DNA from: Nitrososphaerota archaeon
Lineage (GTDB): Archaea; Thermoproteota; Nitrososphaeria_A; Caldarchaeales; Calditenuaceae
Length of the DNA stretch: 64,000 nt
Assembly (NCBI GenBank): GCA_033581555.1
Contig: JAVQSZ010000001.1
Span: 32,001-96,000 of the forward strand
Direction: 5' to 3'
Position 1 is the first letter of the stretch. Every line of letters starts with the position of its first letter. Under the pieces are notes generated by a model. That model worked only from the letters and a program-made list of their open reading frames with translations. It did not search any database and was not told the origin of the DNA. The translations under genes and the position numbers were made by a program. Shown here piece by piece: positions 1 to 64,000 of this stretch.

Positions 1-148
1 CCCTCAGTAGGGTCGACTTGCCGGAACCGGTGGGCCCAACGACCAGCACGAGCTCGCCCTCGGAGACCTCGAGGTCCACTCCGTCCAGCGACCAGGCCTC
101 GGAGCCCTCGTACCTGAACCTGAGTCCCTTCACCTCGATTACCGGCAT
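1..148 (-). CDS. ABC/ECF transporter ATP-binding protein, N-terminal part (runs off window)
   Basis: Read by hand: ATG at 148 overlaps the TGA of the upstream gene; MPVIEVKGLRFRYEGSEAWSLDGVDLEVSEGELVLVVGPTGSGKSTLLR has a Walker A (GPTGSGKST); 'FRY' N-terminus resembles EcfA/CbiO. Confidence 0.85.
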   Translation of the reverse strand, partial: MPVIEVKGLRFRYEGSEAWSLDGVDLEVSEGELVLVVGPTGSGKSTLLR

Positions 149-1182
149 CACTCCTCCACCGGCGTCGGGTTGTATCCGAGCATCCCCCCGATCAGCTCGA
201 CGCATCTCCTGAAGGCCTCCTCGAGCCCGACGTTGACCCTCGCCCTCGCAGCGGCCGCGTGTCCCCCTCCAGCACCGCCGTACCTCTCTATCAGCGGGTT
301 GACCAGGTCCCTCACGACGTTGAAGGAGTAGGTCGAGACGACCTCGGACGCGACCCTGAACGTCAGCTCAGATAGGCCGTCGCGCTCGTCGCCGACGACC
401 GCTATCCCTGCGCCAGCGGCTAGCAGGACCCTGGCGACCGAGGGCCTGAAGGCGCTGACCCTGGTCAGGGCGATTATCACGTTCTCGCACCTGTAGAGCC
501 TCGCCCTCTTGATCCCCTTCAACCTCGCGATCCTCTCCGAGTAGTCGGGCGGGACCTCGAGCCTCTCGGCCACCGCGCCCGGCTCCGCGCCGAGCTCGCC
601 CAGAAGCCCGACCTTCCTGAGGGTCAGCGCGTCAGCGGTCGCGAGCCTCACCGTGTCGTAGTAAGTCCCGAAGTAGAGGGCGGTCGCCTCGTCGGGGCTT
701 GGATCGTGGCCGGCGAAGACGCAGAGGTCTAGGACGACCTCGGAGCACGACCTGTAGCCCGGGTCTGCGAAGACGTCGGCCGACTCGAAAGGACGCTGGG
801 GCTGGTGGTGGTCGATCACGGTCAGCCTGCCCGCGGCCCTCGCGAGGGTCTCTCCGAGCTGCGATGGCGACCCCACGTCGACCGCGACGTAGTGGTCCGA
901 GTCGGGGAGCTCAGCAGTGAGCTCGATCCCGAAGGCCGACGCGAACCTCGCGGCCGAGTCTGAGACCTCTCCCGGGACGTGAACGTGGACCTCCGAGCAC
1001 CCGACCGTCCTCTCGAGGAGCGACTTCAGGGCCATCGAGGAGGCGAGCGAGTCCGGATCGCCCCCAACGTGGGTGAGGACCGTGACCCTCGAGCCCCTCA
1101 GCGACCTGAGCCGTTCCCAGAGCCTCCCGATGAACTCGGGGGACCTGATGAGATCCTCGCGCGCCGCCGACCGGGCGCTCAC
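148..1182 (-). CDS. DHH/DHHA1 family phosphoesterase
   Basis: Motifs THxxxDxDS, VD, IDHH, YDT and C-terminal GGGH. Confidence 0.9.
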   Translation of the reverse strand: MSARSAAREDLIRSPEFIGRLWERLRSLRGSRVTVLTHVGGDPDSLASSMALKSLLERTVGCSEVHVHVPGEVSDSAARFASAFGIELTAELPDSDHYVAVDVGSPSQLGETLARAAGRLTVIDHHQPQRPFESADVFADPGYRSCSEVVLDLCVFAGHDPSPDEATALYFGTYYDTVRLATADALTLRKVGLLGELGAEPGAVAERLEVPPDYSERIARLKGIKRARLYRCENVIIALTRVSAFRPSVARVLLAAGAGIAVVGDERDGLSELTFRVASEVVSTYSFNVVRDLVNPLIERYGGAGGGHAAAARARVNVGLEEAFRRCVELIGGMLGYNPTPVEE

Positions 1183-1544
1183 GCCTCCTCTGACCGACCG
1201 GACCCCAGGCTCATCTGTATCTCCTTCTGGAGCGTCGCGATCTGGCTCCTCGTCCTCGCCTCCTGCTTCTCGAGGACCTTGAGCCTCGTGTCGTTGAGGT
1301 CCCTCTTCTCGGAGAGCTCGCTGATCACCTTCTCCTTCGCGGTCTGGATCAGCAGCGGCCCCACCGCCTTGTACACGATCACCGACTCGTCGACTTTCGA
1401 GAGCTCCTCCAGCGCGAGCTTGATCTCCTCCAGCTCCGACTGGATCCTCTGCTTCTCCGAGAGGAGGGCCGCGAGGGTCTGCTGGAGCTGTTGAAGCCTG
1501 GCTAGCTGCTGCTGGACGTTCATCGGCAGCTCGCTTGAAGACAT
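1179..1544 (-). CDS. pfdB: Prefoldin subunit beta
   Basis: 121-aa coiled-coil hairpin with VYKAVGPLLI; start trimmed to ATG 1544 (MSSSELP). Confidence 0.93.
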   Translation of the reverse strand: MSSSELPMNVQQQLARLQQLQQTLAALLSEKQRIQSELEEIKLALEELSKVDESVIVYKAVGPLLIQTAKEKVISELSEKRDLNDTRLKVLEKQEARTRSQIATLQKEIQMSLGSGRSEEA

Positions 1545-1687
1545 CTCGAGCCCACGATCCCCCTCCCCAGTATTAGGGTTTTGCCCAAGACGTGTTCGCG
1601 AGCTTCGACCCGAAGGGCGCACCAGACGTCCACAGGCGATCAACTTCCCGATTGGGCTGCCAACGGTTATGAGGGAGCCGTCGTTCG

Positions 1688-2182
1688 GTGCTAGCGGTGG
1701 ACGCGAGGTCGGAGCTCGAGAGGGCTGAGGGCTTCAAGGGGGTCTTCGCGCTGGTGAAGAGGGTCGTCGAGAGGAGGTTGGGATTGAGGAGGGCGGGGCT
1801 GATGCTGGTGCTGGCCGACGAGCCGGCCTTCGTCCTCGCCTACCACGGCGTCGGGTCGAACTTCATCGTCCTGAACAGGAGGGCGATCACGGCCCTGGTC
1901 GGACAGGGAGCATCCCAGACGGAGGTCAAGTCCTACCTGTTCACGGTCCTCCTCCACGAGTACCTCCACTCCCTCGGTTTCCTCGACGAGTCCGAGACCC
2001 GCAGGCTGGTGGCCGAGATCGTCAGGTCCGAGTTCGGGGAGGACCACCCGGCGTACAGGTTCGCGGCGAGGCCGCTCGGTGAGGAGGAGGCGAGAGCCCT
2101 CGCCGTTCAGGAACGGTCAGGCCATGCGGAGCCCACGATCGTGAGGGAGTTCGACGACGAGAACCTCACCTACGTCGCGTGA
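1688..2182 (+). CDS. Hypothetical zincin-like protein (HExxH)
   Basis: LLHEYLHSLG motif; typical codon usage. Confidence 0.7.
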   Translation: MLAVDARSELERAEGFKGVFALVKRVVERRLGLRRAGLMLVLADEPAFVLAYHGVGSNFIVLNRRAITALVGQGASQTEVKSYLFTVLLHEYLHSLGFLDESETRRLVAEIVRSEFGEDHPAYRFAARPLGEEEARALAVQERSGHAEPTIVREFDDENLTYVA

Positions 2183-3488
2183 CCGGGCTCTCGGCCGGAC
2201 CTTTCGTCCTCCCGACCAGACAGTGCGTCCTCGCACCGACCACCTCGACCTCAATCCACTCCCCGAGCAAGGTCCTCCCGTCGGCGTCCGGGATCGCGAT
2301 CGGCCTGTAGTCGAGGTTCCTGGCTATCGGCTCGCCCTTCGGTCCCACCTCATCGACCAACGCAGGCCCCTCCCAGCCGACCATCTCTTCCATCCTCTCC
2401 CTCGAGATCCTCGAGCAGACCTCCGTGATCTCTCTGCTCCTCCTGTTGACGACAGCGTCCGGCAGGGGCCTCAGCCTCGCGGCCTCGGTCTTAGGCCTGG
2501 GGTAGAACCTCGAGATGTTCACGAAGTCGGGCCTCACCTCCTCCATCAGCCTGACCGTCGCCTCGAAGTCCTCCTCGTCCTCGGTCGGGTACCCGACTAT
2601 CACGTCGGTCATCAAGGTCAGGCTCGGGAAGGCCCCTCTGAACGTCCTAACGTAGTGGGTGAAGTCCGCGACTGCGTAGCCGCGCCTCATCTCCCTTAGC
2701 ACGTCGTCGCTCCCGCTTTGGACGCAGAGGTGGAGGAACTTGAAGACGTGGGCGTCCCCGTAGGCCCTTACCAGGTCATCGAGCTCGAGCCTCCTGAAGT
2801 GGAGCGGGTTCATCATCCCGACCCTGATCGCGTAGTCGCCTTCGACCGACGACGTCACGCCCTCCAGCAGCTCCGCGAGGTTCGTCCCGATGTCCCTCCC
2901 GTACGCGGACATGTCCTGCGATGTCAACCAGACCTCCTTAGCGCCGCTCCTGACCGCCCTCTCCACCGCCTCCCTGATCACCGATGGCCTGTAGCTGAAG
3001 AGCGTCCCCCTCGCGACCTTCGTCTGGCAGAAGGTGCAGGAGGAGAGGCAGCCGCTGGCGACTTCGACCACCTCCACCACCGGGTTCGTCCTGACGTGGG
3101 GCAGGACAGGCTTCTCGACCATCCCGTCCTCCAGCACGACCGCCCTCCTCCCAGCGAGGGCCTCCCTGACGACCTCCCCGATCCTGTGGACCGCGTTCGG
3201 GCCGATCATCGAGGCCTTCGGGCTTACCCTCGCGACGGTCTCGGGCTGGGCCTTCGCGAAGCACCCGGCCACGACGAGCGGCTTCCCGGCCCTCGAGAGG
3301 ACGGATATCCGGTGGACCATCCTGTTCGCGGTGGGCGTCTTGACCGTGCAGGTGTTGATCAGGAGGAAGTCGGCCTCCCTCGGGTCCTGGACCTCGACGT
3401 GCCCCTCCTCGCCAAGTATGCCCCTCATGATCTCGGCGTCGTGGAGGTTGGCCGCGCAGCCGTAGCTCTCGACGTAGAACTTTGCCAT
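2166..3488 (-). CDS. mtaB: tRNA t6A37 methylthiotransferase (MiaB-like/MtaB radical SAM)
   Basis: UPF0004 N-terminus (ESYGCAAN, NTCTVK, AGC), radical SAM motif CLSSCTFC, C-terminal TRAM domain. Confidence 0.9.
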   Translation of the reverse strand: MAKFYVESYGCAANLHDAEIMRGILGEEGHVEVQDPREADFLLINTCTVKTPTANRMVHRISVLSRAGKPLVVAGCFAKAQPETVARVSPKASMIGPNAVHRIGEVVREALAGRRAVVLEDGMVEKPVLPHVRTNPVVEVVEVASGCLSSCTFCQTKVARGTLFSYRPSVIREAVERAVRSGAKEVWLTSQDMSAYGRDIGTNLAELLEGVTSSVEGDYAIRVGMMNPLHFRRLELDDLVRAYGDAHVFKFLHLCVQSGSDDVLREMRRGYAVADFTHYVRTFRGAFPSLTLMTDVIVGYPTEDEEDFEATVRLMEEVRPDFVNISRFYPRPKTEAARLRPLPDAVVNRRSREITEVCSRISRERMEEMVGWEGPALVDEVGPKGEPIARNLDYRPIAIPDADGRTLLGEWIEVEVVGARTHCLVGRTKGPAESPVTRRR

Positions 3489-3563
3489 TTCTTCCAGCTG
3501 TCCCAGCGGAGGTGAGCCTTAATCCTGTGCCCGCCCTCCCCCTCGGCAACCGAGTGCAGGACG

Positions 3564-4172
3564 TCAGGGCGCGGAGGCGGTGACCACGGCCCTTACCCTC
3601 TCCCTGTCCATCCCTACGAGCTCAGAGAGCTTCTCGATCAGCAGCTCACCCGACATGTGCCCCGACATCTGCCTCCAGAGGTTCCTGAGGCTCTCGTACC
3701 TGCTCCAGGGGTAGAGGATCCAATGAGACGTCTGAAGGACGAAGTAGTCGGGGACGAACTTGGTCCAGGGCTTGATGTGGAGGACAGCGCTCCTGAGCTC
3801 CGCAGGCCTCGAGGACCCGGTGATCAGGGACGTCGCGACCTGCAGGGTCTTGCCCTCGTCGGAGACGTCGTCCACGAGCAGCACCTTCCTGCCGTTCAGG
3901 GAGTCCATTCCTGGCTTGTGGTAGACGACCGGGGCGCTACGCTCCTTCACCCCGACGTAGCTCCTTATGCCCAGAGGAACCACTTCCTCGACGTCCAACA
4001 CGTCCGAGAGCAGGTTCGCGACGAATAGCCCTCCCCTCAGTATCCCGACGATCGCCTCGGGCCGGTAGCCGGACCCGGTGACCTTCGCCGCGAGCTCCTC
4101 GACCTCCTCGACGATGTCGTCCCAACTCAGCAGCAGGAACCTCTCTGTGCCTAGCGCAACCTCCTTCGCCAC
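3564..4172 (-). CDS. Purine phosphoribosyltransferase family protein
   Basis: ILRGG and PRPP loop LLVDDVSDEGKT, WILYPW; start taken at GTG 4172. Confidence 0.88.
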   Translation of the reverse strand: MAKEVALGTERFLLLSWDDIVEEVEELAAKVTGSGYRPEAIVGILRGGLFVANLLSDVLDVEEVVPLGIRSYVGVKERSAPVVYHKPGMDSLNGRKVLLVDDVSDEGKTLQVATSLITGSSRPAELRSAVLHIKPWTKFVPDYFVLQTSHWILYPWSRYESLRNLWRQMSGHMSGELLIEKLSELVGMDRERVRAVVTASAP

Positions 4173-4443
4173 ACCCGAACCTCTCAGGGGTCCTATATCC
4201 GCCTTAGTTCCCGCTTGACGCATCTAGGTCAACGGCGTGGGCCGTTCCCTAATGAATTGATCCCGTGCACGGTGGTCAGTGAACTGCTCATGTCACTCTA
4301 TTTCCAGTTGATTGATCTAACCGTGACCTATTACCGTCTGTCGTCGCAGAGGGCCTTCGTCAGCGACACGGTTATCACGCGCCGATTTGATCACGGTACT
4401 CTTCTCAACTGATGTGTAGATTTGCATACATCTGTCTAACATT

Positions 4444-4479
4444 TTCTACGTAGAAGTCATATTATTATTCTACGAGAAT
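4444..4479. promoter_or_regulatory. Paired palindromes (TTCTACGTAGAA; ATTCT-ACG-AGAAT) flanking an AT-rich TATA-like stretch upstream of the rhodanese/Phs operon
   Basis: Perfect 12-bp palindrome at 4444-4455 and a related inverted repeat at 4467-4479 in an AT-rich intergenic region. Confidence 0.5.
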
Positions 4480-4504
4480 CAATTATCTAACGAGGGTGGA
4501 TCGA

Positions 4505-5074
4505 ATGAAAGTAGGGGTCCTGGCCTCCGCCCTAATCGTCGTTGGACTACTAGTCGGACTCGCAGCGGGGCTTGTGGCGAGGCCCGCTCTGATGCCAGTA
4601 GAGCCGGTCACTAAGACGGTCGTGCAGGAGAGGCCGGTCACCGAGTTCAGGACCTTCACCGTTGAACGGGTTGTGACGGTCACCGTCGAGCAGAAGGTCG
4701 ACACGTTCAAGATACTCCATCAGGCCGTCGACAAAGTCGCTACCCAGATACCTGTCGGACGCTGGTGGTTCATTGACGCGAAGGACCTGAAGGAGAAGCT
4801 CGACGCTGGAGAGAGGATCGTCGTGGTCGACGTACGTGAGAGGGCCGAGTGGGACGCTGGCCGAATACCCGGCGCGATCCACATAAGGCTCAGCGAGGTG
4901 CCTAAGCACATCGACAAGATACCCAAGGAGACCACGGTGGTCGTGTACTGCAAGGTCGGGATACGCTCGGCCATGGCCATGATAATGCTGAGGGTCTTAG
5001 GTTATGAGAACGTCCTGAACCTCAGGGGCGGGTTCGACGACTGGGCAGCGAGAGGATACCCGGTGGAGAAGTAG
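4505..5074 (+). CDS. Membrane-anchored rhodanese-domain sulfurtransferase
   Basis: N-terminal hydrophobic helix, Thr/Val-rich linker, DVRE..EW..GRIPGA and active-site loop YCKVGIRS, LRGG..W. Confidence 0.88.
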   Translation: MKVGVLASALIVVGLLVGLAAGLVARPALMPVEPVTKTVVQERPVTEFRTFTVERVVTVTVEQKVDTFKILHQAVDKVATQIPVGRWWFIDAKDLKEKLDAGERIVVVDVRERAEWDAGRIPGAIHIRLSEVPKHIDKIPKETTVVVYCKVGIRSAMAMIMLRVLGYENVLNLRGGFDDWAARGYPVEK

Positions 5075-5090
5075 AGTACGGGTGTAGTCG

Positions 5091-7596
5091 ATGAAGGCGA
5101 CGATCAGTCGGCGTGCGCTACTCGCTGGTGTCGCGGCCGCCTCGTCCTCCGTTCCAGTCTTCTTTTTGTTGCGTTCACTCCCCTCACGAACCAGCGACGT
5201 CTCCGGCGACGAGGGCCTCAAGGGCGAGGCCAAGTGGGTCCCTGGAGCCTGCGCTGTCTGCGGTCAGGGCTGTCCCGTCAGGCTGAAGGTCCTTAATGGC
5301 GACACGATAGTCGGAGTCTCCTTCAACGCCGAGCCCGGGAGGTCACAGTACTACGCCGTCTGCGGGAAGGTCTACGCGATCCCCTACGCTCACCGCCACC
5401 CCAACAGGATCAAGAGACCGATGATACGGGACGGGCCGCGCGGCAGCGGATCGTTCAGGCCAGTCAGCTGGGACGAGGCCCTCGACTATGTCGCCGAGAA
5501 CCTCAGGAAGTACGCGTCGGCGCCGCACCAGGTGCTGGTCTTCTCTCACCAGGGCTGGGAAGCTCCCCTGATGGACGAGTTCATGAGGCTCTTCGGGACG
5601 CCGAACGTCACGGACCACGCTGACACCTGCTTCCACAGTTCTGCAGCGGGGCGCTGGTTTCTCTTCGGGAGGACTGTCGGGCCGGGGGCCACCTACCCCG
5701 ACTACGAACACGCCCAGTTCGTGGTCCTCATGGGAAGGAATCCCTACGGGGGCACCGTTGCCGCGCCCTGGACCAAGACCCTCTCCGAGGCCGTCTCGAG
5801 GGGGCTGAGGCTGGTCGTCTTCGACGTCAGGTACAGCGAGGTATGCGAGGTCGCGGAGAGGTACTACCTAGTCAGGCCTGGCACGGACCTGGCGGTATCG
5901 CTGGCGATAGCCAGGGAGATAATCGTCAACAAATGGTACAACTCGGACTACCTCAACAGGTACACGACCGCCGGCATGCTCTTCTACGCCGACTCGATGA
6001 AGCCCGTCAAGCTAAGGAGGATAGAGAGCGGCGAGAGGGCGGGCAAGCTGGACTACCTGGTCTACTGCGACGTCGACAAGATGTATCGGTTCAGGAGCGA
6101 GGCGAAGAGGGCGAAGCTGGACTTCTCCGGGATATTCGAAGGCAAGCGGGTGGTCACCGCTCTCCGGACACTCGGCACCGCGCTAGAGAGGTACACTCCC
6201 GAGTGGGCCGAGTCGGTCAGCGGCGTTCCCGCCGGCGAGATAAGGTGGGTTGCGAGGACGCTCGCCGGTTACGGTTCAAGGGGCTTCGTCGATCCCGGCT
6301 ACAAATCGGTCAGGTACCGCAACGAGCCGATGCTCCACCGCGTCAACGCGCTCGTCAACGTCCTGATCGGCTCCTGGGGGAGCAAGGGCGGTGTGGCGTG
6401 GTCGAGGAAGCTCCCCGTTCCAACCCCTCTCCCAGAGGGTGGGTTCAAGGTTGTCGCGGGGAAGTGTTGAGAGCGTCCCGTCCTACTGGAGGAGGCACGG
6501 CTACCCGCTGGCCTCCGAGTCGTCGTTCTCGATGCTCGCCATCAGGAGCATCCTCGAGGAGCGGCCCTACCCGATAAGGGCCGCGGTGATACTCTGGCAG
6601 AATCTCGTCGCGCACGTGCCCTCCGACAGCACCGTCGTAGAGGCCCTGAAGAAGCTCGACTTCGTCCTGGTGATGGACACCACGTGGAACGAGACCGCGA
6701 AGTACGCAGACGTCGTGCTGCCGACGAAGTTCTTCTTCGAGACGGACAACGCGACCGTCTGTCAGGTCTCCAAGACCCACATCGGACAGCTGGCCCTGTC
6801 GAGGAAGGCCGTCGATCCCCCTGAGGACGTGGACGCGAAGAGCGTCGCCGAGATCGTCTACGAGCTGGTCAAGCGCCTCTTCCCCGAGAAGGCCGCGAGG
6901 GCTGAGATGCTCCTCAACCCTGAGGAGGTCTGGAGGGAGCAGTGCAAGCTCCTCGAGGTCGATTACAGGAGGCTCTCCGAACAGGGGGTGATCTCCGCGT
7001 TCAACGAGGCCGTATACGAGCCGCTAGGGGAGGCCGGGGTCCTGCCCACCGAGACCGGGGAGATAGAGCTGATCAACCTCAAGGCCCTCGAGAAGTTCGG
7101 CGAGTACCTCGGCAAGCCCCACAACCTGAACCCGCTGCCCAGCTGGATTCCGCCGCGTTGGCTCGAGGGCGGCGAGCTCGGAGAGGATGAGTTCGTACCG
7201 GTCGATTACCAGCACCCACTGATCGCGATTAACACGTGGACCCGCGACACGCCCGAGGTCGTGGAACTCCTCAGGCTCGGAGGTGAGGACGGCGTCTTCA
7301 TCAGTCGCAAGAGGGCGAGCAGGCTGGGACTTAAGGACGGAGACCTGGCCGTGTTGGTCGCGAACGGCAAGGAGCTGACCGTGAGGGTGAGGGTCTCGGA
7401 CTTGGTCGGTGACGACGTCGTCTGCGGAGTCCACGGCCTGAACCCGGGGGCCCACGAGGGAGGCGCGGTGAAGTTCGACGGCATGCCGAAGTCCGGCCTG
7501 AACACCAACTTCCTCTCGGACTTCCAGATCGTCGACGGCTACGGGAGCGCGGCGCTATACGACTTCCGGGTCAAGCTGAGGAGGTGGAGGGCATGA
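5091..7596 (+). pseudogene. Molybdopterin oxidoreductase catalytic subunit (PhsA/PsrA-like), split by a +1 frameshift near 6391-6467
   Basis: Tat signal SRRALL, Fe-S motif CAVCGQGC...CGK, putative Mo ligand in HADTC, YADVVLP and C-terminal molydop-binding domain; halves lie in frames 5091-6470 and 6391-7596. Could be an assembly error rather than a true pseudogene. Confidence 0.8.
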
Positions 7597-8402
7597 AGCC
7601 CGCGATGGTCATCGACCTGAACAGGTGCATAGGGTGCAGGGCCTGTGTCGCCGCCTGCCTCCTTGAGAACGCCACGACGTTGAACGGAGGGCCGGTGCTA
7701 GACCTGAACGCGGCCAAGTACTCGAGGACCGTGCCGGTGATGGTCGGGACCCAAGACTTCCTCAGGAGGGTCTTCAGGCAGTGCGTCCAATGCGACTCGC
7801 CGCCCTGCGCCGCCGTCTGCCCGACCGGCGCGACGTTCAGGACCGAGGAGGGAGTGGTGCTGGTGAACAGGGAGCTCTGCATCGGGTGTGGCCTCTGCGG
7901 GGACGCCTGCCCGTACGGAGTGATCAACTTCCCGGTGGCTGGGGCCCGAAAGCCTAGCCACCGGTACGCCGTGAGGCGCGGAGTGCCGGACAGGTGCACG
8001 TTCTGCTACCACAGGAGGACTGAGGATGGTAAGCTCTGGACTCCGGCCTGCATCGAGGCCTGCGCTTTCGGCGCGAGGGTCTTCGGCGACCTCGACGACC
8101 CCAAAAACGAGGTCTCGAGGCTCGTGAGGGCCGGGGTGGCCATAGGCCCGAGACCGGACTTCCAGACCAGTCCGAAGCTCTTCTTCGTCCCGCGAAAGGG
8201 AGGCTACGAGCTCGTCAACTACCCGACGAGGGGCGAATACTCGTTCGGGTTGGCCGGCAGGGACTGGAGCCTCCTAAAGGAAAGCCTCGTCAGGCCGCTG
8301 GCGGAGCTGGCTATGGCGGCCGCGGTCGTCCTCGGGCTCGTCCACATCATCAGGGAGGCGAGGAAGTCCAGAAGGAAGGAGGTGAAGGAGGGTGAGAGGT
8401 GA
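7593..8402 (+). CDS. 4Fe-4S electron-transfer subunit (PhsB/PsrB/NrfC-like) with C-terminal TM helix
   Basis: CIGCRACVAAC, CVQCDSPPCAAVCP, CIGCGLCGDACP, CTFC...ACIEAC. Confidence 0.92.
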   Translation: MKPAMVIDLNRCIGCRACVAACLLENATTLNGGPVLDLNAAKYSRTVPVMVGTQDFLRRVFRQCVQCDSPPCAAVCPTGATFRTEEGVVLVNRELCIGCGLCGDACPYGVINFPVAGARKPSHRYAVRRGVPDRCTFCYHRRTEDGKLWTPACIEACAFGARVFGDLDDPKNEVSRLVRAGVAIGPRPDFQTSPKLFFVPRKGGYELVNYPTRGEYSFGLAGRDWSLLKESLVRPLAELAMAAAVVLGLVHIIREARKSRRKEVKEGER

Positions 8403-9090
8403 GCGAGTCCTCAGGTGGAACAGGACCGCCAGGATCGCCCACTGGCTCATGGTGATTGGCGTGACCGCCGGCTTCGTGTCGGGCCTCCCGGTGCTGGACG
8501 GAAGGCTGTTCAAGCCCATCGACGACCTACTCGGGGGCGAGGCGGTGAGGGAGTTCCTCCACTACTACGTGACGACGGTCTTCTTAGGGGCCGCTATACC
8601 GCTCGTCTTCGTGAGGGGCATCGCTGCCCGGGGAGATGAGTGGTGGTGGCCTTCATGGGACGAGGTGAAGCAAGCCGTCCGGGTGGCGCTCCACTGGTTC
8701 GGGCTCAGCCGCGAGTACCCGGTCATAGGGTTCCACCACCCAATGGAGAAGCTGTTCCTCATGTCGGTGCACTTCGGCCTCGTCCTGCTCGGCCTCTCGG
8801 GCGTACTGATGGTCTTCGCGGACCTGGGGCCGACGTACAAGTTCGTGCTGTTGATGCTCCACGACATCGGATTCCTGATGGTCAGCGTCCCGCTCGCTGG
8901 CCACTTCCTCCTCGCGGTCAACCCGGTCAACTGGCAGGCCCTCAGGGCCATCTTCACGGACGGGAAGGTAGACCTCTCGTGGGCGCGTCACCACCACCCG
9001 GGGTGGAAGGCGGCGAACGCTTCGGCAGACCCGAGGGTCGGGGGGAGCGAACGGGGACGCGAGAGGGGTCCCGCGCGACGGGACGCTTAA
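8392..9090 (+). CDS. Di-heme cytochrome b membrane anchor (PhsC/FdnI-like)
   Basis: RIAHW, FLHYY, LHDIG, GHF histidines in four TM helices; WARHHHPGW tail. Confidence 0.88.
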   Translation: MRGERVLRWNRTARIAHWLMVIGVTAGFVSGLPVLDGRLFKPIDDLLGGEAVREFLHYYVTTVFLGAAIPLVFVRGIAARGDEWWWPSWDEVKQAVRVALHWFGLSREYPVIGFHHPMEKLFLMSVHFGLVLLGLSGVLMVFADLGPTYKFVLLMLHDIGFLMVSVPLAGHFLLAVNPVNWQALRAIFTDGKVDLSWARHHHPGWKAANASADPRVGGSERGRERGPARRDA

Positions 9091-9102
9091 TCCCCTGAAA
9101 CC

Positions 9103-9435
9103 TCACTTCTCTATCTTCTCCCTCAGGAACTCCGGGAGGACGCCCTTCTTGGCCAGCTCGAGCGCCTGATTCTTCGTGAACCTCCACCAGATGTCCCCCC
9201 TCCGGTCGCTCTGGAAGTCCCACGGGCTGACCGCGACTAGGTCGCCCTCCTTTATCCAGATCCTCCTCTTCAGCTGGCCCCTGATCCTGCAGAGCCTCTG
9301 CTTCCCGTCCGAGCACTCGACGAGGACGTTGTCGTAACCCATCAGCTTCACGACGACGCCGTAGAGGTCTCCCGCTCCCAGCTCCGGCATCTCCTCGAGC
9401 TCCTTCGGCTCCGAGATGATCTTCCTCTTCCCCAT
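9103..9435 (-). CDS. eif1a: Translation initiation factor aIF-1A
   Basis: VECSDGKQRLCRIRGQLKRRIWIKEGD..PWDFQ. Confidence 0.95.
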   Translation of the reverse strand: MGKRKIISEPKELEEMPELGAGDLYGVVVKLMGYDNVLVECSDGKQRLCRIRGQLKRRIWIKEGDLVAVSPWDFQSDRRGDIWWRFTKNQALELAKKGVLPEFLREKIEK

Positions 9436-9656
9436 TCCCCGCGATCAGGTCCTGTCGGCCTCATTTAGGTGTAGCTATCCGCGATGCGGCCTTCAACAGA
9501 GGGGTCCGAGAGTCGCCGGGCGCATGAGGGCGTTCGCTGGAGGCCTCCCGGGGTCGAGGATCGACGGTCGTCGCGCTCGTCACATGGGCTGTCGGAGGTC
9601 TACGTGGGACTTCGTCGCTCCCCCTTCCGTTCGGGCCCCGAGGTCAGCAGGACGCG

Positions 9657-9728
9657 TGGGGCCGGCCGGACTCGAACCGGCGACCTCCGCCGTGTGAGGG
9701 CGGCGTCATACCACTAGACCACGGCCCC
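9657..9728 (-). tRNA. tRNA-Val(CAC)
   Basis: GGGGCCG acceptor stem, anticodon arm CCGCC-CTCACAC-GGCGG, T arm GCCGG-TTCGAGT-CCGGC; CCA not encoded. Confidence 0.95.
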
Positions 9729-10305
9729 GCCCGTCCCCATCCCACGCTTCGCTCTTAAGGTTACCTCCCCTCAGCCTCAACACCCGCTTTCCCCTGGGAT
9801 CAGGGATGACCTTCAGCATCGCACCCTCGAACTCGACCTTGAAGACGCGGCCCTCGAGGAGCCTGTCGAGGAAGACGGCGAGCGCGGCGACCTCGCTGTG
9901 GGGCTGGTTCCCGATCGCGACGTTGTAGTCTGCCAGCTCGTAGACGACCCTCGGGACCTTGCTGGCCCCCACCACGACGACCATGTCCCTCTGATCGAGC
10001 TGGTTCCGGAGCTCCCCGAGGACGTCGAGGAGGCTCACGCCGTACATCGTCAGGTGGACCAGGACGTCGCCCGCGGCCTTCCGATCCCTGATGTATCCCT
10101 CCCAGTCCTCGACGAAGTCGACCTCGAAGGGCCCTCCCCACTGCTCGGTCACCCTCCTGATCGAACCGATTAGCCCGTCGTCTCTGTCGCCAGAGATCAT
10201 GACCCCGGAAGCGCCGAAGGCCCTCGCGGTGAGCGCAACGTGGACGGTGACCCTGTCGTCCCTACCGACCCTGTGGAAGAGCCTCAGGACCGTTATCCTT
10301 CTCAT
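9706..10305 (-). CDS. trm56: tRNA (cytidine(56)-2'-O)-methyltransferase aTrm56
   Basis: VLRLFHR..RDDRVTVHVALTARAFGA, HLTMYG, VGASKVP, IGNQPHSEVAALA; ATG 10305 overlaps the TFE stop. Confidence 0.93.
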   Translation of the reverse strand: MRRITVLRLFHRVGRDDRVTVHVALTARAFGASGVMISGDRDDGLIGSIRRVTEQWGGPFEVDFVEDWEGYIRDRKAAGDVLVHLTMYGVSLLDVLGELRNQLDQRDMVVVVGASKVPRVVYELADYNVAIGNQPHSEVAALAVFLDRLLEGRVFKVEFEGAMLKVIPDPRGKRVLRLRGGNLKSEAWDGDGRGRGLVV

Positions 10306-10808
10306 CTCAGGAGCCTGCTCAGCTCCGCTATCTTCTCGTCGATTGCCTTCAGCATCTCGGAGGGGTCGTAGGGCTGGAGCTGGTTCCCGCAGTACGGGCA
10401 CTTGAAGAAGTGGTCGACGGCGATCGAGAAGTCCAGCTTCCTGCAGCTCGCGTTCCCGCACCAGTAGACGACGTTAGTGGAGTAGAACTCCCTCAGCATC
10501 TTCAACCTCTCGATGATCCTGATCGCCTGGCCGCGGACCGTGCTGACCACCTGCTCGAGCTGGAGCCGCCATCTGAAGGTCCTCTTGCCGTTCTCCTTCT
10601 CGAAGCTGACCGTATAGGTCACCAGAGAGAGCTCCAGTAGCCTGTGGAGCGTCTTCCTGACCTGCTTGACGTCGACCCCCAGCCTCTCCGCCAACTCCTC
10701 GTCGGAGAGTCCGGGCTCCTCCAGGAGCAGCTTGACGACCTTAGTCGCCTCCTCTCCCCCGAAGACCTCGGTCAGCTTGACGACCTCGGAGGGCTCGATG
10801 TAGTACAA
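10302..10808 (-). CDS. tfe: Transcription factor E (TFE alpha)
   Basis: Winged helix (SDEELAERLG..VRK.L..L) and zinc ribbon CGNASC...FKCPYCG. Confidence 0.92.
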   Translation of the reverse strand: MYYIEPSEVVKLTEVFGGEEATKVVKLLLEEPGLSDEELAERLGVDVKQVRKTLHRLLELSLVTYTVSFEKENGKRTFRWRLQLEQVVSTVRGQAIRIIERLKMLREFYSTNVVYWCGNASCRKLDFSIAVDHFFKCPYCGNQLQPYDPSEMLKAIDEKIAELSRLLR

Positions 10809-10912
10809 ACTTCTCCGACCTACTCTAATCCCTCCCTCCCGCTAAATACCTTGCGGAGAACGGACCGGAGACGCGCCCGAGGTTCCGACTTCACCCGGGT
10901 AGTAGGGTATGA

Positions 10913-11932
<1,020 letters not shown>

Positions 11933-11990
11933 CGCGCACCCGGATAGGTCCCAAACTCTTATGGCGGCCTCTCGGTGACGAGGTGGGAGC

Positions 11991-13031
11991 ATGGCCGACG
12001 GAGCCGAGGCGGGCGTTCAGTTCGTGAAGTTGGACGAGGGGAGGCTCGAGAGGTACAGGAGGGCGGGTTACAGGGTCCTGGGAGAGCACAATCACAGCGC
12101 GGTCGAGGTCTGCAGGTGGACGAAGTCGAGGCTGAGGGGGGAGAGGAACTGCTACAAGTCGATCTACGGGATCGACTCCGGTAGGTGCATTCAGATGACC
12201 CCGACGCTCGACTTCTGCAACTTCGGGTGCCCCTGGTGCTGGAGGCCTTTCGGGCCATTCAGGCACAAGGCCCACGGCACCGATTGGGACGACCCCAAGA
12301 CCATCGTAGACGAGATGTTGAGGGCCCAGAGGGAGCTCCTCTCGGGGTTCGGAGGGAACCCGAGGACCGACAAGGCCTACTTCAGGCTCGCGATGAGGCC
12401 GGCCCACGTCGCGATCTCGCTGGACGGCGAGCCGACCCTATACCCTATGATCGCGGACCTGATCAAGGAGATCAACTCGAGGGGCATGACGACCTTCCTC
12501 GTCACCAACGGCACGATGCCCCACAGGTTGAGGGAGATGCTGGAGAAGGGCGCGATACCGACGAACCTCTTCGTCAGCGTCTACGCCACGAACCCGGAGG
12601 AGTACGTGAGGGTGACGAAGTCTGTGGTCCCCGACGCCTACGAGAGGGTGATGGAGAGCCTCTCCCTGCTCGGCGAGTTCGAGAGGAGGGGGAGCAGGAC
12701 GGTGATCAGGCTCACGCTCGTCAAGGGCCTCAACATGAAGGACCCCGAAGGCTACGCGGGGATCGTGAACAGGTTTAGGCCGAACTTCCTCGAGTTCAAG
12801 GGCTATGCGTGGCTCGGTCAGTCGAGGCAGAGGCTCGACCAGTCGGCCTCGCCGAGGTTCGAGGAGCTGAAGAAGTTCGCGGACGAGGTCCTGAGGCACA
12901 CGGCCTACAGGCCGGTGATGCTTGACAGCGTGAGCGTGATAATCGTCGCGGTCAGGGACGAGGAGAGCTGGAGGAGGAACGTGGAGACGGCTAAGGTGAT
13001 CTCGCGCTTACCTGGATGTCCTGTCAGGTAG
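11991..13031 (+). CDS. taw1: 4-demethylwyosine synthase TYW1/Taw1 (radical SAM)
   Basis: HSAVEVCRWT, CYK..YGI.S.RCIQMTP, CNFGCPWCWR, AISLDGEPT, FLVTNG. Confidence 0.92.
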   Translation: MADGAEAGVQFVKLDEGRLERYRRAGYRVLGEHNHSAVEVCRWTKSRLRGERNCYKSIYGIDSGRCIQMTPTLDFCNFGCPWCWRPFGPFRHKAHGTDWDDPKTIVDEMLRAQRELLSGFGGNPRTDKAYFRLAMRPAHVAISLDGEPTLYPMIADLIKEINSRGMTTFLVTNGTMPHRLREMLEKGAIPTNLFVSVYATNPEEYVRVTKSVVPDAYERVMESLSLLGEFERRGSRTVIRLTLVKGLNMKDPEGYAGIVNRFRPNFLEFKGYAWLGQSRQRLDQSASPRFEELKKFADEVLRHTAYRPVMLDSVSVIIVAVRDEESWRRNVETAKVISRLPGCPVR

Positions 13032-13111
13032 AACTCGGCCCTTCGCGCCGAGCAGCCCACTGCAAATCTTAATACCGTAAGCCCCGGGTCCCGGGTGGAA
13101 GGGGGAGGGCC

Positions 13112-13393
13112 GTGGAGTCGGGAGGGTGGTCGTGGGAGGAGAAGAGGAAGAGGATAGCCCAGATACTCGAGACGATCGCGAACGACAACACCGCCCCCCG
13201 GAACCTCAGGAAGGCCGTGAAGGGCGCGATGGACGAGCTTTTCAACGAGAAATACTCGCCCTCTGTCAGGGCCGCGAACGCGATCGAGATGATCGAGGAG
13301 GTCCTCTCGGACGGGAACATCCCCTCTTATACCAGGACGCAGCTCTGGCTGGCCATCTCCCTGCTCGAGACAGTCAAGGCCGGACAGTACTGA
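13112..13393 (+). CDS. UPF0147 family protein
   Basis: I.ND.T.PRN.R, RAANAI..EE...D.NIP.YTRT.LW..IS.LE. Confidence 0.88.
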   Translation: MESGGWSWEEKRKRIAQILETIANDNTAPRNLRKAVKGAMDELFNEKYSPSVRAANAIEMIEEVLSDGNIPSYTRTQLWLAISLLETVKAGQY

Positions 13394-13423
13394 CCGAGTT
13401 CCTGTTTTGGCGGAAGCGGGTCT

Positions 13424-13591
13424 TCAGTTGGAGAGCGCCGAGCCCAGGAGGGGGACCACGCTGACGAAGGCCAGGACTAGGCCCCAGCTCATCATCGCCG
13501 CGTTGCTGGTGAGGTAGCCTCCGACGATCAGACCGGTCCCGAGGCCGGCGATCGCGAAGAAGAGGATCAGCCCGACCTTCAGCAGCCCCAT
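13424..13591 (-). CDS. Small two-TM membrane protein (55 aa)
   Basis: MGLLKVGLILFFAIAGLGTGLIVGGYLTSNAAMMSWGLVLAFVSVVPLLGSALSN; typical codon usage. Confidence 0.6.
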   Translation of the reverse strand: MGLLKVGLILFFAIAGLGTGLIVGGYLTSNAAMMSWGLVLAFVSVVPLLGSALSN

Positions 13592-13908
13592 CGGGATCCG
13601 GCCGTGACAGCCCACTCAAAAACCTCTTCGTCCCCTGTTCCCCCCGCGACGTCCGGACATCGTGACCTCTGCTCCGCCGGATCGCCCGACGCCCTCTGGC
13701 CCCTCACGAGGTTCGGTTTCCACGAGGCTGGGGCCAATCAGCGGGGCCCTCCGCGGTTCAGCAGGCCTTGACGAGAGCACAGCGTCCCGCTCCGGACTGA
13801 TCATCCCGACCGAGCCGCGTCGGACCCGAACGATACGGACGCCCTCTACTCCCGTCGAGTGCGGTCAACGCTTTTTACGAGGCTCCTCAATACGCGAGGC
13901 GGGTTCTC

Positions 13909-14883
13909 GTGTCCGGCGAACGTGGGGCCGGAGCTCTCCCGAGGGGCGAGCTCAGGGGAAGGGACGTCGTCAGCGCGAAGGACCTGACCAGGGAGGATGC
14001 GGAGCTGATCTTCGAGGTCGCGAGGGAGGTGGAGGCGGACCCCGGCCGGTTCTCGGGCGTCCTGAGAGGGAAGAGGGTCGCGCTGCTCTTCGTGGAGCCC
14101 TCGACTAGGACCTTCTCGAGCTTCTACATCGCCGCGAGGAGGCTGGGAGGTGACGTGCTGCCGCTGAACGAGCCCGAGATGACCTCGCTCAGCAAGGGCG
14201 AGACCCTCTACGACACCCTCAAGATGCTTGAGGGCTACGGGGTCGACTGCGTCGTGATGCGCCACCCGGCGAGGGGAGCTGCGAGGTTCGCGGCCGACGT
14301 GATCTCCGCTCCGGTGATCAACGCGGGGTCCGGGAGCCAGGAGCACCCGACCCAGGCGCTCCTCGACGTCTACACGATCCTGAAGAAGAGGGGCAAGGTC
14401 GACGGGACGTCGCTCGGAATGCTCGGGGACCTGAAGTTCTCGAGGACCGTACCTTCGCTGGCCTACCTGATCTCGAACTTCGACGGAGTCGAGCTGACCT
14501 TCATCGCCCCGCCCGCGCTGCAGGTGAGGCAGGAGGTCGAGCTCTTCCTTAGGGAGAGGGCCGTGAGCTACACGAAGGTCACGAGGCAGCAGGAGATCCC
14601 GGACGCGGTCTCGAGGCTCGACGTCCTCTATGTGACCAGGCTCCAGAAGGAGAGGTTCCCGGACCCGTCAGAGTACGAGAGGCTGAAGGGGAGCTACAGG
14701 GTCGACATGGGGATGCTGAGGCACGCGAGGCCGACGCTGGGTGTGATGCACCCGCTCCCGAGGGTCGATGAGCTCGACGCCGAGATCGACAGGACGCCGC
14801 ACGCCTGGTACTTCGACCAGGCCAGCTACGGGCTCCCCGTCAGGATGGCGCTCTACGCGCTGGTCTTGGGTGATGCCGGATGA
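13909..14883 (+). CDS. pyrB: Aspartate carbamoyltransferase catalytic subunit
   Basis: FVEPSTRT, KGETL.DT, RHP, INAG...HPTQ, TRLQKER, MHPLPR. Confidence 0.97.
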   Translation: MSGERGAGALPRGELRGRDVVSAKDLTREDAELIFEVAREVEADPGRFSGVLRGKRVALLFVEPSTRTFSSFYIAARRLGGDVLPLNEPEMTSLSKGETLYDTLKMLEGYGVDCVVMRHPARGAARFAADVISAPVINAGSGSQEHPTQALLDVYTILKKRGKVDGTSLGMLGDLKFSRTVPSLAYLISNFDGVELTFIAPPALQVRQEVELFLRERAVSYTKVTRQQEIPDAVSRLDVLYVTRLQKERFPDPSEYERLKGSYRVDMGMLRHARPTLGVMHPLPRVDELDAEIDRTPHAWYFDQASYGLPVRMALYALVLGDAG

Positions 14884-15359
14884 GCGGGGAGGAGCAGCTC
14901 CTCGTCAGGAAGATCGACTGGGGGACCGTCATCGACCACATCCCGAGCTGGAAGGCCGACCAGGTCTTGAAGCTGATCGAGGCCGAGTCGCTGACGAAGG
15001 ACCCCGACGTCTCGGTGATCGTGCTGAAGAGCGTCCCGAGCAGGAAGTACGGGAGGAAGGACGTGATCAAGCTCTACCATTATTACATTAAGGAGCCTGA
15101 CGCGGCGTTGATCAAGCTGCTCTTCCCCACCGCGACCATCAACTTCATCCGGGACTGGAAGGTCCAGAAGTACGTCCCGAACCTGCCTGAGGAGCTGGTG
15201 GGGAAGGTCAGGTGCCCCGAGGTCACCTGCATCTCGAACGCCAAGAGGGAGCCGGTCGTGAGGAGGTTCAGGGTGCTCAAGGAGCAGGGGTACGTCCAGT
15301 GCTACTACTGCGACGCGCTCCTCGAGATCTCCTCCATACCGGACTTCATCGCCGCGTAG
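14880..15359 (+). CDS. pyrI: Aspartate carbamoyltransferase regulatory subunit
   Basis: GTVIDHI, KDVIK, ATIN, zinc site CPEVTC...CYYCD; coupled to pyrB. Confidence 0.95.
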   Translation: MSGEEQLLVRKIDWGTVIDHIPSWKADQVLKLIEAESLTKDPDVSVIVLKSVPSRKYGRKDVIKLYHYYIKEPDAALIKLLFPTATINFIRDWKVQKYVPNLPEELVGKVRCPEVTCISNAKREPVVRRFRVLKEQGYVQCYYCDALLEISSIPDFIAA

Positions 15360-15449
15360 TACTCGGGACACTGGCCGAGGAAGTTCCTGCACAGAGAGGC
15401 CGCTAGCCTTGATAACCTCTTTACGGACTGTGCCCTATGCGGTGACGGG

Positions 15450-16211
15450 ATGGAGGTAGTCCACCTGAGGTTCCCGAACGCCGACTACGTGACCGACGTG
15501 CTGAGGGCCATAACCGCGGTGATCGAGGAGGGGACCTTCAAGGTCTCGCCGGAGTCGGTGAGGTTGACCGCGATGGACCCGGCCCACATCTCCTTGGTCG
15601 ACATGGAGCTGAGAAGGGAGGCTGCGGAGGAGTATAAGGTGACGAAGGAGGTCGAGATCACGCTGAACGTAGAGGAACTCGTGAAGCTCCTCAGGAGGGC
15701 TAGGAAGAACGAGGCCCTCGTCCTCTCCTATGACGACGACGTCAGGAGGCTCACCCTCTCGCTGGTCGACGTCAGGGGAGGGAAGGAGAGGGACTTCGTG
15801 GTCAACACCCTCGAGCCGATGGGCGGGACCATCAACCCCCCGAACCTCAGCTTCGAGGCCTGGGCAAGGGTCTCCTCGGACGAGTTCTACGAGGCGATCG
15901 AGGACGCGAAGGCGATCTCGGACGCTGTCAGGATCACAATCAGGCCCGACGCTTTGATCATCCTGGCCAAGGGAGAGGCGAAGTCGTCCCAACACAAGTT
16001 CGTGAAGGGGGGCGCTGCGCTCTACGAGGTCGACGCGAGGTCAGACGTCTCGGCCTCCTTCAGCATCGCGTATCTGGAGAAGATCGTGAAGCCTGCGAAG
16101 CAGCTCTCCGACGAGATGACCGTCCACCTCAGCAACAACAGGCCGATCAAGCTGAGCTTCCCGCTCTCGGGGGGCAGAGTCGACTACCTGATAGCCCCGA
16201 GGATGGACTGA
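15450..16211 (+). CDS. pcn: DNA polymerase sliding clamp PCNA
   Basis: AMDPAHISLV, C-terminal YLIAPR, 253 aa. Confidence 0.95.
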   Translation: MEVVHLRFPNADYVTDVLRAITAVIEEGTFKVSPESVRLTAMDPAHISLVDMELRREAAEEYKVTKEVEITLNVEELVKLLRRARKNEALVLSYDDDVRRLTLSLVDVRGGKERDFVVNTLEPMGGTINPPNLSFEAWARVSSDEFYEAIEDAKAISDAVRITIRPDALIILAKGEAKSSQHKFVKGGAALYEVDARSDVSASFSIAYLEKIVKPAKQLSDEMTVHLSNNRPIKLSFPLSGGRVDYLIAPRMD

Positions 16212-16212
16212 G

Positions 16213-17364
16213 CTAGGCCTCGGCCCTTACCAGCAGGACCTCCAGGTGACCGTACTTCACCCTCCTCGATGCTGTGACGCTCCACCCGGCCTCAGCGAGG
16301 GCCCTCGTCGCGACCACGTGCTTGCTGAAGATGGCCACCAGCGTCCCGCAGCGCAGCCCCCTCCTGATCGAGGAGAAGGACCTGACGTAGAACTCGTAGG
16401 GGTCGGAGGGCCCGCTCCTGATCCCGAAGGGAGGGTCGGTCACGACGAGCGCATCGGCTCCGAGCTCCCCGAGCTTCGGCCAGAGCTCAAACCGCTGAGC
16501 GTCCAACATCTCCAGCAACACCTTACCCGATAGGCCAGCTGCCTCCACGTTCCTCTTCGCGGCCTCGAGGGCTCTGGGTGAGACGTCAGACCCGATCACC
16601 CTGAGCTCCCTCTCCCTCCGCTCGGACCCGATGAGCTCCGACCTCACCGACTCCACTAGCTCCTCCTCGAAGAGCCTGAGCCTCGTCAGCGCGAGGTCCC
16701 TCGGGTCCCTGTAGACCGTGGGGCAGACGTCGAGCCCGGCCAGCGCGGCCTCGATCGGTATCGTCGCGGTGCCGCAGAAGGGGTCGATCAGGGCCCTTTC
16801 GGGCGTCCAGCCGGAGAACCTGACCATGAGGTACGCGAGGGTGGCGGGGAGGGCGGTCCTGTGGCCAGAGGCCCTGTAGAACCTCCTCTGGAGCGACCTC
16901 CCGACCAGGTTGACCCCGAGCGTGAACCGGTCGTCCCTGAGGAGCGCGAAGAGCTCGACGTCCGGATCGTTCAGGTCCACCCTCAACCTCACGCCGGTCG
17001 CCTCCAGGTAGGACTGGATCACGGCGGCCCCGACCTCAGCGGCCACGTCCATGCTCGTGAAGTCATGCGTCCCTACCCTCTCCGCCCTGACCGCGAAGCT
17101 CTGGTCCTGCGAGACGACACCCCTCAGGTCCAGGGACCTCACTATGTCGCCGACCTCCCTCAGCCCGGAGACGGTCGCGTCGACGAGCTCAAGGAAGACC
17201 TTGTTTATCCCACGGGAGGCCAGGACGAGCCTCACCAACTCCCTCTTGTCACACTCGACGACCACCTTCGAGACGTCCAGCTCGGCCCTCCTCCCTAGCA
17301 GCGACTCGACTTCGGACGCCGCGACGTCCTCGAGCCCGGTGAACGTCGTCGCCATCGCCCTCAA
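16213..17364 (-). CDS. trm14: THUMP-domain tRNA m2G6 methyltransferase (Trm14/TrmN-like)
   Basis: TTFTGLE, SFAVR..R.G.H.FTS, DPFCGTATI, TDPPFG; start TTG 17364 or ATG 17355. Confidence 0.85.
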   Translation of the reverse strand: MRAMATTFTGLEDVAASEVESLLGRRAELDVSKVVVECDKRELVRLVLASRGINKVFLELVDATVSGLREVGDIVRSLDLRGVVSQDQSFAVRAERVGTHDFTSMDVAAEVGAAVIQSYLEATGVRLRVDLNDPDVELFALLRDDRFTLGVNLVGRSLQRRFYRASGHRTALPATLAYLMVRFSGWTPERALIDPFCGTATIPIEAALAGLDVCPTVYRDPRDLALTRLRLFEEELVESVRSELIGSERRERELRVIGSDVSPRALEAAKRNVEAAGLSGKVLLEMLDAQRFELWPKLGELGADALVVTDPPFGIRSGPSDPYEFYVRSFSSIRRGLRCGTLVAIFSKHVVATRALAEAGWSVTASRRVKYGHLEVLLVRAEA

Positions 17365-17469
17365 GCGGCTTCCGGCCCGACGCGGTCCGCCGACCCGATT
17401 AATACTGCGCGAACCGTCGGCCGGTTGACCGCTGAACCCTCTAATATCCGGGGTAGAACGTGAAAGGGC

Positions 17470-17781
17470 GTGAGCGAGTGGAACCTCGAGGACTTCGAGA
17501 AGGTCTTCCCGCACCTCTCCGGGGAGCTCAGGTCGAGGCCGCAACTCAGGGCGAGGGTCGACGCGCTCAGGGGCTTCATGCCCGGCCCCATCGACTACCT
17601 CTCTAGGTGTTCCAGCAACGAGGAGGCGATCAGCGTGGTCGACTACCTCCTGGAGAGGGGAGAGCTGACCGAGAGGGAGGCAGAGGAGCTCAAGTCGAGG
17701 ATCCGGAGCGAAGGGGTCCGCGGGCTGGTCGAGAAGCGGGAGGAGGGCTACTACCTCAGGAGGTTCGGGTCAGGCGTTTAG
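17470..17781 (+). CDS. DUF2095 family protein
   Basis: F.K.FPHL..EL, P.PIDYL.RC...EEA..V.DYL..RGE, GYY. Confidence 0.8.
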   Translation: MSEWNLEDFEKVFPHLSGELRSRPQLRARVDALRGFMPGPIDYLSRCSSNEEAISVVDYLLERGELTEREAEELKSRIRSEGVRGLVEKREEGYYLRRFGSGV

Positions 17782-18392
17782 GTCCTAACGGCCTCCGCGG
17801 CCCTCGCTGGAGGCTCAGGAGAAGTGTAGACCCAGTTCGGGAGCGCGACGACCTTGGACTTACATACCCCGACGTGCCTTGGTATCAGGATCCTCTTGAC
17901 CTGGTTGACGACGTCCGAGCCCATCTTCCCCAACACCATCTCGATCGCGAACTGGTCGTGGTTGAGCCTCGAGGCCGCGTCCTCGAAGACCGAGCGCATC
18001 GTCCTCCTGATGTCCACGATCTTCCCGCGCCTTATTCGCCTGTTGGTGAAGACGACGCCGTAGACCCTCAGCCCGAACCCGTCCAGCGTGGTGACGTCGA
18101 AGACCCCTTCGACCATCGTCGTACCCCTCCTGATCAGGCTCCTGAGGAATTCCCTCCCGTACTCGTGGCCGTAGAAGACGGTCTCGGCGTACCTGCCGTT
18201 GACCCGCACCACCCTGAACTTCACCAGCATGTACTGCTTAGTGATGTCGTCGGTGAGCGTGTAAAGACTGACCGTGACCGTCCTCCCGATCAGTTTAGCA
18301 GGGTCGTCGGCGTAGGTGTAACCCAGCTCCCGCTCGCCGAAGTACCTCGGAGCCCTGATCACGTACTCGTCCTTCGCCCTCTCCTCGGGCAT
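17778..18392 (-). CDS. rps3ae: 30S ribosomal protein S3ae (eS1)
   Basis: APRYFG, LIGR, LTDD, F.GHE..REFLRSLIRRGT. Confidence 0.93.
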   Translation of the reverse strand: MPEERAKDEYVIRAPRYFGERELGYTYADDPAKLIGRTVTVSLYTLTDDITKQYMLVKFRVVRVNGRYAETVFYGHEYGREFLRSLIRRGTTMVEGVFDVTTLDGFGLRVYGVVFTNRRIRRGKIVDIRRTMRSVFEDAASRLNHDQFAIEMVLGKMGSDVVNQVKRILIPRHVGVCKSKVVALPNWVYTSPEPPARAAEAVRT

Positions 18393-18454
18393 CCTCGCGC
18401 CAGCTCCGTGCCGGATTTAATAACCCCATCGAGGCCGCGTGAACCCGGGCAGGC

Positions 18455-19417
18455 TTGACCGCGGGTAAGCACTCGGGGCTACCCTCCCTCGGGATAGTCC
18501 TCGAGGGCGACAGGCCTCACGCCGAGCTGGTGCGCCTCGCCTCGCTCGCGGAGAGGCTCGGGTTCGACTCGGTCCACCTCTACGAACATCTGCCCCACAG
18601 GCCGGCATGGGCGTCGGCTTTCCTCGTGGCTAGGGAGACCTCGATGGTCCGAGTGGGCCCGGTGACCGTGCCGGCGTTCGCCTACGTGCCGGTGGTCCTC
18701 GCGAGGTTCGCGGCCGCGCTGAGCGAGGTCGCGGGGAGCAGGGCGGTGCTCGGCGTCTCGAGGGGAGCCTTCGGGGAGCTGATCGGGAGAAAGAGGCCGA
18801 GCGTCAGCGAGTTCGTCGCGTACCTGAAGGCCCTTAACGGTCTCCTGGCCGGCGACCCGAGCCCTCCGGCGCTGGGCTGGGCCGTCGGGAAGACTCCGAG
18901 GCTCTACGTCGGGACCTCAGGGACGAGGCTCTGCGCGATCGCTGCTTCGCTGCGCTTCGTCTCGGGCATCGTGGTCGACAACCTCTGGGACCCGGAGTAC
19001 GCGAGGTTGATGGCGACGACCGCGAGGGAGGCTAGGGCCTCGGCCTCCTCGGACCCTGAGGGCTTCGAGCTGGTCGCGAGGCCGTTCTGTTACGTCTCAG
19101 AAGATAGAAGAGAGGCGCTCTCGGCCCTCCTCCCAGTCCTGAGGGAGTACTTGGTCCAATTGGTCGGGAACTCGCCGATGCTCAGGCACGCGGGGCTCGA
19201 CGTCGCTTCAGTGGAGGAGGCGCTCCGGGGGCCCTCCGACATGGCCGAGGAGGTCGCTAGGAGGTTCGCGTTCTTCGGGACCGTCGAGGAGCTCGAGCAG
19301 CAGCTGCGCGAGATATCGAAGTCCGGGGTTACTTTGGTCTGCCTCGGTTACCCCCTCGGCAAGGACCCGGAAGAGGCGATTAGGTCAGTCGGTAGTGCCC
19401 TGCTCCCGCGTCGGTAG
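18455..19417 (+). CDS. LLM-class (luciferase-like, Mer-like) flavin/F420-dependent oxidoreductase
   Basis: AERLGFDSVHLYEH, RAVLGVSRG, FAFFGT.EE, GYPLG. Confidence 0.8.
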   Translation: MTAGKHSGLPSLGIVLEGDRPHAELVRLASLAERLGFDSVHLYEHLPHRPAWASAFLVARETSMVRVGPVTVPAFAYVPVVLARFAAALSEVAGSRAVLGVSRGAFGELIGRKRPSVSEFVAYLKALNGLLAGDPSPPALGWAVGKTPRLYVGTSGTRLCAIAASLRFVSGIVVDNLWDPEYARLMATTAREARASASSDPEGFELVARPFCYVSEDRREALSALLPVLREYLVQLVGNSPMLRHAGLDVASVEEALRGPSDMAEEVARRFAFFGTVEELEQQLREISKSGVTLVCLGYPLGKDPEEAIRSVGSALLPRR

Positions 19418-19459
19418 ACCGGCCGTCGCGTCGCTATACTTTTAAGAAGCCGACGTCGA

Positions 19460-19999
19460 ATGACGCCGATGCCCGCCGCCTACGCGAGGCTCAACGAGCT
19501 CTGGAGGGAGAGGCCGGAGGAGCTGGTGAGGCTCCTGAGGGAGAGGCGGATCGGGTGGAGGAGGGAGCCGTCGGTCGTGAGGGTCGAGAGGCCGCTCAGG
19601 CTCGACAGGGCGAGGCGGATCGGCTACAGGGCGAAGCAGGGCTTCGTCGTCCTGAGGGTCAGGGTGAGGAGGGGAGGTTTCGCGAGGCCGAGGCCGAACT
19701 CCGGGAGGAGGCCGAAGGCGCTGGGCGTCGTGAAGCACAAGGTAAACGTCACGGCGCTCGAGGAGGCGATCTCAAGGGTCAAGAGGAGGTACCCGAACCT
19801 CCACGTCCTGGGAGGATACCTCCTCACGTCGGACAGCCTCTACCAATGGTTCGAGGTGATCGCGGTCGACCCTTACCACCCGTCCGTCTACAACGACCGG
19901 CAGCTGAGGATCCCCGACCCGCTCAGGAGGAGGGTAGTGAAGAGGCTCGCGAGGAGGGGCGTCAAGCCGGTCGGCCAGGTGCTCCAGCCGTTCGAATGA
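19460..19999 (+). CDS. rpl15e: 50S ribosomal protein L15e
   Basis: WRREP..VR.ERP.RLDRARRIGYRAKQG, GRRPK.LG, YPNL.VL, WFEVI.VDP.HP. Confidence 0.95.
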   Translation: MTPMPAAYARLNELWRERPEELVRLLRERRIGWRREPSVVRVERPLRLDRARRIGYRAKQGFVVLRVRVRRGGFARPRPNSGRRPKALGVVKHKVNVTALEEAISRVKRRYPNLHVLGGYLLTSDSLYQWFEVIAVDPYHPSVYNDRQLRIPDPLRRRVVKRLARRGVKPVGQVLQPFE

Positions 20000-20592
20000 C
20001 CCGAGCTCCGCGTCCGAGGCGTTACCTGATAGGCCTCTCAATCCTAGGGGCTGATCCGTCGGACCACCAGGCCCTCCTCTCCGAGGTGAGGTCGCTCCTG
20101 AGCGGGACCAGCGCTCAGGTCATCGAGGTGAGGATCTCCGACGCGAGGGTCGAGGTGGACCTGAGGACGGAGGCGATCTCCGAGGCCCTCGAGGTGCTCG
20201 GAAAGCTCGGCGAGGTCCAGCACTGCGTCGAGGTTGGGGTCGAGGAGCCCGGCGCGGACCCCTTCGAGAGGGCGGTAAGGCTTTACACCGAGAGGAGGTA
20301 CTGGGAGGCCCACGAGGCCCTCGAGTCGCTCTGGAGGAAGTCCGGGGGCCAGGAGAGGGCCCTGCTCAACGGGCTGATCCTGATCGCGGCGGCACACGTC
20401 AAGCTCCAGACCGGCGACCGGGAGGGATACTTCAGGCTCCTCAGGAGGGCCCTCGGGAGGCTCGAGGCGTCGGAGATCCGGGAGTACAGGGGGCTCGACG
20501 TCAGTGCGATGGTTGATGCGATCAGGCAGGTCCTCGAGGAGGGCCGCACGGGCTTCGGGCTGATCCCGCTGGTCCGGAGAGGGGACGCGTAA
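19996..20592 (+). CDS. DUF309 domain protein with extra N-terminal domain
   Basis: RYWEAHEALESLW, GLILIAAAHVK; ATG 19996 overlaps the rpl15e stop. Confidence 0.82.
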   Translation: MTRAPRPRRYLIGLSILGADPSDHQALLSEVRSLLSGTSAQVIEVRISDARVEVDLRTEAISEALEVLGKLGEVQHCVEVGVEEPGADPFERAVRLYTERRYWEAHEALESLWRKSGGQERALLNGLILIAAAHVKLQTGDREGYFRLLRRALGRLEASEIREYRGLDVSAMVDAIRQVLEEGRTGFGLIPLVRRGDA

Positions 20593-20625
20593 ACACATAT
20601 TGAGTCCCCGGCGATCTCAAGGGCG

Positions 20626-21522
20626 ATGAGCGAGCAGCGCGAACCGCTCGTCTACATCGACGGCGAGTTCTACCCCAAGTCCCAAGCGAAGGTCTCGGTC
20701 TTCGACCACGGACTCCTTTACGGAGACGGCGTCTTCGAGGGGATCAGGGTCTACGACGGTGTGGTCTTCAAGCTCAAGGAGCACATCGACAGGCTCTACA
20801 ATTCCGCGAAGGTCCTCAGGATCAGAATACCGATGGACAAGGAGACGATGATCGGCGAGGTCGTGAGGACAGTCAGGGCCAACGGCTTCAGGGACGCGTA
20901 CATCAGGCTAGTGGTCACGAGGGGCGTCGGCGACCTGGGCCTGGACCCGAGGAAGTGCGGGAGGCCGAGCGTGATCATCATCGTCGAGCACCTGGAGCCG
21001 ATACTGGGGAAGGGCGAGAGGGAGTTCGGTGTATCGGTGATCATCAGCTCGACGAGAAGGGACCCGGTCTACGCCACGAGCCACGAGGTCAAGTCCCTCA
21101 ACTACCTCAACTCGATCCTCGCGAAGATCGAAGCGATTGAGGCTGGCGCCGACGACGCGATCATGCTCGACAGCCGAGGCTTCCTCTCCGAGGCCACAGG
21201 CGCGAACCTCTTCATCGTGCGGGACGGGAAGCTCTACACGCCGCCTGTCACCGCGGGCATCCTCCCCGGGATAACGAGGGCGGTCGTGATGGAGATCGCC
21301 GCGAGGCTCGGGATACCCGTGATCGAGCGGGACCTCACACCGGTCGAGCTGATGATCGCCGACGAGGCCTTCGTCACCGGCACGGGAGCGGAGCTGGTGC
21401 CGATAGGGTTCGTGAACAAACTCCCGATCAACGACGGCCGTCCCGGCCCAGTCTTCAGGAAGATCCTCGAGGAGTTCAACAGGGTGAAGAGGGACCCACG
21501 TAACGGAGTGAAGGCACTATAG
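20626..21522 (+). CDS. ilvE: Branched-chain amino acid aminotransferase
   Basis: DHGLLYGDGVFEGIR, KSLNYLN, E..GANLF, LPGITR, FVTGT.AE. Confidence 0.96.
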   Translation: MSEQREPLVYIDGEFYPKSQAKVSVFDHGLLYGDGVFEGIRVYDGVVFKLKEHIDRLYNSAKVLRIRIPMDKETMIGEVVRTVRANGFRDAYIRLVVTRGVGDLGLDPRKCGRPSVIIIVEHLEPILGKGEREFGVSVIISSTRRDPVYATSHEVKSLNYLNSILAKIEAIEAGADDAIMLDSRGFLSEATGANLFIVRDGKLYTPPVTAGILPGITRAVVMEIAARLGIPVIERDLTPVELMIADEAFVTGTGAELVPIGFVNKLPINDGRPGPVFRKILEEFNRVKRDPRNGVKAL

Positions 21523-21545
21523 GGCCTGAAACCCGAGCGTCTTCT

Positions 21546-22997
21546 CTAGGCGCCCAACCAATAGAGGATCAGGGACTGGACCTGGGGCAGGTAGAGCCCG
21601 AACGAGGCTATCAGCGCGAGGAGTACTGCCATCGGAACGGCCATGCTGATCGGCGCGTCGTGGGTGTGCCTGTACTCTCCGACCTGGAAGACGTACATGA
21701 AGGTCCTGGTGTAGTACCCGAGGGTTATCGCCGTCGCGAGGATCGCGACGAAGGTCAGGGTCCACAGTCCGGCCTGGAAGCCTCCAAGGAAGATCACCAG
21801 CTCGCTGAAGAAGCCCGCGAGGGGCGGGGTGCCGGCGATCGAGAGGCCGCCCACGAGGAAGGCGACCGCGGTGAAGGGCATCGCGCCGATAAGGCCTCCT
21901 AACTTCCTGATGTCCCTCTCCCCCACCGAGTGGATTATCACTCCTGCGGTCATGAAGAGCAGCGACTTCGCGAGCCCGTGGGTGAAGACCTGAAGTAGGC
22001 CGCCGTTGACGCCGAGCGGTATGAAGACCGAGAGGCCGAAGGAGATGTACCCGATCTGGCTGACGGAGCTGTACGCGAGTATCCTCTTTATGTCGGTCTG
22101 GACCAGCGCCATCGCGCCACCCCAGATCATGGTAACGACCGAGAGGAGCGCGACCACGTCGGAGTAGACCCTGAACGCGTCGCCCAGCATTCCGATCACG
22201 ATCCTCGCGAAGGCATAGGCGCCGGTCTTGATCATCACGCCGCTCAGCAGGACGCTTATCGGGGTCGGGGCCTCGGCGTGGGCGTCGGGGAGCCAAGTGT
22301 GAACGGGGAAGAGGGCCATCTTGACCGCGGCCCCCACGAGAATCAGCGCGGATATCGTTACCAGCTCAGGCCTCGGGCTCGCGGCCGCCATCCTCTCGAT
22401 CGTCGAGAACTCTACGTTGCCGTAGAGGGCGTTGAGCCAGATGATCCCCGCGAGCAGGGAGAGCGCTCCTGCGTGGGTCATCGCGAAGTACTTGAACCCG
22501 ATCACCCTCGCGTTCCCTGTACCCCAGTAGGCGATGAGGAAGTAGCTCGGTATCAGCATGACCTCCCAGAAGATGTAGAACAGGAAGAGGTTCGTGACCA
22601 GCACGACCCCGATCATCCCCCCGACAAAGAGCATCAGGAGCGGGTAGTACACCTCCAGGGCCCTCTCCTTCTCCATGTACCTCCACGAGTAGACGCTGGA
22701 GAGGAACCCGACGAGCGTGATCAGGAGGAGGAAGAAGTAGCTGAGGCCGTCGAGCCTGAAGCCGAGCGTGAGGCCGAGCTGCGGGAGCCACGGTATCGAC
22801 TCTTCGACCACCCTGCCCGCCAGGACGTCGGGGAGGTGAAGGAGCGTGAGGGCGAACGGCACGGCCAGCGTGACCGAGGAGATCGCCGCGGAGGCCCTCC
22901 AGCCCGCGACCCTCCCGTAGATCAGGGCGAGGGGCGCGAAGCCCAGGGGGACCGCGACCATCAGGAGTAACGTCGGGAAGCCCGGGGCAAGCGACAT
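21546..22997 (-). CDS. Proton-translocating antiporter-like subunit (NuoM/MrpD family)
   Basis: DGLS, FYIFWE, K.ALFPVHTWLPDAHAEAPTP.S.LLSG, KRILAYSSVSQ.G, HGLAK. Confidence 0.9.
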   Translation of the reverse strand: MSLAPGFPTLLLMVAVPLGFAPLALIYGRVAGWRASAAISSVTLAVPFALTLLHLPDVLAGRVVEESIPWLPQLGLTLGFRLDGLSYFFLLLITLVGFLSSVYSWRYMEKERALEVYYPLLMLFVGGMIGVVLVTNLFLFYIFWEVMLIPSYFLIAYWGTGNARVIGFKYFAMTHAGALSLLAGIIWLNALYGNVEFSTIERMAAASPRPELVTISALILVGAAVKMALFPVHTWLPDAHAEAPTPISVLLSGVMIKTGAYAFARIVIGMLGDAFRVYSDVVALLSVVTMIWGGAMALVQTDIKRILAYSSVSQIGYISFGLSVFIPLGVNGGLLQVFTHGLAKSLLFMTAGVIIHSVGERDIRKLGGLIGAMPFTAVAFLVGGLSIAGTPPLAGFFSELVIFLGGFQAGLWTLTFVAILATAITLGYYTRTFMYVFQVGEYRHTHDAPISMAVPMAVLLALIASFGLYLPQVQSLILYWLGA

Positions 22998-23116
22998 TTC
23001 ACGATCCGTCGCGCTGTAGAACCTCATAAACCGTTCACGGCGCGAAGAGGAACGGGCAGTCCGGGTCCGCGCGGGGGAGTAGGAGATAAATCCGGAGGGG
23101 CGAAGGCCCCAACGGA

Positions 23117-23632
23117 ATGCCCCAGACGGTCTCGGAGGCGATCCGGAGGAGGCTCGACTGGAGGAGCTTCGCGGAGAGGCCCGTCCCGAGGGAGGATGTG
23201 ATCGCGATACTCGACGCAGCGAGGTGGGCGGGGAGCGGGAAGAACGCCCAGCACTGGAGGTTCGTGCTGGTCGAGGGCAGGGAGGAGCTGAAGTGGCTCG
23301 CGGACCACTCTCCGAGCGGCAGGTGGTTGGCTGGGGCAGCGTTCGCGGTGATCGTGACGACTGACCCCTCCTATCCCTACCACAAGCTCGACGCCGGCAG
23401 GGCCCTCACCAACATGCAGCTCGAGGCCTGGAGCAGGGGAATAGTCTCCTGCATCACGACGGGCTTCGACGAGAGGGCTATCAGGGAGAGGTACGGCATA
23501 CCGGAGGGGCGCTCGATCGACCTGATCGTCGGCTTCGGCTACCCCGATAGGAGGCTGGTCGGTAGGAAGAGCAGGAGGCCGTTACGGGAGCTGGCGTACG
23601 AGGGCAGGTACGGCGCGCCTCTCGGGGCATGA
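23117..23632 (+). CDS. Nitroreductase family protein
   Basis: IRRR...R.F, ARWA.SGKN.Q.W.F, DAG....NM.L.A...G..SC, GYP. Confidence 0.9.
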   Translation: MPQTVSEAIRRRLDWRSFAERPVPREDVIAILDAARWAGSGKNAQHWRFVLVEGREELKWLADHSPSGRWLAGAAFAVIVTTDPSYPYHKLDAGRALTNMQLEAWSRGIVSCITTGFDERAIRERYGIPEGRSIDLIVGFGYPDRRLVGRKSRRPLRELAYEGRYGAPLGA

Positions 23633-25209
23633 GCGGGACGGCAGCGGGCCTCGCGAGGACAGTGGCCGCGGAGATCGCGAGGAGGGGAGTCACAGACAAG
23701 TCCGAGGCGAACAGGGTCAAAGTCGAGGTCGCGAAGTCGCTGAGGGCGGGCTTCGTCCCGTCGGACGCAGAGGTCGTCCGCGCGCTGATCGAGATGGGCC
23801 ACCGGGAGATCGCGGAGGCGCTCAGGGCGAAGCCGGTGAAGACGAGGTCAGGCGTCTCGGTCATCACGGTGGTCCTTCCGCTCTTCCTCTGCCCCCACGG
23901 TCGCTGCGTCTACTGCCCGGGAGGAGGAAGCACCGGAGTTCCCCAGAGCTACACGGGAAGGGAGGCGTGGGTCGACTTCGCGAGGTCGATCGGCTATGAC
24001 GTCAGGCTCCAGGTCGAGGCCCAGGCCTCCAAGCTGGGGAGTATGGGCCATCGGGTCGACAAGGTCGAGCTGATCTTCATCGGCGGGACGTTCACCGCGG
24101 CTCCCCTCGAGTTCCAGAGGAGGGCGATCAAGGAGGCGCTCGACGGACTCCACGGCCCCTCCACCTCGCTAAGGGAGGCGCTCGAGAGGGCCGAGAGCGC
24201 GATGCCCCGGGTCTCGGGGATTACCGTCGAGACGAAGCCCGATTGGGCGAAGGGGAGCGTCGGCGACGAGCTACTCCGGATGGGCGTCACGAGGGTCGAG
24301 ATAGGCGTACAGGCGCTCGACGACGAAGTCTACCGGATCGTGAGGAGGGGCCATACGGTCCAGGACGTCGCCTACGCGACCGCGGACCTGAGGGACAGGG
24401 CCTTTAAGGTGACCTACCACGTGATGCCGGGCCTCCCAAGGAGCACGCCCCAGAGGGACCGGGAGTGGTTCAGGCAGCTCTTCGACGACCCGAGGTTCAG
24501 GCCCGACGCGCTTAAGGTCTACCCGACGATGGTCCTGCCCGGGACGCCGCTTCACGCGATGTACGCGCGGGGCGAGTACGAGCCCTACGACCTCGAGGAG
24601 ATGGTGGAGCTGCTGGTGGACTGGCTGAGCTTCGTACCTCCCTACGTCAGGGTGAACAGGATCAGGAGGGAGATACCGGAGGAGGCAGCAGTCGCCGGCG
24701 CGTGGCCCGGGAACCTAAGGCAGCTGGTCGAGGCGAGGATGCGGAGCAGGGGCCTGAGGTGCAGGTGCGTGAGGTGCAGGGAGGTCGGGAACCCGGAGGC
24801 CTGGGACGGAGTAGACCCTTCCGAGGTGACTTTCGAGGTCTCGGAGCTCCGGTATGAGGCCTCGGGAGGCACGGAGTTCTTCCTCTCCTACGAGGACCCG
24901 GAGAGTGGGCTACTGGCCGGACTCCTGAGGCTCAGGCTCCCGGAGAGGGACGTTAACGGGCTGACTGAGGGCGCGGCGCTCGTGAGGGAGCTCCACGTCT
25001 ACGGCCCGTTGGTCCCGGTCGGTCGCAAGGACCCGGTGTCATGGCAGCACAAGGGCATCGGCGCAAAGCTGATGGCGAGGGCAGAGGAGATCGCCGGTTC
25101 AGAGGGGAGAAGGAGGGTGCTGGTGATCAGCGGCGTCGGTGTGAGGGAGTACTACTACAGGCTTGGGTACAGGAGGTTCGGGCCCTACGTCGCCAAGGAC
25201 CTCCGCTGA
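23629..25209 (+). CDS. elp3: tRNA uridine(34) acetyltransferase Elp3
   Basis: CPHGRCVYCPGG, PQSYTG.E, RVEIGVQ, CRCVRCRE, RELHVYG, QHKG.G, ISGVGVREYY. Confidence 0.96.
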   Translation: MSGTAAGLARTVAAEIARRGVTDKSEANRVKVEVAKSLRAGFVPSDAEVVRALIEMGHREIAEALRAKPVKTRSGVSVITVVLPLFLCPHGRCVYCPGGGSTGVPQSYTGREAWVDFARSIGYDVRLQVEAQASKLGSMGHRVDKVELIFIGGTFTAAPLEFQRRAIKEALDGLHGPSTSLREALERAESAMPRVSGITVETKPDWAKGSVGDELLRMGVTRVEIGVQALDDEVYRIVRRGHTVQDVAYATADLRDRAFKVTYHVMPGLPRSTPQRDREWFRQLFDDPRFRPDALKVYPTMVLPGTPLHAMYARGEYEPYDLEEMVELLVDWLSFVPPYVRVNRIRREIPEEAAVAGAWPGNLRQLVEARMRSRGLRCRCVRCREVGNPEAWDGVDPSEVTFEVSELRYEASGGTEFFLSYEDPESGLLAGLLRLRLPERDVNGLTEGAALVRELHVYGPLVPVGRKDPVSWQHKGIGAKLMARAEEIAGSEGRRRVLVISGVGVREYYYRLGYRRFGPYVAKDLR

Positions 25210-25211
25210 CC

Positions 25212-26450
25212 TCAGAAGAGCGTTACCTTCCCCTCCAGTATCTCCGACGTCAGCCTGGTGACGTTGTCGAGCTCCTCGTTGACGATGCTGTTGACCTCGT
25301 AGACGTCGCCCGACCTGACGGCCCTCGCGGGGACGTAGCTGACCGTGACTGAGAGCGGCTGGTCGATCCTCTTCCCTATTTGGGACAGGAGCTTGACGTA
25401 GACCTCATCGAAGGCGTCCGTGCTCTCATAGATCCTCCTGGCCATCTTGAACGCGAGGACGTTGTAGATCTTCCCGACGTGAGAGATGGGGTTCTTCCCC
25501 GCGGTGGCCTCCATCGACATGTACCTGAAAGGCGTTATCAGCCCCGAGGCCCTATTGCCCCTCCCCGCGTTGCCGTCGTCGCCGTGCTCCGCGGAGGTCC
25601 CCGTCACCGTGAGGTAAACGGTGCTCCTCTCGGGCTGGCCGGGGTAGATCCTGTCGGCGGTGTTGACGTTCACCGTGACCTCGAACTCGGGCGCTATCTT
25701 GGTGGCGAGGTCCGCGACCTCATCGGCCAATTGCTGCTTCACGTTGACGTAGTGATCGAGGTCATAGGTCAGGTGGGAGACGATGCCGTTGGCGACGGTC
25801 AACGTCACCTTGTTACCGATTCTCAGGCCCATGACCTTGCAGTCCTCCCCGCTCTCCTTGATCCTCGACTTGAACTCCTTCGAGTTGATCGTCCTCTCGG
25901 TCATCAGGACCAGTCTCTCGAGGGGCGTGAAGGGCGCGAACCCTACGCCGAAGGACGTGTCGTTAGCTAGCGGGACCTCCTCGCGGGCCTCCACGACGCT
26001 CACGAGGTCGACGCTCCCGGGCTTCACCTTGTAGTCGAAGATGACGTGCCTATCGGGGTCGAGGAACCTGAAGTTCCCCTTGACGAACTCCTTTCCCGCC
26101 TCCAGGATGATCTCCCCCACGGGTATCTCCTCGTTGTTGCTGCCCTTGTTCACCTGCGTCGTCGCCCTCCCCGCGACCACGATCAGTATCGGCTCGAGGA
26201 GCTCTCCTCCCCCGAACCTCGGGGCCGACCTCCCTCCGACGAGGAGGCCCTTGTCGAGGTTGTGGTGGAGTATCCTGTTGAACCGCTCGAGGTAGTACTT
26301 CGAGAGCTTCACGCTCGACGCCTCACAGACCGAGTCGATGATGAAGTCCGGGTGGCCCAATCCCTTCCGCTCGACGATCTCAGCGTCCCTTCTGTGCACT
26401 GGCAGGGACTTCACCTCCTCGAAGACGACGTTACGGCCTGACATCGTCAT
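25212..26450 (-). CDS. mat: Archaeal S-adenosylmethionine synthetase
   Basis: [48 protein letters not shown]. Confidence 0.96.
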
Positions 26451-26508
26451 CTCTACGCGTTCTCCCGGAGATAGCTCCTATTTTGATCTACCCCCCTCGA
26501 CTGAGCCT

Positions 26509-26748
26509 TCAGAGGGAGTCGACGACGGCGACGTAAACGATGTTGTTGCCGCGTATGAGGAGGTGCGGGTAAGAGGCCCTGCGGTTGCCGTTGACGTATT
26601 CCTCGACCCGCTCCAAGACCAGGTTCATGTAAGTGTCGACCTCGATCAGCCTCCCGACGTACTCCGCCTCGTTCTTCAGAACCACGCGCACCTCCTTATT
26701 GACGGAGTTCCTCAGCACCTCGATCGGCCTTCCGGTCTGCAACGACAA
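26509..26748 (-). CDS. Sm/Lsm-like archaeal protein (SmAP)
   Basis: Sm1 (V.LK...Y.G.L...D.YMNLVL) and Sm2 (IRGNNI) motifs. Confidence 0.93.
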   Translation of the reverse strand: MSLQTGRPIEVLRNSVNKEVRVVLKNEAEYVGRLIEVDTYMNLVLERVEEYVNGNRRASYPHLLIRGNNIVYVAVVDSL

Positions 26749-26822
26749 CCTCCCTTCTCACCCGCAGTTGCCCGCCAGATCCTCATAAGTGTATTCCCGT
26801 GGGAGAGCGAGGGACGAGGCAG

Positions 26823-27479
26823 TCAGGACGCGACCTTGACGAGCTCGCTGAAGCAGATACCGCACGCGTAAAGGTTCCCGGAGATCCGCCTAGCGTAGCT
26901 GAGCGGCGCGCCGCAGACCGGACAAGAGTCGGCGTGAGACTTGGGGAACACGTAGCCGCAGTAACCGCACGAGTCGGCCTGGAGCTCCGCGCTCTGCCCG
27001 CACTGGGGACACACCTTCCATTCGCTCCTCGTCTTCACGGAGAACTGCTTGGTCACAGGTGCCGGAGGGCTGGAGTTGCTCTGCCTCGCCGGAGGCGCCG
27101 ACCTCACCGATGGGCTCGGGGCCGACGTTCGCCCAGCAGTAGCCTGCTGGGACTGCTTGGGCCCGACCGACATGGCGGGTGCCTCCCGGACAACTCCCTT
27201 CAGTGACACCGCCCCTTCCGCCTCCGCGAGTCTCGACTCTAGGATCTGCGACGCGACCAGCTCCCTCACGCCCTTCCTGAACGTGTAGGCGCCTATGAGC
27301 GAGGGAGGAACTCCGGCCATCGAGAGGAGGAGGTAGATCGGGACCGAGGGGATCACCTCGACCGCGAGGGCGTCCCCCAAAGGCGTCCCGAGGGCGATCA
27401 GGTAGATGAGGGTCGGGGCGAGGGCGACACCGAGCCCCAGAACGGAGAGCACAAGCCCCACGGTAATCTTCGATGCCAT
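26823..27479 (-). CDS. Two-TM membrane protein with low-complexity linker and C-terminal zinc ribbons
   Basis: Hydrophobic N-terminus, Ser/Pro/Ala linker, CPQC, CGYC, CPVC, CGIC. Confidence 0.78.
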   Translation of the reverse strand: MASKITVGLVLSVLGLGVALAPTLIYLIALGTPLGDALAVEVIPSVPIYLLLSMAGVPPSLIGAYTFRKGVRELVASQILESRLAEAEGAVSLKGVVREAPAMSVGPKQSQQATAGRTSAPSPSVRSAPPARQSNSSPPAPVTKQFSVKTRSEWKVCPQCGQSAELQADSCGYCGYVFPKSHADSCPVCGAPLSYARRISGNLYACGICFSELVKVAS

Positions 27480-27540
27480 GCTTACCCCCCGCTCCGGCCC
27501 GGCCGTATTTATAACATTATTTCCGAACTGTCCCTCGGTC

Positions 27541-28440
27541 TTACTGCGGGGCGCCCGACTGGAGGACCGAGCTCAGGAAGTCCTCGACCATCGTCGGAGG
27601 GACCTCGAGGTGGTAGCGCCTGACGAAGAAGTAGACGACGTTCTGGACGTCCCTTCTGAGGTAGAACTCGGCGTTAGGGTGGTCCCTGCCGACCCACTGC
27701 GGCCAGTCTATTATCCAGGGCCTCCCCTCTTGGTCGAGCATCACGTTGTATGCGCTGAGGTCCCTGTGGATTACCCCGGCCTCGTAGGCGTCCTTGATCG
27801 ACTTAAGGAGCTCCTCGAGGATCAGCTCCGGCGGCCTCTGGACCGACCTGACCCTCACCAGCAGGCGGCCCTCGATCAGCTGGGCGACGACCGCGTGCCT
27901 GTTCCTGTAGACCGGACGGGGGACCGGGAGACCGGCAGCGCTCAGGGTCCTGAGGGCGCTGATTTCGTTGGACGCGAACCTCACCGACGCGGCCAGGTAA
28001 CTCCCGAGCTCGGAGGGGATCTCCCTCGTCCTCCTGTACCTAGTCATGCTGGTCCTGCCTGCCCTGTACAGCTTCAGGGAGACCCGCTCGCCCTCTGGGG
28101 TGACCGCCTCGTAGACGTCGGCCTCCTTCCCGACCCCGAGCGCTCCGCCGACCGAGGCCAGGATGCCCCTCCTCAGCATCGTCCTGAGGGCGAGTGCGTC
28201 GAGGCCGGCGTAGTTCAGGACGTATCCCTGAGCCCTCCCGTGGGGAGCCCAGACCAGCGAGGCTCCGTGGAGGTCCTTCAGCAGCTTCGCGACGTAATCC
28301 CCGGAGAGCCCGAGGTCCCTCGAGATCGCCTCTGGGAGGGCCGCGGAGCCCCTCAGCGAGCTCCGCTCGATCGCCCGGAGAACGTTGAAATGCCTGTCTG
28401 AGAGCTCTTCGACCGCCCTCAGCGTCCTAGCCAGCTCCAA
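27541..28440 (-). CDS. rio2: RIO2 family Ser/Thr kinase
   Basis: N-terminal wHTH with GLDALAL, GVGKEADVY, NRHAV, IHRDLSAYNV, IIDWPQW. Confidence 0.93.
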   Translation of the reverse strand: MELARTLRAVEELSDRHFNVLRAIERSSLRGSAALPEAISRDLGLSGDYVAKLLKDLHGASLVWAPHGRAQGYVLNYAGLDALALRTMLRRGILASVGGALGVGKEADVYEAVTPEGERVSLKLYRAGRTSMTRYRRTREIPSELGSYLAASVRFASNEISALRTLSAAGLPVPRPVYRNRHAVVAQLIEGRLLVRVRSVQRPPELILEELLKSIKDAYEAGVIHRDLSAYNVMLDQEGRPWIIDWPQWVGRDHPNAEFYLRRDVQNVVYFFVRRYHLEVPPTMVEDFLSSVLQSGAPQ

Positions 28441-31400
28441 CGCCTCTCCTTCTCACCAGCCCGATTACGAGCTTCGCGCCCTCGACTACCCACTCGCTGA
28501 CCTTGACGAACTCCTCCTCCGAGGGCGGGGAGCCTGCGAGCTCGAGCCTCGTCCTCGTCTCCTCCTCGATGTGTTCGACGAAGGACTTGAGCCCCTCAAC
28601 CCTTAGTGGGTCGGAGACGTAGACGCTGCAGTCGACGACCTCGGTCAACTCAAGGCTTAGCTCCTTCCTCATCACCTGGACCCGCCTGATCACCTCGTTC
28701 GAGAAGGCGATCGACCTCAGGACCTCGTCTGTCCTCGCGTCGACGTAGACGGTCGCGAACCTCCCGCTCGACGACTTGAGCCAGTCCGGCATCCTCTCGA
28801 CGACCTGCACGTGTTCGGGCCTCAGGACGAAGACTGACCCGTCGGGGAGGTTGAGGACGCACTCGCCGTTCGAGTTGAGCGCCTCGATCACCTCGACAGG
28901 CTTGGAGGACTTGAGGGCCGCCAACACGTCGTTGAACCTCCTGCCCGCGGCCGGCCCCAGCTCGCTAAAGACGGGCTCGAGCTCCCTCCACGCCTCCTTG
29001 GGCAATTCGCCAACCTCCAGAACCTCGACGCGCATCGCGTTCGTCATCCTGGTGATGTAGTCTGAGAGCCTGAGTATCGAGTCCCTGGCCCTCGGGGAGT
29101 TGGGCGACACGACAACCCTCGAGACGGGCCACCTCAGCTTGTACCCGGCCTTCTGCCTCGCGCTGAGGGAAGCTGTGATGACGTCGTCGACCACCTCCAT
29201 CGCGTCCTCGAGCTCCTGGTCGATCTTCTCGGGCTCGACCCTCGGCCACTTCGTCAGGGAGACGCTCTCCGGCATGGACTTCGTCCGCAGGCGCTGGTAG
29301 AGGTACTCTGCGATGTAAGGCGCGAAGGCCGAGAGCATCGTCAGGTACCTCACGAGCACGTAGTAGGTCGCGGCGTAGGAGGCGATCTTCTTCGGGGACC
29401 TCGTCTCCTCCCAGAACCTCCTCCTTACGGCCCTGATGTACCTCCTGCTCAGCTCGTCCGTCGCGAACCTCAGCAGCGCCCTCGCGGCATCCGTGAGCTC
29501 GTACCTCTCGATCGAAGAGGTGACCGACCTTATCAGCGAGTTGACCCTTGATACGATCCACTTGTCCTCGGGCTCCGCGAACCTCTCGTAGGCGTCGTAG
29601 CCCTCCCGCTCCGGGTCGTACCTGTCCAGGTCGAAGTAGGTCTTCGCGAAGGAGACGACGTTCCAGAGGACGTTGAGATTGGCTTGGACCTGCCTGACCT
29701 CGTCTGGATCGAAGTTCATAGTCTCCCAGACCTGAGACTTGACGAGAAGGTAGAGGCGGAGGTTGTCGACCCCGAACCTCTCGAACGACTCCCTGGCCCA
29801 GATGACGTTCCCTCTGCTCTTGGACATCTTCTTCCCCTCCTTATCGAGGACGTGGCTCTGCGTCAGGACCGACTTGAAGGGCGACCTGCCGAAGATGAGG
29901 GCCGAGGTGAAGAGGAGCGTGTAGAACCACCCGCGGGTCTGGTCGATCGCCTCGGTGATGAAGTCGTAAGGGAAGAGCCTGTTGAAAAGGCTTGGGTTCG
30001 AGAGGTAGTCTACGCTAGCGAAGTGGGCGACGCCTGAGTCGAGCCAGGTGTCCAGTACGAACGGCTCCCTCCTCATCATCCCCCCACACCTCTCGCACCT
30101 GAAGACGACCGCGTCGATCCACGGCCTGTGGAGCCTGAGAGGCCTCGGGACCTCGGTAGCGTCCCTCTCAATCTCGGCCTTCGACCCGACGACCCTCCTG
30201 GAGCCGCAGGACTCGCAGGTCCACACGTTCAGAGGGGTTCCCCAGACTTTGGTCCTCGAGATGCACCAGTCCTCAGCGTTCTCGAGCCACTCCCTGAACC
30301 TCGCCGAACCAGCCCAGGCCGGGACCCACCTGACCCTGCTGTTCTCCTCGAGCATCAGCCTCTTTATTCGGTCGACCCTGAGGAACCACTGCCTGCTCGC
30401 GAGGTAGACGAGGGGCGTCCCGCACCTCCAGCAGTGAGGGTAGTTGTGGACGACCGTACCTCTGTGGAGCAGGAGGCCCTTCCTCGAGAGGAGCTGGATG
30501 ATGTCATCCGCGGACTCCCTGTGGTCCCTCCCGGAAAAGGGCCCGACCTCGTCCGTGAAGGCGCCGTTGGTGGCGATCGGGCAGAAGACCGGAAGACCGT
30601 GCCTCTTCCCGAGCTCGAAGTCCTCGGGGCCGTGGCCGGGCGCGATGTGGACGAGCCCTGTCCCCTCCTCCATCGAGACGAACTCGGCCGTGAGTATCGA
30701 GTGCGCGGGGTGTTTGTGCTGACCGTGGACCCTTACCTCCTCCGCGAACGGATGAACGTACTTCAGGCCCTCGAGCTCGGAGCCCGGGAACCTCCTCACC
30801 ACTTCCGCTGTCCTGAGCCTCGCGTCGCTCCTGACCCGTTCGAGCAGCTTCTCCGCGACGATCAGTTTGCCGCGGTCGGTGCTGACCTCGACGTAGACCT
30901 CGTCGCCGTTCACCGCTATCGCCTCGTTGGCCAGCAGCGTCCAGGGAGTCGTCGTCCAGATGACCGCGTAGGTCCCGGGCTTGGACTCGATCGGGAAGAG
31001 GACGTACAGCGAGAAGTCCTCGACCTCCTCGTAGCCCTGGGAGACCTCGTGGGAGGAGAGGGGGGTCTCGCACCTAGGGCAGAAGGGGACTACCTTGTAG
31101 CTGACGACCAGGTCGCCCTCCTCATGGGCCTTCTTGAGGAGGTACCAAATGTGCTCCATGTACCGCTCGTTCCTGGTCTCGTAGGCGGTGTCGTAGTCGA
31201 GCCAGAGTCCTAGCCTCTCCGAGTCGGCCCTCCAGTGACCGATGTAATGATCGACCAGCCTGTTCGCCTCCTCGACGAACCTCTCCATCCCTATCGCCTC
31301 GATGTCCTTCTTCGACCTGATCCCGAGCGCCTTCTCGACCTCGATCTCCGTCGGGAGGCCCTGGCAGTCCCACCCGGCCCTCTTCCAGACGTAGAACCCC

Positions 31401-31621
31401 TGCATCGCCTTAAACCTCAGGACCACGTCCTTGCAGACCCTACCCCTCGCGTGCCCGACGTGCATGTACCCGTTGACCGTCGGCGGCCCCTCTAGGAACG
31501 AGAAGACGGGCCCTCCCTTGTTCAGCTCGAGGAACTTCCTGACCACGTCGTGCTCCCTCCAGAACCTCGCGACTTCTTCCTCGACCTTGGCCGGCTCGTA
31601 GATCGGCGGGAGGGCGTACAT
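28427..31621 (-). CDS. ileS: Isoleucyl-tRNA synthetase
   Basis: EGPP..NG..HVGH, GWDC.GLP.E, WTTTPWTL, DWCISR, DQTRGWF, KMSKS. Confidence 0.97.
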   Translation of the reverse strand: MYALPPIYEPAKVEEEVARFWREHDVVRKFLELNKGGPVFSFLEGPPTVNGYMHVGHARGRVCKDVVLRFKAMQGFYVWKRAGWDCQGLPTEIEVEKALGIRSKKDIEAIGMERFVEEANRLVDHYIGHWRADSERLGLWLDYDTAYETRNERYMEHIWYLLKKAHEEGDLVVSYKVVPFCPRCETPLSSHEVSQGYEEVEDFSLYVLFPIESKPGTYAVIWTTTPWTLLANEAIAVNGDEVYVEVSTDRGKLIVAEKLLERVRSDARLRTAEVVRRFPGSELEGLKYVHPFAEEVRVHGQHKHPAHSILTAEFVSMEEGTGLVHIAPGHGPEDFELGKRHGLPVFCPIATNGAFTDEVGPFSGRDHRESADDIIQLLSRKGLLLHRGTVVHNYPHCWRCGTPLVYLASRQWFLRVDRIKRLMLEENSRVRWVPAWAGSARFREWLENAEDWCISRTKVWGTPLNVWTCESCGSRRVVGSKAEIERDATEVPRPLRLHRPWIDAVVFRCERCGGMMRREPFVLDTWLDSGVAHFASVDYLSNPSLFNRLFPYDFITEAIDQTRGWFYTLLFTSALIFGRSPFKSVLTQSHVLDKEGKKMSKSRGNVIWARESFERFGVDNLRLYLLVKSQVWETMNFDPDEVRQVQANLNVLWNVVSFAKTYFDLDRYDPEREGYDAYERFAEPEDKWIVSRVNSLIRSVTSSIERYELTDAARALLRFATDELSRRYIRAVRRRFWEETRSPKKIASYAATYYVLVRYLTMLSAFAPYIAEYLYQRLRTKSMPESVSLTKWPRVEPEKIDQELEDAMEVVDDVITASLSARQKAGYKLRWPVSRVVVSPNSPRARDSILRLSDYITRMTNAMRVEVLEVGELPKEAWRELEPVFSELGPAAGRRFNDVLAALKSSKPVEVIEALNSNGECVLNLPDGSVFVLRPEHVQVVERMPDWLKSSSGRFATVYVDARTDEVLRSIAFSNEVIRRVQVMRKELSLELTEVVDCSVYVSDPLRVEGLKSFVEHIEEETRTRLELAGSPPSEEEFVKVSEWVVEGAKLVIGLVRRRGVGAG

Positions 31622-31688
31622 GCTCTGCCAATCGGGTTGAGCTTGGGTTCTTTTATTTTTCCCTGACCTCGAGAAGTAACGGAGTACC

Positions 31689-33473
31689 CTAAGATAGGTG
31701 TCTGAGGAGGAAGTCCACCACGGCCTTGTACTGCCTCACGAAGTTCTCGAGCCGCTGGGGTCCGTGCCCCTCGCCCTCCACGACGTGGAACTCGTGCGGC
31801 CTCCCGAGCTCCTTCAACCTCTCCACGAACCTAACCACCGGCCGAAGCGGGCACCTGCTGTCGTTGGCCCTGTGCCAGACCAGTATGGGAGCCCTGATCC
31901 GGTGGACGAAGTTGATCGGCGACCTGTCCCTGAAGAGCTCGGGCCTAGCCTCGGGCTTCCCGAGGAGCTGCTCGATGAAGTTCCTGAAGGCCGCGTCGGA
32001 GAGCCTGTACATCTCCTCCCAGTCGGTGACTCCCACGATCGCCGCGCCGGCCCTCCAGACCTCCGGGTGCTTGACCATTGCGAGGAAGGCCATGAAGCCG
32101 CCATAGCTCGCGCCGACGATCGCGACCCTGTCGTCGTCGAGGAGGCCCTCCCTGCGGAGGAACTCGACGCCGCGGAGAACGTCCATCAGGTCTCTGCCGC
32201 CAGGGTCGCCGACGTTCATCCGCTCGAACTCCGCACCGTACCCTGTGCTGCCCCTGAAGTTAGGGCAGAGGACGTGGAAGCCCGCGACCGAGATCGCCTG
32301 GATCGCAGCGTTCCACTCGTCCGCGACCTCCGACCAGGGACCACCGTGCACCCAGACGACGCAGGCCCTCCTGTCCCTGAGGCCGCTATGGAGCACGAGG
32401 AAGGCGGGCACCTCGAGGCCGTCGAAGGACCTGTAGGTCACGAACTCCGCCCTACTAAGCTCCAACCCTTCGGGCGCCTTGACGGAGTAGACCTCGGAGA
32501 CGGAGCGCGACTTCACGTCGAGCCTGAAGAGGGCTGGAGGCCTCGAGAGCGAGGACCAGGTAAAAGCCCCGACCGAGCCCGAGCCGTCGAACGAGACGCC
32601 GCTCAAAGTGCCTTCCGTTGCGGGAAGCTCTTCGACCGAGCCGTCGCGCCTCCTCACGCAGAGCCTCGTCCTGCCCCTCCTCTTCGCAGCGAACCAGACG
32701 TCGCCACCTTCGCCGAGCCATCCGAAGTCGGTGAAGTCGACGCCGTAACCTGAGAGCCCGAGGAGCTGTGTGGACTCCGACTCGAGGTCATGGACTGCGA
32801 TGTCGTACTCGCCGGCTGAGTTGGTCTTGAAGAGGACCTTCGGATCGCTGGGATGCCACCGGGGCTCGACGTTCTCGCTGCCGGGCTTAGGCGTGAAGAC
32901 CTCGGCACTGCCATCGTCGACGTGGACGAACACGAGCTCCGAGGACCTCGGCACCTCCGTGGTGACCGCGGAGGCCGCGATGACGTCTCCCCTCTCGTGC
33001 CAAGCTGGGGAGAAGACCCAGCCCCTCGACTCGAAGAGGACCTCGGAACTGCGCGACCGTAAGTCGTGGACAATCAGGACGTTGGACCTGCTGGTGCTCC
33101 CGGTCACCGCCAGCTCGTCCATCTTCGGCGACCACGCGAGGCCCGAGACCCTCAGCTCCTCGAACTCGGAGACTTGAACCACCTCGGGTTCCCCTTCGAG
33201 CGAGGTCAAGAAGAGCTGGTGCCGCTCGGCGCCGCCGAAGTCCCTCGCGAAGGCCACCGACCTCGAGTCCGGGGCGATCGCTGCGTGGGTGACCCTCTGG
33301 TCGCCGTGCGTCACCTGCCTCGCGCCGCCGTCCCTCACCCCGAAGGCCCAGAGCTGATGAGAACCGCTGAGGTTCGAGAGGGCCAGGGCGCGTTCATCGT
33401 CCCGCGAGAGGTCGAGGAGGACGAGGTCCGGCGTCCTCAGCACACTCTCGATCCGCTCGAGAGCCGATCCCAC
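31689..33473 (-). CDS. S9 family peptidase (acylaminoacyl peptidase-like)
   Basis: Beta-propeller repeats, HGGP, GASYGG nucleophile, NDSRCP, EGHG. Confidence 0.92.
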   Translation of the reverse strand: MGSALERIESVLRTPDLVLLDLSRDDERALALSNLSGSHQLWAFGVRDGGARQVTHGDQRVTHAAIAPDSRSVAFARDFGGAERHQLFLTSLEGEPEVVQVSEFEELRVSGLAWSPKMDELAVTGSTSRSNVLIVHDLRSRSSEVLFESRGWVFSPAWHERGDVIAASAVTTEVPRSSELVFVHVDDGSAEVFTPKPGSENVEPRWHPSDPKVLFKTNSAGEYDIAVHDLESESTQLLGLSGYGVDFTDFGWLGEGGDVWFAAKRRGRTRLCVRRRDGSVEELPATEGTLSGVSFDGSGSVGAFTWSSLSRPPALFRLDVKSRSVSEVYSVKAPEGLELSRAEFVTYRSFDGLEVPAFLVLHSGLRDRRACVVWVHGGPWSEVADEWNAAIQAISVAGFHVLCPNFRGSTGYGAEFERMNVGDPGGRDLMDVLRGVEFLRREGLLDDDRVAIVGASYGGFMAFLAMVKHPEVWRAGAAIVGVTDWEEMYRLSDAAFRNFIEQLLGKPEARPELFRDRSPINFVHRIRAPILVWHRANDSRCPLRPVVRFVERLKELGRPHEFHVVEGEGHGPQRLENFVRQYKAVVDFLLRHLS

Positions 33474-33587
33474 GCCGCCGATCCGACCGCCACCGCTTTA
33501 TCCCTTGCTAAGGGTTCGGCCCGCTGCTCGGCTTTCCGGGATTAAGGCTAATAGGACGGCTCGGAACTCGCCCGGTGAGACGGTGAA

Positions 33588-33672
33588 GCGGGGGTAGCCA
33601 AGCCTGGTCAAAGGCGCAGGGTTGAGGGCCCTGTCCCGTAGGGGTTCGTGGGTTCGAATCCCACCCCCCGCA
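33588..33672 (+). tRNA. tRNA-Leu(GAG)
   Basis: GCGGGGG acceptor stem, anticodon arm CAGGG-TTGAGGG-CCCTG, long variable arm, GTGGG-TTCGAAT-CCCAC. Confidence 0.95.
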
Positions 33673-33691
33673 CCGTGTCACGAGCCGCGCC

Positions 33692-34894
33692 CTATCTGAA
33701 GGCCTCGAAGGACTGGAGGACCGCGCCAGTGTGGACCGACTCGATCTGCAAGTAGCAGGTCTCGCTGTAGGTGACGAGCGGCTGCCGGATCCCCGCCGTC
33801 AGTCTGCGGCAGAGCTCGACCGAGTCGGCCCTGTTCCTCGCGAACATCCCCCAGACGCCTCCCATCCCGCAGCACTCGCCCCTCACCTCCCGCACCGACG
33901 CTCCCGTAACCCTCAGGGTCCTTGCTATCTTCTCGGTGAGCCCCAAGAACTGCGAGAGGCAGCTCGAGTGGAGGACAACCTCCTCGGCCCTGGGCGCGAG
34001 GGACCCGGGCCTCGACTCCGCGAGCTCGAGGAGCAACTCGTTGACGTCGACGACGTTCTCCGCCACAAGCTCCGCCTCTCGGGTCCCGAGGACCTTCGGG
34101 TAGACCGATCTGAGCATCATCGTCGACGCGGGTGAGCAGGTGAGCACCCTCTCACCATCCCTGACCCTTTCGGCCAGGCTTAGCGCGTTGACCGCCGCGA
34201 CCTCCTTGAGCTCTTCGAGGAAGCCGTGCTCGTACAGCAGGACGCCAGAGTCCCTCTGGGGAGGCAGCGAGACCGAGACCCCTTTGCGCGATAACAGCTC
34301 GACGACCCTGAGGGCCGAAGAGGGCCTCACGTACCGGTAGAAGGTGTCCGCGAAGAGTGCCAACCTCACGGCACCCCGATCGCGGGGGAGCCCGCGCAGA
34401 AGGTCGTCGAGGCTTCCGCCCTCCGGGAGGGGAAGGGGCGCGTCCCGCGACGTCCCGATCGCCCACTCGAGGAGGACCCTGCTCGGCCTCTTCGTGAGGG
34501 CTCTGAGCAGTGAGCGCGGCAGTCTCGAGAGGAGCGGCGCGTACCTGTGGTAACCGAGGACGAGGGCCTCCTCGCGGCGGACGCCGACCGCCCTGTGGTA
34601 CGCGTGCCTGTACCCCCTGACGACGTCAGGGATGGGAATGCCGGCTGGACAGACCTTCACGCACCTGTTGCACCCGAAGCAGAGGTCCATGAGCTCCGCG
34701 AGCTCCTCGTCGAAGACGTCGTCAAGGTGACCTTCGAGGGCCGACTGGACCAGCACGATCCTTCCACGTGAGGTCCTCGAGGGCCTGTAGGCGGACCTGA
34801 CAAGACTCGTCGGGCAGACCGAGTTGCAGAACCCGCACCTGACGCACCTCTCCGCGAGGAGGGCGTCGCCGCCCAGCAGCTCCCTGAGGCTCAA
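33692..34894 (-). CDS. Fe-S oxidoreductase with CCG domains (GlcF/GlpC/HdrD-like)
   Basis: CVRCGFCNSVCP, CFGCNRCVKVCP, HSSC, CCGMGG. Confidence 0.88.
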   Translation of the reverse strand: MSLRELLGGDALLAERCVRCGFCNSVCPTSLVRSAYRPSRTSRGRIVLVQSALEGHLDDVFDEELAELMDLCFGCNRCVKVCPAGIPIPDVVRGYRHAYHRAVGVRREEALVLGYHRYAPLLSRLPRSLLRALTKRPSRVLLEWAIGTSRDAPLPLPEGGSLDDLLRGLPRDRGAVRLALFADTFYRYVRPSSALRVVELLSRKGVSVSLPPQRDSGVLLYEHGFLEELKEVAAVNALSLAERVRDGERVLTCSPASTMMLRSVYPKVLGTREAELVAENVVDVNELLLELAESRPGSLAPRAEEVVLHSSCLSQFLGLTEKIARTLRVTGASVREVRGECCGMGGVWGMFARNRADSVELCRRLTAGIRQPLVTYSETCYLQIESVHTGAVLQSFEAFR

Positions 34895-34932
34895 GCGCGC
34901 TGAGACCTCGGTCCCTCGGGATATTCATTCCT

Positions 34933-34944
34933 CCCCCCCCCCCC
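34933..34944. repeat. C12 homopolymer in a divergent intergenic region
   Basis: 12 consecutive C between the Fe-S gene and the acylphosphatase gene. Confidence 0.9.
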
Positions 34945-34992
34945 GCGGGCGGCGTGAAGGCTTTATCGGATGCCCCTCGTGGTCACGAGCGG

Positions 34993-35637
34993 TTGAGGGC
35001 CTATCAGGTCCGCGTGACGGGCAGGGTGCAGAGGGTCGGGTACAGGAGGCACGTCCTCGAGGCGGCCCAGGAGCTGGGCCTCGCGGGCTTCGTCAGGAAC
35101 GAGGAGGACGGCTCGGTCTCGGTCTTCGTCCAGGGCGAGGAGAAGTCGGTCGAGGAGTTCCTCGAGAGGATCAGGTCTCCCCCGCCGCCGGCCTTAGTCA
35201 GGGACCTCTCGGTGAAGGAGAGGAGGCCGAGGAAGGGGCTGAAGTCCTTCAGAGTGATCTACGGTAGGCTCGCCGACGAGCTGCAGGAGGGCTTCGGCGC
35301 GATGCAGTCGGTCTTCATGAATTACTGGGGAGAGTTCCGGGACTTCAGGCAGGAGTTTCGTGACTTCAGACAGGAGTTTCAGGACTTCAGACAAGAGTTC
35401 CGGGAATTTAGACAGGAGTTTCGTGACTTCAGACAGGAGTTTCAGGACTTCAGACAAGAGTTCCGGGAATTTAGACAGGAGTTTCGTGACTTCAGGGACG
35501 CCTCTCTGAGGCTGAGCGAGCAGACGCTCGAGGAGGTGAGGGCGATGAGGCAGGACCTGAAGGCGATCCTGGACGAGCGGCTCGCCCGCATCGAGAAGGA
35601 CATAGCGGAGATCAAGGCCCGGCTGGGGCTTGCCTGA
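34993..35637 (+). CDS. Acylphosphatase domain fused to a heptad-repeat coiled coil
   Basis: GRVQRVGYR, G.VRN..DGSV; C-terminal (EFRDFRQ)n; TTG 34993 preferred (TATA-like GCTTTATC about 30 nt upstream), GTG 34954 possible. Confidence 0.85.
   Translation: MRAYQVRVTGRVQRVGYRRHVLEAAQELGLAGFVRNEEDGSVSVFVQGEEKSVEEFLERIRSPPPPALVRDLSVKERRPRKGLKSFRVIYGRLADELQEGFGAMQSVFMNYWGEFRDFRQEFRDFRQEFQDFRQEFREFRQEFRDFRQEFQDFRQEFREFRQEFRDFRDASLRLSEQTLEEVRAMRQDLKAILDERLARIEKDIAEIKARLGLA
35332..35499 (+). repeat. Eight in-frame 21-bp tandem repeats containing an exact 63-bp duplication
   Basis: Units of about GAGTTYCGNGACTTCAGACAR; 35353-35415 is identical to 35416-35478. Confidence 0.95.
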
Positions 35638-35766
35638 TCGAGATTCTTCCGAGGTAGTCTGTCAGGCGGGGTCGGGTTGTGGGTCGGCCCCGACAGCGGT
35701 TTCCAGTTCAGCGTCGAGGCGCGTCGACGGCGCTCAGTTAAATCCGGGGCCGGTACCCGGGAGCTG

Positions 35767-36222
35767 ATGGCTGAGGCCTTCAGGAGAACCTCGCTGCCCG
35801 AGCGGGTCCTCTGCGGCAGGTACGTCGCGTCGAGCTTCTGGGAAGCGGTCAACCATCTCGGGGAGGTCAGGATGGTACTCCACTCCCACGCGATCGAGCC
35901 CGCCAGCGGTCCAGTCCTGGTGCTGCTGGGCAGGGAGAACAACAGTTCGTCACTAAAGGGCTACGTGGGATACCTGCTCGACATGGAGCGCGCCGTGCCC
36001 CTCCTGAGGGTCAGGTTACCGGCTGGGGAGCATGCGGAGCTCCGGGTTAAGGGGAGGCTCGAGGACCAGCTGGCCTCCGTCGCAAGGAGTTGTCCATGGG
36101 ACTTCGTGAGAGTGGAGCTCGAGTTCCTCGCGAACCCACTGGACGTCCCCGAGGAGAGGCTCGAGTCAATCGCTAGGGTCCCGCTTGAGGAGGGTGTTCA
36201 GGGCCTCGGCAAGGCTCGGTGA
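35767..36222 (+). CDS. Hypothetical protein
   Basis: Fills the gap with plausible composition; 3' end overlaps the convergent HAD gene by 57 nt. Confidence 0.55.
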   Translation: MAEAFRRTSLPERVLCGRYVASSFWEAVNHLGEVRMVLHSHAIEPASGPVLVLLGRENNSSSLKGYVGYLLDMERAVPLLRVRLPAGEHAELRVKGRLEDQLASVARSCPWDFVRVELEFLANPLDVPEERLESIARVPLEEGVQGLGKAR

Positions 36223-36954
36223 GAACTCGACGCCCTTGCCGGCTAGACTGGGGTCCGGCCGACCGCCCACCAACACGCACTTCACTCCTGCCCTGACTGC
36301 CATCTCCGCGTCGGTCTCCGGGTTGTCGCCGATCACCACCACCTCCTCTCTCCCCAACCCCATCCTCCTCATCGCAAACTCGAGCATCTCGACGTTCGGC
36401 TTCCCCACCACGACGGGACTCCTGTTCGTCGCCGCCTCGATGAAGGCCACGATCGACCCGGCGCCGGGGATGCCACCGTCCTCGAGCGGGAGGTACCTGT
36501 CCCTGTTAGTCGCGACGAACTCGGCTCCTCTCAGGACCGCTCTGCAGGCCTCGGCGAGCTTGGAGTAGGTGACGTTCCTGTCGAGCCCTACCACGACGAC
36601 CTCCGACTCCGCAGCTCCAACCACCGAGTGTCCCGACCTGACCAGCTCCTCGATCAGCCCCGCTTCGCCGATCACATAGGCCCTGACCTCGCCGTGGTTC
36701 TCGAGCAGGTACTTCGCGGTCGCGTAGCTCGAGGTGATAATCTCTTCGAGCCTGCAGTCGAGGCCCAGGGACCGGAGCTTCCAAAGGACGTACCTGACGC
36801 TGTAGGTGGAGTTGTTCGTGAGGAAGGTCAGCCTCAGACCCGCGTCCCTGCAGGCGGCTATCGACTCCACCGCGCGCTCTACCAGCCTCGAGCCCAAGAT
36901 GACCGTCCCGTCCAGGTCCAAGACCAGACCCTTGACCGACATCCGGACCTTCAA
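36166..36954 (-). CDS. HAD-IIA hydrolase (NagD-like)
   Basis: DLDGT, LTNNS, ATNRD, GKP, IGDN.ETD. Confidence 0.92.
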   Translation of the reverse strand: MKVRMSVKGLVLDLDGTVILGSRLVERAVESIAACRDAGLRLTFLTNNSTYSVRYVLWKLRSLGLDCRLEEIITSSYATAKYLLENHGEVRAYVIGEAGLIEELVRSGHSVVGAAESEVVVVGLDRNVTYSKLAEACRAVLRGAEFVATNRDRYLPLEDGGIPGAGSIVAFIEAATNRSPVVVGKPNVEMLEFAMRRMGLGREEVVVIGDNPETDAEMAVRAGVKCVLVGGRPDPSLAGKGVEFSPSLAEALNTLLKRDPSD

Positions 36955-37072
36955 CGCGCCGGGCGCTGTCTTTACCTTTCGCTGTCCGCGAAAACGATGC
37001 GACTCCGTCTAAAAGGCGACGCTTCTGGCCACAATATATTTCAGATGGGGAGCAACTGTTATAACCCGAACC

Positions 37073-39733
37073 ATGCAAAAGCGGTACGTTTACCTCTTCG
37101 AGGAGGCGAAGGGCCTCACGAGGTTCGAGTTAGGGGGAAAGGGGTACGGTCTAGTTGAGATGAGCGCCGCCGGGCTGCCGGTCCCTCCTGGACTCGTTAT
37201 AACGACGGAGGCCTGCAAGGAATACTACAGGAACGGAGGCAGAACGCCCGAGGGGCTGATGGAGCAGGTCGCGGAGAAGCTCAAGCAGCTCGAGGCGAAG
37301 ACCGGGAAAAGGCTCGGTGACCCGGAGAGGCCGCTACTGGTCTCCGTCAGGTCCGGCGCGCCATACTCGATGCCGGGGATGATGGACACGATACTAAATG
37401 TCGGGATGAACGACGAGGTGGTGAAGGCGCTCGCGAGGGCGACAGGGAACGAGAGGTTCGCCTACGACGCGTACCGAAGGCTCCTCCAGATGTTCGGGAG
37501 GATAGTCCTGGGGATCCCGGGCGAGATGTTCGAGTCGGTGCTCAGGCGGCACAAGGAAAGGGAGGGAGTCAAGCACGACCACGAGCTCTCGGTCGGCGCG
37601 CTGAAGTCGATCGTCGAGGAGTTCAAGGCGATCATCGAGGAGCACTCTGGGAAGGAGTTCCCTCAGGACCCACGGGAGCAGATCAGGATGGCTATCGAGG
37701 CGGTTTTCAGGTCCTGGAACAACCCGAGGGCAGTAGAGTACCGTAGATACTACAGGATCAGCGACGAGCTGGGGACCGCGGTCAACATCCAGACGATGGT
37801 CTTCGGGAACATGGGCTTCGACTCAGGTACCGGCGTGGGGTTCACCAGGGACCCGTCGACGGGCGAGAAGAGGCTCTACGGCGAGTACCTGCCCAACGCG
37901 CAGGGCGAGGACGTGGTCGCCGGGATAAGGACGCCCTTACCGATCGAGAGCGTGGACCCGGAGCTGAGGAAAAAGCTGATGGAGGTCGCGGATCTCCTCG
38001 AGAGGCACTTCAGGGACATGCAGGACTTCGAGTTCACCGTCGAGTCGGGGAAGCTATACCTCCTCCAGACGAGGAACGGCAAGAGGACCGCCCAGGCCGC
38101 GGTCAAGATAGCGGTCGACATGGTCAGGGAGGGCCTGATAACGGTCGAGGAGGCGCTGGTGAGGGTCGAGCCCTCCGAGCTCGTCCACTTGCTCCACAGG
38201 AGGCTTGACCCGCGGGCCAAGGTCCAGCCGATCGCCAGGGGGCTCAACGCATCGCCCGGCGTCGCGACAGGCAAGGTCGTCTTCACCGTCGAGGAGGCGG
38301 TCAGGCTGTCCTCTCGAGGCGAGAGGGTGATACTCGTGAGGCCGGAGACCACACCCGACGACATCAAGGGGATCATCGCGGCCCAGGGGGTGCTGACCAG
38401 CAGGGGAGGGATGACGAGCCACGCCGCGGTCGTAACGAGGGGCATGGGAAAGCCCGCAGTGGTGGGCTGCGAGAGCATCAGGATCGACCTGGAGGCGGAG
38501 CAGTTCGTGACCGAGGGCGGGGTCGTGGTGAGGAAGGGCGACGTCATCACGATCGACGGGTCGACGGGGAACGTGATGCTGGGGGAGGTCCCGACCGTTG
38601 AGCCGGAGATGACCGAGGAGCTGAGGACGCTGCTCGGCTGGGCCGACGAGGTGAGGAGGCTCGGCGTAAGGGCCAACGCGGACACGCCCGAGGCCGCGAG
38701 AAGGGCGAGGGAGTTCGGGGCCGAGGGGATCGGCCTCTGCAGGACCGAGAGGATGTTCAACGCGCCCGAGAGGCTCCCGATCGTGAGGGAGATGATAATG
38801 GCGACGACCGAAGAGGAGAGGAAGAGGGCCCTCGAGAAGCTCTTCCCGCTCCAGTTGGCCGACTTCAAGGAGATCTTCAGGGTGATGAGGGGTCTGCCGG
38901 TGACGGTGAGGCTGCTCGACCTCCCGCTCCACGAGTTCCTCCCGCCCATGGAGTCCCTCCTCACCGAGATCTACGAGGCCAGGCTGAGGGGCGTCCCGGA
39001 GGAGCAGCTCGCGGAGAGGAAGTCGGTCCTCGCGAAGGTGGAGCAGCTCAGGGAGCACAACCCGATGATCGGGCAAAGGGGATGCAGGCTCGCGGTCACG
39101 TACCCGGAGATCTACAGGATGCAGGTCAGGGCGATACTCAGGGCCGCGATAGAGGTCTTGAGGGAGGAGGGCGAGACGGCGGAGGTCCAGATCATGGTGC
39201 CTCAGACGTCGATGGCCTCCGAGCTCGCTTACCTGAGGAGGCTCGTCGAGGAGACCGCCGAGGGGGTCTTCGCGGAGATGGGGACCAGGATACCGTTCAA
39301 GTTCGGGACGATGATCGAGACGCCGAGGGCGGCGCTCACGGCGGCGGAGGTCGCGAAGCACGCCGACTTCTTCTCCTTCGGGACCAACGACCTGACCCAG
39401 ACGACCTTCGCGTTCAGCAGGGACGACGCGGAGGCCAAGTTCCTCGCGCCGTACCTCGAGAAGGGACTGCTGAAGGAGAACCCGTTCGAGGTCTTGGACC
39501 AAGAGGGCGTGGGGAGGCTTGTCAGGATCGCGACCGAGGAGGGGAGGGCTTCAAACCCGAGGCTGGAGGTCGGGATCTGCGGCGAGCACGGCGGCGAGCC
39601 GAAGAGCATCGAGTTCTTTCACTCGGCGGGCCTGAACTACGTCAGCTGCTCTCCGTTCAGGATACCGATAGCGAGGCTCGCGGCCGCGAGGGCAGCGCTC
39701 AAGGGCAAGGTGGCCCAGGCGATAACTGTCTAG
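37073..39733 (+). CDS. ppdK: Pyruvate, phosphate dikinase
   Basis: LGGKG, PLLVSVRSGA..SMPGMMDT, GGMTSHAAVV, GIGLCRTE, FSFGTNDLTQ, GICGEHGG. Confidence 0.97.
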   Translation: MQKRYVYLFEEAKGLTRFELGGKGYGLVEMSAAGLPVPPGLVITTEACKEYYRNGGRTPEGLMEQVAEKLKQLEAKTGKRLGDPERPLLVSVRSGAPYSMPGMMDTILNVGMNDEVVKALARATGNERFAYDAYRRLLQMFGRIVLGIPGEMFESVLRRHKEREGVKHDHELSVGALKSIVEEFKAIIEEHSGKEFPQDPREQIRMAIEAVFRSWNNPRAVEYRRYYRISDELGTAVNIQTMVFGNMGFDSGTGVGFTRDPSTGEKRLYGEYLPNAQGEDVVAGIRTPLPIESVDPELRKKLMEVADLLERHFRDMQDFEFTVESGKLYLLQTRNGKRTAQAAVKIAVDMVREGLITVEEALVRVEPSELVHLLHRRLDPRAKVQPIARGLNASPGVATGKVVFTVEEAVRLSSRGERVILVRPETTPDDIKGIIAAQGVLTSRGGMTSHAAVVTRGMGKPAVVGCESIRIDLEAEQFVTEGGVVVRKGDVITIDGSTGNVMLGEVPTVEPEMTEELRTLLGWADEVRRLGVRANADTPEAARRAREFGAEGIGLCRTERMFNAPERLPIVREMIMATTEEERKRALEKLFPLQLADFKEIFRVMRGLPVTVRLLDLPLHEFLPPMESLLTEIYEARLRGVPEEQLAERKSVLAKVEQLREHNPMIGQRGCRLAVTYPEIYRMQVRAILRAAIEVLREEGETAEVQIMVPQTSMASELAYLRRLVEETAEGVFAEMGTRIPFKFGTMIETPRAALTAAEVAKHADFFSFGTNDLTQTTFAFSRDDAEAKFLAPYLEKGLLKENPFEVLDQEGVGRLVRIATEEGRASNPRLEVGICGEHGGEPKSIEFFHSAGLNYVSCSPFRIPIARLAAARAALKGKVAQAITV

Positions 39734-40050
39734 CCGCAGCCGGCCTCGATGCTCAGCAGTATCGCGTACCCTCTGTAGGAGAACCTCACCGGAAGGCCTC
39801 CGACGAGCCCGACCTCAGAGAGAGCGGAGCCGAGCGCGTCCAAGTCGACCTCGATCACGACCGGGTCCGGGAGGACCGAGGGCACCTCGCCGCCGAACCT
39901 CTCGACCAGTGACCTCCTCGACTCGAACCTCTCGACCGCCAACCTCACCGCCTCGGCGAGCCCGAGCCTGGAGAGCGCCTCCTCCCCGAGCTCGGGAAGC
40001 GGGCCGTCGCTGAACGTGGCCGCGACCTTCACCCTGACTGTCCGCGACAA
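39730..40050 (-). CDS. Hypothetical protein
   Basis: 106-aa ORF co-oriented 9 nt downstream of the SRPBCC gene; typical codons. Confidence 0.55.
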   Translation of the reverse strand: MSRTVRVKVAATFSDGPLPELGEEALSRLGLAEAVRLAVERFESRRSLVERFGGEVPSVLPDPVVIEVDLDALGSALSEVGLVGGLPVRFSYRGYAILLSIEAGCG

Positions 40051-40058
40051 GGGCCCCG

Positions 40059-41093
40059 CTACTGAGATCGAAGTTCCTGTATGTTAACGTCCTCGCGGCC
40101 AGATGACGACTTAGTCCGCTGAGCCGGCCCAACACCCGACCTGAGCGACCTGAGGCCCCTGCCGATACAACCGAACTTCGTGCTCATGTACGAGGAGAAG
40201 GCTGCGTTGCCGATCGAGGCCGCGAGCAGGAGCAGTCCCACCGCGTCGCTCGGGTCCCTGAGAAGGAGGACCGCCGGCACCGCGAAGGGGAAGACCATGG
40301 ACGCGAGGGCCCCTGCGAAGTACATCGCCGCGAAGCCCCGGTCGCTCGCCGTGCTCCTCTTCCTGTCGATCTTGATGCCCAGGGCCAGCACGAAGGGCTT
40401 GAGCTTGGAGGGGAAGAACGGGGCCTTGACCATCGCGGAGATCCCGAGGAAGTAATGGCTGAACTTCACGCCCACCAGCTCCCCGACGGCCCAGTGCATG
40501 AAGTCGTGGGTGAAGAACCAGAGCAGGAACCAGGCCGCGAACTTCCCGACGGGGTAGAGGGGCCAGGGCAGGTCGATAAACGCCAGGACTAACGCCAGCG
40601 AGATCATGAGGGCGCTGAGCGCGTTCCCGAGGCCCAACGGTATCCTGAAGGGGTCCCTAAAGGCCGGCTTGACGTCGACGCCAAAGAAGCTCCTGATCGC
40701 GTCGACCCTGTAGTCGAGGGCCCTCCTGAGGACCAGCTCCGCGACCGGTTTGAGAGGCGTGCCCCTGACCTCGAACTCCTCGCGAACCTTAGTGGAGCCG
40801 CTCGCGGGCTCAAAGCGCTGACTGTGCCAGAGCTTCCCGATGGGGAACTCGTGGGTCTCGTGGATCGACCCGAGGTCGTTGAGCTGGACGATCCTGAAGG
40901 CCGCGGGGAACTCCTGGTTGAACAGCCGGACCGTCACCCTGTACTCCGCGCCCTCCCTCAGGGGCGTGGGGTCGCTCAGGAGCCTGATCCTGAACTGGCT
41001 CGGCCAGACCCTCTCGAGGTTGCGCGGGTCGTAGAAGAACCTCCGGACCTCATCGACCGGTGCCGGAAGTACATACTCGTACTTGATGGTCAA
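40059..41093 (-). CDS. SRPBCC/START-like domain fused to a membrane domain with HDxxH
   Basis: APVDEV..F...P.NL..VWP, W.H...FE....T...E; C-terminal TMs with FFTHDFMH; start TTG 41093 or ATG 41114. Confidence 0.72.
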   Translation of the reverse strand: MTIKYEYVLPAPVDEVRRFFYDPRNLERVWPSQFRIRLLSDPTPLREGAEYRVTVRLFNQEFPAAFRIVQLNDLGSIHETHEFPIGKLWHSQRFEPASGSTKVREEFEVRGTPLKPVAELVLRRALDYRVDAIRSFFGVDVKPAFRDPFRIPLGLGNALSALMISLALVLAFIDLPWPLYPVGKFAAWFLLWFFTHDFMHWAVGELVGVKFSHYFLGISAMVKAPFFPSKLKPFVLALGIKIDRKRSTASDRGFAAMYFAGALASMVFPFAVPAVLLLRDPSDAVGLLLLAASIGNAAFSSYMSTKFGCIGRGLRSLRSGVGPAQRTKSSSGREDVNIQELRSQ

Positions 41094-41258
41094 GTCCGGG
41101 TGATTATAGAACATCGAGGATAAGAGCGTCTCAGCTCGACGCCGCTCTGAGAGGAGGGGCCGCCGTCGGACCGGGGGCACGCCACCGGCATGACTTTGAC
41201 CACGACTGGGTGCTGGACGGCCATCAGGTTTATGGGTCCGCGATCGGGGAGGAGCCGG

Positions 41259-41414
41259 ATGAACGGCGACCTAGGTGAGCTCGGGCGGAGGCTCTCGCAG
41301 CTCGAGGCGGAGCTCAAGGAGCTGAGGAGGACGGTGGAGAGGCTCGCGGACGAGGTCAGGGAGATCAGGCTGGAGCTCGAGGACCTCTCCGCCAGGCTTG
41401 AGGGAAGGGCTTGA
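41259..41414 (+). CDS. Small coiled-coil protein (51 aa)
   Basis: GGAGG RBS then MNGDLGELGRRLSQLEAELKELRR...; stop overlaps the next start. Confidence 0.6.
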   Translation: MNGDLGELGRRLSQLEAELKELRRTVERLADEVREIRLELEDLSARLEGRA

Positions 41415-42319
41415 GCACCGTCGGGACCAGTGACCGTCTAACGGCCGCGGATGCGGAGTTCTTCTGCAAGGACGAGTACTTCGACCACGTCGTCTACAGG
41501 GAGCTCGCGAGGGCCGAGAGGGACGGGCAGAGGAGGGAGCTGCTAGAGCGGCTCTCGGAGATGGAGGAGAAGCACTACAGGTTCTGGAGCGGCTACGCGG
41601 GCTCAGCTAGGATGAGGGGCCTCAGGCTCAGGCTCTTCCTGATACTGCTCCTCAGGAGGCTGATGGGAGTGGTCTTCGTCATCAAGCTGCTCGAGCGCCA
41701 CGAGTCCGAGGTGGTCGCGAGATACAGGAGGCTCCTCGAGGGGCTCGACGGCGAGGTCCGTGAGAAGGTCGAGGAGTTCCTCAGGGACGAGGAGGTCCAC
41801 GAGAAGTCCCTCATGTCCCAGATCGACGAGCCAGTCCTCAGGTACATCGGGTTCGTCGCGCTCGGCCTCTCCGACTCGATCATCGAGATCACCGGCGTCC
41901 ACGCGGGCTTCCTGGGCGTGACGGCCTCCACGCTCGTCGCGGGCGTCGCGGGCCTGATCGTTGGCTTCGCGGCCTCGATCTCGATGGGCGTCGCGGCTTA
42001 CCTGAAGGCCAAGAGCGAGCTGAGGCACAGGCCGATCAGCTCAGGGCTCGTGACCGGTCTCGCGTACATGCTCAGCACCGTGCTGCTGGCCTTCCCGTAC
42101 TTCCTTACCCATGAGATGTTGGCGGCCTTCGCGGGCTCCGTGGCCTTCGCGGTCCTCCTAGCCACCGTGTTCTCGTACTACGTCGCGGTCGTCCAGGACC
42201 TGGGCTTCAGGAGGGAGGCGCTGGAGAACACGGCGCTCCTGTTGGGCACCGCGGTGGCCACCTACCTCTTCGGTGAGGCCCTAGGGACGGCCTTCGGGAT
42301 AAGGGCCGCGATCCACTGA
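41411..42319 (+). CDS. Rubrerythrin/ferritin-like plus VIT1/CCC1 iron transporter fusion
   Basis: Two ExxH di-iron motifs (MEEKH, DEEVHE); VIT1 region LGLSDSIIE..G..AG, ASISMG. Confidence 0.88.
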   Translation: MSTVGTSDRLTAADAEFFCKDEYFDHVVYRELARAERDGQRRELLERLSEMEEKHYRFWSGYAGSARMRGLRLRLFLILLLRRLMGVVFVIKLLERHESEVVARYRRLLEGLDGEVREKVEEFLRDEEVHEKSLMSQIDEPVLRYIGFVALGLSDSIIEITGVHAGFLGVTASTLVAGVAGLIVGFAASISMGVAAYLKAKSELRHRPISSGLVTGLAYMLSTVLLAFPYFLTHEMLAAFAGSVAFAVLLATVFSYYVAVVQDLGFRREALENTALLLGTAVATYLFGEALGTAFGIRAAIH

Positions 42320-42323
42320 AGCT

Positions 42324-43802
42324 TCAGGCGATCCCCAGCTTCTCGTTCGCCTCGCGGAGCTCCCTCAGCAGCCTCGCCCTCCACCTCTCGAAGCCCTCGG
42401 GCCTCTCCGGGTACTCGAGGTAGAGCGAGATCAGCCTCCTGCTCTTGTCAGCGACGTAGCTCAGACCCCTCGCGAGCTTAGGTCTCTCCCTAACCCTCTT
42501 CCTCAGCTCACCGTCCATGAGGACCCTCAGGAAGTTCGTCAGGAGCGGGAACCTCGGGTGCTCCCTCCTCTTGATGCTCTCGATGTCGTCCTGTGAGAGG
42601 AAGTGCTTCATCCCGAAGGAGATGTCGTCGTTCGGCAGGGTCTGGAGGTACCTCCTGAGGACCTCGAAGCTCGCCATCTGATAGCCGTACTCGTGGACGT
42701 AGTTGACGTTATAGCTCCAGAGCCCGGCCTCGCTGACGTCGTTCGCCTCAATCGCCTCGGCCAGCGTCCTCCCGAGTATCACGGAGGCGTAGAGGGCCGG
42801 CCCGATCCCTCCGGCGTCGATCGGCCTCGGCATCCAGGCCGCGTCTCCGACCACGACGAAGCCGTTCCCGACCAGGCAGTCGTTCTGCCTCCTAACGGGG
42901 ACCTGCCAGACGCTGTAGACGTTCCCCCTGTCCGCCTCGCCCTCGGGGGGCCTGGGGTTCGAGATGACCCTGTTAGCCCTGACGTACTGGTCGATCAGCG
43001 AGGCCAGGTTGTCCCTCAGGCCGTGGGCCGCGTTCCTCCGGTCCAGGGCTGCCTTCTGGACTCCCAACCCGATGTTGACTTTGTTCTCGCCCTTCGGGAA
43101 GGTCCAGCAATACCCTCCGGGAGCGAGGAACTGGTCGAGGTGGATGATGCAGTACCTTGGGTCGAACCACGTGCGGTCCTCGACGGCCCTCTCGAACTCG
43201 AGGATGTATCTCCCAGTCCCCTCCATGTCGTGCTCCTTGTCTATCTCCCTCTCCATCTTCGCCGCGATGGGGAGGTTGGTCCTCAGGACCGAGGCCGAGC
43301 CCGACGCGTCGACCACGACTTTCGCCATGACCTCGATCGGACTTCCGTCCCGCGAGGTGCACCTGACCCCCTTGACGAAGCCGTCCTCCGCGATCAGCGA
43401 CCTCGCGTCCACCCCGAACATCACCTCCACCCCGAACCTCTCCAAGTGCTTGAGAGTCCTCTGAGGCCAAAGCTTCCTGTTGAGGAGGTAGCCTTCGCCG
43501 TCGAAGAGGACTTTCGTCTCGTGGTCGGGGGAGATGACCAGCACGCCGTCCACGTGGTGCTCCACCTCCGGCCACTCGTACCTGATGCCGAGTGAGTTCA
43601 TCACGTGATCGAGGCTCCTCTTGCTCACCGCGTCGCCGCAGGCCCAACCGCTCTTCGTCTTCTTTCCGAACTCCTCCCGCGTGTTCCTGTCGATCAGGAG
43701 GACCCTCGCGTTCCCCTTAGAGAACTTCGCGACCGCCATCGCGGTGTGGGCTCCAGCTGGCCCGCCGCCGACTACCGCGACGTCGCATTCCAGTCTCATC
43801 AC
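42324..43802 (-). CDS. Geranylgeranyl reductase family (digeranylgeranylglycerophospholipid reductase-like)
   Basis: VGGGPAG, CGDA, PGGY.W.FPKG, GDAA....P...GGI. Confidence 0.88.
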   Translation of the reverse strand: MMRLECDVAVVGGGPAGAHTAMAVAKFSKGNARVLLIDRNTREEFGKKTKSGWACGDAVSKRSLDHVMNSLGIRYEWPEVEHHVDGVLVISPDHETKVLFDGEGYLLNRKLWPQRTLKHLERFGVEVMFGVDARSLIAEDGFVKGVRCTSRDGSPIEVMAKVVVDASGSASVLRTNLPIAAKMEREIDKEHDMEGTGRYILEFERAVEDRTWFDPRYCIIHLDQFLAPGGYCWTFPKGENKVNIGLGVQKAALDRRNAAHGLRDNLASLIDQYVRANRVISNPRPPEGEADRGNVYSVWQVPVRRQNDCLVGNGFVVVGDAAWMPRPIDAGGIGPALYASVILGRTLAEAIEANDVSEAGLWSYNVNYVHEYGYQMASFEVLRRYLQTLPNDDISFGMKHFLSQDDIESIKRREHPRFPLLTNFLRVLMDGELRKRVRERPKLARGLSYVADKSRRLISLYLEYPERPEGFERWRARLLRELREANEKLGIA

Positions 43803-43912
43803 GGAGTCGGCCCGTGAGATGTTATAAAACGTGATCGCGGCGACCGGGAGGGGACGCGGCCAGCGGTCTTCGGATACGACCTTATAGTCCGAGCGGTCCG
43901 TTTGAGCTCGAG

Positions 43913-45184
43913 TTGGACAGGTACGACGTCGTCGTCGTGGGAGCGGGCGCCTTCGGGCTCGGGTCGGCCTACCACCTGGCGAGGAGGGGCGCGGGGAGGA
44001 TCGCGCTCGTGGACTCGCTCCCTGGACCGGGACAGGGCAACACGGGCAGGAGCGTCGGGGGCTTCAGGAAGGGCCTCTTCACCTCCGAGCTGAACAGGAT
44101 GCTCTCCGAGTCGACGGTCGCGTTCCTCGCCGACCTCCAGAGGTCAGGAGTCGACCTCGGCATGCACAGCGTCGGGTACCTCGTCCTCCTGAACGGACCG
44201 CAGCTCGAGGCGAACGAGCGGGCCATCAGGGAGCTGGTGAGGAGGGGGAACGCGAGGCTCATCGACGCAGGCGAGCTCAAGGGGCTCGTGCCTTGGATGA
44301 GGCTCGAATTCGACGGAGACGAGGAGGCGGCGATCCTAGGTCTCAGGAACGTCGAGGCAGCGCTCTTCTCCGGCCAGTCGGGTTACCTGGACGTCGAGAA
44401 GCTGGTCGGCTACCTCCACAGGGAGGTCCTCGACGCGGGGGTCGAGCCGAGGTTCAACGAGCGGGTGAGGAGGCTGAGGCTCGGGCCGGTCGTCTCGATA
44501 GGCCACCCGAGGGAGCCCCTTGCCTGGCAGGAGAAGAGGGTCGAGGCCCTCGAGACCGACAGGGGAGAGCTAAGGGCGGACGTAGTCGTTCTAGCGACGG
44601 GTGCTTGGATCAACGAGCTCCTCGACCCGATAGGGATAGACTCGCACGTCAAGCCGAAGAAGCGCCAGGTCTTCTCGATCGAGGCGAAGGGAGGACTGAG
44701 GAGGTTCTTCGAGGTAGAGGGCTTCAACGGGTACTCCTCGCTCCCGATGACCTTCTTCCCGAGGGGGCCGTACGTAGTCCCGAGGGTGAGGGAGAGAGTG
44801 CTCTGGACCGGGATGAGCGACGACGTCGGCAGGCCATGGGGGATAGACTTCTCGCCCGAGGAGAGTTTCTACCTCGACAACATCTACCCGACGCTGAGCA
44901 AGGTGTTCCCGGTCCTCAGGGACGTGAGGCCGACCAGCATGTGGGCTGGGTGTTACTCGATTAACACGATCGACGAGAACCCGATCGCCTTCAGGTCGAT
45001 GAACCTGGTCGTGGTGACCGGAGGGAGCGGGAGTGGTGTGATGAAGTTCGACGCAATGAGCAGGGTCGCCGCGTCCCTCGCTCTGGGGGAGGAGGAGGCG
45101 GTCCTCTACACTGGTGAAAGGCTCCCGGTCTCCTGGTTGGGGATAAGGGATAGGAGGGCGGAGCCAGAGTCGTTCGTCTTCTAG
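43913..45184 (+). CDS. FAD-dependent oxidoreductase, DAO/sarcosine oxidase beta/proline dehydrogenase beta-like
   Basis: VVGAGAFG, NTGRS.G, LATGAW, WAG.Y, G.SGSG.MK. Confidence 0.88.
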   Translation: MDRYDVVVVGAGAFGLGSAYHLARRGAGRIALVDSLPGPGQGNTGRSVGGFRKGLFTSELNRMLSESTVAFLADLQRSGVDLGMHSVGYLVLLNGPQLEANERAIRELVRRGNARLIDAGELKGLVPWMRLEFDGDEEAAILGLRNVEAALFSGQSGYLDVEKLVGYLHREVLDAGVEPRFNERVRRLRLGPVVSIGHPREPLAWQEKRVEALETDRGELRADVVVLATGAWINELLDPIGIDSHVKPKKRQVFSIEAKGGLRRFFEVEGFNGYSSLPMTFFPRGPYVVPRVRERVLWTGMSDDVGRPWGIDFSPEESFYLDNIYPTLSKVFPVLRDVRPTSMWAGCYSINTIDENPIAFRSMNLVVVTGGSGSGVMKFDAMSRVAASLALGEEEAVLYTGERLPVSWLGIRDRRAEPESFVF

Positions 45185-45217
45185 CGCAGCTAAGTCAATA
45201 GAACAGACACCGCGATT

Positions 45218-46621
45218 TCAGACGCCCTTCAAGTAAGGGAGGCCATTGACCCAGGGGAGCTCCCGCTCAAGTCGCCTCAGGGACTCCCTGATCTGCTCCT
45301 CCGGGTAGTCGTAGGGCTGGAGCCTCCCATCGAGGTGCTCGCCGTAGGCCTGTAGGTCGAAGTAGCCGTGTCCGGAGAGGTTGAAGAGGATGACCTCCTC
45401 TTCTCCGGTCCCCTTGCACCTGAGTGCCTCGTCGATAGCGAACTTGATCGCGTGGGCCGACTCCGGTGCGGGCAGGATGCCCTCTGTCCTGGCGAAGAGC
45501 GTCGCAGCCTCGAAGACCTCGGTCTGGTTGTAGGCGCGGGCCTCGATCAGGCCCTTCCTCAACAGGAGGCAGAGGGTGGGCGCGTCCCCGTGGTACCTGA
45601 GGCCTCCTGCGTGGATAGGAGGAGGCACGAAGTCGGACCCGAGCGTGTACATCGGGAGGAGCGGTGTGAGCTTCGCGGTATCGCCGTAGTCGTAGGTGTA
45701 GACGCCCTTAGTGAGCGTCGGACACGCGGTGGGCTCGGTCGCGACGAACCTCGTCCGCTTCGGAGCCCTCTTCGCCACGTGGACGTCGTAGTAGAAGGGC
45801 CAGAAGATCCCAGAGAACGAGCTCCCGCCTCCGACGCAACCGGCGACCACGTCGGGATACTCGTCGAGCTTCGCGAGCTGCTCCCTCGCCTCGAGTCCGA
45901 TGACCGTCTGGTGAATCAGCACGTGGTTCAGGACGGACCCGAGGGAGTACTTCGTGTCATCGTGCTTCACGGCGTCCTCGAGCGCCTCGCTGATCGCGAT
46001 CCCCAGGCTCCCCGGATGCTCGGGATCGGACTTCAGGAGACTGCGGCCGTACTCGGTCCTGTCGCTCGGGCTCGGGTGGATCTCCGCCCCCCAGACCCTC
46101 ATCAGGAGCGACCTATAGGGCTTCTGCCTGTAGGAGGCCCTGACCATGTAGACCGTGCACCTCAGCCCGAAGAGCATCGTCGCGAAAGCTAACGCTGAGC
46201 CCCACTGGCCAGCGCCGGTCTCGGTCGTGAGCCGCTGGACGCCCTCCTTCGCGTTGTAATAGGCCTGCGCGACAGCGGTGTTGGGCTTGTGGGACCCCGG
46301 AGGGCTGACGCCCTCGTACTTGAAGTAGATCCTCGCGGGCGTCCTCAGGTACCCCTCGAGCCTCTCGGCCCTGTAGAGCGGCGTCGGCCTCCAGATCCTG
46401 TAGATCTCCCTCACTTCCTGGGGGATCGGGATCCACCTCTCCCGGCTGACCTCCTGCTCCACCAGCTCCCTCGGGAAGATCCGCTCGAGGGCCTTCGGGT
46501 CGACCGGCTCCCTCGTGCCCGGGTCGATCGGCGGCGGCAGCGGAGTCGGGAGGTCCGGGACCAAGTTGTACCACGACTTCGGGAGCGCGTCCTCGTCCAG
46601 CAGGACCTTCCTCTCGGCCAT
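45218..46621 (-). CDS. trpB2: Tryptophan synthase beta chain 2 (TrpB2)
   Basis: [50 protein letters not shown]. Confidence 0.95.
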
Positions 46622-46704
46622 GCGCGCCCATCAGCTTGAGGCAGTCTATTCAAATCTTCTTCGGGGACAATCTTAAATGCTCAGCCGGAAAACTGGAGCT
46701 CGGG

Positions 46705-46776
46705 GCCCGGGTGGCCGAGCGGCGAGGCGGCGGCCTGCAGAGCCGCTTCACGCGGGTTCGAGTCCCGCCCCGGGCT
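46705..46776 (+). tRNA. tRNA-Cys(GCA)
   Basis: GCCCGGG acceptor stem, GCGGC-CTGCAGA-GCCGC anticodon arm, GCGGG-TTCGAGT-CCCGC, U discriminator. Confidence 0.95.
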
Positions 46777-46793
46777 TAAACATATCACATTAA

Positions 46794-47040
46794 CTAATAA
46801 TTTGATGAGAGGAGAAATGGAGAACCAAAGAGGGAGGGGGAACTCAAGCGCCAATGACCAGTTCCCGAGTTGAACAACGGCTCTCCGCAGTAAACAGAGC
46901 ATCTGAACCCATGGTATACTACGTCGCTGCTTGTGATGATGAACGTAACCTTTTCACCTTTCCTGACTACAAACTCGTTCGGCTCGAGGATCCATGATAG
47001 AGGAACATGCAACTATACATACATCGATGTTCCACCTGAT
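46794..47040 (-). pseudogene. Remnant of heme-copper oxidase subunit II (CuA cupredoxin domain)
   Basis: EPNEFVVRKGEKVTFIITSSDVVYHGF joined directly to RCSVYCGEP..GTGH; in-frame stop just upstream; much lower GC than the flanks. Confidence 0.7.
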
Positions 47041-47126
47041 TCATGAGGAGAGGTGAATGTTCGTGCAATAGCAGTCGGGCGCTTCGAGCACATCCCAAAA
47101 ATTCCTTATTGTCGATGGGCGCGGAA

Positions 47127-47669
47127 TCAGAGGGCCATCAGCATGACCTCTGTCGCCTTCACCACGACCGCGACCCTGCTCCCCTTCCTAAGGCCCAGCC
47201 TCTCGACCGACTGGGTCGTGACGACCGCCCTCACGGACTGCGCGGGCTCGAGCTCCACCTCGACCATCGAGACGACGTCGCTCCTCGTCACGGAGGTGAC
47301 CCTGCCGGTGAGCCTGTTCCTAGCGCTGAACACCTCCTCGATCAGCGACGCGACGAACCCGGGCCTGACGACCGACATCGCGCCGTAGTACGCGACCAAG
47401 AGCTCGCTCCCCCTCTCGGTCAGCTGGGCCCCACCTCCGCCCCTTCCGCCCCGCGACCTGACGACGAGCCTGAGGCCGGTCGTCGCCTCCGCGGACCTTA
47501 TCCAGCCCAGCCCGGTCTTCAGCGTGACCCCCAGTGCCTCACAGGCCCTCGAGACCGACCCGAACCTCCTGATCCCGTCCAGCAACTCGAAGAGGTCCCT
47601 TCTGAGCCTCACGGCCCCGCTCGGGAGCTCAACCTCGACCCATCTGCCCTCGATCTTAGCGACCGTCAT
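47127..47669 (-). CDS. modE: ModE-like molybdate/tungstate regulator (HTH plus TOBE)
   Basis: GSVSRAC..LG, RGGRGGGGAQLT, SARN.L.G.V, A.VT..S...LGL..G, VKATEV. Confidence 0.88.
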   Translation of the reverse strand: MTVAKIEGRWVEVELPSGAVRLRRDLFELLDGIRRFGSVSRACEALGVTLKTGLGWIRSAEATTGLRLVVRSRGGRGGGGAQLTERGSELLVAYYGAMSVVRPGFVASLIEEVFSARNRLTGRVTSVTRSDVVSMVEVELEPAQSVRAVVTTQSVERLGLRKGSRVAVVVKATEVMLMAL

Positions 47670-47677
47670 GTACCGTT

Positions 47678-47725
47678 GGGTAATTCCCTACTCCACCCTT
47701 AAATTTCTACCCCCGGTAATACCGG
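47678..47725. promoter_or_regulatory. Two GGTAATWCC palindromic boxes flanking a TTAAAT TATA in the modE/modA divergent promoter
   Basis: GGGTAATTCCC at 47678-47688 and CCGGTAATACCGG at 47713-47725. Confidence 0.55.
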
Positions 47726-47740
47726 CTGGCGTTGTTACGG

Positions 47741-48601
47741 ATGAGGCTGTTCGTCGCGGCGGTTGCGGTCGGGCTCGCGGTCGCGGCAGCTCTGGCAGCT
47801 CTCGCGTCCATCTCATCGGATCGGAGGCGGGTGGTCGTCTTCGCGGCGCCGACGCTCTACGAGCTCGCGGCGGAGGCGGCGAGGCTCACGGGCGGGAAGG
47901 TGGACGTCGTCTCGATGGGGAGCGTGGCCGCGGTCAGGCAGGTCCAGCTCGGAAGGATCCCGGACGCGCTGGTGAGCGTCGACGCGGAGCTGGTCCAGTT
48001 CCTCCCGCGCCTCAGGAGGGTCGAGCCGCTGGGAGGTTTCAGGCTGCTCCTCCTCTGCAGGGATCGGGTCGACCTGATGGACCTCAGGCGCGTCAGGTTC
48101 GGCCTGGCAGACCCCAACACGGCCCCGATCGGGTACAGGGCGGTCGCGGCGCTCTACTGGCTCGCGGTGACCAGGAACTCGGTCGACGTCGTGGAACTCG
48201 AGAGGGCCCTCTCGGTCAGGTTCGAGCGCTCGTCGGACGGCGGTGAGGTCGTGATGAGGCTGGAGTCCTTCAGGCCCAGCGGCAACTTCCTAGTGAGGGA
48301 CGACCTCGCCGGAGCCTTCCTGCTCCTCGAGAACGGCGCGGTCGACTGCGTCTTCGCCCACTCACCCTTCGTCGTCTCGAGGAGGCTCGAGGGGAGGTAC
48401 GCGGTGGTCGAGATGCCGGAGGAGCTGACGTTCTTGGGGGATCCACCGGTGAGGTTCGTCGCGGTCACCGAGCTCGGCGCGGTCGATGTGAGGAGGTTCG
48501 AGGCGGTCGCGGTCTCCTTCACCGAGGCCGGCGACTCCTACCTGAGGGCCTTGACGTCCGTCGATGCAGAGAGGTTCGGGCTGGTGACCCGGGATGGATA
48601 G
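47741..48601 (+). CDS. Molybdate/tungstate ABC transporter substrate-binding protein (WtpA/ModA-like)
   Basis: Signal anchor, FAAPTL, GSVAAVR, ADPN.AP.GYR; divergent from modE. Confidence 0.82.
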   Translation: MRLFVAAVAVGLAVAAALAALASISSDRRRVVVFAAPTLYELAAEAARLTGGKVDVVSMGSVAAVRQVQLGRIPDALVSVDAELVQFLPRLRRVEPLGGFRLLLLCRDRVDLMDLRRVRFGLADPNTAPIGYRAVAALYWLAVTRNSVDVVELERALSVRFERSSDGGEVVMRLESFRPSGNFLVRDDLAGAFLLLENGAVDCVFAHSPFVVSRRLEGRYAVVEMPEELTFLGDPPVRFVAVTELGAVDVRRFEAVAVSFTEAGDSYLRALTSVDAERFGLVTRDG

Positions 48602-49292
48602 AGTCCAGGCCCTCTGCCTCGGAGTCTCGCTGGCCTACTTTTCTCTACTCACGGTTCCCGCGCTGCTGACGTACAGGCCCGAGTTCGAGCCCACCTTCCT
48701 CGAGGCACTGGTCAACACGGCACTCCTCGCGACCGTCTCGACCTCGGTCTCCGTCCCCCTTGGCGTGGTCCTCGCCTACGGGACGCTCCCAGCTCCCTGG
48801 AGGCTCATCGCTCCGGTCGTGACCTTCACGGTCTCGGTCCCCCACACCGCGATCGGGGTGCTCCTTGCGCCCGCGGTCTTCGGAGCCGGGCTAGCGGACA
48901 CCGCGACGGCGGTGGCGCTGGCGATGATAGTGGTCTCTACGCCGATGAGCTTCTCGGTCCTGAGGGGAGCCTTCGCGTCGCTGGGGAGCTGCTACGTCGA
49001 GTTCCTCAGGGCGATGGGGATGAGAGGGTTAGGGGTGGCCGCGATGATGCTCAGGTCCACCAGGACCGCGCTCGTCTCCGCATCCGTCCTCACGTGGTTC
49101 AGGTCCTTCTCCGAGCTCGGTGCGCTGCTGATCCTCGCCCACAGGCCGTTGACGGTCGGCGTCTACGTCTACGAGGAGTTCCTGAGGAGGGGAGCGGGGC
49201 CGGTGATCGGGGCGTCGCTTGTCCTCGCGCTCGTGGCCCTCGCGGTCGCCATCGTCCTCGAGAGGTGGTCCGGAGACGCTGGAGGTCGTTGA
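48594..49292 (+). CDS. Molybdate/tungstate ABC transporter permease (WtpB/ModB-like)
   Basis: VPHTAIG..L, W.RS.SE.GA..I.A..P; multiple TMs. Confidence 0.85.
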   Translation: MDRVQALCLGVSLAYFSLLTVPALLTYRPEFEPTFLEALVNTALLATVSTSVSVPLGVVLAYGTLPAPWRLIAPVVTFTVSVPHTAIGVLLAPAVFGAGLADTATAVALAMIVVSTPMSFSVLRGAFASLGSCYVEFLRAMGMRGLGVAAMMLRSTRTALVSASVLTWFRSFSELGALLILAHRPLTVGVYVYEEFLRRGAGPVIGASLVLALVALAVAIVLERWSGDAGGR

Positions 49293-49935
49293 CTACCTGG
49301 TGAAGGCCTACGGCCGCTCAGTATCGGTCGGGGAGCTGAGTGTGAAGGGGACGACCGCGCTGTTGGGGAGGAACGGGGCCGGGAAGACGATCCTCGCGAG
49401 GTCCCTGATGGGCTTCATCAGGCCCGCGAGGGGCAGGGTCTACGTCGGCGGCGAGGACGTCACGGACCTCCCTCCCGAGGAGAGGCCGATCAGCTACCTC
49501 CCCCAGACGCAGGTCGCTCTCCCCCTGAGGCCCGTGTCCCAGCTCGAGCTCTTCGCTAGGCGCCACGGCTCTGACTGGAGGTGGGTCGTCGGGAGGCTGG
49601 GTCTCGAGGGGCTTCTCCGGAAGGAGGGGCTCTCCGGAGGCGAGAGGCAGCTCCTGAACCTCGCGACGGTCCTCTTGAAGAGGCCGAAGGCCCTGATCCT
49701 TGACGAGCCGACATCACACCTCGACTTCGCGAACAAGGCCATGGTCCTCGAGGCCCTGATGTCGATCGACGTTCCCATGCTCTTCATCACCCACGACCCG
49801 ATAGAGGCCGCTTACCTCGCCGACGAGATCGTCGTCCTGAGGGACGGCAAGTTGACCGGTCCCGTGAAGAACGGCATGAGGGGGTGGGCGGAGGAGGTGC
49901 TGAGGGAGGCCGGAGAGGTCCTAGGGGTCCACTAG
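49276..49935 (+). CDS. Molybdate/tungstate ABC transporter ATPase (WtpC/ModC-like); start uncertain (ACG 49276 or GTG 49300)
   Basis: GRNGAGKT, LSGGE, ILDEP, ITHD. Confidence 0.88.
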   Translation, partial: TLEVVDYLVKAYGRSVSVGELSVKGTTALLGRNGAGKTILARSLMGFIRPARGRVYVGGEDVTDLPPEERPISYLPQTQVALPLRPVSQLELFARRHGSDWRWVVGRLGLEGLLRKEGLSGGERQLLNLATVLLKRPKALILDEPTSHLDFANKAMVLEALMSIDVPMLFITHDPIEAAYLADEIVVLRDGKLTGPVKNGMRGWAEEVLREAGEVLGVH

Positions 49936-49948
49936 AGTCCCTGGGCGC

Positions 49949-52138
49949 TCAGGCCTCCTCGATATAGTCCTCGATCGTCGGGAGCTTCAGCGGCATCCCC
50001 TTCCTCTTCCTGATCTCCGTGATGACCCTCTCGAAGAGCGAGGCCGGCACGGGGCGCCAGGCGGCGAACTCCATCCCCCAGAAGGCCTTCCCCATCGTAG
50101 CGGCCCTCATCTGGTCCGCGAGGTCTCCGGCCTCGGCAGCGGGTATCTCGCCGATCACGGTCGTGACGTACTCGGTCTGGACGACGTTCGCGATCCTGCC
50201 GCGCCTCGACGAGATGATCGAGGTCACCGCGCCCATGAAGTCCTGGGGGACCTTCACGTCGATCCTCATTATCGGCTCCAGCAGCGTCGGCTCCGCGGTC
50301 AGCATGCTGGCGTAGATGGACCTCCAGGTCGCGGGCGCTATCTGGGCGAGGCCCCTGTGGACCGGGTCCTCGTGGAGGTCGACGTTGACCAGGACAACCT
50401 TGAGGCCCCTGACCTTCTCGCCAGCTAATGGCCCCTCCTGCACGACCCTCTGGAACCCGCTCAGGATGTAGGCCTTCGTCTCGTGGAGGTACTGGGCGCC
50501 CTTGGTCATGTCGACGAAGACGTTCCCGTTCGGGTCGATCGACCAGACGCCCCTCGCCTCGTCCGAGTCCCACCCGTGGTCCCTCAGGATCTTCGCGATC
50601 GTCCTCCTGTCCATCTCCTCGAAGAGCTCTCCCCTCCTGATCAGCTCTACGATCTCGTCCTCGAGCTTCTCGACGTAGATGTAGATCTTGTTGTGCTTGT
50701 TAGGCGACTTGCCCTCGAAGACCTTCCCGCGCTTCAGCACCGACTCCCTGTAGAGGATGATCGGCTTTCCGGCGACCACCTCCAGGCCGGCCTTCTGGAT
50801 CCAGGTCAGGGCGATCTCGAGGTGGAGGGTCCCCATCCCGCTGATCAGGTATTCCCCGGTCTCGGGGCGTATCGTCGTGACGAGGGTCGGGTCCTCGATC
50901 GTGAGCTTGTTCAGGAACTCGACGAGCTTAGGGAGGTCCCTGCTGTGCTTCGGCTCTATCGCGACCGTCACCACCGGGTCCGAGACGTACTTCAGCGACT
51001 CGAACGGAACCATATCGATCGTCGAGATCGTGTCCCCGGCCCTCGCGTCCTCTATCCCGAGGAGCGCCGGTATGTTGCCCGCGGGGAGCTCGTTGACTAT
51101 CTCCCTGTTCGGGCCCATGTAGACGGTGACCTGCTGAACCCTCGACTCGATGTTCCTCCCCACCAGCTTAACGACGTCACCGTCCTTGATCGTACCACTG
51201 AAGAGCCTGCCCGTCGCCACCACTCCGGCTTGCGGGTCGACCTTGACGTCCGTGACGATCATGACTGGAATTCCCGAATCGCTGCACTCGATCATGTCCT
51301 TCCCGACCTCGGACTCGATGTCGCCCTTCCAGATCTTCGGGATCCTGTAGCGCTGCGCGACGTTCGGCGACGGGTGGTTCCTCACGACCATCTCGAGCAC
51401 GGCCTCGTGAAGGGGCAGGTTTTCCCTCAGCCAGTCCATGTTCCCCTCGTTGAAGGCCTTGACGATGTCGCTGAACTTGATCCCCTTCCTCTGGGCCTGC
51501 TGGAGCGTAAAGCCCCACCGGTCCTTCGAGCTGCCCATCGCGACCGTCCCGGCCTGGAAGCTGACCTTCCAAGCGTCCCTGTACTGAGGCTCCGCGTACA
51601 TCTCGATCAGCCTGTTGACCTCCAGCACGATCCTGCTGATAATCTCCTGTATCTTGTCTGGAGTCAGCCTCAGCTCCTTGATCAATCGGTCGATCTTGTT
51701 GATGTAGAGGACCGGCCTCACCCTCTCCGCGAGGGCCTGCCTGATGACCGTCTCGGTCTGGGTCATCACGCCCTCCACCGAGTCGACGACCACGATCGCA
51801 CCGTCGATCGCCCTCAGGGCCCTCGTGACCCTCCCCGAGAAGTCGACGTGACCCGGTGTGTCTATCAGGTTGATCACGTAGGGCTTCCCGTCCATCTCGT
51901 AGTAGAGCGAGATGTTCGCGGCCTTGATCGTCATCTGCCTCTGCTGTTCCTCCTCGAGGTAGTCGAGGGCCAGCGCCCTCCCCGCGAGCGCCGGAGAGAG
52001 GAGGCCCGCCGCCGCCAGCAGCGAGTCGGTCGTCGTGGTCTTCCCGTGGTCGACGTGGGCTATGATCCCTATGTTCCTGATCTGCTCCTTGTTCCGCAGT
52101 ATCTCCTTTACCTCCGAGATCTTCTTCACCCTAGGCAT
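49949..52138 (-). CDS. fusA: Translation elongation factor aEF-2
   Basis: AHVDHGKTT, DTPGHVDF, NKID, KSPNKHN, diphthamide loop HEDPVHRG; start ATG 52138. Confidence 0.97.
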   Translation of the reverse strand: MPRVKKISEVKEILRNKEQIRNIGIIAHVDHGKTTTTDSLLAAAGLLSPALAGRALALDYLEEEQQRQMTIKAANISLYYEMDGKPYVINLIDTPGHVDFSGRVTRALRAIDGAIVVVDSVEGVMTQTETVIRQALAERVRPVLYINKIDRLIKELRLTPDKIQEIISRIVLEVNRLIEMYAEPQYRDAWKVSFQAGTVAMGSSKDRWGFTLQQAQRKGIKFSDIVKAFNEGNMDWLRENLPLHEAVLEMVVRNHPSPNVAQRYRIPKIWKGDIESEVGKDMIECSDSGIPVMIVTDVKVDPQAGVVATGRLFSGTIKDGDVVKLVGRNIESRVQQVTVYMGPNREIVNELPAGNIPALLGIEDARAGDTISTIDMVPFESLKYVSDPVVTVAIEPKHSRDLPKLVEFLNKLTIEDPTLVTTIRPETGEYLISGMGTLHLEIALTWIQKAGLEVVAGKPIILYRESVLKRGKVFEGKSPNKHNKIYIYVEKLEDEIVELIRRGELFEEMDRRTIAKILRDHGWDSDEARGVWSIDPNGNVFVDMTKGAQYLHETKAYILSGFQRVVQEGPLAGEKVRGLKVVLVNVDLHEDPVHRGLAQIAPATWRSIYASMLTAEPTLLEPIMRIDVKVPQDFMGAVTSIISSRRGRIANVVQTEYVTTVIGEIPAAEAGDLADQMRAATMGKAFWGMEFAAWRPVPASLFERVITEIRKRKGMPLKLPTIEDYIEEA

Positions 52139-52248
52139 CCCGCACCGCCGATCCTCCGCCCCGCTCACTTAAAAACTGAAGGACGAAAGGCGTCACGAGG
52201 GCTTCGCGCTCCTCTCTTCGGGAAGATCCACTTTGCCACCATGCCATA

Positions 52249-52323
52249 TAGCGGGGGGTGGATTTGAACCACCGATCTCCGGGTTATGAGCCCGGCGGGT
52301 TAACCTGGCTACCCTACCCCGCT
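52249..52323 (-). tRNA. Initiator tRNA-Met(CAT)
   Basis: AGCGGGG start (A1:U72), CCGGG-CTCATAA-CCCGG with three G:C pairs, T loop TTCAAAT. Confidence 0.95.
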
Positions 52324-52455
52324 ACCGATATACTCTCGTGCCCGCAATTTAAACTTCGCAAACTGCGCCATAAGGACCACGCGGTAGAGAAGGCGAAGCG
52401 ATGCGCTCAGGCCGGCGAGGATCCCCGGCCCCGACCTCTACACCGGAGACCTAAC

Positions 52456-52734
52456 TCAGATCTCGAACTTCTCCTCCTCGACCTCTCCGCCGGGCTTGTT
52501 GAGGCGCTCGACGGCCCACACGATCTCCTCGAGCCGCTTGTCGTTGATCAGCCTCCTGAACGTCTCCAGCTCCGGGACCGTCCTGATTATCAGACCTCTC
52601 CTCTTCTTCGGGAGGCCGTACTCGTCGACCGGGTTGATCTCGACGATCAGCGCTGCGGGCTTCCTCTTCCCCGCAGGCGTCCAGATGACGAACGCTCGAC
52701 CACACAGATCGCGATAAGTTCGCCGCGGCGTCAC
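52456..52734 (-). CDS. Small conserved-looking archaeal hypothetical protein, N-terminus uncertain or truncated
   Basis: L.VEINPVDE.G.PKKRRGLIIR...EL..F..LI...L; typical codon usage only from about 52700 down. Confidence 0.6.
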   Translation of the reverse strand: MTPRRTYRDLCGRAFVIWTPAGKRKPAALIVEINPVDEYGLPKKRRGLIIRTVPELETFRRLINDKRLEEIVWAVERLNKPGGEVEEEKFEI

Positions 52735-53207
52735 CAGATCCGGTCCCGCATTCTATTGGGACGATAAATAACATAAAACTGAGCGAGCGGACCTCTTCGT
52801 GTCGACGAGCGCTGAACGCGCTCGGGCCTATGAACGCCCTCCGCCCCTGCTCAGCGAGAACTGAGTCGACTGTCGGCAGCACGCCCCGCCCCTTGAAGGG
52901 CGACCCACGGACGCTCAATACGCCCCTCCGAGTCCGCGAACTTCGCTAAACGGATGTCCAGTGCTGTTATGTCATTTGCTAAGTCGCATGGGTGCTTATT
53001 ATCTAATGATCACAGCATACTCGCCTTTACCGATTCAAATGTACGCCATTATAGAACTCTTCACGATTTGTGTCCACAGACTTAACGCACCGGGCTTGAT
53101 CGCAGGCCGGTGATATGAATAGGCAAGGTTAATATAATAGCAGCAGACGGGGGCGCGGCAGCGATGCTAAAGGACGGACAGAAGCCGCGAGGGGGTGTCC
53201 ATAAGCC

Positions 53208-54512
53208 GTGAAGGAGGCGGTATCGGTGTCGGAAGGACGGGCGGTCGTAGCGAGCTACCTGAGACTTCCTAAGAGGGAGGCGATCGAGTTCTGGAACGAC
53301 GATCGTATAACGCATATTAGAGCTTTGGCGACAACTGGAAAGCCTCAGTTCGTTTGGGACCCTTGCAAAGAGGGGTCGCGGAGGGTCTTGGACAGGGTGA
53401 AGTTCAGGGCGGAGCTCGAGGACCGCGGGGACCAGGTGGACGCGACGGAGCCCGGAGACGGATTCGACGTCTCAGTGGAGATCGGATACGGGAGGATCTG
53501 GATGGCGGCTCCCCTCTACCTCGGGGACATGTCGTTCGGCGCGCTGAGCGGCGTCCCTAACGTCGCGCTCGCGAGGGCTGCGGACGAGACCTACACCCTC
53601 TGCGGGATCGGGGAGGGAGGAGTCCACCCCGATGTCGGGAGGTGCAGGAGGATCTTCGTCCAGTGGGCCTCGGCGAGGTTCGGGCTGGACCTGGGAGCGC
53701 TCAGGCTCGGGATGGGAACGGTCATCAAGATCGGGCAGGGAGCGAAGCCGGGGATAGGTGGGCACCTGCCAGGGACCAAGGTCGTAGAGGTCATCTCGAG
53801 GACTAGGAGGATCCCGGTCGGGGTCGACGCGATATCACCGGCGCCGCACCACGACATTTACTCGATCGAGGACCTGGAGCAGAGGATCTGGGCCCTGAAG
53901 GAGGCTACGGGCAAGCCGGTCTTCGTGAAGGTCGCCGCGACCAATTACGTCCCCTATGTCGCCGCCGGCGTCGCGAGGATGGGCGCCGACGGGATCATCA
54001 TCGACGGCCACGGCGCAGGGACCGGCGCGGCTCCATGGGTCGTGAGGGACAACGTCGGCATACCGATTGAGCTCGCGGTCTCCTCAGTGGATAGGATGCT
54101 GAGGAGGGAGGGCATGAGGGAAGGCTTCACGGTCATCGCGGCGGGGAGGGTCAGCAGCGCCGAGGACACTGCGAAGCTGATGGCGCTCGGGGCCGACTGC
54201 GTCTCCATAGCCACCGCGGCGCTCATCGCGATGGGGTGCGTCATGGTCCACAAGTGCCACTTGGGCTTCTGCCCCGCAGTCCTGACCAACAGGATAGAGG
54301 ACGACCCGAGGAAGGTGCTCTCGCTTGAGACGGCGACGAGGTGGGTCGTGAACCTGATCAAGGGGTGGTCGGCTGAGCTGAAGCTGATCCTCGAGAGGAT
54401 CGGCGTGAACAGCGTCAGGGAGCTCGTCGGGAGGAGGGACCTGCTGGTCGCTGACGGCGTCTCTGAGGACTCGAGGAGGGCGATGGGCCTCGAGGGGCGA
54501 GGTCTGGACTAA
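53208..54512 (+). CDS. Glutamate synthase FMN-binding subunit (GltB domain 2-type)
   Basis: [57 protein letters not shown]...CP. Confidence 0.93.
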
Positions 54513-54558
54513 GGAGCTCGCGTCGAGGCTCAGGCAGCTCTCCGGAGCCGAAGGCAAG

Positions 54559-55515
54559 TTGGCAGGCGAGCCCCCGATCGTCAGCATGGGGTCGACCGCG
54601 CCGCCCTCGGTCGACGAGCCTAGATTCATCCTCGACCGCATCGTCTCAGACGGCGCCCAGGTTACCAGGCCCAGCATAGACCCTTACAGGGAACCTGTCG
54701 AGACGCACCTCTACCTCTTCGCGGGATCGGTGAGGCTCTCGATGCCCGTCGCGGTCGGAGGCCTCGCGGAGCTGACCTTCAAGGAGGCCGCCGAGGTCGT
54801 GAAGGCCTGTTATAGGATGGGCGTCCTCGTCGACCTCCACGGTCTTAGGGAGATCCCTGTCGAGGCAGTCAGGAGGGGGACCCACGTCCTGGCTCCGCAC
54901 GACGCGGTCAACTCGGGAGAGTTCAACGCGGTCCAAATGACCGTCAGGAGCCCCGGAGCCCTGAACGAGGTCGCCGGCGCACTACCCTTTGAGAGGAAGT
55001 CGGTGGTGGCAAGGGTTCCGCCCCTGGAGGACTCTGAGTTCTACAGGAGCGTCTGCGCTGCCGGCTTCAACGGGATAATCGTCGACGAGGAGATCGGGCA
55101 CCGGGATGCGGTGGAGCTCGAGATCGCCACGTCGGCATGCGACAGGGCCCTGAAGGTCCCTGGGCCCGACGGCCTCCCCCTTAGGAACCGCGTGAACCTC
55201 ATGGCCTCCTCGGAGAGGATCAGGTCCTCAGCCGACGCGTTCAAGTTGATCGGGCTGGGAGCGGAAGTCGTCGTGTTCACGAGGAGCTGGAAAGTCGCGG
55301 TCGACTACGGCCCCGGGATGGAAGAGTCCCTGCTCGCGGAGAGGCTCGAGTACTTCTTGACTGGCGTCCAGAGGGAGCTCAAGCTGCTGGCCGGCGCCGC
55401 GGGGGTTAGCTCGCTCTGGTCCTCGCTGACCGGGTCCAGGGAGCTCTTCAGGTCGATCGAGCTCGAGAGGCCCGTCAGGTTGAAGCTGGGGGTGAAGTCC
55501 GCGGGTGAGTGGTGA
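54559..55515 (+). CDS. Degenerate glutamate synthase FMN-barrel paralogue
   Basis: SMGS, LDRI...AQVTRPSIDP.RE, LRNRV.L.AS..IRSSAD.FK...LGA; lacks GQGAK and the Cys cluster; true start may lie near 54502. Confidence 0.78.
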   Translation: MAGEPPIVSMGSTAPPSVDEPRFILDRIVSDGAQVTRPSIDPYREPVETHLYLFAGSVRLSMPVAVGGLAELTFKEAAEVVKACYRMGVLVDLHGLREIPVEAVRRGTHVLAPHDAVNSGEFNAVQMTVRSPGALNEVAGALPFERKSVVARVPPLEDSEFYRSVCAAGFNGIIVDEEIGHRDAVELEIATSACDRALKVPGPDGLPLRNRVNLMASSERIRSSADAFKLIGLGAEVVVFTRSWKVAVDYGPGMEESLLAERLEYFLTGVQRELKLLAGAAGVSSLWSSLTGSRELFRSIELERPVRLKLGVKSAGEW

Positions 55516-57589
55516 ACCCCTCGACCTTACCCACGTGAAGTCCGGGTGCGGCGTCTTCGGCGTCCTGAAGAAGAGGGGAGCCCCGCCGATCGGCCCGGAG
55601 GTCGCGTTGACCGGGATAGAGTGCGTCAGGTACAGGGGGAGCAGGTTCGGTGCGGGCTTCGGGCTGGTCAGGCTGGACCAGCGCAGGAGGAGGGTCAAGG
55701 CCTTCGCGGCGTCGAAGGAGGTCGCAGAGGAGCTGAAGGAGGAGCTCCTGAGGAGGGTCGGCAATGTCGAGTCGATCGGGCCGGAATACGCCTTCGACGG
55801 CAAGGTCTACACGTCCTACGTCTTCGAGCTAGTCGACGAGCCCGGAGAGAGGCAGCTGAGGAGGGCCGTCAACGAGGTCAACCGGGCCTTCTCGAAGCCG
55901 AACCTGAGGGCGAGGGTCTACTCCTGGGGGAGGCACGTCGAGGTCTTCAAGGGCGTCGGGTACCCCTCCGACGTCTACGAGCTCTACTCGCTGGGAGAGC
56001 GGATCGATGCCGCCGACGTCTGGCTATCTCACACGAGACAGCCGACGAACTCCCCGGGCAGGCTCCCGATCTGGTCCCACCCGTTCTCCTCCGGGGAGTG
56101 GGCGATAGTCCACAACGGCGACGTCAGCTCCTTCGGCGCTAACATGGAGTTCCTCTCGGCGCTCGGCGTCGAAAGCTTCGTCGGGACTGACAGCGAGGTC
56201 ATCGCGCTCCTGCTCGACTACCTCACTTCGGAGCTCGGGCTCGGGCTCGAGGACGCCTGCAGGGCCCTCGTGAACCCCTTCGAGTCATCGGGGGACGGGC
56301 TGTCGGGTAGGCTCCTCAGCGCGCTCAGGGGCTCCCAGCTCGACGGCCCCTTCTCGATCGTCGCGGGGTTCTCCGACGGCACCGATGCCTACATGGTCGT
56401 GCTCGTGGACCGGTTCAAGTTCAGGCCGCTGGTGGTGGGCGAGGACGAGCATTACGTTTACGCGGCGAGCGAGGAGGCCCAGATCAGGACGGTCTCCCCC
56501 GACGCGAGGGTCTGGACGATCGAGCCTGGAGGGTACATGATCGCCTCGACCAGCAAAGGCGTGATCAGGCACGGGAGGAGGGCCGTGGAGCTCTTCACGA
56601 GGTTCAGCGCGACCTTAAGGCCTCCGAGCCCCTCGGGGGTAGTGATAGACGCGCGCGGGCTCAGCTACCCCAAGATCAACGCGACTCTGAGGGAGCTCGC
56701 GGCACGGGGGCACCCGGAGGCGAGCCTGCTCAACGTCTCCGGCCAGAGGTACATCGGAGTGGGCGTCGACAGGCCGATCAGGGTCAAGGTCTACGGGACG
56801 CCTGGCAACTGCCTCGCGAACCTCAACGACTGCGTCGACTTCGAGGTCTTCGGGTCCGTGCAGGACGACGTCGCGGACGTGATGCACGGCGGGAGCGTCG
56901 TGGTCCACGGCGACGCGAGGGACGTTCTGGGTCAGGCGCTGCAGGGCGGGCACGTCTTCGTCAGGGGCAACGCGGGGAACAGGTGCGGGATCCAGATGAG
57001 GGAGTACGCGCACAAGAGGCCGTACCTAGTGGTCGGTGGCAGGGTCGACGATTACCTCGGCGAGTACATGGCCGGAGGCGTCGCCGTGGTCCTCGGTCTG
57101 GGCTACGTCGAGAGCGGGATCGTCCCGGTCGGCAGGTTCGTCGGCTCCGGGATGGTCGGCGGCAGGATACTGGTCAGGGGGGTGGTCCCCAGGGACAGGA
57201 TCGGCTACCTCCCGCCGAGGGAGGACGTCCTTCAGTACCTCAGGGGCCTCGCGCTCGATGGCGACCTAAACCATGAGACGTACAGGAGGCTCGCCTCGGA
57301 GCCGCACCTAGACTACGACTCACTGAGGGCGGTCCTTCCGCAGGACCTCCTCAGGAGGGTCGCGAAGCTCTTCGAGCACAAATACTTCCGGAGGCTAAAG
57401 GTGGAGCGGGTCTCCCTCTACGACGAGGGGTTCGCGGACGTCGAGTCGGTCCTGGTGGAGTTCGCGAAAAAGCTCTCGATCGAGCGCGAGGTCAGCGCGG
57501 CTCTCGAGGATGACTTCACGCTCATCGAGCCGCACCGCGACGCAAGGTCCGTGACTCCGAGGGCCGAGACGCCGAAGGAGGAGGGATGA
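55505..57589 (+). CDS. Glutamate synthase Ntn-amidotransferase plus GXGXG domain subunit
   Basis: CGVFG, H.RQPTN, HPF, HNG, TDSE, DGPF, RP, ASEE; C-terminal GQRYIG, PGN, G.AG.R.G..M, GEYMAGG, GMVGG. Confidence 0.9.
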   Translation: MSGEPLDLTHVKSGCGVFGVLKKRGAPPIGPEVALTGIECVRYRGSRFGAGFGLVRLDQRRRRVKAFAASKEVAEELKEELLRRVGNVESIGPEYAFDGKVYTSYVFELVDEPGERQLRRAVNEVNRAFSKPNLRARVYSWGRHVEVFKGVGYPSDVYELYSLGERIDAADVWLSHTRQPTNSPGRLPIWSHPFSSGEWAIVHNGDVSSFGANMEFLSALGVESFVGTDSEVIALLLDYLTSELGLGLEDACRALVNPFESSGDGLSGRLLSALRGSQLDGPFSIVAGFSDGTDAYMVVLVDRFKFRPLVVGEDEHYVYAASEEAQIRTVSPDARVWTIEPGGYMIASTSKGVIRHGRRAVELFTRFSATLRPPSPSGVVIDARGLSYPKINATLRELAARGHPEASLLNVSGQRYIGVGVDRPIRVKVYGTPGNCLANLNDCVDFEVFGSVQDDVADVMHGGSVVVHGDARDVLGQALQGGHVFVRGNAGNRCGIQMREYAHKRPYLVVGGRVDDYLGEYMAGGVAVVLGLGYVESGIVPVGRFVGSGMVGGRILVRGVVPRDRIGYLPPREDVLQYLRGLALDGDLNHETYRRLASEPHLDYDSLRAVLPQDLLRRVAKLFEHKYFRRLKVERVSLYDEGFADVESVLVEFAKKLSIEREVSAALEDDFTLIEPHRDARSVTPRAETPKEEG

Positions 57590-57687
57590 CCCGCAAGCTC
57601 TCCACGTAGTACCTCGAAGCTTCGCAGGACTTGGCCGAAATCGGCGAGTCATCAACGGCTAAATGCGGACCTTCTGGACGTCACGCC

Positions 57688-57930
57688 GTGAACGGGGCCA
57701 GGCTCGGACTGGTGCTCTCGCTTGCGGGGATCGCACTCTCACTGGGGCCCGTGCTCTCTGGAGCGATGCTCTTCCACGCCGGACTCCACGGCCTCTACGA
57801 GCTCCTGATAGTCGGGAACGCCTCAACGCTGCAGGTCCCCCTATCACTGTTCCTCTCGCTGCTCGCGGCCCCCCTGACGCTAGTCGGGCTCCGGGAGTTC
57901 AGGAAGGGTGTTCGGGAGAACGGGGGCTAG
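57688..57930 (+). CDS. Small two-TM membrane protein, similar to the N-terminus of 26823-27479
   Basis: GLVLSLAG..L.P ... L.LS....P..L.G...FRKGVRE. Confidence 0.68.
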   Translation: MNGARLGLVLSLAGIALSLGPVLSGAMLFHAGLHGLYELLIVGNASTLQVPLSLFLSLLAAPLTLVGLREFRKGVRENGG

Positions 57931-59048
57931 GCCTCTCTGGCCAACTCGACGGCCCTCCTCGCGGCCTCCTCCATTGACCTGAAGTACTCGTACCCGTTCT
58001 CCTTCAAGATCCTCTGGCCCTCCTCCTCCCGCGTCCCGACGAGCCTCACGACCAGCTTCACGTCCCTCCCCGACGACTTGAGGGCCCTCACCAGACCCGT
58101 CGCGACCTCGTCGCAGCGCGTTATCCCTCCCAGCACGTTGACGAAGACGACCTTCACCGACTCCTTCGAGAGGAGCAGGCTCACAGCGCTCTCGACCCTC
58201 TTCGCGTCCGCGCCTCCCCCGATGTCGAGGAAGTTCGCTGGACGACCGCCGTAGTGCTTGACGAGGTCCATCGTGGCCATCGTGAGACCGGCGCCGTTGC
58301 AGATTACCCCGATGTTCCCGTCGAGCTCGACGTAGCTGAACCCCAGCTCCCTCGCGACCTCCTCCAGGTCCCTCTCCCTCTCGAACTTCAGGCCGTTGAC
58401 CCGGGCGAAGTTGTCGTCGACGATGACCTTCGCGTCCAGGGCGAGGAGCCTGCCGTCCTCGGTGACGGCCAAGGGGTTGATCTCCGCCAGCTCGCATCCG
58501 TAATCCGCGTAGAGCGAGTAGAGGCCCCTCAGCGTCCTCGAGAGATCGCCGGCGAGCTCGCCCGGGACACCTAGGAATGAGTGGACCTTCCTCACGTGGT
58601 AGTCCCTGATCCCTACGAGCGGGCTGAGCGTCAGCCTCAGTATTCTGTCTGGATGGGTCGCTGCGATCTCCTCGATGTCGACGCCGCCCATCGGCGAGGC
58701 GAGGAGGACGTGGCCCCTGTTTGTCCTGTCGACCGTCAGCGAGAGGTAAAGCTCCCTCGAGACCCTCACCAGCTCCGCGACCAGCAGCCTCCTGACGGCC
58801 TCGCCCCTGATCCGCATCGAGAGGAGCTCCCTCGCGACCGCCTCGGCCTCCTCCGGCGACCTCACCGCCCTTATCCCGCCCGCCTTCCCCCTACCGCCGA
58901 CTAGGACCTGCGCCTTGAGGACCGCCTGGCCGCCCAACCGCTCGACCGCCCTCCTAGCCTCCTCGGGCGTCGACGCGAGGAAGGACTTCGGTGCAGGGAT
59001 GTTGTACCTGTTGAAGAGCTCGACCGCCTCGTGCTCGTAAAGCTTCAT
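57927..59048 (-). CDS. sucC: Succinyl-CoA synthetase beta subunit
   Basis: MKLYEHE, KAQV..GGRGKAGG, GGVDIEE, EINPL, NGAGLTMATMD, ANFLDIGGG, GGITRCD. Confidence 0.95.
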   Translation of the reverse strand: MKLYEHEAVELFNRYNIPAPKSFLASTPEEARRAVERLGGQAVLKAQVLVGGRGKAGGIRAVRSPEEAEAVARELLSMRIRGEAVRRLLVAELVRVSRELYLSLTVDRTNRGHVLLASPMGGVDIEEIAATHPDRILRLTLSPLVGIRDYHVRKVHSFLGVPGELAGDLSRTLRGLYSLYADYGCELAEINPLAVTEDGRLLALDAKVIVDDNFARVNGLKFERERDLEEVARELGFSYVELDGNIGVICNGAGLTMATMDLVKHYGGRPANFLDIGGGADAKRVESAVSLLLSKESVKVVFVNVLGGITRCDEVATGLVRALKSSGRDVKLVVRLVGTREEEGQRILKENGYEYFRSMEEAARRAVELAREA

Positions 59049-59149
59049 TCACGGTCCCGCGCCAGCCTCGGTTAATAACTATACGCGCCGTCGGCCCAAC
59101 CTCGTCGTTCTTGTGCGATCCTTAAAGCCGGGGACGGCTACGTCGGGAC

Positions 59150-59929
59150 GTGGTAGAGGTCCACGTCTGCGTGAAGGAGAGCGTGGACGTCTCTAGCCTC
59201 GAGCACGACCCGAGGACCTTGAGCCCGCTGCTGGAGAAGGCGCAGAGGAAGGTGGGAGACTTCGAGATGAACGCCCTCGAGGAGGCGGTGAGGATCAAGG
59301 AGAGGCACGGCGGCGTCGTGAAGATCCTTTCGGTGGGGCCGGCGGTCCAGACGATCACGCTGAGGGAGGCGCTAGCGATCGGGGCCGACGAGGCCTACGT
59401 CGTCTCGTCGCCGGAGCTGAGGGACGCTGACCCGTGGGTCCTCGCGAACGTGCTGGCAGCGCTCTCTAAGAGGGCTGGGAAGGCAGACGTGATCGTATGC
59501 GGAGAGGCCTCGGTCGACGAGAGCAATTACCAGGTTGGCCCTAGGATCGCCGAGGAGCTCGGTATCCCCTCGCTGACCCACGTCTCGAGGCTAGAGATCA
59601 GCGACGGTAAGGCGATCGCTCAGAGATCACTGGAGGACGGGATCGAAGTGGTGGAGGTCCGGCTCCCGGCAGTCTTCACCGTCGGCCTCGAGATCAACAC
59701 GCCCAGGCTCCCGAGCCTCTTGATGATACGGGCCTCAGCGAAGAAGCCTATCCATCAGGTCCAGCTCCACGAGCTCGGGCTCCCACGCGAGAAGCTCACG
59801 CCGAAGGTGAAAACGACGTCCGTCAAGGTGATGAGGACCGAGAGGAAGAGGGTAGTCCTAGAGGGGAAGCCGGACGAGGTCGCGGAGAAGCTGATCGCGA
59901 GCCTCAGGAGCGATGGCGTCCTCAGGTGA
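59150..59929 (+). CDS. etfB: Electron transfer flavoprotein beta subunit
   Basis: VCVK, NALEEA.R.KE, ALAIGAD, G..S.D....QVG...AE.LG.P, N.PR.PS. Confidence 0.93.
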   Translation: MVEVHVCVKESVDVSSLEHDPRTLSPLLEKAQRKVGDFEMNALEEAVRIKERHGGVVKILSVGPAVQTITLREALAIGADEAYVVSSPELRDADPWVLANVLAALSKRAGKADVIVCGEASVDESNYQVGPRIAEELGIPSLTHVSRLEISDGKAIAQRSLEDGIEVVEVRLPAVFTVGLEINTPRLPSLLMIRASAKKPIHQVQLHELGLPREKLTPKVKTTSVKVMRTERKRVVLEGKPDEVAEKLIASLRSDGVLR

Positions 59930-60044
59930 GCTCAGGCCTCTTCGTGGCCCTGAGGTACTCGTAGACGACGTAGAGTACCATGCCCAGCGCGAAGGAGAGG
60001 AAGGCGTAGCCGTAGAACGCGTCGAACATCTGCTCCCAGGTCAT
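59922..60044 (-). CDS. 40-aa single-pass membrane microprotein (not in ORF track)
   Basis: MTWEQMFDAFYGYAFLSFALGMVLYVVYEYLRATKRPELT; nearly all codons end in G/C; purine-rich GGGGAGAG upstream. Confidence 0.6.
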   Translation of the reverse strand: MTWEQMFDAFYGYAFLSFALGMVLYVVYEYLRATKRPELT

Positions 60045-60169
60045 CGGGCTCTCCCCTGAGCGCCCACTTATCACCGTATCCTCGACAGTTTCCCCAAACG
60101 GCGGAGTTCTCGAGTCCGGTTAACATGGTCAGGCTGATATCATCGACGGGACGGTCGGCGGCCAAAGGG

Positions 60170-60784
60170 ATGGAGCTCGAGGTGGAGACGCTCGTCGTCG
60201 GACCCTTGAGCACCAACTGCTACGTCGTCTCTAGCGGAGGGGAGGCACTGATCGTGGACCCCGGCTGGGACGCGGAGAGGGTCTTGAGGGCAGTGAGCGG
60301 GATGAAGGTGGTGGGTATAGTCGCGACCCATGGACACTTCGACCACGTCGGCGCTGTAGAGGAGCTGAAGAGGAGGCTCGGCGTCGAGTTCGTGATCCAC
60401 CGGCTCGACGAGGGACTGCTCGACGTCGCGGTCAACCACGGCGAGAGGTTCGGGTTGAGGTTCGAGAGGCCCAGGCCTGACAGGTTCATCGAGGAGGGCG
60501 AGAGGATCGAGTTGGGAGGCGTAGAGATCGAGGTGATCCACACTCCGGGCCACAGCCCCGGGAGCGTCTGCCTCCGCGGGGCGTTCACTCTCTTCAGCGG
60601 CGACACGCTCTTCATGGGGTCGGTCGGGAGGACGGACATTTTCGGCGGGAGCTTCGAGCAGCTCGAGCGGTCGATCAGGGACAAGCTCTACGTCCTCGAC
60701 GACGCGACCGTCGTCTACCCGGGCCATGGTCCCGCGACGACGATCGGGTTCGAGAAGCGCCACAACCCATTCGTGAGGCCCTGA
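60170..60784 (+). CDS. Metallo-beta-lactamase fold hydrolase (glyoxalase II-like)
   Basis: TNCY, DPG, THGHFDH, TPGHSPG, SGDTLF, PGHG. Confidence 0.93.
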   Translation: MELEVETLVVGPLSTNCYVVSSGGEALIVDPGWDAERVLRAVSGMKVVGIVATHGHFDHVGAVEELKRRLGVEFVIHRLDEGLLDVAVNHGERFGLRFERPRPDRFIEEGERIELGGVEIEVIHTPGHSPGSVCLRGAFTLFSGDTLFMGSVGRTDIFGGSFEQLERSIRDKLYVLDDATVVYPGHGPATTIGFEKRHNPFVRP

Positions 60785-60810
60785 GGCAATACTTTTAGCG
60801 CAGACGTGAA

Positions 60811-61515
60811 GTGAACGCCTCCGAGTTGGAGTTAGGCGACGTTTTCAGGACCGCGGTTCCACCCCTGTTGTCAGCTATGTTAGTCCTAGGAGTTGTCGTT
60901 CTGTTCCCCGGGCTGATCCCCGGGACCTACAAGGTCACGACCGCGACCGTTCCAGTCCCCGTCTTCACGACACGGTTCGTTAACGTCACGACGACCCTGA
61001 CCACCGCCTACCTCGTCGACTCCCGGGGACCTGTTTGGGAGCCAGTGTTCGTGGACCTCTCGGAAAGGCCCACCGAGGGGACGATCACCGTCCTTAACAG
61101 GACGCTGACCAAGGAGAAGCCAGCGCTCGCAATAGTCTTCATAGCCGCGGCGCCCCGAGGTTACGAGTTCGCGAGCACGGTGAACGGCTTCGTCTACAGG
61201 CTCGAGGCTAAAGTCGCGAACAGGGTCACGGCGCTCGTCGCGGAGGCGTCACCTCCAGTCATCCCAGGGCTCAGCCGCGAGAACTTCAGGGACCTGCTGA
61301 CGGAGAGGGCGTTCTCACCGGTTAACGTCCTGCCGTTCCAGAACCCGAGGAGGACCGAAGTCTCACCGGGGCCCTTCACACTCCAGAGGGAGCGTGGAGC
61401 CTACGTGCCGTATCCGTGGCTCGCGATCTGGCCGATCTCGGTTCACCTCTACGGCATCGAGAGGGACGTCCACGTGACGGTCACGCTCTCCTACAGCCTG
61501 GTCGGGGCGAAGTGA
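60811..61515 (+). CDS. Membrane-anchored hypothetical protein with Thr/Val-rich stalk
   Basis: N-terminal TM, Thr-rich segment, NVT/NRT sequons; stop overlaps the GTG of the E1 frame. Confidence 0.65.
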   Translation: MNASELELGDVFRTAVPPLLSAMLVLGVVVLFPGLIPGTYKVTTATVPVPVFTTRFVNVTTTLTTAYLVDSRGPVWEPVFVDLSERPTEGTITVLNRTLTKEKPALAIVFIAAAPRGYEFASTVNGFVYRLEAKVANRVTALVAEASPPVIPGLSRENFRDLLTERAFSPVNVLPFQNPRRTEVSPGPFTLQRERGAYVPYPWLAIWPISVHLYGIERDVHVTVTLSYSLVGAK

Positions 61516-62354
61516 GGCAGGAGCTCGCGCGGCGGACTCGGGTCTTCGAGATCTTCAGGATGGACGAGGACCGGTATGAGCGGCAGAGGAGGCTCTGGGA
61601 CCAGAGGAGGATATCGTCCCTGAAGGTCCTAGTGGGAGGTGCAGGGGCGCTCGGGAACGAGGTCGTGAAGAACCTGGTCCAGATCGGCGTGAAGAGGGTC
61701 TACGTCGTCGACTTCGACAGGGTCGTCCACTCGAACCTGAACAGGTGCCTCTTCTTCAGGAGAAGCGACGCGACCAAGAGGGCGAAGAAGGTCGATGCGC
61801 TCGCGAGGAGGGCCTCGGACCTCAACCCGGACGTGGAGGTCATTCCGGTCTTCGGGGACATTCGCGACCTCCCGAGCGACGTGATCAAGGACGTCGACAT
61901 GGCCCTTGGGGCCTTCGACAACCTCTTCGCTAGGCTCGTCCTCAACGCGATGTGCTACTCTAACGGTAAGCCCCTAGTTGACGGCGGAATGGAGGGGGTG
62001 CTCGGGACGGTCCAGGTCGTCCTCCCCCCGGAGAGCCCCTGCCTGGAGTGCGGGATGAGTGAGCGGGACCTCGAGCACATGTGGGAGAGGATCTCCTGCA
62101 GCGGCGACGTCGTCGTCGATGACGGTCCGAAGCTGCCCTACATTCCAATGACCGGAGCCCTCGTCGGAGCTCTGCAGGTCATGGAGGCGGTCAAGATAGT
62201 CCTCGGCCTCGAGTCCTACAGGTCTTCCGGGAGGTGGAACGAGTCGGTCGGAGCACCCCTCGTCGGCAAGTCCCTCTTCATCGACCTCAGGTCCAACCTG
62301 AGCTACGCCTACGACCTCCACAAGAGGAGCGACTGCAACGTCTGCGCCCCCTGA
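61512..62354 (+). CDS. Ubiquitin-activating E1-like enzyme (ThiF/UBA family)
   Basis: DRYERQ, GAGALGNEVVKNL, D.D.V..SNLNR..FFR, PCLEC, likely catalytic Cys in ISC, C-terminal CNVC; start GTG 61512 or ATG 61560. Confidence 0.92.
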   Translation: MRQELARRTRVFEIFRMDEDRYERQRRLWDQRRISSLKVLVGGAGALGNEVVKNLVQIGVKRVYVVDFDRVVHSNLNRCLFFRRSDATKRAKKVDALARRASDLNPDVEVIPVFGDIRDLPSDVIKDVDMALGAFDNLFARLVLNAMCYSNGKPLVDGGMEGVLGTVQVVLPPESPCLECGMSERDLEHMWERISCSGDVVVDDGPKLPYIPMTGALVGALQVMEAVKIVLGLESYRSSGRWNESVGAPLVGKSLFIDLRSNLSYAYDLHKRSDCNVCAP

Positions 62355-62438
62355 TCGGGCAGTCCTCGCCTCGACCCCTGCCCGTTTCTCTCGCGTTCTG
62401 TGTCAAGATTTTATAGGTGCCACTAATTCACTCCACGC

Positions 62439-62852
62439 GTGGAAAGAACTAGGTCGAGGGCAGGCCTCAGCGAAGCCGTAACGGCCATTCTGCTGGTGGT
62501 GATCGGGATTGCGATGGCGCTCATGATCTGGCAGTTCTTCACACCACGTCCGACTGAGGAGCTGAGAATAGGGCCCGTCGACGTCTCGGGAGGGGTGGTC
62601 GTCTTCACGGCGCAGAACGTCGGGAGCGTAGACGCGGAGATAATCGGAGTCGCGTGCTACACCGCGGGACAGCCTCCGGCGGCCGGAGGAGGGGTGACTC
62701 CCTTGGGCGGCGCGGACACCAAGCTTCAGCAGGGCGAGTCGAGCACCTTCACCGGGAGCTGCGGAGGCGCGGAGCCAGGCAAGCCGATCAACGTGATGGT
62801 CTATACCAAGAACAAGGCCTACGGTCCTTTCACGGTCATCGTCAGGTCGTGA
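62439..62852 (+). CDS. Archaeal type IV pilin-like protein (class III signal peptide)
   Basis: MERTRSRAG|LSEAVTAILLVVIGIAMALMIW; beta-rich domain with N.G.V and two Cys; TTTTATA box at 62409. Confidence 0.82.
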   Translation: MERTRSRAGLSEAVTAILLVVIGIAMALMIWQFFTPRPTEELRIGPVDVSGGVVVFTAQNVGSVDAEIIGVACYTAGQPPAAGGGVTPLGGADTKLQQGESSTFTGSCGGAEPGKPINVMVYTKNKAYGPFTVIVRS

Positions 62853-62967
62853 CGAGTTCACCTCCTCAACGAGAGTTGATTTTTCGCATTGATAATCGAG
62901 CAAACCCGCGTTCTTCGATTGACGAGAAACACATATATCATGCCGGCACGAAGCAAACTTGATTGAC

Positions 62968-63789
62968 ATGATCGTTACCGTGAACGAGCTGACCACTAAG
63001 CGAAGCGTCAGGTTGGAGGTCGAGCCCGGCCACACGGTGAGGGCGGTCGTCGAGGAGGTGATGAAAGCGCTGAAGGTCCCGCCGCAGACGACGTACAGGC
63101 TGGTACTGGGCGGGAAGGAGATCGGGCCAGAACTCTTCGACAAGACGCTGGGCGAGCTGGGCATATCGGACGGTGCTGTGATGGACCTCGTCCCGAGGCC
63201 CGTCGGCGGATCAACCCTCTTGCCCAAGGAGAAGTTCCTGAAGAGGCTGGAGAGGGAGGAGGAGGACCTGAGGAACGGCGGGTACCCTTTCACCAGACAA
63301 GACGTCTGGAGTCCGATGAACTTCCCGATGGTCTACAGCGCAGGCTACGAGACGGTCAACGTGGCGGTGAGGTACACGGTCTCCTTCAGGGCCAGGGGGT
63401 TCGTCATGACGAAGAGGGGGATCGAGGAGCAGTGGGACCACTTGGCGAGCCTCTACGTCCTCGACTACTACCCCTACATGGATCCAAAGAAGGGTGCACC
63501 GATGAGGATATTCTGGGAGAGCGACATTTTCCACCCTAACATCTGCCCTGGGCCCCGCTTCAACGGAAACGGGCTCGTCTGCTGGAAGATGATCAAGGAA
63601 TGGGGGAAGACCTTCTCGCTCGCGACGCTCGTGAGGGGGCTTCAGCTCCTCGTCGAGAACCCAAACCCCGAAGACCCGCTCAGCAAGATACCGATATGCA
63701 TGCACGCAGCGTCCTTCTTCAAGGAGAACCCGCACCTCACGGGCACCTACAGGCCAGATACCGGAAGCAGGCCCAGAGTGATCGAATAG
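62968..63789 (+). CDS. Ubiquitin-like domain (ends PVGG) fused to a ubiquitin-conjugating E2-like domain
   Basis: Residues 1-81 have a ubiquitin beta-grasp pattern (LEVEP..TV, RLV.GGK, KTL.E.GI.DG...DL...GG); the rest has KRL.RE, YP, P, IFHPNI, G.VC, W, L..L..NPNPEDPL. Confidence 0.88.
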   Translation: MIVTVNELTTKRSVRLEVEPGHTVRAVVEEVMKALKVPPQTTYRLVLGGKEIGPELFDKTLGELGISDGAVMDLVPRPVGGSTLLPKEKFLKRLEREEEDLRNGGYPFTRQDVWSPMNFPMVYSAGYETVNVAVRYTVSFRARGFVMTKRGIEEQWDHLASLYVLDYYPYMDPKKGAPMRIFWESDIFHPNICPGPRFNGNGLVCWKMIKEWGKTFSLATLVRGLQLLVENPNPEDPLSKIPICMHAASFFKENPHLTGTYRPDTGSRPRVIE

Positions 63790-63799
63790 GTGCGAGGAC

Positions 63800-64000
63800 T
63801 TGAGGGGAGAGGAGGCGGGCGTCCTCCCCGTCTACGTCGAGCTGGAGGCCCTCGTTAAGGCCGTCAGGCACTGTAGGGAGGGACTGCCTTACGAGGTCAT
63901 CGGTTTCCTGATTGGAGAGCGGCTGAGGTGGAGGGACAAGCTCTACGTCTTAATCACCGACACCGTGAGGGGTAGGTCGGTTCAAACCCGCACCTACGTC
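63800..64000 (+). CDS. JAB/MPN+ (Rpn11-like) metalloprotease, N-terminal part (runs off window; not in ORF track)
   Basis: TTG 63800: MRGEEAGVLPVYVELEALVKAVRHCREGLPYEVIGFLIG..., matching the Rpn11-type V.I...ALLK...H....P.EV.G...G; the HxH motif lies beyond the window. Confidence 0.82.
   Translation, partial: MRGEEAGVLPVYVELEALVKAVRHCREGLPYEVIGFLIGERLRWRDKLYVLITDTVRGRSVQTRTYV

Follow-up and report, generated by a model that had tools for sequence, protein, structure and literature searches.

The available sections of the reports on Caldiarchaeum subterraneum describe an operon that encodes ubiquitin, an E1-like and an E2-like enzyme, a small RING finger protein, and an Rpn11-like protein (PMC5654768, PMC6043591). 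Bacterial Type I Bub (6E.1) operons, as presented in the accessible part of the preprint, encode BubAB (a pre-protein composed of a ubiquitin-like domain (Ubl) and an E2), BubCD (a JAB-E1 fusion), and BubE, and the JAB domain of BubCD was found by experiment to cut BubAB after a conserved Gly (bioRxiv 10.1101/2024.11.21.623953). Further clusters, consisting of a JAB protease, a short E1, an E2, a Ubl, and a membrane RING protein, were retrieved from Asgard archaea (L052-L113; MAGs of Promethearchaeota, Thor-, Hermod-, and Hodarchaeota). Related clusters were present in Thermoplasmatota and Micrarchaeota (L048-L051, L094, L097, L104, L106, and L109) and as a Bathyarchaeia-type Ubl-E1-E2-JAB arrangement (L062 and L056); a literature search found no paper on these three types.

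Comparison with known systems

The locus under study is situated in a window of 64,000 nucleotides (positions 32,001 to 96,000 of contig JAVQSZ010000001.1) of a hot-spring Calditenuis archaeon. It comprises the same five kinds of parts as the Caldiarchaeum operon, namely a Gly-Gly Ubl, a ThiF-type E1, an E2 with HPN and Cys, a RING-type candidate, and an Rpn11-like JAMM protease, and, like CsUb, its Ubl would need to be processed at the C-terminus. However, its Ubl is fused to the E2, and its E1 is about 125 residues shorter, as it lacks an insertion of roughly 75 residues and the C-terminal ubiquitin-fold part. Also, its RING candidate is a small soluble protein in which Asp occupies one of the ligand positions, whereas the RINGs encoded next to the canonical clusters in relatives form the ends of membrane proteins.

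With the Asgard clusters, the locus shares the short E1 type (full-length matches of 32-39% identity; one clade with a support of 100/98) and an E2 subfamily (35-42% identity) characterized by an insertion between HPN and Cys and a LVENPNPEDPL motif. The Asgard Ubl likewise bears Gly-Gly, followed by a short tail. In the Asgard loci inspected, however, the order is JAB-E1-E2 and the Ubl has a gene of its own (in two loci, Ubl and RING are encoded on the opposite strand), and the Asgard E2s lack the extra segment found after the first helix of the E2 of the locus. Moreover, the E1 and E2 of the locus are not nested within the Asgard clade but are sister to the Bathyarchaeia-type pair. The Thermoplasmatota, Micrarchaeota, and Bathyarchaeia-type loci belong to the same E2 subfamily, and the short-E1 class is common to these and the Asgard loci. 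In 18 of the 22 loci inspected, Ubl and E2 occupy separate frames. Locus L106 has the order E1, Ubl, E2, JAB, and in the other Thermoplasmatota loci with a detected Ubl, the latter lies directly upstream of the E2 and JAB genes, an adjacency that likely represents the pre-fusion state. The Bathyarchaeia-type RING has the same C-P-V-x first site as the RING candidate of the locus but terminates a 351-aa coiled-coil protein, and no pilin-like gene was found at the loci of these three types with the queries used.

The resemblance to Type I Bub is one of design and not of family, as far as the accessible part of the preprint allows the comparison. In both cases, the only coding sequence for the tag is that of the N-terminal part of an E2, and a conserved Gly marks the joint. 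Cleavage of such a Ubl-E2 pre-protein by a JAB protease is thus not new as a design, Type I Bub being the precedent (bioRxiv 10.1101/2024.11.21.623953). However, the chemistry differs (Ser/His of BubB and Tyr of BubCD with oxyester intermediates, versus HPN and Cys in the E2 and a loop Cys in the E1 of the locus), JAB and E1 are separate genes at the locus, DUF6527 gave zero matches among the 17 neighbouring proteins scanned, and a RING candidate is present.

Organization of the locus

Four co-oriented genes, all on the + strand, were found among the ORFs of the window at 61512-64000, coding for a short E1, a pilin-like protein, a Ubl::E2 fusion, and, as far as the window end, the first part of an Rpn11-like JAMM protease; ORFs, Pfam domains, and motifs agreed with the preliminary description in this respect. 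A predicted membrane protein of 234 aa (60811-61515, + strand), an ORF to which no family was assigned (zero Pfam or NCBIfam matches), may or may not be part of the Ubl system; its gene adjoins that of the E1 in four out of four relatives (tblastn; G002, G004, G006, and the rearranged G001). The fused Ubl::E2 frame is genuine and not an assembly error, since it is open in five of the seven genus genomes (78-95% identity) and is spanned with 0 gaps by contigs of four runs from three other studies. The E1, pilin-like, Ubl::E2, and JAB genes do not form a fixed operon, as E1 and fusion gene are 17 kb apart in G001. By eye, the intergenic spacers (about 85 and 107-116 nt) carry TATA-like boxes, which suggests separate transcripts for the E1 gene, the pilin-like gene, and the Ubl::E2-JAB pair.

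The E1 ORF was listed from 61416, although its likely start is GTG at 61512, which fits the 280-aa orthologues. The resulting E1-like Ubl-activating enzyme of about 280 aa (61512-62354, + strand; Pfam ThiF, 3.7e-46) displays the motifs GNEVVKNL and SNLNR..FFR and, in the alignment, an adenylation domain, a conserved crossover-loop Cys, and two CxxC pairs, but has no C-terminal ubiquitin-fold domain. Every NCBIfam model remained under its cut-off; the top PDB matches were eukaryotic UBA1 (7e-23), versus about 1e-15 for MoeB and ThiF. A tree of 45 E1 rows, inferred by careful search with a MoeB-like outgroup, recovered a canonical Caldarchaeales clade (96/91) and a short-E1 clade (100/98) that contains the E1 of the locus, the latter being sister to the Bathyarchaeia-type pair (97/91). 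The E1 stood apart from the MoeB-like paralogue of the genome. The E1 phylogeny departs from that of the species.

The pilin-like gene (62439-62852, + strand) encodes a protein of 137 aa in which a hydrophobic helix comes after a charged N-terminus. It is 84-96% identical in four relatives and had zero Pfam (even at E<=10) or NCBIfam matches. Two observations underlie the label: by eye, the N-terminus resembles a class III signal peptide, and the Atlas gave, as a lead, archaeal hypothetical clusters at 0.94, among which one has Pilin_N in 11% of its members. A TATA-like TTTTATA about 25 nt upstream, noticed by eye, indicates that this gene probably has its own promoter.

The Ubl::E2 fusion and its partner proteins

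The fusion protein of 276 aa (62959-63789, + strand; start TTG, with ATG at 62968) consists of a Ubl beta-grasp domain (residues 1-84; 62959-63210), ending in Gly-Gly (residues 83-84; codons 63205-63210), and an E2 (UBC) domain (residues 85-276; 63211-63789), with HPN at residues 192-194 (63532-63540) and Cys208 (63580-63582). Pfam UQ_con matched at 31.0 bits (cut-off 27), whereas Pfam ubiquitin, at 23.2 bits, fell slightly below its cut-off of 25.4; in the genome search, the fusion scored 26.0 with PF00240, above the cut-off. The Ubl domain also matched Pfam Rad60-SLD. Together with the alignments, these Pfam results bear out that one ORF combines a Ubl ending in Gly-Gly with an E2 that has HPN and a downstream Cys. 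Indeed, H192, P193, N194, and C208 are invariant or almost so (alignments A1 and A2), and in alignments to solved E2s, Cys208 falls on the catalytic Cys of their HPN...G-x-I-C-L motif, which places it at the active-site position. In the AF2 model, a beta-grasp fold (residues 1-80) and an E2 fold (90-256) are joined by a linker (81-85; pLDDT <50) that is the sole low-confidence stretch between them. Foldseek matched the Ubl model with ubiquitin and NEDD8 (TM 0.80-0.85, 28-31% identity), and PDB polyubiquitin alignments to the fusion stop at Gly-Gly.

The joint has the appearance of a cleavage site. Besides its low-confidence linker, Gly-Gly is retained there in all Calditenuis-clade forms aligned, the position following the joint is where the aligned free E2s of this subfamily start, and the nearest free Ubls terminate in GG plus 1-2 residues. 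The architecture is not a one-off, since the short-E1 class occurs in several archaeal phyla and the same Ubl-GG::E2 fusion in at least eight other metagenomic protein clusters. Eight out of eight further fused clusters fetched (28-43% identity) possess Gly-Gly at the joint, HPN, and Cys. When the genome, which is 90.6% complete, was searched with the Ubl domain and PF00240, no free copy of the Ubl was found; within that genome sequence, the fusion is its only source.

The JAMM/MPN+ metalloprotease gene starts 10 nt past the stop of the fusion gene. The window contains the first 67 of its 160 residues (63800-64000, + strand), and the gene continues to window-equivalent position 64282. The complete ORF from the genome (L006, 5801-6283) revealed an intact H-x-H...S-x-x-D motif beyond the window end, so that the metal site sought there is present. 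Pfam JAB matched the full ORF at 52.9 bits (cut-off 22.5; 3.8e-14), and the top PDB matches were 'proteasome subunit N11-like protein' 6fjv (4e-18), presumably CsRpn11, and yeast Rpn11 (3e-17). Deep supports in the JAB tree were 0-38, and the tree did not resolve the placement of this JAB.

Similarly, the absence of a RING E3 noted in the preliminary description was an effect of the window edge, as a conserved variant RING candidate is encoded 2.2 kb downstream of it. Its ligand pattern is C-x2-D...C-x2-C-x4-H-x2-C-x10-C-x2-C, one zinc ligand being Asp where the Bathyarchaeia type has Met, and it aligns with the RINGs next to Asgard, canonical, and Bathyarchaeia-type clusters. It is kept in five of the five Calditenuis loci and adjoins the fusion gene even in the rearranged G001. 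Support for the RING assignment is weak: Pfam Prok-RING_1 reached 18.8 bits, below its cut-off of 29.1, and the AF2 model had a pLDDT of 66.7. Foldseek returned nothing at E<=0.001, its top matches being RING and U-box domains (E 0.035-0.5).

A second ubiquitin-type system

The Ubl::E2 locus is a second ubiquitin-type system beside a canonical one of the Caldiarchaeum type, since canonical ubiquitin (78 aa, ending in GG), E2, and a 406-aa E1 are encoded together on contig 7 of the same genome. This cluster, and not the Ubl::E2 locus, is the orthologue of the Caldiarchaeum operon. In both the E1 and the E2 tree, the proteins of the locus are separated from those of contig 7 and fall outside the canonical clade; in the E2 tree, a quick one, SH-aLRT was 92 for the sister pair with the Bathyarchaeia type and 100 for the separation from the canonical clade. 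Both a distinct Ubl ligation system and a possible second pathway, as initially proposed, are therefore upheld. Above the Pfam cut-offs, the genome possesses two UQ_con, three ThiF, and three JAB loci. Matches at E<=1e-12 occurred in five of the 401 genomes of the phylum sampled.

Proposed mechanism and alternative explanations

With a probability of about 0.62, the locus represents a laterally acquired, eukaryote-like Ubl conjugation system of the Calditenuis archaeon, the modifier of which is made as a Ubl-GlyGly-E2 pre-protein and cut by the adjacent JAMM protease. The Rpn11-like protease would cut after Gly84 and so release, in a 1:1 ratio, a Ubl whose C-terminal Gly-Gly is reactive and an E2 whose N-terminus is native-like. 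The short E1 would adenylate the Ubl and load it on its crossover-loop Cys, from which it would move to Cys208 of the E2 and then to target lysines, probably aided by the small variant RING candidate; tag removal may be performed by the same JAMM protease. That the short E1 has no ubiquitin-fold domain for E2 recruitment counts against this scheme. According to the available part of the study by Fuchs et al., CsRpn11 cleaves the ubiquitin precursor exactly after Gly-Gly, and linear ubiquitin fusions too, the cleavage of the latter depending on the fold of the downstream part (PMC6043591). The linker is short, with only about 5 residues from Gly-Gly to the first E2 helix, and this counts against cleavage; it is also odd that a tagging pathway of high flux would make a tag that is consumed and an E2 that acts as a catalyst in a 1:1 ratio.

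That short linker would suit a fusion that stays uncleaved, in which the Ubl is a built-in E2 module, for instance docking the E2 to the UFD-less short E1 or regulating it, and the transferred tag is the canonical ubiquitin of contig 7 or none. This is unlikely. In its favour, the canonical E1 has a weak C-terminal ubiquitin-family match that the short E1 lacks, and four of the 22 inspected loci (Thermoplasmata/Thermoplasmatota MAGs) fuse a Ubl to an E2-like domain without Gly-Gly or Cys. However, these Gly-Gly-less forms have lost the catalytic Cys too, whereas Gly-Gly occurs at the joint of every active-Cys fusion seen (the Calditenuis clade and 8/8 other clusters), and an uncleaved linker would need none. 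The immediate vicinity of a JAMM protease with an intact motif, the mere 18% identity between canonical ubiquitin and the fusion ORF (alignment A2), and the cleavage reported for the comparable BubAB in the accessible part of the preprint (bioRxiv 10.1101/2024.11.21.623953) speak against this reading as well. A module for antiviral defence or conflict, tagging invader proteins rather than serving housekeeping proteostasis, as bacterial Bil, Bub, or CBASS Cap2/Cap3, would explain the patchy distribution, the phylogeny not tracking that of the species, the second copy next to a housekeeping-type system, and the pre-protein design in common with Type I Bub. According to the same part of the preprint, 8% of 544 Bub operons adjoin a CapW/BrxR-type regulator and 31% a CapH and CapP pair, both linked to immunity (bioRxiv 10.1101/2024.11.21.623953). 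At this locus, the flanking genes are of housekeeping and pilus types and the E2, RING, and JAB are eukaryote-like and not of the Bil or Bub type. PADLOC matches were generic (adenylation domain, best 9.5e-15; JAB, 1.4e-5), with zero for Ubl::E2 and four of the seven other proteins and marginal ones for the other three (E 0.0017-0.0092), and a scan of viral contigs yielded only two weak giant-virus E2 matches, so that the defence role raised in the preliminary description found no support there and appears quite improbable.

A surface-related role was likewise put forward. In such a role, the Ubl system would modify or regulate the adjoining type IV pilus-like machinery, through its pilins or its assembly factors, with the pilin-like protein as substrate or partner. 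Indeed, the pilin-like ORF lies inside the cluster, between E1 and Ubl::E2; the opposite strand encodes two more pilin-like N-termini, with one weak DUF7288 match; and genes for a T2SSE ATPase (3.7e-22) and a T2SSF platform protein (3.7e-7) are found 4-7 kb downstream. Even in the rearranged G001, the Ubl::E2-JAB pair adjoins opposite-strand pilin-like genes and the ATPase, and the E1 remains near the pilin-like gene. However, this proposal is based on gene neighbourhood within one genus, which inherited gene order may explain, and the Asgard, Thermoplasmatota, and Bathyarchaeia-type loci gave no pilin or T2SSE match with the queries used. With a label that is itself in doubt and, by eye, a promoter of its own for the pilin-like gene, such a role seems highly improbable. 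Least credible of all is a redundant, decaying paralogue without a function of its own, as might be imagined from the canonical system in the same genome, the degenerate ligand of the RING candidate, and the relative G003 (84% complete), in which no copy was found with the queries used. Against decay, the ORFs are intact in five genomes (57-95% protein identity, zero internal stops), all catalytic motifs are retained, and the same frame recurs in independent metagenomes.

Gene content of the locus and its E1

The window closes with four forward-strand genes, which occupy its final 2.5 kb. The content read there in the preliminary description, namely an E1, an ORF labelled as a pilin, a ubiquitin-like (Ubl) domain with Gly-Gly fused to an E2 with HPN and a cysteine, and the start of a JAB protease gene, was borne out. 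The listed frame of the E1 opens at 61416, and E1 orthologues are 280 amino acids long, which fits the GTG codon at 61512, the start assigned previously; this start overlaps the stop codon of the upstream gene, coding for a 234-amino-acid membrane protein, by 4 nt. Both E1 motifs quoted in the preliminary description were retrieved in the frame (ThiF match, 3.7e-46), and the ThiF-type adenylation domain scored 157.6 bits in Pfam. The protein carries GxGxxG, SNLNR, and a putative catalytic cysteine in the crossover loop, the latter being conserved across 16 aligned short E1s, a class without the C-terminal ubiquitin-fold domain. Both CxxC pairs are kept in the Calditenuis, Bathyarchaeia-type, and Asgard members of this alignment. 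Short E1s measure approximately 250 – 300 amino acids and terminate directly past the last zinc-motif position, except for a longer Armatimonadota form, whereas the canonical E1 of the Caldarchaeales has an insertion of approximately 75 residues and a C-terminal ubiquitin-fold part. A grouping of this E1 with the MoeB/UbaA sulfur-transfer enzymes was looked for and was not found, as the NCBIfam scores were far below the cut-offs (UbaA, 85 bits versus 450; ThiF, 114.8 versus 275; MoeB, 78.7 – 91.7 versus 266 – 449) and the MoeB-like paralogue of the genome was the outgroup, on a branch of 1.6, in the E1 tree. In addition, the SAMP/UbaA and MoeB/ThiF sulfur-transfer systems are devoid of an E2, whereas the locus described here encodes one.

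The Ubl-E2 fusion gene and the adjacent JAMM protease gene

The gene for the fusion protein (62959-63789, forward strand) encodes a ubiquitin-family domain at residues 7-78 (PF00240; 26.0 bits in the genome search, above the cut-off) and a UQ_con domain at residues 180-243 (31.0 bits versus a cut-off of 27). Alignments of polyubiquitin from the PDB to the Ubl domain extend up to the Gly-Gly pair, which is internal in the ORF (residues 83-84). An AlphaFold2 model, based on an alignment of 58 rows and with a mean pLDDT of 84.4, consists of a beta-grasp fold (residues 1-80), a low-confidence linker around Gly83-Gly84 (residues 81-85), and an E2 fold (residues 90-256). A Foldseek comparison of the first domain with ubiquitin and NEDD8 yielded TM scores of 0.80 – 0.85, an rmsd of about 2 Å, and 28 – 31% identity. 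With the whole model, the top 50 Foldseek matches were ubiquitin chains only, so that the E2 assignment rests on the sequence. In this respect, H192, P193, N194, and C208 are invariant in the alignment of the fusion ORF with its relatives, and HPN and Cys208 align with the HPN...G-x-I-C-L stretch of solved E2s (phmmer), which places the cysteine noticed previously at the active-site position.

The fusion frame is real. It is a single stop-free frame of 272 – 276 amino acids in five of the seven genomes of the genus (the present genome G000, and G001, G002, G004, and G006), with 78 – 95% identity. Furthermore, contigs of four runs, originating from three other hot-spring studies, span the ORF without gaps, and the only two indels listed in these contigs are both located in the spacer at 62408-62426. 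A search with the fusion gave only a weak match in G003 (84% complete), to its canonical E2, and matched only a foreign contig in G005 (66% complete); in 34 other relatives at family and order level, only matches of 20 – 30 bits were obtained, to canonical ubiquitin and E2.

The window corresponds to positions 32001-96000 of contig 1. The JAMM protease gene begins 10 nt past the fusion gene and its frame leaves the window, the whole ORF in the genome being 160 amino acids long. The JAB metal motif, which had to be sought past the window end, is complete in the full ORF (H-x-H...S-x-x-D). The Pfam JAB score was 52.9 bits versus 22.5, and the closest solved structures were a 'proteasome subunit N11-like protein' (6fjv; 4e-18) and yeast Rpn11 (3e-17). 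In a quick JAB tree (46 rows) the groups cohere, the deep branches having supports of 0 – 38.

A second system beside the canonical operon, and its origin

The genome contains two UQ_con, three ThiF, and three JAB loci above the Pfam cut-offs. Contig 7 harbors a canonical, Caldiarchaeum-type set (locus L019, 9171-11127), consisting of a ubiquitin of 78 amino acids ending exactly in Gly-Gly, an E2 of 182 amino acids (UQ_con, 92 bits), and an E1 of 406 amino acids whose C-terminus weakly matches the ubiquitin family; the window locus therefore represents a second system. A JAB gene is located approximately 19 kb from the canonical set and is not adjacent to it, and order-level relatives have the same ubiquitin-E2-E1 set with a JAB gene and a gene for a membrane RING protein nearby. 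Orthology of the window locus with the Caldiarchaeum subterraneum operon, a possibility raised at the outset, was not found, as both its E1 and E2 fall outside the canonical clade and the canonical operon is on contig 7.

The relationships of the second system were examined by a pattern scan with one genome per species, which recovered 80 loci encoding E2s from the subfamily of the second-system E2. Searches with reference proteins (tblastn) revealed the order JAB-E1-E2 in Asgard metagenome-assembled genomes (MAGs), with the Ubl and a membrane RING protein encoded on the opposite strand in two loci, and the order E1-Ubl-E2-JAB in Thermoplasmatota. In a Bathyarchaeia MAG (L062), the order was Ubl-E1-E2-JAB, accompanied by a coiled-coil RING protein, and Micrarchaeota and Armatimonadota likewise possess related sets. 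A cluster of the Bathyarchaeia type is also present on contig 91 of G005 (L024/L056; 6843 bp), 61 – 82% identical to that of L062. The G+C content of this contig is 0.44, versus 0.59 – 0.65 in three other contigs of the assembly, and it was therefore treated as foreign, and probably either mis-binned or mobile.

In a carefully searched E1 tree (45 rows), rooted on the MoeB-like paralogue, the canonical clade (support 96/91) excludes the second-system E1, the short-E1 clade is supported at 100/98, and the Asgard sequences form a group within it (100/99). The Calditenuis E1 of the second system joins the Bathyarchaeia-type pair (97/91), long branches meeting at this join. A quick E2 tree (49 rows) agrees, with a split from the canonical E2s supported at 100 and a support of 92 for Calditenuis together with the Bathyarchaeia type. 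Among 401 sampled genomes of the phylum, only five matched at E<=1e-12, namely three of the genus, one unfused relative at 39% identity, and one with a stop codon between Ubl and E2. From these sequence comparisons, the second system is read here as a lateral acquisition of an E1 and E2 set and not as a duplicate of the canonical operon. Transfer would have carried the short-E1 type, which is known from Asgard archaea, into the Caldarchaeales and other phyla.

Bacterial loci of Armatimonadota MAGs (L117, L120, L121, and L123) code for an E2, an E1 of 412 – 423 amino acids, and one or two JAB proteins, and their E1 is nested in the archaeal short-E1 clade beside Thermoplasmatota (98/95).

Ubl-E2 fusions elsewhere

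The Ubl-E2 fusion is not unique to Calditenuis. A search of 5.8 billion proteins retrieved six full-length fused clusters with 65 – 90% identity (P0001-P0006); three further clusters with 61 – 75% identity (P0007-P0009) are N-terminally truncated, divergent past approximately residue 176, or comprise the E2 part only, and the next 40 matches are free E2s of 156 – 193 amino acids, from Asgard archaea where named. Further, 231 matches at E<=0.001 came from an exhaustive HMMER search across 1.84 billion representatives. Among the 14 sequences fetched out of the best 150, eight are single-stretch Ubl and E2 proteins with 28 – 43% identity, from clusters of one to six members each, and all eight possess Gly-Gly at the joint (once Gly-Gly-Gly), HPN, and the cysteine. 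The closest free E2s fetched start at the position of the joint (42 – 46% identity), and the closest free Ubls are 83 – 88 amino acids long and end in Gly-Gly followed by one or two residues (44 – 48% identity).

Matches in Thermoplasmatota and Micrarchaeota that spanned residues 1-276 in tblastn were dropped as fusion candidates, Ubl and E2 being encoded in separate, often abutting frames in 18 of the 22 related loci of which the frames were read. The other four loci (L114, L116, L118, and L122; Thermoplasmata/Thermoplasmatota MAGs) have a fused frame of 237 – 241 amino acids that keeps HPN and is devoid of both Gly-Gly and the catalytic cysteine, representing dead fusions. Taken with the joints of the fused forms, these indicate that active fusions always keep a cleavage-type joint, which is lost only along with the active site. 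A metagenomic protein of 475 amino acids (P0064) displays an E2-like domain of the subfamily without the cysteine, fused to a domain that by eye resembles a Ser/Thr protein kinase.

Proposed mechanism and comparison with known systems

Insight into the origin of eukaryotic ubiquitylation comes mainly from archaeal ubiquitin systems, of which, to our knowledge, only the Caldiarchaeum operon has been reconstituted. The present genome indicates that two unrelated eukaryote-like cascades can coexist in one archaeon, which prompts one to ask how they are kept from cross-talk, and that a canonical HPN/Cys E2 can be produced as a ubiquitin-E2 polyprotein, reminiscent of the ubiquitin-fusion genes of eukaryotes and of BubAB, the bacterial pre-protein. 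Two experimental precedents are relevant here. CsRpn11 cleaves its own ubiquitin precursor exactly after Gly-Gly and cleaves engineered linear ubiquitin fusions too, the fold of the downstream part affecting the reaction (PMC6043591). Similarly, a preprint describes cleavage of the bacterial BubAB Ubl-E2 pre-protein directly after a conserved glycine by the JAB domain of BubCD (bioRxiv 10.1101/2024.11.21.623953).

No free copy of the second-system Ubl was found in the genome (1.43 Mb, 90.6% complete). This result, the position of the JAMM gene directly behind the fusion gene, and both precedents are the grounds on which cleavage after Gly84 is proposed. The pre-protein would be cut there, and the Ubl would then be relayed from the E1 (E1~Ubl) to Cys208 of the E2 (E2~Ubl) and on to a target. 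In a farther-reaching form, to which a probability of roughly one in eight is given, the reading is that cleavage by the Rpn11-like protease would be an obligatory on-switch that fixes tag and E2 at a 1:1 ratio. The system would then act in a near single-turnover mode, with, for instance, tagging of its own E2 or of a small number of dedicated targets, which may include parts of the neighboring type IV pilus machinery, and would not provide a signal for bulk degradation. As an archaeal equivalent of the ubiquitin-fusion precursors of eukaryotes, it would have arisen independently of bacterial BubAB and would spread laterally between archaeal phyla. The proteins are small and stem from a thermophile, which should make cleavage and thioester formation easy to assay.

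In Type I Bub, as in the second system, the Ubl is fused N-terminally to its E2 and a glycine is conserved at the joint. However, the JAB and E1 of the second system are encoded by separate genes, its E2 has HPN/Cys instead of Ser/His, and the E1 cysteine is kept, whereas Bub relies on oxyesters of Ser and Tyr and has its JAB fused to the E1 (bioRxiv 10.1101/2024.11.21.623953). DUF6527 (BubE) gave no match among 17 neighboring proteins scanned. Bub is an analogue of the second system in design only. A role in defence, considered in the preliminary description, was addressed with PADLOC, covering systems modeled up to 2023 (Bil, CBASS Cap2/Cap3, and 6A-MBL). Solely generic E1-E2 and JAB models matched (adenylation domain at best 52.6 bits, JAB 22.6 bits) and none matched the Ubl-E2 fusion; a scan of viral contigs yielded nothing specific for defence either. 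Of the initial interpretation, the part that stands is that of a distinct, second system beside the canonical operon on contig 7, and the part on defence found no specific counterpart in these scans. No paper in the openly accessible literature searched was found to describe a two-system Calditenuis or an archaeal ubiquitin-Gly-Gly-E2 pre-protein or fusion; genes of this kind may be listed in PMC6053391 (Supplementary Figure 13 and Table 3).

A candidate E3 and the link with pilus genes

Past the JAB gene, the stretch of the genome that runs beyond the window end (L006) contains three genes on the minus strand, two of which encode pilin-like N-termini, followed by the gene for a protein of 108 amino acids (L006 8490-8816) that is a candidate E3. 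It displays the pattern C-x2-D...C-x2-C-x4-H-x2-C-x10-C-x2-C, with seven of the eight RING ligand positions kept and one being Asp, and it is kept in all five Calditenuis loci. C-terminal RINGs adjoining the Asgard, canonical, and Bathyarchaeia-type clusters can be aligned with this protein, and the unusual first site C-P-V-x is common to it and the Bathyarchaeia-type RING. Prok-RING_1 scored 18.8 bits, under the cut-off of 29.1, and the sole homologue cluster of the protein bears a precomputed PF14446 mark. Its low-confidence model (pLDDT 66.7) had RING and U-box domains as top Foldseek matches at E>=0.035, with no match at E<=0.001, and complex prediction with the E2 domain (residues 85-262) resulted in scores of 0.24 and 0.22 versus a mark of 0.32 and was taken neither for nor against a pairing. 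By eye, the RING proteins of Asgard and canonical Caldarchaeales clusters (L054, L055, L101, L105, L025, and L026) look like polytopic membrane proteins, being hydrophobic and carrying their RING C-terminally; compared with these, the Calditenuis candidate is small and without such a hydrophobic region.

The candidate gene is followed by genes for a helical protein of 285 amino acids and, on the other strand, one of 358 amino acids. These coiled-coil proteins displayed no significant BLASTP similarity to each other or to the coiled-coil RING protein of the Bathyarchaeia type (best E, 0.021), and Pfam returned sub-threshold noise only. An ABC pair comes next, and thereafter genes coding for a T2SSE ATPase (600 amino acids), a T2SSF platform protein (553 amino acids), and a large protein whose N-terminus is pilin-like (L006 13164-18000; window-equivalent 71163 onwards), which together form a type IV pilus-like assembly set. 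Linkage to pilus genes was seen within the genus Calditenuis only. The order in G001 is rearranged, with pilin-like genes, the RING gene, the two helical protein genes, the Ubl-E2 fusion gene, the JAB gene, and then the ATPase gene. Its E1 gene is 17 kb off, flanked by the gene for the 234-amino-acid membrane protein and, past that for a secreted protein of 752 amino acids, by the counterpart of the pilin-like gene of the window. This indicates that the genes for the fusion, JAB, and RING proteins move as a group and that the E1 gene can be separate.

Within the window, the 137-amino-acid ORF between the E1 and fusion genes (62439-62852, forward strand) had no family match, Pfam returning nothing even at E<=10. 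Its N-terminus resembles, by eye, a class III signal peptide with a pilin-type helix, and its feature matches in the Atlas were archaeal hypothetical clusters at 0.94, one with Pilin_N in 11% of its members; the pilin label is plausible, although unproven. Finally, TATA-like boxes were noticed by eye at 62409-62416 (TTTTATAG) and 62932-62938 (ATATAT), approximately 25 – 33 nt ahead of the starts of the pilin-like and fusion genes, which suggests separate, perhaps leaderless, transcripts for both.

What the first reader, a model, noticed from the sequence alone, without database searches (positions are those of the whole stretch)
62968..63789. Ubl-GG fused in frame to its own E2: a pro-ubiquitin whose leaving group is the conjugating enzyme
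Seen: the GG codons end at 63210, followed by TCA ACC CTC TTG CCC AAG and a complete E2 domain with no stop. Known: ubiquitin is often made as a C-terminally extended precursor, and archaeal Rpn11 matures pro-ubiquitin. Inference: the adjacent JAB would cut after G81 and release Ubl and E2 at 1:1, so the cascade would be gated by proteolysis. Alternative: TCA at 63211 is one substitution from TAA/TGA and a TTG at 63220 could start a separate E2, so the fusion may be recent or a base-call error.
Basis: partly seen in the sequence, partly recalled or inferred. Interest (0 to 1): 0.85.

Follow-up and report, generated by a model that had tools for sequence, protein, structure and literature searches.

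The report
Archaeal ubiquitin-like protein fused to E2
A hot-spring archaeon encodes a ubiquitin-like protein and its conjugating enzyme as one conserved polypeptide, joined at the Gly-Gly site where a neighbouring protease most likely cuts them apart; the same design is already known in bacteria.

Summary
ORF 62968..63789 (273 aa) reads without a stop from a ubiquitin-like domain ending in G80-G81 (codons end at 63210), through S-T-L-L-P, into an E2 domain with HPN and a catalytic Cys.

It is not a base-call error. The fusion is intact in 5 genomes of the genus, in contigs of 4 public runs, and in 10 further distant cluster representatives. G80 and G81 are invariant in all 18 aligned fused proteins.

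The N-terminal domain models as ubiquitin, with a low-confidence hinge at residues 80-82. The gene lies between a short UBA1-like E1 and an Rpn11-like JAB gene that starts 10 nt downstream. The genome also holds a separate canonical Ub-E2-E1 operon.

Related operons carry the same genes unfused, and fused and split forms are interleaved on the E2 tree. A complex prediction places residues 75-84 in the JAB active site: score 0.84, best control 0.02.

The best reading is a precursor cut after G81 by the JAB. This is inferred, not shown.

Bacterial Type I Bub BubAB is an experimentally cleaved Ubl-E2 fusion. This is therefore a new archaeal, eukaryote-type variant of a known design.

The parts
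61416..62354 (+). Short E1 (ThiF/UBA1-like adenylating enzyme). The ORF is 312 aa from GTG. The likely start is ATG 61557, giving 265 aa.
   Evidence: Pfam ThiF scores 157.6 bits. The best solved relatives are the active adenylation domains of eukaryotic UBA1 (E 7e-23), ahead of MoeB/ThiF (1e-15). The four short E1s share a Cys in 'ER.sC.G'. They lack the roughly 40-aa insertion and the roughly 90-aa C-terminal domain of the genome's canonical 406-aa E1.
62439..62852 (+). 137-aa protein with a hydrophobic N-terminal segment, pilin-like by my reading, lying between the E1 and the fusion gene.
   Evidence: ORF. No Pfam or NCBIfam match. It is conserved at 86-95% identity in this position in 3 other genus genomes, seen in 4 loci. 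Its role is unknown.
62968..63210 (+). Ubiquitin-like beta-grasp domain, residues 1-81, ending ...LVPRPVGG.
   Evidence: AF2 gives a beta-beta-alpha-beta-beta-beta fold for residues 1-77. Foldseek matches ubiquitin, NEDD8 and C. subterraneum Ub. The family profile aligns end to end with ubiquitin repeats, with GG on Ub G75-G76 (per-repeat E about 5e-8). G80 and G81 are invariant in 18 of 18 fused proteins.
63205..63225 (+). Junction: G80 G81 | S82 T83 L84 L85 P86. The predicted scissile bond lies between 63210 and 63211.
   Evidence: Residues 80-82 have pLDDT below 50, between two confident domains. The complex model puts residues 75-84 against JAB E32, H95, H97 and S105-D108. In the 18 fused proteins P1' is S, A or T in 14, and I, L, V or K in 4, as read.
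63211..63789 (+). E2 (UBC) domain, residues 82-273, plus the stop codon. Helix alpha-1 starts at K87. It ends in the C-terminal tail ...RPRVIE.
   Evidence: Pfam UQ_con scores 31 bits against a cut-off of 27. The family profile matches UBE2A/B, Rad6 and UBE2N at E about 6e-21. Free-standing homologues start M-(x)-LP..L..RL, at the position of L84/L85.
63532..63540 (+). HPN motif (H189 P190 N191) of the E2.
   Evidence: Invariant in 18 of 18 fused proteins. Codons CAC CCT AAC read.
63580..63582 (+). Catalytic cysteine C205 (TGC) of the E2.
   Evidence: Invariant in 18 of 18. It lies 14 residues after the HPN motif, in 'GLVCW'. It aligns with the active-site region of solved E2s.
63800..64000 (+). 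JAB/JAMM (Rpn11-like) metalloprotease. It starts at TTG 63800, 10 nt after the fusion's stop, and runs off the window. The full gene is 160 aa and ends at what would be window position 64282 (L005:5801..6283).
   Evidence: Pfam JAB scores 52.9 bits against a cut-off of 22.5. E32, H95, S96, H97, S105 and D108 are invariant in 30 homologues. The profile matches yeast Rpn11 (8.8e-30) and C. subterraneum Rpn11 6fjv (5.5e-29).

Best explanation
The gene encodes a pre-protein of a compact, accessory archaeal ubiquitin-like system: a short E1, a Ubl~E2 fusion and an Rpn11-like JAB, probably with a nearby RING-like protein.

Proposed steps, all inferred:
1. The JAB encoded 10 nt downstream binds the ubiquitin-like domain, threads its tail (V75-G81) through the JAMM site and cuts the G81-S82 peptide bond.
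2. The cut frees a Ubl with a C-terminal Gly-Gly carboxylate, which the E1 needs for adenylation. It also frees an E2 whose first helix begins five residues after the cut. The two are released in equimolar amounts.
3. The freed Ubl is then activated by the short E1, passed to E2 Cys205 and conjugated to unknown targets.

What is shown here is the fused reading frame, its conservation, the identity of the domains, the catalytic residues and the operon. Cleavage, thioester transfer and targets are not shown.
For: 1. GG is invariant in 18 of 18 fused proteins spanning 25-90% identity, while only one other Ubl-domain residue (L45) is invariant. The GG codons change synonymously within the genus.
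2. Homologous operons carry the same parts unfused. The free Ubl ends at GG or at GG plus a short tail: L034 has Ubl (81 aa...GG*)-E2-JAB, and L043 and L011 have Ubl (GG plus tail)-E1-E2-JAB. Free E2s start at the residue equivalent to L84/L85.
3. On an E2 tree of 53 rows the fused state needs 8 changes, at least 5 of them forced by well-supported branches. Fused and split forms therefore look interchangeable.
4. A JAB gene lies next to the fusion in all 5 genus genomes and in the distant marine locus L036, which reads fusion-JAB-short E1 at 24.5% identity in tblastn.
5. AF2 gives two confident domains with a hinge of pLDDT below 50 exactly at residues 80-82.
6. The complex prediction of JAB with residues 1-100 scores 0.84, against 0.02 for the best of 3 controls. 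That mark was reached by 58 of 80 solved complexes and 2 of 110 mismatched pairs. The runs agree in at least 82% of contacts and partner pLDDT is at least 81. The interface covers JAB residues 32, 95, 97 and 105-108 against fusion residues 75-84.
7. No second copy of this Ubl was found in the 90.6%-complete genome. The fused copy is thus the only found candidate of its family for this E1/E2 pair.
8. There are experimental precedents. CsRpn11 cuts pro-Ub precisely after GG and cuts linear CsUb fusions to folded proteins once a 3-residue linker is present (passages, PMC6043591). BubCD's JAB domain cuts the bacterial Ubl-E2 fusion BubAB just after its conserved Gly (passages, PMC11601596).
Against: - There is no biochemical, proteomic or transcript evidence for this protein.
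- The complex prediction may pass by likeness to the solved CsUb:CsRpn11 complex (6fnn). The tool's counts hold only roughly here, because my own alignments and a riding Zn were used.
- The genome has two other JAB genes and a canonical Ub that already ends in GG. Other protease and modifier pairings are therefore conceivable.
- Only five residues separate GG from the E2's first helix. In P0010, one of the 18 fused proteins, I count 3, and steric hindrance by a folded partner was seen for CsRpn11 on a directly fused DHFR.
- Many 'split' rows in the tree are context-free metagenome gene calls that could be truncated. Only L034, L011 and L043 are verified as split operons.
Confidence: 0.7

Rival explanations
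1. The Ubl is a permanent, uncleaved N-terminal domain of the E2, like the integral UBL domains of other proteins. It would recruit or regulate the enzyme, for example by binding the E1, the JAB or the proteasome. The conjugated modifier would be another protein, such as the genome's canonical Ub.
For: - The genome encodes a free canonical Ub that ends in GG.
- The AF2 model is confident for both domains as a single chain.
- No cleavage product has been observed.
Against: - GG is invariant at the domain boundary in 18 of 18 fused proteins, while the rest of the Ubl diverges to about 25% identity.
- A eukaryotic Ub fusion reported as uncleaved has lost Gly75 (Giardia Ub-eS31; passage in the review PMC11354881).
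- Split homologues make the same Ubl as a free protein ending at GG.
- The canonical Ub shows no BLASTP alignment to this Ubl, and it has its own E2 and E1 beside it.
- The hinge at residues 80-82 is modelled as disordered, and the JAB model places it in the active site.
Confidence: 0.12
2. The fusion is a precursor, but it is processed by a protease other than the adjacent JAB. That could be one of the two other JAB paralogues in the genome. The adjacent JAB would then act only as the deconjugase.
For: - Three JAB genes exist in the genome.
- In the Bub study the authors propose separate roles for pre-protein cleavage (the JAB domain) and deconjugation (BubE).
Against: - The adjacent JAB starts 10 nt after the fusion gene.
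- It stays linked to the fusion even where the E1 has moved 16 kb away in G001.
- It is also adjacent in the distant locus L036.
- CsRpn11 performs both precursor processing and deconjugation.
- The complex prediction with this JAB passes. The other paralogues were not tested.
Confidence: 0.08
3. A free E2 is also, or mainly, made by internal translation initiation near the junction (TTG 63220 here, ATG at residue 83 in some relatives). The E2 supply would then not depend on proteolysis.
For: - Free-standing homologues start exactly at this position with M-LP.
- Three of the five genus genomes have ATG at residue 83, and the window has TTG at residue 85.
Against: - No start codon is conserved. 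Residue 83 is ACC in the window and in one relative. Residue 85 is CTG or CTC elsewhere.
- P0003, P0005 and P0007 have A-L, A-L and I-L there.
- Internal initiation would not explain the invariant GG.
- Translation starts cannot be tested with these tools.
Confidence: 0.05
4. The open junction is a sequencing or assembly error, or a very recent accidental read-through of two genes.
For: TCA at 63211 is one substitution away from TAA or TGA.
Against: - The same open frame occurs in 5 genus genomes at 78-94% identity.
- It occurs in contigs of 4 runs from 3 studies.
- It occurs in 8 of 9 close metagenome homologues.
- It occurs in 10 distant cluster representatives.
Confidence: 0.01

Closest known systems
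Bacterial Type I Bub (formerly 6E.1) operons: BubAB (Ubl-E2 fusion) and BubCD (JAB-E1 fusion)
   Same: A Ubl with a conserved C-terminal Gly is encoded in frame with the E2 of its own operon. A JAB peptidase of the same operon cuts just after that Gly and yields a conjugation-competent Ubl. This was shown by SDS-PAGE, active-site mutants and Edman sequencing (passages of PMC11601596). The fusion was noted bioinformatically in 2006 as a 'polyUbl fused to an inactive E2-like domain' (PMC1779556).
   Different: - Bub is bacterial.
- Its E2 uses a Ser/His oxyester and its E1 a Tyr. Here the E2 has invariant HPN and Cys, and the short E1s share a candidate Cys.
- In Bub the JAB is fused to the E1. 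Here they are separate genes.
- Bub has BubE/DUF6527, which was not found in this genome.
- Bub Ubls have 1-3 beta-grasp domains. Here there is one.
- The proteins here are closest to eukaryotic ubiquitin, UBC E2s, UBA1 and Rpn11.
Caldiarchaeum subterraneum-type archaeal ubiquitin operon (pro-Ub, E2, E1, small RING finger protein, Rpn11)
   Same: - It is an archaeal, eukaryote-like Ub/E2/E1/Rpn11 set.
- The Ub is made as a precursor, and Rpn11 cuts precisely after GG. Rpn11 also cuts linear Ub fusions (PMC6043591; PMC5654768 seen in the listing and abstract only).
- The JAB here matches CsRpn11 at 5.5e-29.
   Different: - The precursor tail there is 9 residues, not an enzyme.
- This genome carries that canonical operon separately: a 78-aa Ub ending in GG, a 182-aa E2 and a 406-aa E1.
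- The fused Ubl does not align with the canonical Ub by BLASTP, and the two E2s share 25% identity.
- The E1 here is short and lacks the C-terminal domain.
Eukaryotic ubiquitin fusion precursors (polyubiquitin, Ub-eL40, Ub-eS31)
   Same: Ubiquitin is translated head to tail with another protein and released by cleavage after Gly-Gly. The two products are made 1:1 (review passages, PMC11354881). The profile of this family aligns across polyubiquitin junctions, with 'GG|x' against 'GG|MQI'.
   Different: The partner there is a ribosomal protein or another ubiquitin, not a component of the conjugation cascade. The processing enzymes are mostly non-JAMM DUBs.
Bacterial Bil (BilABCD) systems
   Same: It is an operon of Ubl, E2, JAB and E1 in which the JAB pre-processes the Ubl C-terminus (preprint passages, 10.1101/2023.09.26.559546). 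Like this system it is a patchy accessory system.
   Different: The Ubl and E2 are separate genes. No PADLOC model matched the fusion protein. No defence role is shown here.

Membership tests
Ubiquitin-type beta-grasp modifiers | Beta-grasp fold like ubiquitin | tested here: met
   AF2 model has pLDDT 88.9 overall. Foldseek gives TM 0.82-0.88 normalised to ubiquitin or NEDD8 chains, rmsd 1.6-2.4 A over 77-82 columns, and CsUb 6fnn_C at 0.76.
Ubiquitin-type beta-grasp modifiers | Sequence membership (Pfam ubiquitin PF00240 or Rad60-SLD) | tested here: inconclusive
   The single sequence is below the gathering cut-offs: 23.2 against 25.4 bits, and 23.3 against 23.8. The family profile matches ubiquitin repeats at about 5e-8 per repeat.
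Ubiquitin-type beta-grasp modifiers | Gly-Gly at the end of the beta-grasp, exposed as the C-terminus for adenylation | tested here: inconclusive
   GG is present, invariant, and aligned to Ub G75-G76. Its exposure by cleavage is inferred, not shown.
Ubiquitin-type beta-grasp modifiers | Covalent conjugation to target proteins | not testable with these tools
   This needs biochemistry or proteomics.
UBC-fold E2 conjugating enzymes | Pfam UQ_con above the curated cut-off | tested here: met
   31 bits against a cut-off of 27, covering only aa 177-240. The family profile matches solved E2s at E about 6e-21.
UBC-fold E2 conjugating enzymes | HPN motif and catalytic cysteine | tested here: met
   H189, P190, N191 and C205 are invariant in 18 of 18 fused proteins.
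UBC-fold E2 conjugating enzymes | UBC fold confirmed by structure comparison | not tested
   The top 50 Foldseek hits for the two-domain model were taken up by ubiquitin chains.
Type I Bub (BubAB/BubCD/BubE) | Ubl fused N-terminally to the operon's E2 | tested here: met
Type I Bub (BubAB/BubCD/BubE) | JAB peptidase fused to the E1 (BubCD) | tested here: not met
   The E1 (61416..62354) and the JAB (63800..) are separate genes on either side of the fusion.
Type I Bub (BubAB/BubCD/BubE) | E2 with catalytic Ser/His (oxyester) instead of Cys | tested here: not met
   HPN and Cys205 are invariant, as in classical E2s.
Type I Bub (BubAB/BubCD/BubE) | BubE (DUF6527, PF20137) in the operon | tested here: not met
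   PF20137 has no match in the whole 90.6%-complete genome, and none appears among the neighbours scanned.
Caldiarchaeum-type archaeal Ub operon | Long E1 (about 400 aa) with a C-terminal domain, beside a free pro-Ub and E2 | tested here: not met
   The E1 here is 265-312 aa without the C-terminal extension. The genome's canonical operon is elsewhere. The two Ubls are not alignable.
Caldiarchaeum-type archaeal Ub operon | Rpn11-like JAMM protease | tested here: met
   Pfam JAB scores 52.9 bits. The JAMM residues are invariant. The profile matches Rpn11 at 8.8e-30 and CsRpn11 at 5.5e-29.
Caldiarchaeum-type archaeal Ub operon | Small RING-finger E3 in the neighbourhood | tested here: inconclusive
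   The 108-aa protein at L005:8490..8816 matches Prok-RING_1 only at E 0.0016 (18.8 bits against a cut-off of 29.1). One homologue carries a precomputed PF14446 hit. Eight Cys/Asp/His positions are invariant in 6 sequences. The AF2 model has pLDDT 67.9. Foldseek has no hit at E 0.001 or better, but RING and U-box domains dominate the top ranks.

The most novel reading that the evidence does not exclude
This is a proteolytically licensed, self-contained, eukaryote-type ubiquitylation module in archaea. Modifier and E2 are held inert in one chain: the Ubl C-terminus is blocked, and the E2's N-terminal helix (by recalled knowledge of canonical E2s, the E1-binding surface; not tested here) sits five residues from a bulky Ubl. 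A dedicated Rpn11-like JAB arms both together. The module is an accessory, patchily inherited system that coexists with the housekeeping Ub operon and has switched between fused and split forms at least five times. It may be triggered by stress or virus infection, like bacterial Bil and Bub, and it travels with a RING-like protein, wHTH/coiled-coil proteins and pilin-like genes.
Probability: 0.3. Interest if true: 0.75.

Novelty: new variant of a known kind. Interest (0 to 1): 0.55.

Why it matters
It would show that encoding the modifier as a pre-protein whose leaving group is the conjugating enzyme arose outside the divergent bacterial Bub lineage. Here it occurs in an archaeal system whose parts are closest to eukaryotic ubiquitin, UBC E2s, UBA1 and Rpn11.

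It also reveals a second, compact Ub-like system beside the canonical one in Caldarchaeales-like archaea. That gives a natural, thermostable three-protein set (short E1, Ubl~E2, JAB) for three questions:
- how a minimal E1 lacking the C-terminal domain of the canonical archaeal E1 recruits its E2;
- how proteolytic maturation controls a Ub cascade;
- how fused and split gene architectures interconvert.

The biological targets are unknown.

Tried and rejected
- **Base-call error or recent fusion.** Rejected.
- **TTG 63220 as a conserved separate E2 start.** Rejected, because the codon is not conserved.
- **Membership in bacterial defence families.** PADLOC gave no hit for the fusion protein. 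The E1 and the JAB gave only generic E1-E2 and JAB hits. NCBIfam gave nothing for the fusion.
- **Bub membership.** Rejected on three defining features.
- **The search for related loci with the 18-sequence alignment.** It failed for lack of a conserved stretch, so a 9-sequence alignment was used instead.
- **RNA evidence.** No RNA holder was listed among the runs, so nothing can be said about expression.
- **Raw reads.** None were available. Only Logan contigs were laid.
- **Neighbouring proteins.** Those of 259, 246, 285, 358 and 507 aa have no Pfam family above threshold. The Atlas gave only a weak winged-helix lead for residues 5-73 of the 358-aa protein.
- **RING-like 108-aa protein.** The Foldseek search gave no significant hit.
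- **Literature.** Four searches and passages of six papers turned up no description of an archaeal Ubl-E2 fusion. Burroughs et al. 2011 (PMC5938088) is not held, and the supplements of the Aigarchaeota and Bub papers were not seen, so prior mention there cannot be excluded.
- **The search of earlier findings.** It was closed.
- **Rows left out of the tree.** Near-duplicates: P0005 and P0158-P0168. Fragments or odd architectures: P0008, P0016, P0022, P0024, P0033, P0047, P0068, P0087, P0100, P0131, P0136, P0143 and P0155.
- **Loci.** Four of them have the same junction DNA as loci. They add taxon labels but no extra genomes.
Full report
**Observation.** From ATG 62968 the frame gives an 81-residue N-terminal part ending ...DLVPRPVGG. 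G80 is GGC (63205-07) and G81 is GGA (63208-10). The next codons are TCA ACC CTC TTG CCC AAG (S-T-L-L-P-K), and the frame runs on without a stop to TAG at 63787-89, giving 273 aa. The ORF listing starts the ORF at TTG 62959, but orthologues begin M-I-V/I-T, so ATG 62968 is the likely start.

**The gene is real, not an artefact.**
- Among 61 related genomes, the uninterrupted fused frame is present in 5 of the 7 genomes of the genus, including the window's own, at 78-94% identity. One genus genome (84% complete) has no match. One has only a divergent split operon on a 40% GC contig, while the window is 64% GC, so that contig is probably mis-binned.
- The 5.8-billion-protein search gave 9 homologues. 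Six are full-length fusions at 65-90% identity. Two are truncated or frameshifted but still contain the junction. One (P0009, 190 aa, on a 711-base contig) begins right after it.
- Logan contigs of four hot-spring runs from three studies cross the junction without any change. The three substitutions inside the gene are all at third codon positions. These are contigs, not raw reads, and three of the four runs may include the source sample.
- Within the genus the two Gly codons vary synonymously and codon 82 is never a stop.

**Domain identities.**
- Pfam places a ubiquitin/Rad60-SLD match at aa 4-75, just under the gathering cut-offs, and UQ_con at aa 177-240 above the cut-off.
- A profile of 18 fused proteins aligns its N-terminal 80 positions end to end with ubiquitin repeats, with GG on Ub G75-G76 (about 5e-8 per repeat). 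Its C-terminal part aligns with UBE2A/B, Rad6 and UBE2N (about 6e-21).
- AlphaFold2 on a 32-row alignment gives mean pLDDT 88.9. It models a beta-grasp at residues 1-77, a hinge below pLDDT 50 at residues 80-82, and a helix from 87.
- Foldseek matches the N-terminal domain to ubiquitin, NEDD8 and the C. subterraneum ubiquitin (TM 0.76-0.88 normalised to the target).
- In the 18-protein alignment (25-90% identity to the query) the invariant residues are L45, G80, G81, L94, H189-P190-N191, C205, W212 and P232. These include the di-glycine, the E2 HPN motif and the catalytic cysteine.

**Context.**
- Upstream lies a short E1 (ThiF, 157.6 bits). Its closest solved relatives are the active adenylation domains of eukaryotic UBA1 (7e-23), ahead of MoeB/ThiF.
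- This E1 shares a candidate catalytic Cys with the other short E1s. It lacks the insertion and the C-terminal domain of the genome's 406-aa canonical E1.
- Ten nucleotides after the fusion's stop a JAB gene starts. It is 160 aa and runs off the window. It has invariant JAMM residues and profile matches to yeast Rpn11 (8.8e-30) and C. subterraneum Rpn11 (5.5e-29).
- The genome also has, on another contig, a canonical Caldiarchaeum-type operon: a 78-aa Ub ending ...TRTVGG, a 182-aa E2 and a 406-aa E1. It has two further JAB genes as well.
- The fused Ubl does not align with the canonical Ub by BLASTP, and the two E2s share 25% identity.
- No second copy of the fused-type Ubl was found in the 90.6%-complete genome.
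- A gene block is conserved in three other genus genomes: E1, a 137-aa pilin-like protein, the fusion, the JAB, three minus-strand genes, a 108-aa RING-like protein, and two wHTH/coiled-coil proteins.
- In the fourth the block is rearranged. The fusion-JAB pair stays beside the RING-like and coiled-coil genes, while the E1 lies 16 kb away.

**The wider family.**
- An exhaustive HMMER search of 1.84 billion representatives found 230 proteins at E 0.001 or better. Among the best 150 are 10 further fused representatives at 25-43% identity: P0010, P0030, P0040, P0043, P0075, P0107, P0109, P0119, P0139 and P0156.
- All 10 have GG, then 1-10 residues, then the E2's N-terminal helix, usually after LP (L..W.KRL..E). 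Free E2s starting M-(x)-LP... and free Ubls ending GG or GG plus 1-17 residues were also found.
- A marine metagenome contig carries fusion-JAB-short E1, and another carries E1-fusion.
- Verified split versions of the same operon exist. A record labelled Desulfurococcales has Ubl (...GG*)-E2-JAB. Another family of the phylum has Ubl (GG plus tail)-E1-E2-JAB.
- The system is rare. Only 5 of 401 sampled genomes of the phylum (3 of 161 genera) match at E 1e-10 or better.
- On a maximum-likelihood tree of 53 E2 domains the fused state needs 8 changes, at least 5 of them forced by well-supported branches. Many 'split' rows are context-free gene calls that could be truncated.

**Mechanism.**
- An E1 must adenylate a free C-terminal carboxylate. 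This is established knowledge of E1 chemistry and is restated in PMC6053391. The fused Ubl therefore cannot be activated until it is cut.
- Several observations point to cleavage after G81: the invariant GG, the disordered hinge, the interchangeability with split genes, and the tightly linked Rpn11-like JAB.
- A complex prediction of the JAB (30-row alignment, with Zn) against residues 1-100 of the fusion (18-row alignment) scored 0.84, against 0.02 for the best of three controls. That mark was reached by 58 of 80 solved complexes and 2 of 110 mismatched pairs. The runs agree in at least 82% of contacts, and partner pLDDT is at least 81.
- The interface joins JAB E32, H95, H97 and S105-D108 to fusion residues 75-84. 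Because the CsUb:CsRpn11 complex is solved (6fnn), this pass may reflect likeness rather than independent evidence.
- Experimentally, CsRpn11 cuts pro-Ub exactly after GG and cuts linear CsUb fusions. A directly fused folded DHFR was cut only when partly unfolded, and a 3-residue linker removed that constraint. Bulky residues just after the cut block it (passages of PMC6043591).
- Here the spacer before the E2 helix is five residues, and P1' is S, A or T in 14 of the 18 fused proteins.
- I put 0.7 on 'precursor cut after G81 by the adjacent JAB, releasing Ubl and E2 1:1'. All steps after translation are inferred.

**Comparison with what is known.**
- The concept is not new. Iyer et al. 2006 listed bacterial operons (type 6e) in which a polyUbl is fused to an E2-like domain (passages, PMC1779556).
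- A 2024 preprint showed that in Type I Bub operons the Ubl-E2 fusion BubAB is cut immediately after its conserved Gly by the JAB domain of BubCD. The evidence was active-site mutants and Edman sequencing (passages, PMC11601596; also PMC11601603).
- The present system is not a Bub member. Its JAB and E1 are separate genes. Its E2 has HPN and Cys rather than the Bub Ser/His. DUF6527 was not found in the genome. It is archaeal.
- Nor is it the canonical archaeal operon, which the same genome carries elsewhere.
- In four literature searches and the passages read, I found no description of an archaeal, eukaryote-type Ubl-E2 fusion.

**Verdict.** Its novelty is reduced by the bacterial precedent. 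I rate it a new variant of a known kind, interest 0.55.

The boldest reading not excluded is a zymogen-like, accessory ubiquitylation module armed by a dedicated Rpn11-like protease, possibly with a stress or antiviral role. I give it probability 0.3.

Noticed in passing
G000:C7, locus L026:6171..8127 (outside the window): The same genome has a complete canonical Caldiarchaeum-type operon: a 78-aa Ub ending exactly at ...TRTVGG, a 182-aa E2, and a 406-aa E1 with a C-terminal extension. The organism therefore carries two separate Ub-like systems.
   Followed up: partly
Window 63763..63786 (fusion residues 266-273); also L035:499..1353 and L037:1129..1965: E2s of this family end in a conserved basic-Pro-[RK]-[VI]-[VI] tail (RPRVIE, GPRVVG, GPRIVG, KPAIVG). 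It is repeated three times in L035 (PRVVSKPRVVSKPRVVRP). The tail resembles the Ubl's own tail PRPVGG. It might bind the E1 or the JAB, but this was not tested.
   Followed up: no
L005:8490..8816 (would be window 66489..66815, outside the window): A 108-aa protein carries the invariant pattern C-x2-D-x11-C-x2-C-x4-H-x2-C-x10-C-x2-C. By my reading this is PHD or RING-CH-like spacing. Pfam gives only weak Prok-RING_1 and PHD hits, and Foldseek gives only weak RING/U-box hits. It stays linked to the fusion-JAB pair after a rearrangement, so it is a candidate E3.
   Followed up: partly
Window 62439..62852; L005:7215..7691 and 7670..8410: Small proteins with hydrophobic N-terminal segments lie inside and beside the operon. 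One has a sub-threshold DUF7288 match. By my reading they are pilin-like, and they are conserved with the operon in the genus. The reason is unknown.
   Followed up: partly
L005:8823..9680, 9634..10710 and 6439..7218: Three helical proteins of 285, 358 and 259 aa have no family. The 358-aa one has a weak winged-helix lead at residues 5-73. All three remain next to the fusion-JAB pair in the rearranged genome, so they may belong to the system.
   Followed up: partly
Proteins P0024 and P0022: Relatives of this E2 family occur fused to a C-terminal domain that, by my reading of its sequence, resembles a Ser/Thr protein kinase (P0024, 475 aa), and as a tandem double E2 (P0022, 352 aa).
   Followed up: no
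G005:C91 (L011) compared with G240:C8 (L043): The split Ubl-E1-E2-JAB operon in genus genome G005 sits on a 40% GC contig with masked bases. It mirrors the operon of a genome from another family (39% GC). That contig is probably mis-binned.
   Followed up: partly
Window 63289..63462 (fusion residues 108-165): The AF2 model gives this E2 three unusually long beta-strands (108-120, 127-148, 151-165). The protein is about 40 residues longer than classical UBC domains. The P0040 and P0119 group of fused relatives lacks this extension.
   Followed up: no
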